Counted from the first letter of the stretch, positions 1 to 29,188 are shown. The stretch is DNA of 29,188 bases from an uncultured Enterobacteriaceae bacterium (GCA_964553165.1 CAZKJY010000001.1:1-29188), one strand, 5' to 3'. The notes: generated from the sequence alone by a model not told the origin. Made by a program: numbers and translations.

Positions 1-1
1 G

Positions 2-1254
<1,253 letters not shown>

Positions 1255-1331
1255 GCGGTACGGTGCTTCCCTTGTTAAGACTATGAAGAGTAATTACAAT
1301 CCATTATGCCTTTACAACCCGGATTTTAGAA

Positions 1332-3776
1332 GTGACCTGCACAGACAAGAGGCATCTTTTCCCTTTCAAAACAATCCATTCTGTCATTTTTTTAGCGGCA
1401 CTTTTTGCCTTAATCTGTCCGGAGCTTCTGTTTGCACAAGACCTTGCTGGGGACTCAGCACCACCTGACGTTGCCACTGAAAACTGGGTCCCCCTGAGCG
1501 AACTTGATGATACTTTGCGCGACTCAGTCCCGGAGGCCTGCTGTGGCCTGTATCTGAATCCTGAACTCCCTCCTCCGATTACTGATGGCAGTCTGCTGAT
1601 TGAAGCAGCCAGTGGCCGCTTTGATGGCAACACCCAGGAAGCGCTTATTACTGGCAGTATCGATATCCGTTTTGCCGATATCTGGCTACAGGCTGAACAG
1701 GGCATCTATGACAAGCTGGCCGGCATTGTTGAGTTGAGTGGCAACATCAGATTGCGTCAGGCCGGTCTCAGTATCGGTGCCACCTCAGCAACAGTGAATA
1801 CCCTCAGTGCCAGTTCCCAATTACAGAACACTTCCTACGTGCTGCATGAACTTGCCGCCAGAGGGAATGCTGAATTGCTGAGCTTCAATAACGCTGACAA
1901 GCGCCTGCTCATCACGCAGGGCAGCTACACCGTCTGCGAACCTGGTGACGATACCTGGCTGCTGGTCGGCAATCAGATTGAACTTGATCAGAATACCGGT
2001 CGCGGCACCGGCAGGAGCATTGTCCTGAGGGTCAAGAACATTCCCGTTTTCTATACGCCCTACCTCAGTTTTCCGATTAATGATGAGCGTAGTTCGGGGC
2101 TTCTGTATCCAAGTGTCGGTTCAACTCGGGAAGGTGGTTTTGATTATGCCCAACCCTATTATTTCAATCTGGCACCCAATTACGATGCCACACTGACCCC
2201 GCGTCTGATGTCGGAGCGCGGTCTGATGATGAGTCTTGAGGGCAGGCATCTTGGCAGCAGTTCCAGCAACGAACTGCAGTTGAGCTATCTGCATGATGAT
2301 GCCCAGTATGATACGGCGACGGCGGGCCTGCCGGGCTCGGAGAGTCCGCCGCAGGCAAGACGCTGGCAACTGAATTATCTTGGCTCTGCGGCATTCACCC
2401 GCCAATGGAGTGCCAGGGCGGACTTTTCAGCCATCAGTGATTTTGACTACTACCAGGACTTTGGCAACACCGGTCTGACGGATACCACCCGCAGTTACCT
2501 CTATCGGCACGGTGAACTTGATTACCATGGGCAGGACCTGCAGTTAAAGGCGTCTCTGCAAAGCTTTCAGCAGATTGACCCCAGTCTCAGCGATCTGAGC
2601 AAGCCCTACGCCAGTCTTCCCCGGATCAACCTGAATTATCTGGGTGACTTCAATAATGGTCCGGCCTATGCGCTGCAGGCTGAATATGTTTATTTTGACC
2701 GTCAGCTTAATGAAGCCCTGCTCACGCCTGCCCAGATCGACAATGGCCTTCTCGTCACTGGCCAGCGCTTCTCCCTGCAACCCCGCCTGAGCTGGCGCTG
2801 GCAAAGTCCAGGTGCTTACCTGGCGCCAGAGCTCGGCTATGACTATACCGCCTATCAGCTTGAGCAGCAGGCACTTGGAAGCCCGGATCGGATGGATCGC
2901 GGCATCCCCGGTGCAGAGCTGGACGCTGGCCTGATATTTGAACGTCCCCTCACCTTCCGGGATCAGGCATTCACCCAGACGCTTGAGCCCAGACTCTATT
3001 ATCTGTACCGCGGTTATGACAATCAGGACACCATACCCCTGTTCGATACAGCCAATCTGAGTTCCGGATACAGGCAGCTTTTTCGTGATAACCGTTTCAG
3101 TGGCCGTGACCGAATAGGTGATGCCAATCAACTCACGCTGGCCCTAAGCTCCCGTTTCCTCGATTCAGACGGTCTGGAAAAGGTACGCCTGAGTCTTGGT
3201 CAGATCCTCTATTTTGAAGACCGCCGCGTTTCCCTGATGCCAGCAGCCAGCACGCAGCAGCAAAGCAGTTCAACCTTTGCCAGTGAATTCAGCTATCAGT
3301 TGAACGAGAACTGGCGGCTTGCCCTGTTTCAGGAGTGGGACCCACATGACAGGCAATTCGATTCAGGCAGTTTTCAATTCCGCTATCAATCTGATATAAA
3401 TCAGGTCCTGAATTTCAGCTATCGCTACCGCGATAGCGTGAATATACCCGGAATAATCAAGCAAACTGATATTTCGGCCCTGTGGCCTGTTTCCGACAGT
3501 ATCGGTCTGATTGGCCGCTGGAACTATGACCATACCAACAAGCGAAACCTGGAAGCCATCGTCGGCCTGGAATACAGTAGCTGTTGCTGGGATCTCAGAC
3601 TCATTGCCCGCCGATGGGTTGATAACACGGACCTGAGCGGAAATTTCGTCCGGGAAAACAACGGATTTTTTTTACAATTTGAACTAGAAGGCCTTGGGAA
3701 TATCTTAGGTAATAGTATCGAGAGTTTACTTGGTGACAGTATTTCCGGCTTCAAAACCTATGTTGAAAACAATTAG
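1332..3776 (+). CDS. lptD: LPS-assembly protein LptD (organic solvent tolerance protein)
   Basis: 814 aa. OstA-like N-domain with YTVCEPGDDTW, PYYFNLAPNYDATLTPR, QTLEPRLYYLY, LFRDNRFSGRDRIGDANQLTLAL and EYSSCCW. Immediately upstream of surA. GTG start is uncertain. Confidence 0.95.
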   Translation: MTCTDKRHLFPFKTIHSVIFLAALFALICPELLFAQDLAGDSAPPDVATENWVPLSELDDTLRDSVPEACCGLYLNPELPPPITDGSLLIEAASGRFDGNTQEALITGSIDIRFADIWLQAEQGIYDKLAGIVELSGNIRLRQAGLSIGATSATVNTLSASSQLQNTSYVLHELAARGNAELLSFNNADKRLLITQGSYTVCEPGDDTWLLVGNQIELDQNTGRGTGRSIVLRVKNIPVFYTPYLSFPINDERSSGLLYPSVGSTREGGFDYAQPYYFNLAPNYDATLTPRLMSERGLMMSLEGRHLGSSSSNELQLSYLHDDAQYDTATAGLPGSESPPQARRWQLNYLGSAAFTRQWSARADFSAISDFDYYQDFGNTGLTDTTRSYLYRHGELDYHGQDLQLKASLQSFQQIDPSLSDLSKPYASLPRINLNYLGDFNNGPAYALQAEYVYFDRQLNEALLTPAQIDNGLLVTGQRFSLQPRLSWRWQSPGAYLAPELGYDYTAYQLEQQALGSPDRMDRGIPGAELDAGLIFERPLTFRDQAFTQTLEPRLYYLYRGYDNQDTIPLFDTANLSSGYRQLFRDNRFSGRDRIGDANQLTLALSSRFLDSDGLEKVRLSLGQILYFEDRRVSLMPAASTQQQSSSTFASEFSYQLNENWRLALFQEWDPHDRQFDSGSFQFRYQSDINQVLNFSYRYRDSVNIPGIIKQTDISALWPVSDSIGLIGRWNYDHTNKRNLEAIVGLEYSSCCWDLRLIARRWVDNTDLSGNFVRENNGFFLQFELEGLGNILGNSIESLLGDSISGFKTYVENN

Positions 3777-5034
3777 ATTAATTCTTTGCCTGGTTCTGGC
3801 CAGTCTCATTCTGCCTACACAGGCACAGCTTAGCGATAAAGTCATTGCCGTTGTCGAAGATGACGTGATTCTGCAAAGTGAATTCAACGAGCGCTTGGCC
3901 AATATACTGTCTAACAGCGGCGGCAGAAATCTGCCCCCAGCACAGGAACTGGAACAGCTGGTCCTGGATCAGCTGATTATTGAAAGCATCCAGTTACAGC
4001 TTGCTGTACGTTCAGGAATCCGGGTTGATGATAACCGTCTGAACCAGGCCCTGACGCAGATTGCCCAGCAGAACAACATGACCTTCGAGCAGTTCCGCAA
4101 TGTGTTGAACCAGGACGGTGAATATCTGAATTTCCGGGAGCAGATCCGGCGTGACATGATGATCAACAACCTGCAGAACAGCACCATCAATCAGCGCATC
4201 ACGATCACCCGTCAGGAAATAGAGAATTATCTACGCTCCGAGACTGCACTCGCCGAGGTTGCACCGGAGTTTCGCGTCAACCATATTCTGATTCCCAACG
4301 ATGGTCTTGGCCAAAACCAGCGCCAGCAGGAACTGGCTGAGCTCCTGTATCAGCAACTGGAAGAAGGGGCCGACATCATCCAGCTGGCCTCTTCCGGCCA
4401 GATTCTCGGCATCCCGGTCAGCGGAGGAGATCTCAGTGGCTGGCGCAAGGTTGAAAATCTGCCCACCATGTTCCGCTCAGTTGTTCCTGATCTGGAGGTC
4501 GGTGACATCAGTGAACCCTTTCAGAGTGACAGTGGTTTTCATATCGTTAAAGTGGTGGATAAAAGAGGTGGCTCAGATCTGCAGGTCAATCAGACCCACC
4601 TGCGTCATATTATGATCAGACCCAATGAAATCCGCACCCCGGATCAGGCTGAGACCCTGATTAACCAGTTACATGACCGCATCCTGAACGGTGAGGATTT
4701 TGGCGATCTGGCCCGTGTCTATACTGATGATCCCGGTTCCATGGTAAGCGGCGGCGATCTTGACTGGATCACGGAAGGCCAGCTGCCACCGGAGTATCAG
4801 GCGAGGATTGAGACGCTCGAAATCGATGAAATTTCCGAACCCTTTCAGGCGGACAACGCCTGGTACATTACCCAGGTCCTGGAACGCCGTGTGGAAGATG
4901 TCACCCAGGAAAACCGCCGCTTTCAGGCAGAACAGATCCTGCGTGAAAGAAAATATGATACCGAACTGCAAAACTGGCTCAGTGAAATTCGTGACACGGC
5001 CTACATTGATATAAAAACAGGAGGCAATAATTAG
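3760..5034 (+). CDS. surA: Periplasmic chaperone / peptidyl-prolyl isomerase SurA
   Basis: Signal peptide, then [16 protein letters not shown] and two parvulin domains (HILI...GGDL, HIMIRP...SDDPGS-like...GGDLDW). Start moved to ATG 3760, which overlaps the lptD end. Confidence 0.95.
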
Positions 5035-6025
5035 CCAGCAGGCTTTTATTGCGGTCACCCCGGGTGAGCCAGCCGGCATTGGTCCTGACATAAGCCTCCA
5101 GTTAGCCCAGGCCTATATCCAGGCAAAAGATCCGGTCTTTACCTTTGCCACGCCTGTCTTTTTTGCCGACCCGCAGCTTCTGCAGGCACGTGCGAGCCAG
5201 TTAGGTCTCGGCATCCCCATCCGCCCATTTTCTGAATATTCAGCAGACCAGACAGCCATGTGGGTGGCCCCGGTCAAACTTGCTGCTGAAGTCTCAGCTG
5301 GCCAACTCAATGTGAACAATGCGGCCTATGTCCTCAACACCCTGGATCAGGCAGTCGATGCCTGCCTCACCGGTCAGTTCCATGCCATGGTCACCGGTCC
5401 CGTCCAGAAGAGTATTATCAATGAGGCTGGCATCGCTTTCAGTGGGCACACAGAGTACCTGGCGCAGCGCTGCGGACGTGAGACGGTGGTCATGATGCTG
5501 GCCAGCAGACAGCTGCGGGTTGCCCTGGTTACTACCCACCTTGCCCTGCGTGATGTGCCACAGGCCATAAACGCCGAACTGCTGCGAAAGGTCATTCAGA
5601 TTCTGCATCACGACCTGCAGCAGAAATTTGCCATCCGCAAGCCGCTGATTCTGGTCTGTGGACTCAATCCGCATGCAGGCGAGTCAGGTCACCTGGGACG
5701 GGAGGAAATTGAAATCATCAGCCCTCTGCTTGAAGAACTGAACAGGCAGGGGTTCCGACTCCAGGGTCCCCTGCCAGCAGATACCCTGTTCACCCCAAAA
5801 TATTTGCAGTCGGCTGATGCGGTACTTGCCATGTACCATGATCAGGGTCTGCCAGTACTGAAAGCCCAGGGATTCGGTGAAGCCGTCAATATCACCCTGG
5901 GCTTGCCGATTATCAGAACGTCTGTGGATCATGGCACAGCCCTGGATCTTGCCGGCAGTGGCAAAGCCAGTATGGGAAGTCTGCTGGAAGCGTTCAGAAT
6001 GGCAGCTCAATTGCAGGGCGCCTGA
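5030..6025 (+). CDS. pdxA: 4-hydroxythreonine-4-phosphate dehydrogenase
   Basis: The frame is open from 5015 and contains the N-terminal [11 protein letters not shown] motif (about 5056-5088) that the ORF-track start at 5258 omits. Also [27 protein letters not shown] and [10 protein letters not shown]. The only candidate starts are ATA 5027 or ATT 5030, after GGAGG at 5020-5024. Confidence 0.93.
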
Positions 6026-6026
6026 C

Positions 6027-6854
6027 ATGAACAGGCAGCACCGCCCCAGAAAGCGGTTCGGGCAAAACTTCCTGATTGACTCCCAGGTGATTGAGAAAAT
6101 CATTCAGTGTCTGCATCCGGCGGCCACTGAACACCTGATCGAAATCGGTCCGGGACAGGGCGTGCTGACCGAACGGCTGCTTGCCAGTGGTGCCCCACTC
6201 CATGCCATAGAAATTGACCGCGATCTCGCCGCCTGGCTGCGACAGCGTTTCGGCCACTACCCCAATTTTTCGTTAATTGAGCAGGATGTCCTGAAGCTGG
6301 ACTTCAATGACCTGCTCTCCGCTGAGAACCCGGCACGCATCATCGGCAATCTTCCCTACAATATTTCAAGCCCACTGCTTTTTCACTTGATGGCTTACCT
6401 GGCAGGCATCACTGACATGCTGTTCATGCTGCAGCTTGAAGTGGTTGATCGCATGAGCGCGAAACCCGACTCCAGAGACTACGGGCGGCTCAGTATCATG
6501 ACCCAGTATTTCTGTGAGGTAGAAAAACTGTTCGAGGTGCCCTCCCAGGCCTTTTCGCCGGCTCCCAGAGTCACCTCTGCCGTCGTGAAACTGGTTCCGC
6601 ATCCTCCGGCAAGTCTGCCACTGAAACACCCGCTTACCCTGGAGAATCTCTTACGCCAGGCCTTCGCCCAGCGCCGTAAGACCCTGCGTAATAATTTGCA
6701 GGGACTTCTGCTGGAGTCTGATCTCAGGTCACTGCAGATTGATCCCGGACTGCGACCAGAAAACCTGAGTCTTGATGACTATGTTAGAATTTGCCTCTGG
6801 CTCGAACAACGTAAAGGCAACCCGGATAGTCACCATGACACAGCAGACGCATGA
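6027..6854 (+). CDS. rsmA: 16S rRNA m6(2)A1518/1519 dimethyltransferase
   Basis: RKRFGQNFL, IEIGPGQG, IEIDRDL, GNLPYNISSPL and FSPAPRVTSAVV. ATG at 6027 follows the pdxA stop. Confidence 0.96.
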   Translation: MNRQHRPRKRFGQNFLIDSQVIEKIIQCLHPAATEHLIEIGPGQGVLTERLLASGAPLHAIEIDRDLAAWLRQRFGHYPNFSLIEQDVLKLDFNDLLSAENPARIIGNLPYNISSPLLFHLMAYLAGITDMLFMLQLEVVDRMSAKPDSRDYGRLSIMTQYFCEVEKLFEVPSQAFSPAPRVTSAVVKLVPHPPASLPLKHPLTLENLLRQAFAQRRKTLRNNLQGLLLESDLRSLQIDPGLRPENLSLDDYVRICLWLEQRKGNPDSHHDTADA

Positions 6855-7224
6855 AAATTCAGGCATTAACATCAGCGTAAAAACCCAGTACCTGGCACAG
6901 CAGTCTGATGTCCTGAATAACTCGCACGCCTTTTCCTATACGATTACCATACAGAACAACCGGGCCGATACTGTTCAGCTCCTGAGACGACACTGGATTA
7001 TTACCGACCAGAACAACCGTGTCGAAGAAGTCAAAGGCAAGGGGGTGGTTGGTCAGCAGCCGGTGATCAAACCCGGTGAACAGTTTCAGTATTCCAGTGG
7101 CACCATTCTCAACAGCAATATTGGCGACATGAAAGGCAGTTACACGATGCTGGCAGAGAATGGGGAAACCTTTGACGTGGCCATTCCTGCATTTGTGCTG
7201 GCTACTCCCAATATGTTGCACTAG
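6835..7224 (+). CDS. apaG: Co2+/Mg2+ efflux-associated protein ApaG
   Basis: FSYTITI, QLLRRHWIITD, VKGKGVVGQQPVIKPGEQFQYSSG. Lies between rsmA and apaH; start moved to ATG 6835. Confidence 0.95.
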   Translation: MTQQTHENSGINISVKTQYLAQQSDVLNNSHAFSYTITIQNNRADTVQLLRRHWIITDQNNRVEEVKGKGVVGQQPVIKPGEQFQYSSGTILNSNIGDMKGSYTMLAENGETFDVAIPAFVLATPNMLH

Positions 7225-7250
7225 GCTTAGCATTTTCACTGGAGCGTTTG

Positions 7251-8075
7251 ATGGCTGTTTATGCAGTGGGCGATATTCAGGGCTGCTACAAACCCCTGAG
7301 GAAGCTGCTCGATAAAATCAATTTCGACCCTGCGGTCGACCGGCTCTGGTGTGTCGGTGATCTGGTCAATCGTGGCCCTGACTCACTAAAGACCCTGCGC
7401 TTTCTAAAAGACCTTGGGCCGGCCTTCACTGCGGTGCTGGGTAATCACGATCTGCATTTCGTGGCACTGGCTACTGGCGCATTCGATGGTGGCAAGAAGA
7501 AAACCCTGAAAAAACTGCTGGCGGCACCGGACTGTCATGAGCTCAGTGAGTGGGTTCGCCATCTGCCGATTGTCCACCATGAAAAACTGGAAACCAGCAA
7601 GGGTAAAGAAACCTTTTTGATGGTGCATGCCGGTTTTGCACCCGCCTGGACACTCGAACAGATTCTGGATTATGCCGGTGAAATCGAGACCGCACTGCGG
7701 GGAGAAAAGTATCTCAAGTTCCTCACCAAGATGTATGGAGACCAGCCTGATATCTGGCACGAGGAGCTCAGCGGCATGAAGCGTCTGCGGGTACTGACAA
7801 ACTATTTCACCCGCATTCGCTTCTGCAATAAGGAAGCCCTGTTGAACCTGGCCGTCAAAACAGGGGCCAATACCGCCCCGAAAGGATTTCAGCCCTGGTA
7901 CCAGTATCAGAAACTCAGCAAAAAAGTGAGCATCCTGTTTGGACACTGGGCCACCCTGAATGGCGTGACCGATATGGAAAATGTCTATGCGCTGGACACC
8001 GGCTGTGTGTGGGGCCGATGCCTGACTGCTTTACGCCTTGAAGATAAACAAATATTCTGTACCGAGTGCAATTGA
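7251..8075 (+). CDS. apaH: Symmetrical bis(5'-nucleosyl)-tetraphosphatase
   Basis: Metallophosphoesterase motifs VGDIQG, GDLVNRGP, GNHD, VHAG, FGHWA and LDTGCVWG. Confidence 0.96.
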   Translation: MAVYAVGDIQGCYKPLRKLLDKINFDPAVDRLWCVGDLVNRGPDSLKTLRFLKDLGPAFTAVLGNHDLHFVALATGAFDGGKKKTLKKLLAAPDCHELSEWVRHLPIVHHEKLETSKGKETFLMVHAGFAPAWTLEQILDYAGEIETALRGEKYLKFLTKMYGDQPDIWHEELSGMKRLRVLTNYFTRIRFCNKEALLNLAVKTGANTAPKGFQPWYQYQKLSKKVSILFGHWATLNGVTDMENVYALDTGCVWGRCLTALRLEDKQIFCTECN

Positions 8076-8088
8076 TCCGATACCCCTT

Positions 8089-9255
8089 GTGAAAATTTAC
8101 CTTGTTGGCGGCGCTGTCCGCGATAAATTACTGGGCTTACCTGTCAAAGATAAAGACTGGGTCGTGGTGGGTGCGACGCCTGAACAGATGCTGGAGCTGG
8201 GTTACCAGCAGGTGGGCAAGGATTTTCCTGTCTTCCTGCATCCCGAAACCAAAGAGGAGTATGCACTGGCGCGTACTGAGAGAAAAACCGGGACAGGCCA
8301 TACCGGTTTCACGCTCAATACCTCTCCCGAAATTACCCTGGAAGAAGACTTGTTACGGCGTGATCTCACCATCAACGCCATGGCTGAAGATGAAGATGGC
8401 AATCTGATCGACCCCTACGGCGGTCGCGAAGACCTGCAGAACAAAATCCTGCGCCATGTTTCACCAGCCTTCTCGGAAGACCCCTTGCGTGTACTCAGGG
8501 TGGCCCGATTTTCGGCACGCTATGCCCATCTCGGCTTCGAAGTTGCCCAGGAAACACTGAAACTGATGCAGGAACTGGTAAATAACAGTGAACTGGCAAC
8601 CCTGCCTGCCGAACGCATCTGGCAGGAAGTTCGACGGGCATTATCGGAAAAAACACCGGCATTTTTCTTTTTGACCCTGCGGGACTGCTATGCACTGGGC
8701 ATGATCATGGAGGAAATTGAAGGACTGTTTGGCATTTCCCACGAAAAGGCCAGACTTTCTCTGATGGCATTGACCAAGGCTGCAGAATTAACGCCTGATA
8801 CAGCGATTCGATTTGCCGCGCTCTGCCATGAACTGGGTATCCTGCATGAATTTACGCTGATAAAGAATTTGCGCAAGGTCGACAGTCTCTGCGAACGCCT
8901 GAAAATCCCGAAGGATTACCATGATCTGGCTTCAATTGTCTGCGCCTACTGCGATGATTATGCCCGCCTCGATATCAGCAATCCCGAAAGCTTTATGTTT
9001 CTATTTGAGAAAACCGACGCCTTCCGTCGCAGTGAACGTTTCCAATTTTTCTTAACTGCCTGCAAGGCAATTGGCCGGGCAAGAAATGAAAGCGACACCA
9101 AACTGGATTACATGAACAAGATGCTTCTGCACGCGCTGCAGGTCTGTCAGGACGTGGATACCAGCACCCTGAGCGAAGCCGGCTATGAAGGCGAGGAATT
9201 CGGTGCGAAAGTAAAGGAACTACGTATGCAGGCACTTGATCGTACCTTCAATTAG
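8089..9255 (+). CDS. cca: tRNA CCA-adding enzyme (class II nucleotidyltransferase); HD phosphatase region looks degenerate
   Basis: YLVGGAVRD, DKDWVVVG, EYALARTERK, EDLLRRDLTINAMA and EDPLRVLRVARF. GTG at 8089 matches the usual MKIYLVGG start. Confidence 0.95.
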   Translation: MKIYLVGGAVRDKLLGLPVKDKDWVVVGATPEQMLELGYQQVGKDFPVFLHPETKEEYALARTERKTGTGHTGFTLNTSPEITLEEDLLRRDLTINAMAEDEDGNLIDPYGGREDLQNKILRHVSPAFSEDPLRVLRVARFSARYAHLGFEVAQETLKLMQELVNNSELATLPAERIWQEVRRALSEKTPAFFFLTLRDCYALGMIMEEIEGLFGISHEKARLSLMALTKAAELTPDTAIRFAALCHELGILHEFTLIKNLRKVDSLCERLKIPKDYHDLASIVCAYCDDYARLDISNPESFMFLFEKTDAFRRSERFQFFLTACKAIGRARNESDTKLDYMNKMLLHALQVCQDVDTSTLSEAGYEGEEFGAKVKELRMQALDRTFN

Positions 9256-9256
9256 C

Positions 9257-10015
9257 ATGACGCAGACATCAGAAAAACCTGTTGCACTGATTACCGGAAG
9301 TGCCCTGCGGCTGGGCGCAGCTATCAGCCGTAAACTGCACAGCCAGGGATATAACATCATCCTGCATTATCTTCACTCGGGTATCGAAGCGGAAAAACTC
9401 TGCGCTGAATTAAACCGGCTTGCCGCTGACAGCTGTATCAGCCTGCAGGCAAATCTGCTGGAAACTGATGCACTTGACGCCATGACCGTTCAGGCCTGCG
9501 CCCAGTGGGGGCGGCTGGATGTGCTGGTGAATAACGCCTCCAGTTTTTATCCCTGCTCACTGGAAAATTATACCGAGACTGCCTGGATGGAACTGATTGG
9601 CAGCAATGCGCGGGCACCAGCCTTTCTGTGCAAGGCCTGTTATCCGGCACTGAAAAAATCTCGCGGCTGCATCGTCAATATTACGGATATTGCGGCCAGC
9701 ACTGGTCGAAAGGATTATGGACTTTATACGATGGCCAAAGCCGCGCTGGAAAATCTGGGCAAGACCCTGGCCCGGGAACTGGCGCCGGAGGTGAGGGTAA
9801 ATGCTGTTGCTCCCGGCTATATCCTGGCTCCGAACATCGCCGGGGAAAACCCTGAAGAATCTGTCCCTGCCCCTGATCCACTCAGCTATTCCTGTCTGAA
9901 TTATCCGGCACGCTCTGAAGATATTGCCAGTGCCGTTTATTTTCTGATCTCACAGGCAGATTACATGACGGGACAGGTTCTGCATGTTGACGGCGGCAGA
10001 AGGCTGAAATTCTAG
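9257..10015 (+). CDS. folM: Pteridine reductase / dihydromonapterin reductase-like short-chain dehydrogenase
   Basis: LITGSALRLG (TGxxxR[IL]G pteridine-reductase variant), LVNNAS, YTMAK (YxxxK), VRVNAVAPG and GQVLHVDGG. Gene symbol assigned from motifs plus folate-gene context. Confidence 0.72.
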   Translation: MTQTSEKPVALITGSALRLGAAISRKLHSQGYNIILHYLHSGIEAEKLCAELNRLAADSCISLQANLLETDALDAMTVQACAQWGRLDVLVNNASSFYPCSLENYTETAWMELIGSNARAPAFLCKACYPALKKSRGCIVNITDIAASTGRKDYGLYTMAKAALENLGKTLARELAPEVRVNAVAPGYILAPNIAGENPEESVPAPDPLSYSCLNYPARSEDIASAVYFLISQADYMTGQVLHVDGGRRLKF

Positions 10016-10137
10016 TGGGGAAAGCTGACTGCTGACTATCATGCCAGGGGCCGTTCCCTTGCTGTGAACCCCTCAATACTCATGAATTTCAGGGCCATTC
10101 TGGATTGACTGATTCAGAACCAGCAGATGATGCTGTC

Positions 10138-10440
10138 TCAGGCACTCGACTCCATGAATGCAGCCAGTTCAAAATCACGTTCTGTGAGAGCGCCCGCCTC
10201 ATGGGTTGTCAGCTTAACCTCGACAGTCCTGTAGACATTGAACCACTCCGGATGGTGATTGACCTTTTCTGCATACAGGGCAACCTTGCTCATGAAAGCA
10301 AAGGCCTCGATAAAATTGCCGAAAATGAATGTTTTTTCCAACTTGCCCTCCTTCGCTATCCAGGGCTTTTTCAGCGCTGAATTAAGGAGCTGAAGCCGCG
10401 CATTGATCTCCGATTCATCCAGAGCTTTGATGGTCGTCAT
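10138..10440 (-). CDS. phhB: Pterin-4-alpha-carbinolamine dehydratase
   Basis: [51 protein letters not shown] is the PCD signature. Confidence 0.92.
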
Positions 10441-10494
10441 GGTATAACTCCTTTGCAGATTTCTGCAGGACAGCCAGAAAGGGGCGTACGCCGC

Positions 10495-11016
10495 TTAGGC
10501 TGAATCCACAGAAGAAATGGCTTTCTCATGCCAGCAGAAATCGACAGGCCAGAGCTTTTGCCGGGTTTTGTCATAAGCCATCCAGAGTTCGGAATAGCTT
10601 TTTTTCAATCGCGGGTGCTGCCGTTTGCCCGCGACCTGGGACAGCGGCCAGAGCACAAAAGCATTTTCAGTGATTTCGGGCCGGGGCAGTTCAATACCAT
10701 GATGCCTGCCGACAAGATTCCCGTAAGTCAGAATATCAATATCGAGCGTCCTGCCACTGAACTTCGGCAAGGTCCGGTTTCTGCCAAACTTGTCTTCAAT
10801 CTTTTTTACATGTGAAATCAGTTCACCCAGTGGCATGTCGGTTTCCATGCCAACCACCATGTTCAGAAAGTTATCCCCGTCAAATCCGACAGCTTCACTT
10901 TCAAAAACAGCAGAAAGACTGAGATCCCTGAAGGCGAGCAAGAGGCTGTCCAGACAGCGACTGAGATTTGCAGCCGCATCCATATTGCTGCCAAGACTCA
11001 GGGTCACCCAAACCAT
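10495..11016 (-). CDS. folK: 2-amino-4-hydroxy-6-hydroxymethyldihydropteridine diphosphokinase
   Basis: LSLGSN, FLNMVV, GRNR...RTLDIDILTYG, LPRPEI...FVLWPL. The ATG at 11016 overlaps the folB stop (TGATG). Confidence 0.93.
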   Translation of the reverse strand: MVWVTLSLGSNMDAAANLSRCLDSLLLAFRDLSLSAVFESEAVGFDGDNFLNMVVGMETDMPLGELISHVKKIEDKFGRNRTLPKFSGRTLDIDILTYGNLVGRHHGIELPRPEITENAFVLWPLSQVAGKRQHPRLKKSYSELWMAYDKTRQKLWPVDFCWHEKAISSVDSA

Positions 11017-11372
11017 CAGGGGCTCTGCTCTCTTTCGATTATGACGCCGACGTCTTTGGCCCCTGTGACTGCTCCCGGTTTGCCAAGGCTCAGTTTCAGC
11101 CAACTGACACTGAATTCATTGAGCACGATGCTGGCAATTTCTTCGGCCAGGGTTTCGATTAACTGAAACTCACTGGCCTCGACAAAGGCAATCAGACGCT
11201 TGGCCACTGCCTTGTAGTCCAGCGCATCTGCAATGGCATCCGTGGCCGCAGCTTTTTTCACATCACAGGCCATTTCAAGATCAATACACACTGTCTGGCG
11301 AATCCTGCGTTCCCAGTCATAAATACCAATCACGGTTTCTACCTGCAGTTTTCTGATATATACAATGTCCAA
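11016..11372 (-). CDS. folB: Dihydroneopterin aldolase
   Basis: DIVYIRKLQVETVIGIYDWE, LDYKAV, FQLIETLAEEIA, KPGAV...VGVIIER. TTG start. Confidence 0.95.
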   Translation of the reverse strand: MDIVYIRKLQVETVIGIYDWERRIRQTVCIDLEMACDVKKAAATDAIADALDYKAVAKRLIAFVEASEFQLIETLAEEIASIVLNEFSVSWLKLSLGKPGAVTGAKDVGVIIEREQSP

Positions 11373-11385
11373 GGCTGTCTTCCTC

Positions 11386-12423
11386 TTACAGGGCGGGCAA
11401 ACTGTCGAGCGCCCAGCGCGGTTTTGCCAGAATGGTCAGATCATCCTGTTGGCCGGCGAGCAGACGCTGACAACCTGCATAGGCAATCATCGCACCATTG
11501 TCCGTACAGTACTGCAGTTTGGGGTAATAAACCTGATAGGAATTTTTCTCAGCGAGATCTGCCAGCACCTGCCGTAAACGCTGATTGGCACTGACACCAC
11601 CGGCGATGACCAGCGTGTCGAGCCCGGTCTGCTGCAGGGCCCGGTGACATTTGATGCGCATGGTATCCACCACAGCCTCCTGAAAGGCATGCGCAATGTC
11701 TGCCTTGCTTTGCTGATCCAGATTCTGGGTGTCTGTGTCACCATCAAGCAGTTCAAGGATGCTGTTGAGCGTGTAGGTTTTCAATCCGCTGAAGGAAAAA
11801 TCCAGGCCGGGACGATTGGTCATGGGACGGGGAAAAGTAAAACGTCCCGGGGTTCCGCTTTCGGCCAGTCTGGCGACATGGGGTCCACCCGGATAGGGAA
11901 GTCCCAGCATCTTGGCTACCTTGTCAAAAGCTTCACCGGCTGCATCGTCAAGCGATTCGCCAATCAGCCGGTACACGCCTATGTTCTCCACTTCCACCAA
12001 CTGGGTATGCCCGCCGGAAACCAGCAGCGCCACAAAAGGAAAGCTTGGTCCTTTTTCTTCCAGGAGGGGCGCCAGCAGATGACCTTCCATGTGGTGAACC
12101 CCCAGGGTGGGAATATTCCAGGTCATGCCCAGCGCCCGCCCTATGGATGCCCCTACCAGCAGGGCACCTGCCAGTCCCGGTCCTGCCGTATAGGCCAGGC
12201 CATCAATATCATTTTTCGAACAGCCGGCTTTCTCCATGACTTCGCGAATCAGCGGCAGAGTCTTGCGTATATGATCGCGGGAAGCCAGTTCCGGAACCAC
12301 GCCGCCATACTTCTGGTGAATGGCAACCTGACTGTAAAGTGCATCAGCAAGCAAACCGGCCTCGCTGTCATAAATGGCAATCCCTGTTTCATCACAGGAT
12401 GATTCAATTCCCAGTACTTTCAT
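11386..12423 (-). CDS. tsaD: tRNA N6-adenosine threonylcarbamoyltransferase subunit TsaD
   Basis: [58 protein letters not shown] and CTDNGAMIA. Start moved to ATG 12423. Confidence 0.97.
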
Positions 12424-12534
12424 GCTTTCGTGAGCTTCTTCAAGTTTCAAAAACTTGCATTATACATTTCCCATAAATTATGGATAATTGAACCGCCTTC
12501 GACGTATTCGTGTATTACTTTCATAGATCATCGC

Positions 12535-14259
12535 ATGAACTTTTATTTATTAAAGCTAAGCTCTTATTTTTCCTGTAAATTTATTCGGGTTCTCTCACTC
12601 ACACTAAGCATCCTCCTCACCCTGACGGCCTGTGCTTCCTATGAAGATACCGTTGAAGAACCAGGCCTTGAGCAGGCAAGCAGCCAGCAAACAGAAATCC
12701 AGCGTCCCTCCCAGCCCCTGCTGATTGAGGATCTGGTCAGCGCGGCCAACGTTTCGGGTGACCGGGATATTTCTCCGATCCAGGAATCCGATAGCCATGA
12801 AGAAACTGAAATAGTGCTACCTGTCACGCCTGCGGTCGCCATGACTGCCAATCGTGTGGTTGAACGTGAAATCAATGACTACTTGCAGAACCGTCGCAGT
12901 CTCCTGCATCTCTGGATTGAGCGTGGACAGCTCTGGTTTCCGATGATCGAACAGATCTTCGGGGAAGAAGGAATACCCGATGAACTAAAATATATCGCAC
13001 TGGGAGAAAGCAGCCTGAATCCAATCGCAAGAAGTTCGGCTGGCGCAGCTGGCATGTGGCAGTTCATGCCGGCAACGGCAAGAGGTGAAGGGCTGAGAGT
13101 AGACAACTGGATTGATCAGCGATTGGATCCTGAGCTGGCAACCCGGGCTGCAGCCAAACATCTGAAAATTCTGTATGAAACATACAGTGGCAACTGGCAC
13201 CTTGCATTGGCTGGTTACAATTGCAGCTATCGATGTATCAGCCGGGCAGTCGAAAGAGCTGGCGGTTCAATTGAGAATCCACCCTCTTTTTGGGAAATCT
13301 ATCCCTTTCTGCCCAGACAGACCAGAAACTTCATCCCCAAATTCATTGCGGCAGCCTTGATCGTCTCCGACCCGGAACGCTTTGGCATTCAGGTTGAAAA
13401 TCTGGGCCAGGAATATACCTATGATGTCGTGCTGGTCGAAGGCATGATGAGTCTGGAAAGCGCTGCCGATCTGGCCGGGGTTGATCTGGCGACCATCCGC
13501 CGTCTGAATCCCTCCGTCAGAAAAGCAACCCTGCCCGACAGCGCAGAACCTTACCCGCTTAAAATTCCAGCCGGCAGCTACCAACGATTTATCAGAGCCT
13601 TTGCCCGCTTACCCGCCGCTGAAAAGAGTTCGCCGACCGAATATCAGGTACGCTCCGGAGATACTCTGGCAGCCATCGCCCGCCAGTATCAGACAAGCAT
13701 CGGCGAGCTACAGGCGGTCAACGGCATTCGCAATCATCTGATTTATCCGGGCCAGAACCTGATGATCCCGGGAACTGGGATTACGACTGACATTGCCATT
13801 CGCTCCGAAGCCCCGAGAACAGTTAATTTTGGGGAACCAATGTATCGTCCAATCAAGCTCAACGAAGGTTTCCAGATTGTTGAACAGGCAGGTTCGACTG
13901 AAGACGAACCGCTGATGGCCATCAGTCTCAGCGATAACGTGGTCGACGATCTGGTCGTCCCTACCATTTATAACGTCCGCAGCGGTGATACGCTGGGACA
14001 GATCGCTGAACGCTTTGATGTCTCCATCCGGGACATCCAGGTCTGGAATAATTTTACCGGGACTACCATCTATGTGAACCAGGAGCTGACCCTGCATACG
14101 GCTGCCACCGCACCAACCCAGCAGATTTATCGGGTCCAGCGGGGAGACAATCTGGCCAGTATCGCGCGCCGCTTTGGCATCAGTGTCGACAACCTGAAAC
14201 GGATGAACGGCCTCAGCAGTGATTTGATCTTCCCTGGCCAGGACCTGCAGATCAACTGA
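12535..14259 (+). CDS. Lipoprotein lytic transglycosylase (MltD-like SLT domain) with three LysM domains
   Basis: Lipobox LTAC. SLT motifs ALGESSLNP..RSSAGAAGMWQFMPATA, DQRLDP, LAGYNC and LPRQTRNFIPK. Three LysM repeats (YQVRSGDTL, YNVRSGDTL, YRVQRGDNL). Start chosen at ATG 12535. Confidence 0.88.
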   Translation: MNFYLLKLSSYFSCKFIRVLSLTLSILLTLTACASYEDTVEEPGLEQASSQQTEIQRPSQPLLIEDLVSAANVSGDRDISPIQESDSHEETEIVLPVTPAVAMTANRVVEREINDYLQNRRSLLHLWIERGQLWFPMIEQIFGEEGIPDELKYIALGESSLNPIARSSAGAAGMWQFMPATARGEGLRVDNWIDQRLDPELATRAAAKHLKILYETYSGNWHLALAGYNCSYRCISRAVERAGGSIENPPSFWEIYPFLPRQTRNFIPKFIAAALIVSDPERFGIQVENLGQEYTYDVVLVEGMMSLESAADLAGVDLATIRRLNPSVRKATLPDSAEPYPLKIPAGSYQRFIRAFARLPAAEKSSPTEYQVRSGDTLAAIARQYQTSIGELQAVNGIRNHLIYPGQNLMIPGTGITTDIAIRSEAPRTVNFGEPMYRPIKLNEGFQIVEQAGSTEDEPLMAISLSDNVVDDLVVPTIYNVRSGDTLGQIAERFDVSIRDIQVWNNFTGTTIYVNQELTLHTAATAPTQQIYRVQRGDNLASIARRFGISVDNLKRMNGLSSDLIFPGQDLQIN

Positions 14260-14404
14260 GCTTCACCGCTTTCGGAACCCGCCCGTCCATTAATCTGCAA
14301 ACAGCCTGTTTCGCCTAGCAGGCTGGACACCCCAAAGAGTGGCGGGTATGCTCTTGCGCTGCTTACTAATAAATTAACAACAGCAATAATAAATACAGGA
14401 GTTC

Positions 14405-15109
14405 ATGATGAAATTTTCCAGTATAAGTCTCAGTTTAGCCGCAATCATGGTTCTGCTATCCAGCGCCCCTGCCATGGCACAGGTTCGTGGCGCAGCCGCA
14501 CAGCAGCAGATGAGTTTTTTTGTGACCAGTGCCGGTTCAGGTATGGGGGGAAATCTTGGTGGTCTGGCCGGTGCTGATGCCCGTTGCCAGGCGCTGGCCG
14601 CTGTCGCTGGTGCCGGTAACAAGACCTGGCACGCCTACCTCAGCACGCAGGGACCGAATGCCGTAAATGCCCGTGACCGCATTGGTTCCGGCCCCTGGTA
14701 TAATGCCAATGGTGACATGATTGCCAGAAATCTGGCCGAGCTTCACAATGAAACCAGTAACAACCTGTCAGTAAGAACCGCCCTGGATGAACACGGTGCC
14801 CCGGTGCCTTACGTTGCCCTGGATGAAAACGGTGCTCCTTTGCCGATTGCCCTGCAGATTGGTGTTGAGCACGACGCTCTGACTGGCACACAGGCGGATG
14901 GCACTGCCTTTCCGGCCGGAGAAGACCGAACCTGTGGTAACTGGACCTCCAGCGGTGATGGTTCTGCCATGCTTGGCCATATTGACCGTCTCAGTCTGCA
15001 GCCAGGTTTGTCACCCTGGGCAGCAGCTCACCCCTCCCAGGGTTGCAGTCAGCAGGCGCTGGTCAATACCGGTGGTGCAGGCCGCTTCTACTGCTTCGCG
15101 ATTGATTAA
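14405..15109 (+). CDS. Secreted endostatin-like / C-type-lectin-fold protein (DUF1554-related)
   Basis: Signal peptide, then FFVTS..GNLGGLAGADARCQ, WHAYLS, TG..ADG...TCGNWTS, GC and FYCF. The four Cys are spaced as in collagen XVIII endostatin and Leptospira Len proteins. Family recognised from memory, not searched. Confidence 0.7.
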   Translation: MMKFSSISLSLAAIMVLLSSAPAMAQVRGAAAQQQMSFFVTSAGSGMGGNLGGLAGADARCQALAAVAGAGNKTWHAYLSTQGPNAVNARDRIGSGPWYNANGDMIARNLAELHNETSNNLSVRTALDEHGAPVPYVALDENGAPLPIALQIGVEHDALTGTQADGTAFPAGEDRTCGNWTSSGDGSAMLGHIDRLSLQPGLSPWAAAHPSQGCSQQALVNTGGAGRFYCFAID

Positions 15110-15126
15110 GCACTGAACTCAACTTT

Positions 15127-16032
15127 ATGCTGAAACGACTGCTTTGCCTGGCACTCCTGTGCCAGGCAACTCCCTTACTCGCTCAGGAATCCGACATTGT
15201 TGGTTTCTGGAATCAGCCTGCCCCGGGAATCGCCATTGATTCCGAACTGTTCGGATTCATCGAGGATGCCAATGAACGCGCCGATGGCCCCCCTCTGGTG
15301 GACTACCTGGGCATTCCACTGAATGAAGAGGCGCTGTCCCGGGCACTTTCCTATGACAGTGCCCTGCTGGGAGTTACCGAACATGTGTGCATGCGCCACC
15401 CATCCCAGTATTCGTACTGGGGGCCTGCTGCCCTGCGCATTGCCGCTCAGCTGGACGACAATCTGGACCTGATTTCCTATACCATCGGCGGCACTTTCCG
15501 CCGGGCAGACCGGACCATCTGGATGGATGGCAGACCGCACCCATCCGAATACGCCCCCCATACCTGGGCCGGCTTCACAACCGGACGCTGGGAAAACGGC
15601 ACCCTGATCACAACCACCACTCACCTGAAATGGGGCTGGGTAAGACGTAATGGGGTTCCCAGCAGTGATGAGGCAACGGTAACCACTTACTATCAGCGCA
15701 ATGATGGTGTGCTGACCATCACCTGGTTTGTTGATGACCCGCATTACCTGACAGACAGCTATGTCAGGTCCGCCGATTTCATAATTGCTCCTCAGGGAGT
15801 AACAACGGCCACCTTCGGCGTGGAACCGCCGGACACCACAGACAACGTCTACCTGGAATGTCTCAACATTGCTGAAATTCCTCGTCCGGAAAGACACTAT
15901 GTGCCCCATTATCTGCCCGGCGAGAATCCCTTTTACGGCGACCGGGCGGAAGAGCTGGGCATTCCGGTAGCCCCCACCCTGGGCGGCGAAGCAACGATGT
16001 ATCCTGAATACCGTGAAGAGTTAAGACCATGA
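15127..16032 (+). CDS. Secreted uncharacterised protein, two-Cys family paralogue P1
   Basis: Signal peptide (LLA|QE). Motifs DIVGFW, DYLGIPLN, VCMRHP, RTIWMDGRPH, TWAGFTTGRWENGTLITTT, RRNGVPSS, DDPHYL and LECL are shared with the 17026 and 20162 ORFs. Confidence 0.85.
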   Translation: MLKRLLCLALLCQATPLLAQESDIVGFWNQPAPGIAIDSELFGFIEDANERADGPPLVDYLGIPLNEEALSRALSYDSALLGVTEHVCMRHPSQYSYWGPAALRIAAQLDDNLDLISYTIGGTFRRADRTIWMDGRPHPSEYAPHTWAGFTTGRWENGTLITTTTHLKWGWVRRNGVPSSDEATVTTYYQRNDGVLTITWFVDDPHYLTDSYVRSADFIIAPQGVTTATFGVEPPDTTDNVYLECLNIAEIPRPERHYVPHYLPGENPFYGDRAEELGIPVAPTLGGEATMYPEYREELRP

Positions 16033-17018
16033 ACCGCGTTATTTCCATGATGGCGGACAACTCCCTGAGCCTGCTGCTCACAGGCCTTCTGAGTCTCAGC
16101 CTCGCACTGTCAGCAAGGGCCAATCCTGAAGAACCACCAGTCTCGGGCCAGCTGGAAACCCTGCATGTGCAGGGCAATGTCTGGATGATTGCCGGTGCCG
16201 GTGGCAATATTGCTGTACAGGTTGGTGAACAGGGCATCATGCTGGTGGATACGGGGAGTCTCGAACCGGCTGAAGCCGTCATTGCGGCCATCGCGAAAAT
16301 ATCCGACCGCCCGATTCGTTACATCATCAATACCTCCACCGCCGACCAGCATGTTGGTGGCAATACTCTGATAGCGGCCTTACCGGGCGGTTCGACGCGG
16401 GGCGCTGAACGGGGTGCACGGATCAGTGTGATTGCTCAGGAAAATGTTCTCTTCCAGATGAGTGTCGCCCTTACAGAGGATGGAGAACAGCGCTATCCGC
16501 AATCTTCCTGGCCCACTGAAGGCTATTTTGAAGCCAGTCGGGGCCAGACTTTCAATGGCGAAGCCATCGATATCATACACATGCCCAATGCCTACAGTGA
16601 CGGTGATACAGTCGTTTATTTCCGGGGCTCCAATGTTCTGGTCAGTGGCGACATCTACACCACGACCAACCTGCCCCTGATAGATCCTGACAAAGGCGGC
16701 AGCCTGGCTGGCAGCATTGCGGCACTGGACCGAATGCTGGAAATCACCATCTCCGGGGATTTAGCCGAAGGCGGCACCTACATCATTCCGGGTCATGGTT
16801 ATATTTCCGATGAGGCTGAACTGGTTGAGTTCCGTGACATGACCTATATCATCCGCGACCGGCTACAGCGCCTTGTCAGCGAGGAAGGAGCCAGTCTGGA
16901 TGCAGTCAAGGCTGCCCGGCCCGTGCTGGGCTGGGAGAGCCGCTACAGTCAGCCGGGCTGGACGGTTGACATGTTTCTGGAGACAGTTTATCCAGAATTT
17001 ACAGGCCAGAATGACTAG
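16029..17018 (+). CDS. Secreted metallo-beta-lactamase-fold protein with a degenerate metal site
   Basis: GGNIAVQVG..GIMLVDTG, IRYIINTSTADQHVGGN, HMPNAYSDGD, VSGDIY and IIPGHG. The start overlaps the P1 stop (ATGA). Confidence 0.88.
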   Translation: MNRVISMMADNSLSLLLTGLLSLSLALSARANPEEPPVSGQLETLHVQGNVWMIAGAGGNIAVQVGEQGIMLVDTGSLEPAEAVIAAIAKISDRPIRYIINTSTADQHVGGNTLIAALPGGSTRGAERGARISVIAQENVLFQMSVALTEDGEQRYPQSSWPTEGYFEASRGQTFNGEAIDIIHMPNAYSDGDTVVYFRGSNVLVSGDIYTTTNLPLIDPDKGGSLAGSIAALDRMLEITISGDLAEGGTYIIPGHGYISDEAELVEFRDMTYIIRDRLQRLVSEEGASLDAVKAARPVLGWESRYSQPGWTVDMFLETVYPEFTGQND

Positions 17019-17025
17019 TCTGAAC

Positions 17026-17841
17026 ATGAATATGAAAAGAACACAATTGAAGATACTGATCAAACTGTCTGGTGTCCTTCTGCTTAACGCAGTCCTGCCA
17101 CTGGTAGCACAGGCCCAGGAATCCATCTATCAGCGATTCTCTCCCATTGATATCACCGGCAACTGGGTCGCAGTCATTACAGAAGACTGGCACGTCCGCA
17201 TGATAACCCCGGCACCGGGATATCTGGCAGGCCTGCCGCTCAGTAACCGGGGTCGGGAAAGTGCCAATGCCTTTGACATAGAGCAGTTCAGGGAATCAGG
17301 CCAGGCCTGTCAGGCCTATGGGGCTCCTGTCCTGCTGCGAGAACCTGGTCGTCTGCAAATCAGCTGGCAGGATGGCGATACCTTGCGCATCGATATGGAT
17401 TCCGGTGAGCAGAGCCGCTTTCTGCATTTTGATAACCCGCCTCAGCCAGGCGCGCCCAGTCTGCAGGGTCTTTCCCTGGCCGAGTGGCAGTATGCCGGTG
17501 GTTTTGACCCGCAACGCCAGCTGCTGAATCCCGATCAGGGCACCGGTCGCCGAACCCTTAATCAGCGTACTCCGGCCCAGCAAATGGTCGGTGGCAAGCT
17601 GTATGTGGAAACAGGGAATTTAAGTGCTGGCCTTCTGCGCAAAAATGGCGTGCCTTACAGCAGCGAGACTGAAGTGAAAGAATACTTCAACACGCTCACA
17701 GAAGCGGATGGAACAGAGTGGTTGATCGTGACGACGATTGTGCGTGATCCGGTTAATCTGCTGGTGGAGTACATCACCAGTTCCAATTTCCGTCGCGAGG
17801 CTGATAATGCCGGCTGGGACCCGAGGCCCTGCACACTTTAA
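17026..17841 (+). CDS. Secreted uncharacterised protein, two-Cys family paralogue P2
   Basis: Signal peptide (AQA|QE). Motifs DITGNW, GYLAGLPLS, ACQAYG, QGLSLAEW, GKLYVETGNL, LRKNGVPYS, RDPVNL and PRPC. Start could be ATG 17011, 17026 or 17032. Confidence 0.83.
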   Translation: MNMKRTQLKILIKLSGVLLLNAVLPLVAQAQESIYQRFSPIDITGNWVAVITEDWHVRMITPAPGYLAGLPLSNRGRESANAFDIEQFRESGQACQAYGAPVLLREPGRLQISWQDGDTLRIDMDSGEQSRFLHFDNPPQPGAPSLQGLSLAEWQYAGGFDPQRQLLNPDQGTGRRTLNQRTPAQQMVGGKLYVETGNLSAGLLRKNGVPYSSETEVKEYFNTLTEADGTEWLIVTTIVRDPVNLLVEYITSSNFRREADNAGWDPRPCTL

Positions 17842-17845
17842 GCGC

Positions 17846-19564
17846 TCAGCAATCCCTGTAATCGTTTTCGGCACAGGCCCGGGCTCTTTCCATCGCCGTG
17901 ATAATCTGATCGGCACTCAAACGGGGTTCCAGATTTTGCTGGTAGGTACGGGCCTGCTGGTTATTCTGTTCCGATGCCAGTTGCGCCCACATGTAGGCAT
18001 CAATCAATGAGGCACTTTCCATCCCAAGGCCTTCGGCATACATGACAGCCAGATTGGCCTGAGCCGGGGCATAACCGCGCTCTGCCGCCATCCTGAAATA
18101 AGCAACCGCCTGTTCCAGATTTTGCGGGGTCCCCTGGGCATTAACATGCATCATCCCCAGATTGAGCATGGCCTGGGTATCATTCAGTGCAGCTGCCTGC
18201 TCATAATAACGCATCGTTTCAGCCAGATTCTGTTCTACGCCGAGACCATTGGCATACATCCAGGCCAGATTGACCATGCCTCGGGCATACTCCTGCTCCA
18301 CGGCCAGACGGTAGAGTCGCACGGCTTCTTCAAAATCCTGGTCGACACCCTGACCATTGGCATACATCACGCCCAGGTTGGTCTGGGCCTCGGCACTCTG
18401 CTGTGCTGCCGCCAGCCGGTAGAGACGGATTGCCTCATCAAAATTCTGCGGGATACCCTGACCCAGATAATGTTTATTAGCCAGCGCCACTTGTGCCAGG
18501 GTGAAATTCTGCTGCGCGGCCAGTTGAAACAGACTGGCGGCTATGGTGGCGTTACGGGGGAAGCCATCGCCGTTATCGTATTTGAGGCCAAGGGTAAACT
18601 GCGCACGGGCACTGCCAAAATCGGCAGCTCTCTCATAAAGTCGCAGTGCCTGATTCAGATCAGGCGCCACGCCATGACCGTTTTCATACATCCAGCCCAG
18701 CCAGTAAATTGCCTGTGGATTACTCTGGTCTGCCGCCGCTATAAAGAGTCTCATGGCTTCTTCATAATCCTGCTCGACTATATCGCCGTCCAGATACAGA
18801 TTGGCCACTGCCACCTGGGCGGGGGCATAGTCCTGATCGGCAGCGGCACGATACAGTTCAAGCGCCATTGATGGATCACTTTCCACACCGCTGCCCTGAT
18901 AATACATGTTGCCCAGATTCATCTGGGCAGGTGCAAACCCGTGCTCGCTGGCCTGTTGATAAAGCCGCACGGCTTCCTCCAAATCCTGTTCGACACCCTC
19001 GCCATTCAGATACAGGTTGCCGAGACTGACCAATGCCTGGTCATCCCCCTGTTCCGCCGCCCGGGTGAACAGATCAACTGCTTCCCGGTAATCCCTGTCG
19101 ACACCCTGGCCGTTCAGATACATGAAGGCCAGCTTGACATAGGCTGGGGCATAATCCTGGTCAGCGGCTTCTTCATACAGGTCCATTGCCGCCTCCATAT
19201 CCGGGATGCCACTGGTGCCGGCAAAACTGAGATCACCCTGATAAACCAGGGCTTCGGGATTGCCGGCCTCGGCCGCCAGACTATAGAGCCGGTTAGCCTC
19301 GCCAACATCCTGGGTAAGGAATTCACCCGCTATGTAGAGTTTGGCCAGTCTGACCTGGGCTTCTGCGTTGCCCTGATCTGCGAGTTCCCTGAATTCGCTG
19401 ATAGCCTGATCCATATCACCGGAAGCTTCTGCTGCCAGTGCCGTTTCCAGTTCGGCAGCAGATGCCTGCCAGCCGAAAACCTGCAGGAGCAGGACCGTGC
19501 CAAGCAAAAGGCAGCGAAGTATATTCAGGGGTTTGCCAGAAGACATGAAGCTGTATACGGACAT
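17846..19564 (-). CDS. Secreted Sel1-like repeat (SLR) protein
   Basis: Signal peptide (ASA|A), then 13 counted ~36-aa repeats of the type A.A...LG..Y..G.GV..D...A...Y..AA.QG, and a C-terminal C-x7-C (CAENDYRDC). Confidence 0.93.
   Translation of the reverse strand: MSVYSFMSSGKPLNILRCLLLGTVLLLQVFGWQASAAELETALAAEASGDMDQAISEFRELADQGNAEAQVRLAKLYIAGEFLTQDVGEANRLYSLAAEAGNPEALVYQGDLSFAGTSGIPDMEAAMDLYEEAADQDYAPAYVKLAFMYLNGQGVDRDYREAVDLFTRAAEQGDDQALVSLGNLYLNGEGVEQDLEEAVRLYQQASEHGFAPAQMNLGNMYYQGSGVESDPSMALELYRAAADQDYAPAQVAVANLYLDGDIVEQDYEEAMRLFIAAADQSNPQAIYWLGWMYENGHGVAPDLNQALRLYERAADFGSARAQFTLGLKYDNGDGFPRNATIAASLFQLAAQQNFTLAQVALANKHYLGQGIPQNFDEAIRLYRLAAAQQSAEAQTNLGVMYANGQGVDQDFEEAVRLYRLAVEQEYARGMVNLAWMYANGLGVEQNLAETMRYYEQAAALNDTQAMLNLGMMHVNAQGTPQNLEQAVAYFRMAAERGYAPAQANLAVMYAEGLGMESASLIDAYMWAQLASEQNNQQARTYQQNLEPRLSADQIITAMERARACAENDYRDC
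17960..19366 (-). repeat. Thirteen tandem 108-bp Sel1 repeat units (protein-level repeat, divergent at DNA level)
   Basis: Repeats counted by hand from AEAQVRL (aa 67) to ...ASEQNN (about aa 535). Boundaries are approximate. Confidence 0.85.
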
Positions 19565-19603
19565 GGTTAATTATCTAGTTTTTATTGAACCCTGCGGATG
19601 AAT

Positions 19604-19632
19604 ACTCTAAGCCTATTTAATCTCTTGGGCAA
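19604..19632 (-). promoter_or_regulatory. Putative sigma70 promoter for the Sel1 gene
   Basis: On the minus strand, TTGCCC-N17-TAGAGT lies about 40 nt upstream of the ATG at 19564. Confidence 0.45.
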
Positions 19633-19680
19633 TGCCCGCCCTGATATGAGGCCATCCGGAGGCTGATGATCCCAGCAATG

Positions 19681-19713
19681 AAAAAGCCCGGCTGGAAACC
19701 AGACCGGGCTTTT
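19681..19713 (-). terminator. Intrinsic terminator downstream of the DUF6152-like gene (bidirectional shape)
   Basis: AAAAAGCCCGG-CTGG-AAA-CCAG-A-CCGGGCTTTT is a GC stem with A/T tracts on both sides, 30 nt past the stop at 19743. Confidence 0.85.
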
Positions 19714-19742
19714 AAGAAGCAAATAAGTAAGTATGTACTTAC

Positions 19743-20135
19743 TTATTCATCAGCTGGGTTAATGGCAAAACCATTGAGTGGGTTCAGCGTTTGCCCATTA
19801 ACAACAGCATCAAGCCATGCGGCCGCCGGGCGACCATCTTTCATCGGGTTACCGCGGATGGTTATAGCGGTTCCGGGGGGCAGATCACTGCGTCGAATGC
19901 CGGCACGCATCAGGGAACTTGGCCCTTCCGCCTCAAAGCCCCAGGTGGTGACAGAACCGTCATCATTGGTGACATCAATGATCAGCCAGGAATGTGGATT
20001 GGTGTACTGAAATTCTTTAACGACACCGGACACTTCCACCACACGGGTATCATCAAACATGGCCGCGGAATGATGTGCCGCAACCGGTAAACTGAACAGC
20101 GCCAGAATGAATGCGCTTAGGGTTAATTTTTTCAT
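19743..20135 (-). CDS. DUF6152-family-like small secreted protein
   Basis: Signal peptide (PVAA|HHS), then HHSAAMFD, VSGVVKEFQYTNPHSWL and WGFEAEGP. Strong SD GAGGAGG precedes the start. Family name recalled from this motif pattern, not searched. Confidence 0.8.
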   Translation of the reverse strand: MKKLTLSAFILALFSLPVAAHHSAAMFDDTRVVEVSGVVKEFQYTNPHSWLIIDVTNDDGSVTTWGFEAEGPSSLMRAGIRRSDLPPGTAITIRGNPMKDGRPAAAWLDAVVNGQTLNPLNGFAINPADE

Positions 20136-20161
20136 GGGATATACCTCCTCTACCTGAATGA

Positions 20162-21142
20162 TTATTCGCGACCGAACTGCTGCACGGACGCATCTGAGCT
20201 GACTTCAGCATCATTGTCCAGAAAGTCGAAATCCGGAAACTGACTGTTGCCATCTTCAGTAATGATGATGTCGTTGTTCTGGTTCTCACCACACCACCAG
20301 TAGCGAATGCGCAGCAGGTGGTCATCGTTTTCCAGCTCTATCCAGGCCTGGCGGGTATACCAGGGCTCTGCCAGATTAACCGGATCAAAGACCCAGAAAT
20401 CAGCCTCCAGATTGATGCCGTCAACTTTTCGCCAACGTTCTACCACTTCGACCTGGTCTGAATAATCGGGCTGCGTGCCGCGCTGATACTGACCAGGCAT
20501 CAGATAGGCGGTGTGCATGACCAGCACACCATCATCCCAGAAACCAATGGTATCGCCATTCCAGGTAGGATAGGCATCAGCGGGATCGGTATGCCCTCTG
20601 CCGTCCGTGTAGACTCGGCGAATATCATTGACCATTTCGTTGATCAAATAGGTCTGGTCCGGGGTAACGACAAAATCATGTAAAAAGGGTTCTGAGGCCC
20701 AGCGTGGATGACCAGGTGGACGGCAATCGGAAATCGGGTCATATTCGCCACCGATGGCCGCCATGCGATCGATTTTTTCCTGACGGGTAGCAGCTCCGGT
20801 TTCGGTAAGCTGCGCTGATAATTCATTCGGCCCGATATCCGGATCAAAGGAAAGACCACCACGGGCACGGGTAAAAACGCCTGTCCAGTCATATTCAGGA
20901 CTGGCCATGTCGGCCCAGGTCAGATCATCGCCACCACCAGCCTGCCGCTCAAGATACTGGTACATTTCCCAGGCGCTATCAAACTGTTCTCCGAATGCCT
21001 GAAGCCGCGCTTTATTTCGCAGCCACTGCTCACCGCCACCGGCATAATCAAGCCAACCCACATAATCCTGGGCAAAGGCGCTGAGAGGGATGCCAATAGA
21101 TGCTGAGATCACAGCTGTTTTAATCATTTTTGCTGCTTTCAT
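20162..21142 (-). CDS. Secreted uncharacterised protein, two-Cys family paralogue P3
   Basis: Signal peptide (AFA|QD). Motifs DWTGVF, DCRPPGHP, RRVYTDGRGH, PTWNGDTIGFWDDGVLVMHT, FDPVNLAEPW and YWWCGENQNN. Start moved to ATG 21142. Confidence 0.85.
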   Translation of the reverse strand: MKAAKMIKTAVISASIGIPLSAFAQDYVGWLDYAGGGEQWLRNKARLQAFGEQFDSAWEMYQYLERQAGGGDDLTWADMASPEYDWTGVFTRARGGLSFDPDIGPNELSAQLTETGAATRQEKIDRMAAIGGEYDPISDCRPPGHPRWASEPFLHDFVVTPDQTYLINEMVNDIRRVYTDGRGHTDPADAYPTWNGDTIGFWDDGVLVMHTAYLMPGQYQRGTQPDYSDQVEVVERWRKVDGINLEADFWVFDPVNLAEPWYTRQAWIELENDDHLLRIRYWWCGENQNNDIIITEDGNSQFPDFDFLDNDAEVSSDASVQQFGRE

Positions 21143-21221
21143 AGTTACTCCGTTGTACTGCATGTAGTGTGTCAAGATTTAAACAAAGCGAGGTTGAGTA
21201 TAAAAGCATGTCCATGAAAAC

Positions 21222-21249
21222 ACTATATTTTCTGGGTAAAACAATGCAA
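21222..21249 (-). promoter_or_regulatory. Putative sigma70 promoter for the P3-DUF6152 pair
   Basis: Minus-strand TTGCAT-N16-TATAGT in the AT-rich divergent intergenic region. Confidence 0.4.
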
Positions 21250-21393
21250 ATAGCTGGACGCTAAAAAAAAACAGGTTTATTCTTGACCGACTCGAATTAA
21301 AGTTTTATCGGGATTTTTTGTGTTTCCTGAATACGAAATCCGGGCCTGTTACAGCCCGAGAGTTTCATGAACTTTAGCGACATTAACAACATC

Positions 21394-22926
21394 ATGCACA
21401 CTCAAACCCCGCTTTTCCCGCCAGTCAGATTGCTGATTCTGGCGGGTGCTTTCACCCTTAGCGCCCAAGCCCAGGAACCGGTTGATATCACCCGCCTGGT
21501 TTTCGATGTCACTTCCGCCAGCCAGCGGATCCTGCCAGTCGGGCCTCCCCTGTCTGAGGCCGATGAAAGCAATACGGATTATCTTTCCCTCCTGGAGACC
21601 ATCAGATCCTATGAGGCAGAGGTAGACCGTATTCACCAGAGCAGCAACAACCCGTATAACTATGAGCTGCTCGAACAGTATATGAGCCTAGGGGATGCCC
21701 ATCATGAACTGGGCCGTTATGAAGAGGCGATTACCTATTATGACAATGCCCTGCAGATCATGAAGGTGCAGAACGGACTGCACAGTATTGACCAGCTGAC
21801 CATTACAGAAAAAGTTATCCAGAGCTACCTTGCCATGGGCGACCTTGAGAAAGGGACCCGCTGGCATGAATATGAACACTACCTGCACCTGCACAACTAT
21901 GAACCTGGTTCCCGGGAAATGGTGCTGGCCAGCAATGAACTGGCTGACTGGTACATCAGCACCTTCTTCATGGAAAATCTGCAAAGCCAGTATCTCAACG
22001 GCTTGAGGATGTCCGTACTCCCGGAACAGGAACGCATCGCTAATCCGCTGGTCGCCGAGCAGATGGCCTGGTCCAATGAATTCAACCGGATCAGCCGGGA
22101 ATCACCAACTGCCTATGTCGATCCGAACATGGAAGCGATATTCAACGGCACCATTCAGGATCTGACACCCCGTGAAGTGGAAGATGCCCGTCTCCTGCTG
22201 GTCGGCGAAATGTATGAGGATAGCCAGCAAGCCATTTATGACAGCGAGTCACCTGATATTGACTCCATTGCCCAGATAGCAAGGCGTATTGCCGGGCTCT
22301 CCTTCATCACCAAACAGGAACAGGATTACGAAAGGATTAATTACAGCTTCATTCCCAACTACAGCGACAGCCGCATCGAAGAATTCCGAAATTCCCAGCA
22401 ACGGCTTGATCACAGTTATGAGACCGGTCGTAGAGCCTTGCGCTATATCGTCAATATCATGCGTACCGTGGAGGCGCCTCCGAGAATGGTCGCTTCAGCG
22501 CTGATTGAGCTGGCAGACTGGAACCTGGCCTATGGCAAAATCCAGGCAGCCCGTGATTTCTATGAAGAAGCCTATGAAGAACTGATTTCAGCAGGTTTTA
22601 CGATGCGTCAGATTGACAGTTCCCTGAATCTGGCAGTCCCGCGTCAGATCCCCCGTTCAGCCACCCATCGCTTTACCCGCAGAAGTTCTGGTCTGCCTGT
22701 CGATGCTGAACTGGACTACCGGGGATACATTGATCTCAGCTTCGAGGTTGACTCGCTGGGTAATGCTCAGGAAGTCGTTTTCACTCGTAACGACAACCCT
22801 GAATACAGGCAATTGGAGAGGGTCATTACTGATTATCTGAAAACTGCCAAATTCAGGCCGCATTTCGATAATGGCGAACTAGTCAGTCAGGGCCGTGTGG
22901 AACTCCGCTATTACTATTCCTACTAG
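21394..22926 (+). CDS. Secreted TPR-containing protein with C-terminal TonB-C-like domain (copy 1)
   Basis: Signal peptide (AQA|QE), a TPR-like segment (SLGDAHHELGRYEEAITYYDNAL) and a C-terminal GYIDLSFEVDSLGNA...KFRPHFDNGELV...LRYYYSY. Start is ATG 21394, or possibly 21367. Confidence 0.75.
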   Translation: MHTQTPLFPPVRLLILAGAFTLSAQAQEPVDITRLVFDVTSASQRILPVGPPLSEADESNTDYLSLLETIRSYEAEVDRIHQSSNNPYNYELLEQYMSLGDAHHELGRYEEAITYYDNALQIMKVQNGLHSIDQLTITEKVIQSYLAMGDLEKGTRWHEYEHYLHLHNYEPGSREMVLASNELADWYISTFFMENLQSQYLNGLRMSVLPEQERIANPLVAEQMAWSNEFNRISRESPTAYVDPNMEAIFNGTIQDLTPREVEDARLLLVGEMYEDSQQAIYDSESPDIDSIAQIARRIAGLSFITKQEQDYERINYSFIPNYSDSRIEEFRNSQQRLDHSYETGRRALRYIVNIMRTVEAPPRMVASALIELADWNLAYGKIQAARDFYEEAYEELISAGFTMRQIDSSLNLAVPRQIPRSATHRFTRRSSGLPVDAELDYRGYIDLSFEVDSLGNAQEVVFTRNDNPEYRQLERVITDYLKTAKFRPHFDNGELVSQGRVELRYYYSY

Positions 22927-23027
22927 ATAACAGTCCACGAACAGCACTGACAGAGCGCCGCCCAGACATGCTTGCCAATAACAACGTGTTCAAATACTCA
23001 ATAATGCTCAATATTAGGAACGTGGGG

Positions 23028-24479
23028 ATGTTTAAACAGTTTAGCCTCGTATTGCTCCTGCTGACTTTGCTGCCATTCCAGGGTCTGGCACAGAATGATG
23101 ACCTTACCAACCTGTTTTTCAGCCCGGTCCCTATCGATCAGGCCAACGACTCCATTCTGGGAGGGGCCACACAGGAACAGCGCGAACGGGACCGAGAATC
23201 CGCACGGGACCTCATAGAGCGGCTAGAGTCCCGAATTGATGACATCAGTGAGCCTTTTGCCCAGGACCCTGATCAGGTGGAGCGGCTGAGCCGCTTGGGC
23301 CTTGCCTATCAGATGCTTGGTGATCATGATGCCGCACTGGCCACCTTTGCTGATGCGACCACACTGGCCGTCGAGCTCTATGGCGAAGACACCCTGGAAC
23401 AGATTCCGGCACTGGAACAGTCCATCATCAGTCATCTTGCCCGTCAGGAAATTTCAGCCATCACTGAAAAGGAAGAGTTTATCTACGAGATCAACGCCCT
23501 CAACTATGACTCTGATTCTCCAGAAATGTATACGGCAATGACCAATCTGGCAGACTGGTATACCGCTGCCTATTTTAAAATCAACTATCTTGGGGATTCC
23601 CGTCGCCAGAATATCCGCAGTTCAACCCTGCAGAGACCCGAACGGCAAGTCGGTATTTCCAACGATGGCTCAGGATCCCTGCAATCAATCGCCGATGGCA
23701 CAATTCGTGATATTTTCCGGAATGATCTGATCGATTCCCGTTTGCAGAAGCTTGATGGGCTCTACCGGGATTATCAGGAAAGCTATACCAGCAATACCAC
23801 CTTGAATACCGTGGTCGAAGTAGCTCGCCGGATTGCCCGGCTGGCCTATCATGCCGATCAGGAAATGAATTTTGAACGGGTCAGTAATACTTTTGACGCA
23901 AACTATACCGGTTCCCGCGAAGAAGCCATGCGGAATTCCGAGGCCCGGCGCGATGAAAGCTACCGTAGCGGCAAAGACGCACTGCAGTACGTTGCCAGCC
24001 TGATTGCCGATTTGGAAGGCGTCAGCTCCCAGCAGAAGAGCCTGACCATGCTGGACCTGGCGGACTGGGATCTGGCGTATGGCAGGATCGAATCGGCCCG
24101 TCAGTTTTACCGCGTGGCCTACCAGCTCCTGATTGACGATAACTTCAATATCCCCAGTATTGATGCAGCCCTGACGCCAACCATCCCGGTCATGATTCCA
24201 AGAATTGCCGCCTTCCCGGCGACCCTGCAGACATCCGGCAAGCAGGGACTACAGGGTTCCATTGAATATAAGGGTTATGTCGATGTGAGCTTTGCGGTTG
24301 ACACACTGGGAAACGCCATTGATCTTGATTTTCTTGGTGCCAGCGAGGATGCTAACAGTGGCCGCATTCAGCAAACCCTGGAAAATATGCTGAAGATGAC
24401 AAAATTCCGTCCCCTGCCAAAAGGCGGAGAGCTCATAGAACAACCTGCGATGCAGTTGCGCTACTATTACAGTTACTGA
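23028..24479 (+). CDS. Secreted TPR-containing protein with C-terminal TonB-C-like domain (copy 2)
   Basis: Signal peptide (GLA|QN), RLGLAYQMLGDHDAALATF and a C-terminal GYVDVSFAVDTLGNA...KFRPLPKGGELI...LRYYYSY. Clear paralogue of the upstream gene. Start moved to ATG 23028. Confidence 0.75.
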   Translation: MFKQFSLVLLLLTLLPFQGLAQNDDLTNLFFSPVPIDQANDSILGGATQEQRERDRESARDLIERLESRIDDISEPFAQDPDQVERLSRLGLAYQMLGDHDAALATFADATTLAVELYGEDTLEQIPALEQSIISHLARQEISAITEKEEFIYEINALNYDSDSPEMYTAMTNLADWYTAAYFKINYLGDSRRQNIRSSTLQRPERQVGISNDGSGSLQSIADGTIRDIFRNDLIDSRLQKLDGLYRDYQESYTSNTTLNTVVEVARRIARLAYHADQEMNFERVSNTFDANYTGSREEAMRNSEARRDESYRSGKDALQYVASLIADLEGVSSQQKSLTMLDLADWDLAYGRIESARQFYRVAYQLLIDDNFNIPSIDAALTPTIPVMIPRIAAFPATLQTSGKQGLQGSIEYKGYVDVSFAVDTLGNAIDLDFLGASEDANSGRIQQTLENMLKMTKFRPLPKGGELIEQPAMQLRYYYSY

Positions 24480-24498
24480 CCAACACAGAGGTTCCCCC

Positions 24499-25827
24499 AT
24501 GTCTTTCAGAAAGTTAACTATTCTGGTCTTACCTTTTTTACTGCTTGCCTGCAGCGACGATTCCACCCAGCAGGAAGCCATGCCGGCACCTTCACCAGCA
24601 CCGGCGCAGACAGATCTGACCACACAAGCCATCCCTGCACAGGGCTTTGTCATCAATAACGCCAGAATACTGGATGGCATGGGTGGCAGCATTGAAAATG
24701 GCTCCATTGTCGTTCAGGGAAACCGCATCGTCTCCGTGAATGAAGGCAACAGTTCAGTCCCGGGGGCACTGGAGATTGATGCCGAAGGCCGAACGGTCAT
24801 GCCCGGTTTCATTGATGCCCATCGTCATATCATCACCGGCGAAGACCCCGCCCAGTGGCTGGCCAATGACGCTGAAGCGGCCATGCAGGCATTTCTCGAA
24901 GCCGGTTTTACTACCCTGCTATCCGCTGGTGACCCACCCCAGCAGATTCTCGAATTGCGCAGGATGACGGCAGAAAATGAAATGGCCGGTCCACGTATTA
25001 TTGCTGCGCGTTTTACCGGTCTGGCAGCCCCCGGCGGCGGTGGCGGACCCGAAGGCGACCCGGCCCGATTTGATGTTGCCAGGCCACCCATGCGCCCAAC
25101 CGAAGCTGCCACAGCCTTACCTGAAGAGGCCGTGCGCGGACAGATACAGGCGCTTTACGACCAGGGCTTTGATGCGGCCAAAAATGTCATTATTGTCACG
25201 CCAAACGGGCCGGAAGAAGAAGCTCTGGGTATGATCGTTGAGGAAACCAACCGGCTTGGCATTCGTACCATCACCCATGCCGTCACCGTTACCGATACCC
25301 TGGCCGCCGTTCGCGCTGGCGTCGATCAACTGGTGCATACACCCCATATCGAAATGCTGACCGAAGAACAGGCGCAGTTTATCGCTGATGCGGACATTCC
25401 AATGACCTCAACCCTGGGTATTTTTGTCCCCTTCTATGATGACAATAATGAGCCCATTTTCCGCGATTATCTGCCCTTTCCCTGGGACACGATTCTCAGT
25501 GCCGGCCAGGGGCCGGTTAATGCCCGCCTGCTCTGGGAAGCCGGTGTGGTTTATGGCTTTGGGACGGATACCCGTTACGAACCCAGGCTGACCCTTAACC
25601 ATGAGCTCAAATCACTGTATCTGGTCTTCTCAGAGGAGGATATTCTCCGGATCATGGGGCAGAATGCTGCCATCAACATTGCCATGGAAGATGAACTGGG
25701 AACCCTGGAAGCCGGCAAGCTGGCTGATATCGTGCTGGTGGATGGCGACCCACGACAGGACATTTTCGATCTGTTAAACGTGGATGTGGTCATTAAAAAT
25801 GGCAACTTTTTAGTCGACAAGCGCTAA
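24499..25827 (+). CDS. Lipoprotein amidohydrolase (metal-dependent hydrolase superfamily)
   Basis: Lipobox LLAC, then MPGFIDAHRH, AAK, THA, LVH, FGTD and GTLEAGKLADIVLVDGDP. Confidence 0.9.
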   Translation: MSFRKLTILVLPFLLLACSDDSTQQEAMPAPSPAPAQTDLTTQAIPAQGFVINNARILDGMGGSIENGSIVVQGNRIVSVNEGNSSVPGALEIDAEGRTVMPGFIDAHRHIITGEDPAQWLANDAEAAMQAFLEAGFTTLLSAGDPPQQILELRRMTAENEMAGPRIIAARFTGLAAPGGGGGPEGDPARFDVARPPMRPTEAATALPEEAVRGQIQALYDQGFDAAKNVIIVTPNGPEEEALGMIVEETNRLGIRTITHAVTVTDTLAAVRAGVDQLVHTPHIEMLTEEQAQFIADADIPMTSTLGIFVPFYDDNNEPIFRDYLPFPWDTILSAGQGPVNARLLWEAGVVYGFGTDTRYEPRLTLNHELKSLYLVFSEEDILRIMGQNAAINIAMEDELGTLEAGKLADIVLVDGDPRQDIFDLLNVDVVIKNGNFLVDKR

Positions 25828-25839
25828 TCCGCCTCAATG

Positions 25840-25880
25840 AAGCCTTCCGGGCTTGGCCAAGTGCTTCCCGGAGGGCTTTT
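25840..25880 (+). terminator. Intrinsic terminator after the amidohydrolase gene
   Basis: AAGCCTTCCGGG ... CCCGGAGGGCTT is a 12-bp stem with one G-U pair, followed by TT (TTTT including the stem end). Confidence 0.7.
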
Positions 25881-25919
25881 AAGCACCCGCCATTATTCTT
25901 TTTAAGCATCTCATAACCT

Positions 25920-25948
25920 TTGCAATTCAGTGCATTAGGCTTTAGAAT
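25920..25948 (+). promoter_or_regulatory. Putative sigma70 promoter of the rpsU-yqeY-dnaG-rpoD operon
   Basis: TTGCAA-N17-TAGAAT about 48 nt upstream of rpsU. Confidence 0.65.
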
Positions 25949-25996
25949 CTGCCGCCCTGATAGAGCTGTATCGAACAATTAACGCTTGGAGCATTC

Positions 25997-26212
25997 CTGC
26001 CTGTAGTCAGATTAAAAGAAAACGAGCCTTTTGACGTCGCCCTGCGTCGTTTTAAGCGTTCCTGCGAAAAAGCCGGTATCCTGGCTGAAGTTCGTCGCCG
26101 TGAATTCTATGAAAAGCCAACCTCCGTCCGTAAGCGCAAAGCTGCAGCGGCGGTGAAGCGTCATATGAAAAAGGTTTCACGCGAGAACCGCAGAACACGA
26201 CGCTTGTACTAA
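25997..26212 (+). CDS. rpsU: 30S ribosomal protein S21
   Basis: Hand translation gives (M)[70 protein letters not shown], 71 aa. CTG start after GGAG. Not in the ORF track. Confidence 0.97.
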
Positions 26213-26241
26213 TTCCCGTCACCACAAAAAATCTTGCCATC

Positions 26242-26694
26242 ATGACTGAGCAAAGCCTGAAGACCCGGATCAGCGATGCCATGAAGGATGCCATGCGCGC
26301 CAAGGATAAGTCCCGGCTCGGGACCATCCGCCTGATGATGGCCGACATGAAAAAAGTCGAAGTCGATGAGCGCATTGAGCTCGACGACGAGCGCATCATC
26401 AGCATTCTCGACAAAATGATCAAACAGCGTCGGGAGTCCATCAAGCAATTTGAGGCCGCCTCACGCCAGGAACTGGCGGACAAGGAACAGGGTGAAATTG
26501 ATGTCATTCAGGAATTCCTGCCAACTGCATTGAGTGAAGCAGAACTGATCCAGCTCATTGATAAAGCCATCGCCGAGACGGGCGCCGAATCCATGAAAGA
26601 CATGGGGGCCGTGATGGCCATTATCCGGCCTCAGGTCAGTGGTCGTGCTGACATGGGCCAGGTCAGCGCACAGGTCAAAGCCAGACTCGGCTGA
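26242..26694 (+). CDS. GatB/YqeY domain-containing protein
   Basis: LKTRISDAMKDAMRAKDK, KMIKQRRESI..F..A.RQELA.KE..E and MKDMGAVM...GRADMG. Usual position between rpsU and dnaG. Confidence 0.93.
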   Translation: MTEQSLKTRISDAMKDAMRAKDKSRLGTIRLMMADMKKVEVDERIELDDERIISILDKMIKQRRESIKQFEAASRQELADKEQGEIDVIQEFLPTALSEAELIQLIDKAIAETGAESMKDMGAVMAIIRPQVSGRADMGQVSAQVKARLG

Positions 26695-26789
26695 TTTACT
26701 TCAACACTTAACAAACCATTTACGTTATTCTGTGCTCTGACCCGCCGGGTTGCTAATGATCCGGCAATGGTATTGATGTCGTCGCATTT

Positions 26790-28568
26790 ATGGCCGCTTT
26801 TATCCCACAAAATTTTATTGATGACCTGTTGGCAAGAACCGACATCGTGGATGTCATCGGAGCCAAAGTCACCCTGAAAAAAACCGGCAAGAACTATTCC
26901 GGCCTGTGCCCTTTCCATCAGGAAAAAACACCCTCCTTTTCAGTCGAGCCTGACAAGCAGTTCTATTACTGCTTTGGCTGTGGCAAGGGGGGCAATGCCA
27001 TTGGCTTCGTCATGGATTACGAGAATATCGACTATCCCCAGGCGATTGAAACGCTGGCCAGCAGCATGGGCCTGGAAATTCCACGGGAAGAGTCCAAAGC
27101 CCATCAACAGCAGCGCGAGCGTAATGCCGGTCTTTATGACATTCTGCAGGAAGCCTCGAATTTCTATCAGCAACAATTGCGTCAGCATCCAGCGCGCAGT
27201 GATGCGGTGGATTACCTCAAAAGGCGCGGCTTGAGCGGCGAGATCGCCCGCGATTTCAAACTGGGTTTTGCCCCACCCGGCTGGCAAAACCTGCTGGATC
27301 AGGTGGGCAATACCGAGGCCAGGCAGAAACTGCTGCTCAGCGCCGGCATGCTGATTGAGAATGAAGACAAAAAGCCAACGCGGATTTATGACCGCTTCCG
27401 GCACCGCATCATGTTTCCGATTCATGACCAACGCGGTCGGGTCATTGGTTTTGGTGGCCGGGTCATTGGCGATGAAAAACCCAAATACCTGAACTCACCG
27501 GAAACCCCGGTATTCCACAAAGGCGAGGAACTCTATGGCCTGTATCAGGCACGCCAGAAAGTTCGGCATCTGGAGCGCTTCCTGATTGTTGAAGGCTACA
27601 TGGATGTCATCGCCCTGGCCCAGCATGACATACACTACTCCGTGGCGACTCTCGGCACCGCGACCTCGGCAGCCCATCTGAAACGTTTGTTTAAACTGGT
27701 ACCGGAAATTGTGTTCTGCTTTGACGGAGATGAAGCCGGTAGCCAGGCTGCCTGGCGTGCCCTGAAAGAAACCATTCCGCTGATGGAAGATGGCCGCAGT
27801 GCTCGATTTCTGTTCCTGCCTGAAGGAGAGGATCCGGATTCCCAGGTCAGAAAAACCGGCAGCAAGGCCTTTGCCGACCGGATCAGCGAGGCCATGCCCC
27901 TGGCTGAATTCTTCTTTGAAAAGCTGACTGCACAGGTCGACATGAGCTCGCTGGAAGGCCGTGCCAAACTTGGCACCCTCGCCATGCCTCTGATCAAACA
28001 GTTTCCTGCCGGCATTCTGCGTCAGCTGATTCTCGATCAGCTGGCCAAAACAACCGGCGTCGACCTCAAGACCCTGAATCAGCTCGGCACTGACGTGCCT
28101 GCCGCGGACGAGCATCCGTACGCACCGGTAGCTGAGCCCAAAGCGGAGACATTGTCAGTACCGCCCCGGAAAGCTGTGAACCGCAGTCAACGCTCGGTCC
28201 ATCTGGCCTGCATGAAAGCAGTTAACCTGATTCTGCAAAAGCCGGATATCGTTTCCCGGGTTACCGTGGATGACAAGCTCAGGGAACTGGCCATGCCCGA
28301 CATGGACCTGCTGTTTGAAGTCGTCGCCCTGGCATCACACGCCCCGGGCATCTCCACCCATGAACTTCTGGCCAAGGTCTACGCCAAACCCATTGGTTCC
28401 CAGCTGATCCAGTTAATGGACAGGGAACAGATCACGCCACCGGCCGGCATTGAAAGGGAATTCAGGGACATCATTGCGTATCTGGAGCATTTCCTGACCC
28501 AGCGCCATCAATTGCCCAAATCGCTGGTGGAGGCGGCCAAGAGGAAGCTGTCACAAAAGGCAGAATAG
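26790..28568 (+). CDS. dnaG: DNA primase
   Basis: Zinc finger CPFH...CFGC, DRFRHRIMFPI, KYLNSPET and TOPRIM motifs VEGYMDV and CFDGDEAG. Confidence 0.97.
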   Translation: MAAFIPQNFIDDLLARTDIVDVIGAKVTLKKTGKNYSGLCPFHQEKTPSFSVEPDKQFYYCFGCGKGGNAIGFVMDYENIDYPQAIETLASSMGLEIPREESKAHQQQRERNAGLYDILQEASNFYQQQLRQHPARSDAVDYLKRRGLSGEIARDFKLGFAPPGWQNLLDQVGNTEARQKLLLSAGMLIENEDKKPTRIYDRFRHRIMFPIHDQRGRVIGFGGRVIGDEKPKYLNSPETPVFHKGEELYGLYQARQKVRHLERFLIVEGYMDVIALAQHDIHYSVATLGTATSAAHLKRLFKLVPEIVFCFDGDEAGSQAAWRALKETIPLMEDGRSARFLFLPEGEDPDSQVRKTGSKAFADRISEAMPLAEFFFEKLTAQVDMSSLEGRAKLGTLAMPLIKQFPAGILRQLILDQLAKTTGVDLKTLNQLGTDVPAADEHPYAPVAEPKAETLSVPPRKAVNRSQRSVHLACMKAVNLILQKPDIVSRVTVDDKLRELAMPDMDLLFEVVALASHAPGISTHELLAKVYAKPIGSQLIQLMDREQITPPAGIEREFRDIIAYLEHFLTQRHQLPKSLVEAAKRKLSQKAE

Positions 28569-28577
28569 GGACATTTC

Positions 28578-28605
28578 CTTGAAATTTCCTTGTTTTGCCC
28601 CTATC
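28578..28605 (+). promoter_or_regulatory. Putative sigma32 (RpoH) promoter upstream of rpoD
   Basis: CTTGAAA-N13-CCCCTATC is close to the RpoH consensus CTTGAAA-N13/14-CCCCATNT. Heat-shock promoters for rpoD are known in gammaproteobacteria. Confidence 0.65.
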
Positions 28606-28708
28606 TAGATATAAACCAGTAACTAGTATCAGGCAGATGGCTTGGTTATAATAAGCGGTTAGTCTTTGTTTCCTAACTCCTGACATTCTGCATAGGTAAA
28701 CATCTCAT

Positions 28709-29188
28709 ATGAGCGATATCGGTTCACAACAGTCAAGTCTTAAGGCGCTGATTGCAAAAGGAAAAGAACAATCCTACCTGACTTATGCCCAGGTAAATGA
28801 CCATTTGCCTGAATCCATCTCCGATCCTGATCAGGTGGAAGACATCATTCAGATGATTGATGACATGGGCATCAAGGTCTATGAAAGTGCGCCTGACGCC
28901 GATGAACTGCTGATGGTCGAGAATGATTCGACCGATGAGCTCGCTGCCGCAGAGGCCGCTGCCGCCCTGGCCGCCGTGGAAAATGAGGCCGGCCGTACCA
29001 CTGATCCGGTGCGCATGTACATGCGTGAAATGGGCACCGTTGAGCTGCTGACCCGTGAAGGCGAGATTGTCATTGCCAAACGGATTGAGGAAGGTCTGCG
29101 TGAACTCATGGCGGCCATGGCCTACTTCCCGGGCACTGTGGAATATGTCCTGAATGAATATGCGCTCTATGAAAAAGAAGAGCGCAAG
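28709..29188 (+). CDS. rpoD: RNA polymerase sigma-70 factor, 5' part only; runs off the window edge
   Basis: Hand translation gives MSDIGSQQSSLKALIAKGKEQSYLTYAQVNDHLP...GRTTDPVRMYMREMGTVELLTREGEIVIAKRIEEG (regions 1.1 and 1.2). Not in the ORF track. Confidence 0.97.
   Translation, partial: MSDIGSQQSSLKALIAKGKEQSYLTYAQVNDHLPESISDPDQVEDIIQMIDDMGIKVYESAPDADELLMVENDSTDELAAAEAAAALAAVENEAGRTTDPVRMYMREMGTVELLTREGEIVIAKRIEEGLRELMAAMAYFPGTVEYVLNEYALYEKEERK

Follow-up and report, generated by a model that had tools for sequence, protein, structure and literature searches.

The window, a 29,188-nt stretch of DNA from an uncultured Enterobacteriaceae bacterium, contains a plus-strand and a minus-strand operon that converge, with 4 nt between their ends (Table 1). 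On the plus strand, the DUF1554-like gene (Endo) is followed after 17 nt by P1, and P1 overlaps the MBL-fold gene at an ATGA. P2 has candidate ATG starts at 17011, 17026 and 17032, corresponding to an 8-nt overlap with the MBL stop codon or to a gap of 7 or 13 nt. On the opposite strand, P3 and the DUF6152 gene are spaced by 26 nt. An earlier account of this DNA, made from the sequence alone (here called the sequence-only reading), had given coordinates, spacings and overlaps that are borne out by the ORFs. It did not include the Sel1-repeat gene, which lies between the two gene groups, downstream of DUF6152 and convergent with P2. Promoter-like sites and terminator-like hairpins are no more numerous in the region than expected from shuffled sequence. 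Signal peptides were scored by eye, on the basis of a basic n-region, a hydrophobic core and an A-x-A-type cleavage site, and all six proteins of the sequence-only reading (the DUF1554-like protein, P1, the MBL protein, P2, P3 and the DUF6152 protein) are predicted to be exported; on inspection, none of the six signal peptides contains a lipobox.

Table 1. Genes and sequence features of the locus, numbered from the first nucleotide of the window
Feature	Position	Strand	Description
Promoter-like site	14324..14352	+	5' of the Endo-P1-MBL-P2 operon; consensus match only
DUF1554-like (Endo)	14405..15109	+	ORF, 234 aa, predicted to be exported; heads the plus-strand operon
P1	15127..16032	+	Barrel protein, 301 aa, predicted to be exported; starts the barrel-MBL-barrel triad; family without a name
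MBL-fold	16029..17018	+	329 aa, predicted to be exported; PF00753 match
P2	17011..17841	+	Second barrel paralogue; start ambiguous
Sel1-repeat	17846..19564	-	572 aa, predicted to be exported; 12 repeats (PF08238, E 7.6e-99)
Terminator-like hairpin	19685..19705	-	Separates DUF6152 from the Sel1 gene
DUF6152	19743..20135	-	130 aa; PF19649 match
P3	20162..21142	-	Third barrel paralogue, partner of DUF6152; alternative TTG start at 21175
Promoter-like site	21222..21250	-	5' of P3-DUF6152; consensus match only

P1, P2 and P3 belong to one family, in agreement with the sequence-only reading. P1 resembles both P2 (E 1e-8, 25% identity over 263 aa) and P3 (E 4e-9, 35% identity over 93 aa). A direct comparison of P2 with P3 detects no similarity, and the three are distant paralogues by transitivity, because P1 links the other two. 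They share D-G-R and G-x-x-x-G-x-W motifs as well as a signal peptide (by eye), and each mature protein has exactly two cysteines, C88/C245 in P1, C98/C272 in P2 and C140/C284 in P3, which are kept across the family in alignments of 95, 71 and 25 members, respectively. No Pfam or NCBIfam model matches the family. P1 has more than 3800 homologues, and clustering at 50% identity gives 1955 clusters. The earlier description of these gene families as uncharacterised was correct. The conserved residues of P1 (C88, H91, Y95, D134-G-R136, H145, H166 and K168) are polar and, according to the alignment and the structural model, lie mostly in loops, where they could form an interface rather than a pocket. 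P1 identity between phyla is 63-71%, indicating strong functional constraint.

The AF2 model of P1 is confident (pLDDT 88.8, pTM 0.86) and has a calycin/FABP-like barrel fold for which Foldseek finds no close solved relative. The best matches, to FABP4, myelin P2 and avidins, are weak (probability 0.9-0.99, E ~0.01), with TM scores of 0.45-0.52 when normalised by target (0.21-0.28 by query) at 9-14% identity. Because the matches are this weak (TM by query ~0.23), the term "ligand-binding barrel" follows from the fold class only. As in the calycins, the modelled core of P1 (approximately residues 100-220) is an up-and-down antiparallel barrel; unlike them, P1 is twice as long, its N-terminal region is helical and its C-terminal extension long, it contains the conserved cysteine pair, it is predicted to be exported, and it is partnered with an MBL or DUF6152 protein. 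Pfam detects no calycin sequence signature in P1. LptE-type lipoproteins also appear among the weak Foldseek rows. Complex prediction for the system lacked specificity.

To assess conservation of the neighbourhood, P1 was used as the seed for a set of 80 loci spanning Acidobacteriota and Gammaproteobacteria, in which P1 identities are 38-85%. The MBL gene lies beside P1 in 70 of these loci and P2, following the MBL gene, in 64, consistent with the statement in the sequence-only reading that these gene types recur together in the two groups. In seven acidobacterial loci the order is P1-MBL-DUF6152-P2, and within 10 kb of P1 a DUF6152 gene is found in 29 loci and P3 in 21. The DUF1554-like gene adjoins P1 in 11 loci, all close relatives, and the Sel1 gene is likewise present in 11, all of the syntenic gammaproteobacterial type. 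This genome has four copies of the DUF1554-like gene, of which only the window copy is beside a barrel gene. The DUF1554-like and Sel1 proteins are therefore lineage-specific additions, and the former is not part of the core in which the sequence-only reading had placed it. Its family label is also weak: the DUF1554 profile reaches 24.7 bits (cut-off 27.5) and covers no more than residues 47-82, a stretch of about 36, the LenA/B model NF047482 reaches 28.6 bits (cut-off 300), and we rejected membership of the DUF1554 or LenA-LenB endostatin-like families, both scores being under cut-off and the domain only partly covered. The DUF6152 and MBL-fold labels stand (see below).

The conserved units are thus two separable modules, P1-MBL-P2 and barrel-DUF6152, and not the single six-protein system proposed earlier, in which the lectin-like protein, P1, MBL, P2, P3 and DUF6152 would form one exported complex or pathway. 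Eleven related gammaproteobacterial loci (52-97% identity) do preserve the full layout, including Sel1, the two operons converge closely, and DUF6152 sits within the triad in the seven acidobacterial loci. However, the other 69 loci, outside those close relatives, contain neither the lectin-like nor the Sel1 gene; DUF6152 and P3 are near P1 in a minority of loci; and in this genome triads and pairs are mostly on separate contigs. We consider a single six-protein assembly very unlikely.

Fusions join the members within each module. P1 and MBL are fused in approximately 15 of the 80 loci, two of which (L059 and L061) were each confirmed to be one ORF, with lengths of 618 and 626 aa, and 19 of the best 150 P1 cluster representatives have lengths of 560-660 aa. 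In this genome, DUF6152 and a barrel are fused in one 359-aa ORF. Such fusions are an argument for physical cooperation between the partners. The modules are also expanded. Other contigs of this genome carry approximately 8 to 10 further triads, and pairs of DUF6152 with a P3-type gene lie on at least nine further contigs, one pair being fused; such pairs are also present in another genome (G188). In all 12 genomes of the same genus (2.0-3.1 Mb), the barrel family is matched 10-42 times and the triad-type MBL 5-14 times. In other Pseudomonadota, most single-copy DUF6152 genes are more than 1.5 kb from any barrel gene. Around the modules of this genome, no metabolic context is enriched or consistently linked; module contigs carry two TonB-dependent receptors (approximately 1.2 expected) and none of the three sulfatases. 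In a Vicinamibacterales genome the triad has a TonB-dependent receptor gene as its neighbour, and in this genome contigs C5 and C31 carry such a receptor.

The MBL protein matches PF00753 (Lactamase_B) over residues 59-238 (27.5 bits; gathering score 22.7), and its Atlas structure neighbours all have the MBL fold (TM 0.76-0.85). Its metal-binding motif, S-T-A-D-Q-H, corresponds to S103-x-A105-x-Q107-H108 and is accompanied by Y189, whereas D208 and H256 are retained; the same pattern occurs in 22 orthologues. S103, A105 and Y189 stand in place of the Zn1 ligands. Across the orthologue group the Zn1 site is lost and position 189 varies freely, but Q107, H108, D208 and H256 are conserved. We rejected assignment as a catalytic dinuclear MBL hydrolase, as the HxHxDH set is missing from this protein. 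Equally, because Q107-H108-D208-H256 is kept despite the loss of Zn1, the "non-catalytic" pseudo-enzyme of the sequence-only reading is not established. Among triad MBLs in general, the ligands drift between HxHxDH, SxDxDH and SxAxQH classes, and the canonical HxHxDH...H...D...H site is kept in 19 of 78.

The nearest solved sequence is PDB 8D2Z, an uncharacterised Burkholderia MBL protein (profile E 5e-17), and matches extend to B2 lactamases (~2e-10) and SdsA1 (7e-8). The MBL fold is shared with 8D2Z, with the SdsA1/Pisa1 alkylsulfatases and with the mono-zinc B2 enzymes (CphA and Sfh-I), but the similarity of the window protein to 8D2Z, SdsA1 and the B2 lactamases is distant and chiefly in the N-terminal half. 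SdsA1 likewise joins an MBL domain to a hydrophobic-ligand-binding domain, but here the accessory domain is a calycin-like barrel, encoded by genes on both sides or fused, and not SCP-2. In B2 beta-lactamases catalysis is possible with a degenerate Zn1 site, although the S-x-A-x-Q-H group in the window differs in lacking even the equivalent of Asp120. The best NCBIfam matches, TIGR04559 (58.6 bits, cut-off 280, E 6e-16) and TIGR04558 (47.1 bits, cut-off 300), fall far under cut-off, and we rejected the protein as a SoxH-related quinoprotein relay metallohydrolase. The relay proteins, from ped/xox clusters, are likewise exported MBL proteins with no assigned role (PMC12997753), and 21 of the 80 P1 loci, mostly from related Bryobacterales, have a PQQ-dehydrogenase gene no more than 10 kb away; in contrast, SoxYZ-like carriers, rhodaneses and PQQ dehydrogenases are all missing from the window.

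The loss of Zn1 and the free variation at position 189 would also fit a quite different account, in which the barrels are structural or lipid-handling envelope proteins (periplasmic or outer-membrane-associated), the MBL protein is a decayed scaffold, the histidines of DUF6152 have no metal role, and the expansion reflects surface variation. The LptE-type Foldseek rows and the lack of consistently linked metabolic genes are in keeping with it. Nevertheless, we give this account little credence: the complete MBL site persists in the 19 triad MBLs, the polar residues of P1 are strictly kept and its identity across phyla is high, H21, H22 and H48 of DUF6152 are invariant (see below), and the signal peptides have no lipobox.

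The DUF6152 protein matches PF19649 with 110.9 bits (cut-off 27; E 3.4e-32), and the alignment spans positions 4-93 of the 98 in the profile. To our knowledge this Pfam family has no assigned function, and the barrel partner and fusions reported here apparently lie outside its Pfam description. The literature searched makes no mention of DUF6152, and neither sequence nor profile comparison finds a solved (PDB) relative. Across 24 aligned members, H21, H22, P47, H48 (in an N-P-H motif) and W65 are invariant, and signal cleavage at A-H-H is predicted to leave His21-His22 as the mature N-terminus. An N-terminal histidine is a general metal chelator of exported bacterial proteins (PMC12537917), and the predicted mature histidine start resembles that of the N-terminal-His metalloproteins described there under "signal strapping" (the Ni/Zn-binding DUF4198 proteins, DUF6702 and the anglerases Ang-1/2), although the main text of that paper does not name DUF6152. 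It also recalls the histidine-brace copper proteins (LPMOs, CopC and YcnI), and the distant conserved H48 adds to the likeness with both groups. Like the members of both groups, DUF6152 is small, beta-rich and predicted to be exported; it differs in having no similarity to solved structures and in having two adjacent invariant histidines rather than one.

These resemblances raise the possibility that the system captures or traffics metal and not an organic substrate: the N-terminal histidines of DUF6152 would bind a trace metal, as in anglerases and DUF4198 proteins, the barrels would be chaperones or metallophore binders, and the MBL proteins would be metal-binding or metallophore-processing partners. 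The invariant H21, H22 and H48, the general chelating role of N-terminal histidines, the variable and often carboxylate-rich MBL sites, the conserved His, Asp, Lys and Arg residues of P1 (not hydrophobic ones) and the TonB-dependent receptors mentioned above are all consistent with this possibility. It is harder to reconcile with a 2.3-Mb genome carrying at least 10 modules that are divergent paralogues, a number unusual for metal homeostasis, with a window that has no CopD-type, ABC or P-type transporter, with the absence of a metal-responsive regulator close by, and with the lack of enrichment of TonB-dependent receptors by the modules of this genome. Overall, we regard metal trafficking as a credible but doubtful alternative.

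The explanation that we prefer, while allowing that it could equally well prove wrong, is that the two separable modules are co-inherited parts of one widespread, uncharacterised and predicted-periplasmic system in which barrels capture a ligand and have metal-dependent partners. In the periplasm, the barrels would bind a small organic ligand, which they would then hand to the partner. In module 1, P1, the MBL protein and P2, which are translationally coupled, would probably form a hetero-complex; its ancestral partner would have been a dinuclear MBL hydrolase, and that of the present orthologue group may have a reduced Q-H-D-H site, possibly mononuclear. In module 2, P3 and DUF6152, removal of the signal peptide would uncover a pair of histidines, and these may make a metal site with H48, so that the partner would be an N-terminal-His metal centre. 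That a genome carries so many divergent paralogues suggests that they differ in ligand specificity. The many copies in this marine genus suggest that the modules are probably a major periplasmic system.

A bolder and improbable extension is that the triad is a new heteromeric periplasmic metalloenzyme with a composite active site, in which, where the MBL protein has lost its first two zinc histidines, P1 would contribute His86 (and perhaps Met89/His91) across the interface. By a rough estimate, the triads and the DUF6152-barrel pairs account for approximately 2-3% of genes in this streamlined marine genus. If the extension holds, they would constitute a major system, overlooked until now, for the processing of dissolved organic matter or of trace metals in organic complexes.

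All six open reading frames (ORFs) that the sequence-only reading had placed in this region were recovered by ORF calling, and their positions are listed below together with that of a Sel1-repeat gene that lies between the two groups and was absent from the earlier list. The gene for Endo, an exported DUF1554-like protein, is separated by 17 nt from that for P1, which in turn overlaps the gene for the exported MBL-fold protein (MBL) by an ATGA. Depending on the choice of start codon, P2 overlaps MBL by 8 nt or follows it after 7 or 13 nt, and it converges with the Sel1-repeat gene, with 4 nt between the two ends. P3 lies upstream of the gene for DUF6152, a small His-His protein, with 26 nt between them. 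Judged by eye, the leaders of all seven proteins pass from a basic to a hydrophobic segment and then to an A-x-A-type end, and none carries a lipobox. Promoter- and terminator-like sites are sensibly placed, yet shuffled sequence contains at least as many.

Positions and strands of the seven genes in the window
Gene	Position	Strand	Basis	Remarks
Endo	14405-15109	+	ORF	
P1	15127-16032	+	ORF	
MBL	16029-17018	+	ORF	
P2	ends 17841	+	ORF	candidate ATG starts 17011, 17026, 17032
Sel1-repeat protein	17846-19564	-	ORF and Pfam	572 aa, exported (leader by eye), 12 Sel1 repeats
DUF6152	19743-20135	-	ORF	
P3	20162-21142	-	ORF	

The proposal that P1, P2, and P3 belong to one family (here called the barrel family) was borne out by matches of P1 to P2 (E value of 1e-8) and of P1 to P3 (4e-9), the relation between P2 and P3 being seen only via P1. 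Each subfamily keeps a single Cys pair (C88/C245 in P1, C98/C272 in P2, and C140/C284 in P3), and the subfamilies have the motifs D-G-R, G-x-x-x-G-x-W, and N-G in common. More than 3800 homologues were present among the scored candidates, and the 50%-identity clusters recovered by an exhaustive search (E ≤ 1e-3) number at least 1955. No Pfam or NCBIfam model matched P1, P2, or P3, a Pfam scan of 96 diverse members matched no family, PDB sequence and profile searches returned no relative of P1, and we found no database model, solved structure, or literature for the family.

Scanning one genome per species with the P1 alignment gave 80 loci, each taken with 10 kb on either side. Those from Gammaproteobacteria are in records labelled Pseudohongiellaceae, SAR86, or Steroidobacteraceae, and those from Acidobacteriota belong to Vicinamibacterales, Bryobacterales, and other groups. 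A triad-type MBL gene adjoins P1 in 70 of these loci and is followed by P2 in 64, counts drawn from phylogenetically nonindependent loci that span at least two phyla and P1 identities of 38 to 85%. DUF6152 and a P3-type barrel lie within 10 kb of P1 in 29 and 21 of the 80 loci, respectively; seven acidobacterial loci have the order P1-MBL-DUF6152-P2, and one Vicinamibacterales locus, with a TonB-dependent receptor alongside, reads P1-P1'-MBL-P2 at 53 to 71% identity to the window. Moreover, P1 and MBL share one frame in about 15 of the 80 loci, and two such fusions were verified as single ORFs (618 aa at positions 9944-11800 of locus L059 and 626 aa at 9893-11773 of L061). Of the best 150 barrel-cluster representatives, 19 have a length of 560 to 660 aa, and in the ESM Atlas the model of a 586-aa MBL cluster can be superposed on the barrel. 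The second pairing is also found as a fusion: contig C106 of this genome encodes a 359-aa protein made up of a signal peptide, a DUF6152 domain beginning A-H-H-S, and a barrel domain, and a DUF6152 cluster of 356 aa in the ESM Atlas has a model resembling the barrel. Genes that are fused in some lineages and adjacent in others are classically taken to encode partners acting together, and by both fusion and adjacency the barrel family is locked to two partner families across phyla.

The view of the region as one six-gene system stands in part. Its two modules (the P1-MBL-P2 triad and the pair of a P3-type barrel with DUF6152), their paralogy, and their expansion hold, but the DUF1554-like gene occurs, together with the Sel1 gene, in only 11 of the 80 loci, those having the window's whole layout, and a single complex of all six proteins seems improbable. 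The "endostatin-like" label given to Endo likewise survives only as a subthreshold match of about 36 residues.

Window P1, MBL, and P2 are 63 to 71%, 59 to 65%, and 50 to 55% identical to the Vicinamibacterales copies (L001 and L015-L023), whereas paralogues within the window's own genome are merely 36 to 49% identical, a contrast that points to transfer between phyla or else to exceptionally strong constraint acting on the window orthologue group. In L001, a 124-aa ORF (11880-12254) lies between P2 and a TonB-dependent receptor; it matches no family and has neither the A-H-H nor the N-P-H motif of DUF6152.

The modules recur many times in this genome, a 2.43-Mb draft of 517 contigs with 91% completeness and 7.7% contamination. 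Further triads, complete or truncated by contig ends, are found on C27, C60, C68, C87, C129, C371, C386, C433, C500, and C504, solo P1-type genes on C2, C5, C119, and C384, and pairs of DUF6152 with a barrel on C5, C31 (two), C106 (fused), C122, C253, C296, C465, and C482. The sole apparent duplicates, the C27 and C371 triads (82% DNA identity over 2.4 kb), probably come from two strains or populations binned together, or else arose by very recent duplication. The high copy number is not explained by faulty binning, because clean genomes of the same genus give the same counts: all 12 (2.0 to 3.1 Mb, contamination ≤ 4%) have 10 to 42 barrel-profile matches (E ≤ 1e-10) and 5 to 14 triad-type MBL matches each (E ≤ 1e-40). 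In the same order, twelve other families yielded no match to the barrel profile. Among 201 sampled Pseudomonadota genomes, DUF6152 is present in only 15, mostly in single copy, with 13 copies in this genome and 7 in one other, and barrel partners accompany the high-scoring DUF6152 subfamily only. The barrel family has expanded to tens of copies in 2- to 3-Mb genomes of an abundant marine oligotroph type and in soil Acidobacteriota; genes that streamlined genomes retain in such numbers usually have a role central to the ecology of their carriers.

AlphaFold2 gave an unusable model of P1 from 39 close orthologues (pLDDT 48.6), which was remedied by a 96-row alignment that included distant members (pLDDT 88.8, pTM 0.86). 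This confident model has short N-terminal helices, about 10 antiparallel strands at residues 100 to 220, a lower-confidence stretch at residues 221 to 250, and C-terminal helices. Foldseek found nothing in the PDB at E ≤ 0.001, and the closest neighbours were FABP4, myelin P2, and bacterial avidins (TM 0.45 to 0.52, normalised by target), suggesting that P1 has a calycin-like barrel core set in a larger protein whose architecture is new in all other respects. The most highly conserved residues (D134-G-R136, H138, H145-T-W147, H166, K168, N175-G, and D204-P) fall mostly at strand-joining loops of the predicted model. Prediction of the P1-MBL-P2 complex scored 0.91, 0.00 with P2 replaced, and 0.89 with the MBL chain replaced; the specificity rule failed and the tool's verdict was "no support," a result that counts neither for nor against binding.

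MBL passes the PF00753 cutoff (27.5 bits against 22.7), and its best NCBIfam matches, SoxH-related "quinoprotein relay" hydrolases, score far below theirs (58.6 bits against 280). Triad MBLs fall into three classes at the metal site: 19 of 78 have the canonical H-x-H-x-D-H...H...D...H ligands, 30 have S/G-x-D-x-D-H with the later ligands kept, and 22 share the window type, S-x-[A/S/G]-x-Q-H, leaving 7 outside all three. In the window type the Zn1 positions (S103, A105, and position 189, which is Y, H, F, T, or V) are lost, Q107 is present in 22 of 22, and H108, D208, and H256 are each present in 20 of 22. The Zn1 site has thus gone, but selection maintains a His-His-Asp(+Gln) cluster where Zn2 would sit. 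Mono-zinc B2 lactamases, which are among the closest solved sequences to MBL, illustrate that activity can survive degeneration of the Zn1 site, so that the label "pseudo-enzyme" is no more than a possible one for the window protein. P1 His86 (window ~15382-15384) has a degenerate MBL partner in 50 of the 51 rows that carry it, co-occurring with loss of the HxH motif (residues 103/105) in three clades (27/27, 4/5, and 19/19 rows), and P1 proteins with a canonical MBL partner have W, N, Y, or R at residue 86. With only about three independent changes the sign test is not significant, and we regard this association as a lead rather than a finding. Compensation by DUF6152 for metal-less MBLs was rejected, as the MBL site is canonical at most P1-MBL-DUF6152-P2 loci.

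The DUF6152 protein is a clear member of PF19649 (110.9 bits). H21, H22, G37, P47, H48, G60, W65, G88, and G114 are invariant in 24 aligned members, and H21-H22 come straight after the A-x-A with which the leader ends, a position that fits a predicted N-terminal-His metal site. Such sites have been demonstrated for other exported bacterial families, DUF6152 not being named among them (PMC12537917); they are an analogue of the predicted His-His start of mature DUF6152. PDB sequence and profile searches found no relative of DUF6152, and our literature search found no paper that names it. The main rival to the function proposed below is a system for handling trace metals or metallophores, to which we assign a modest probability. 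In this genome TonB-dependent receptors are not enriched beside the modules (module contigs carry 2, where about 1.2 would be expected), none of three sulfatases lies beside one, and other copies are flanked by unrelated genes with housekeeping or regulatory roles (acyl-CoA synthetase, alcohol dehydrogenase, two-component systems, and an ABC exporter). At 37 of the 80 loci the 10 kb around the P1 seed contains a gene for an OEP/TolC-like protein, and at 21 one for a PQQ-dependent dehydrogenase (L028, L039, L052, L061, L062, L072, and L078 are examples of such loci), mostly in related Bryobacterales genomes, so that their independence is doubtful.

There is firm support for the gene structure, the paralogy, and both modules with their expansion. 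For the function of the modules, we give about an even chance to a periplasmic capture-and-process system in which a small ligand would be bound by calycin-like barrels and acted on by a metal-dependent partner (the MBL-fold protein or, in DUF6152, its His-His tip), and the many paralogues would differ in specificity. A purely structural role in the envelope is, in our judgment, unlikely. We found no published description of these parts together, and they are combined in no characterised system. Alkylsulfatases, which join an MBL domain to a lipid-binding domain, are an analogy for barrel-MBL but resemble the window MBL only distantly; the SoxH-like hydrolases of ped/xox clusters, themselves unexplained (PMC12997753), are a near analogue of MBL, although its NCBIfam membership failed. 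Once worked out, the ligand and metal chemistry would probably allow annotation of thousands of "hypothetical" genes and might bring to light a new way in which the periplasm handles organic matter or trace metals.

Beyond P3, positions 21367-22926 and 22968-24479 (+) encode two paralogous proteins in tandem, both exported and about 500 aa long, each ending LRYYYSY, in which Pfam finds one or two TPR units only and no TonB-C-like C-terminus. Their genes are kept in the 11 syntenic relatives, and the Sel1 gene (52 to 73% identity) is found in close relatives only. An amidohydrolase-family gene (PF01979; 24499-25827, +) is the last of the block of exported-protein genes and is followed by dnaG.
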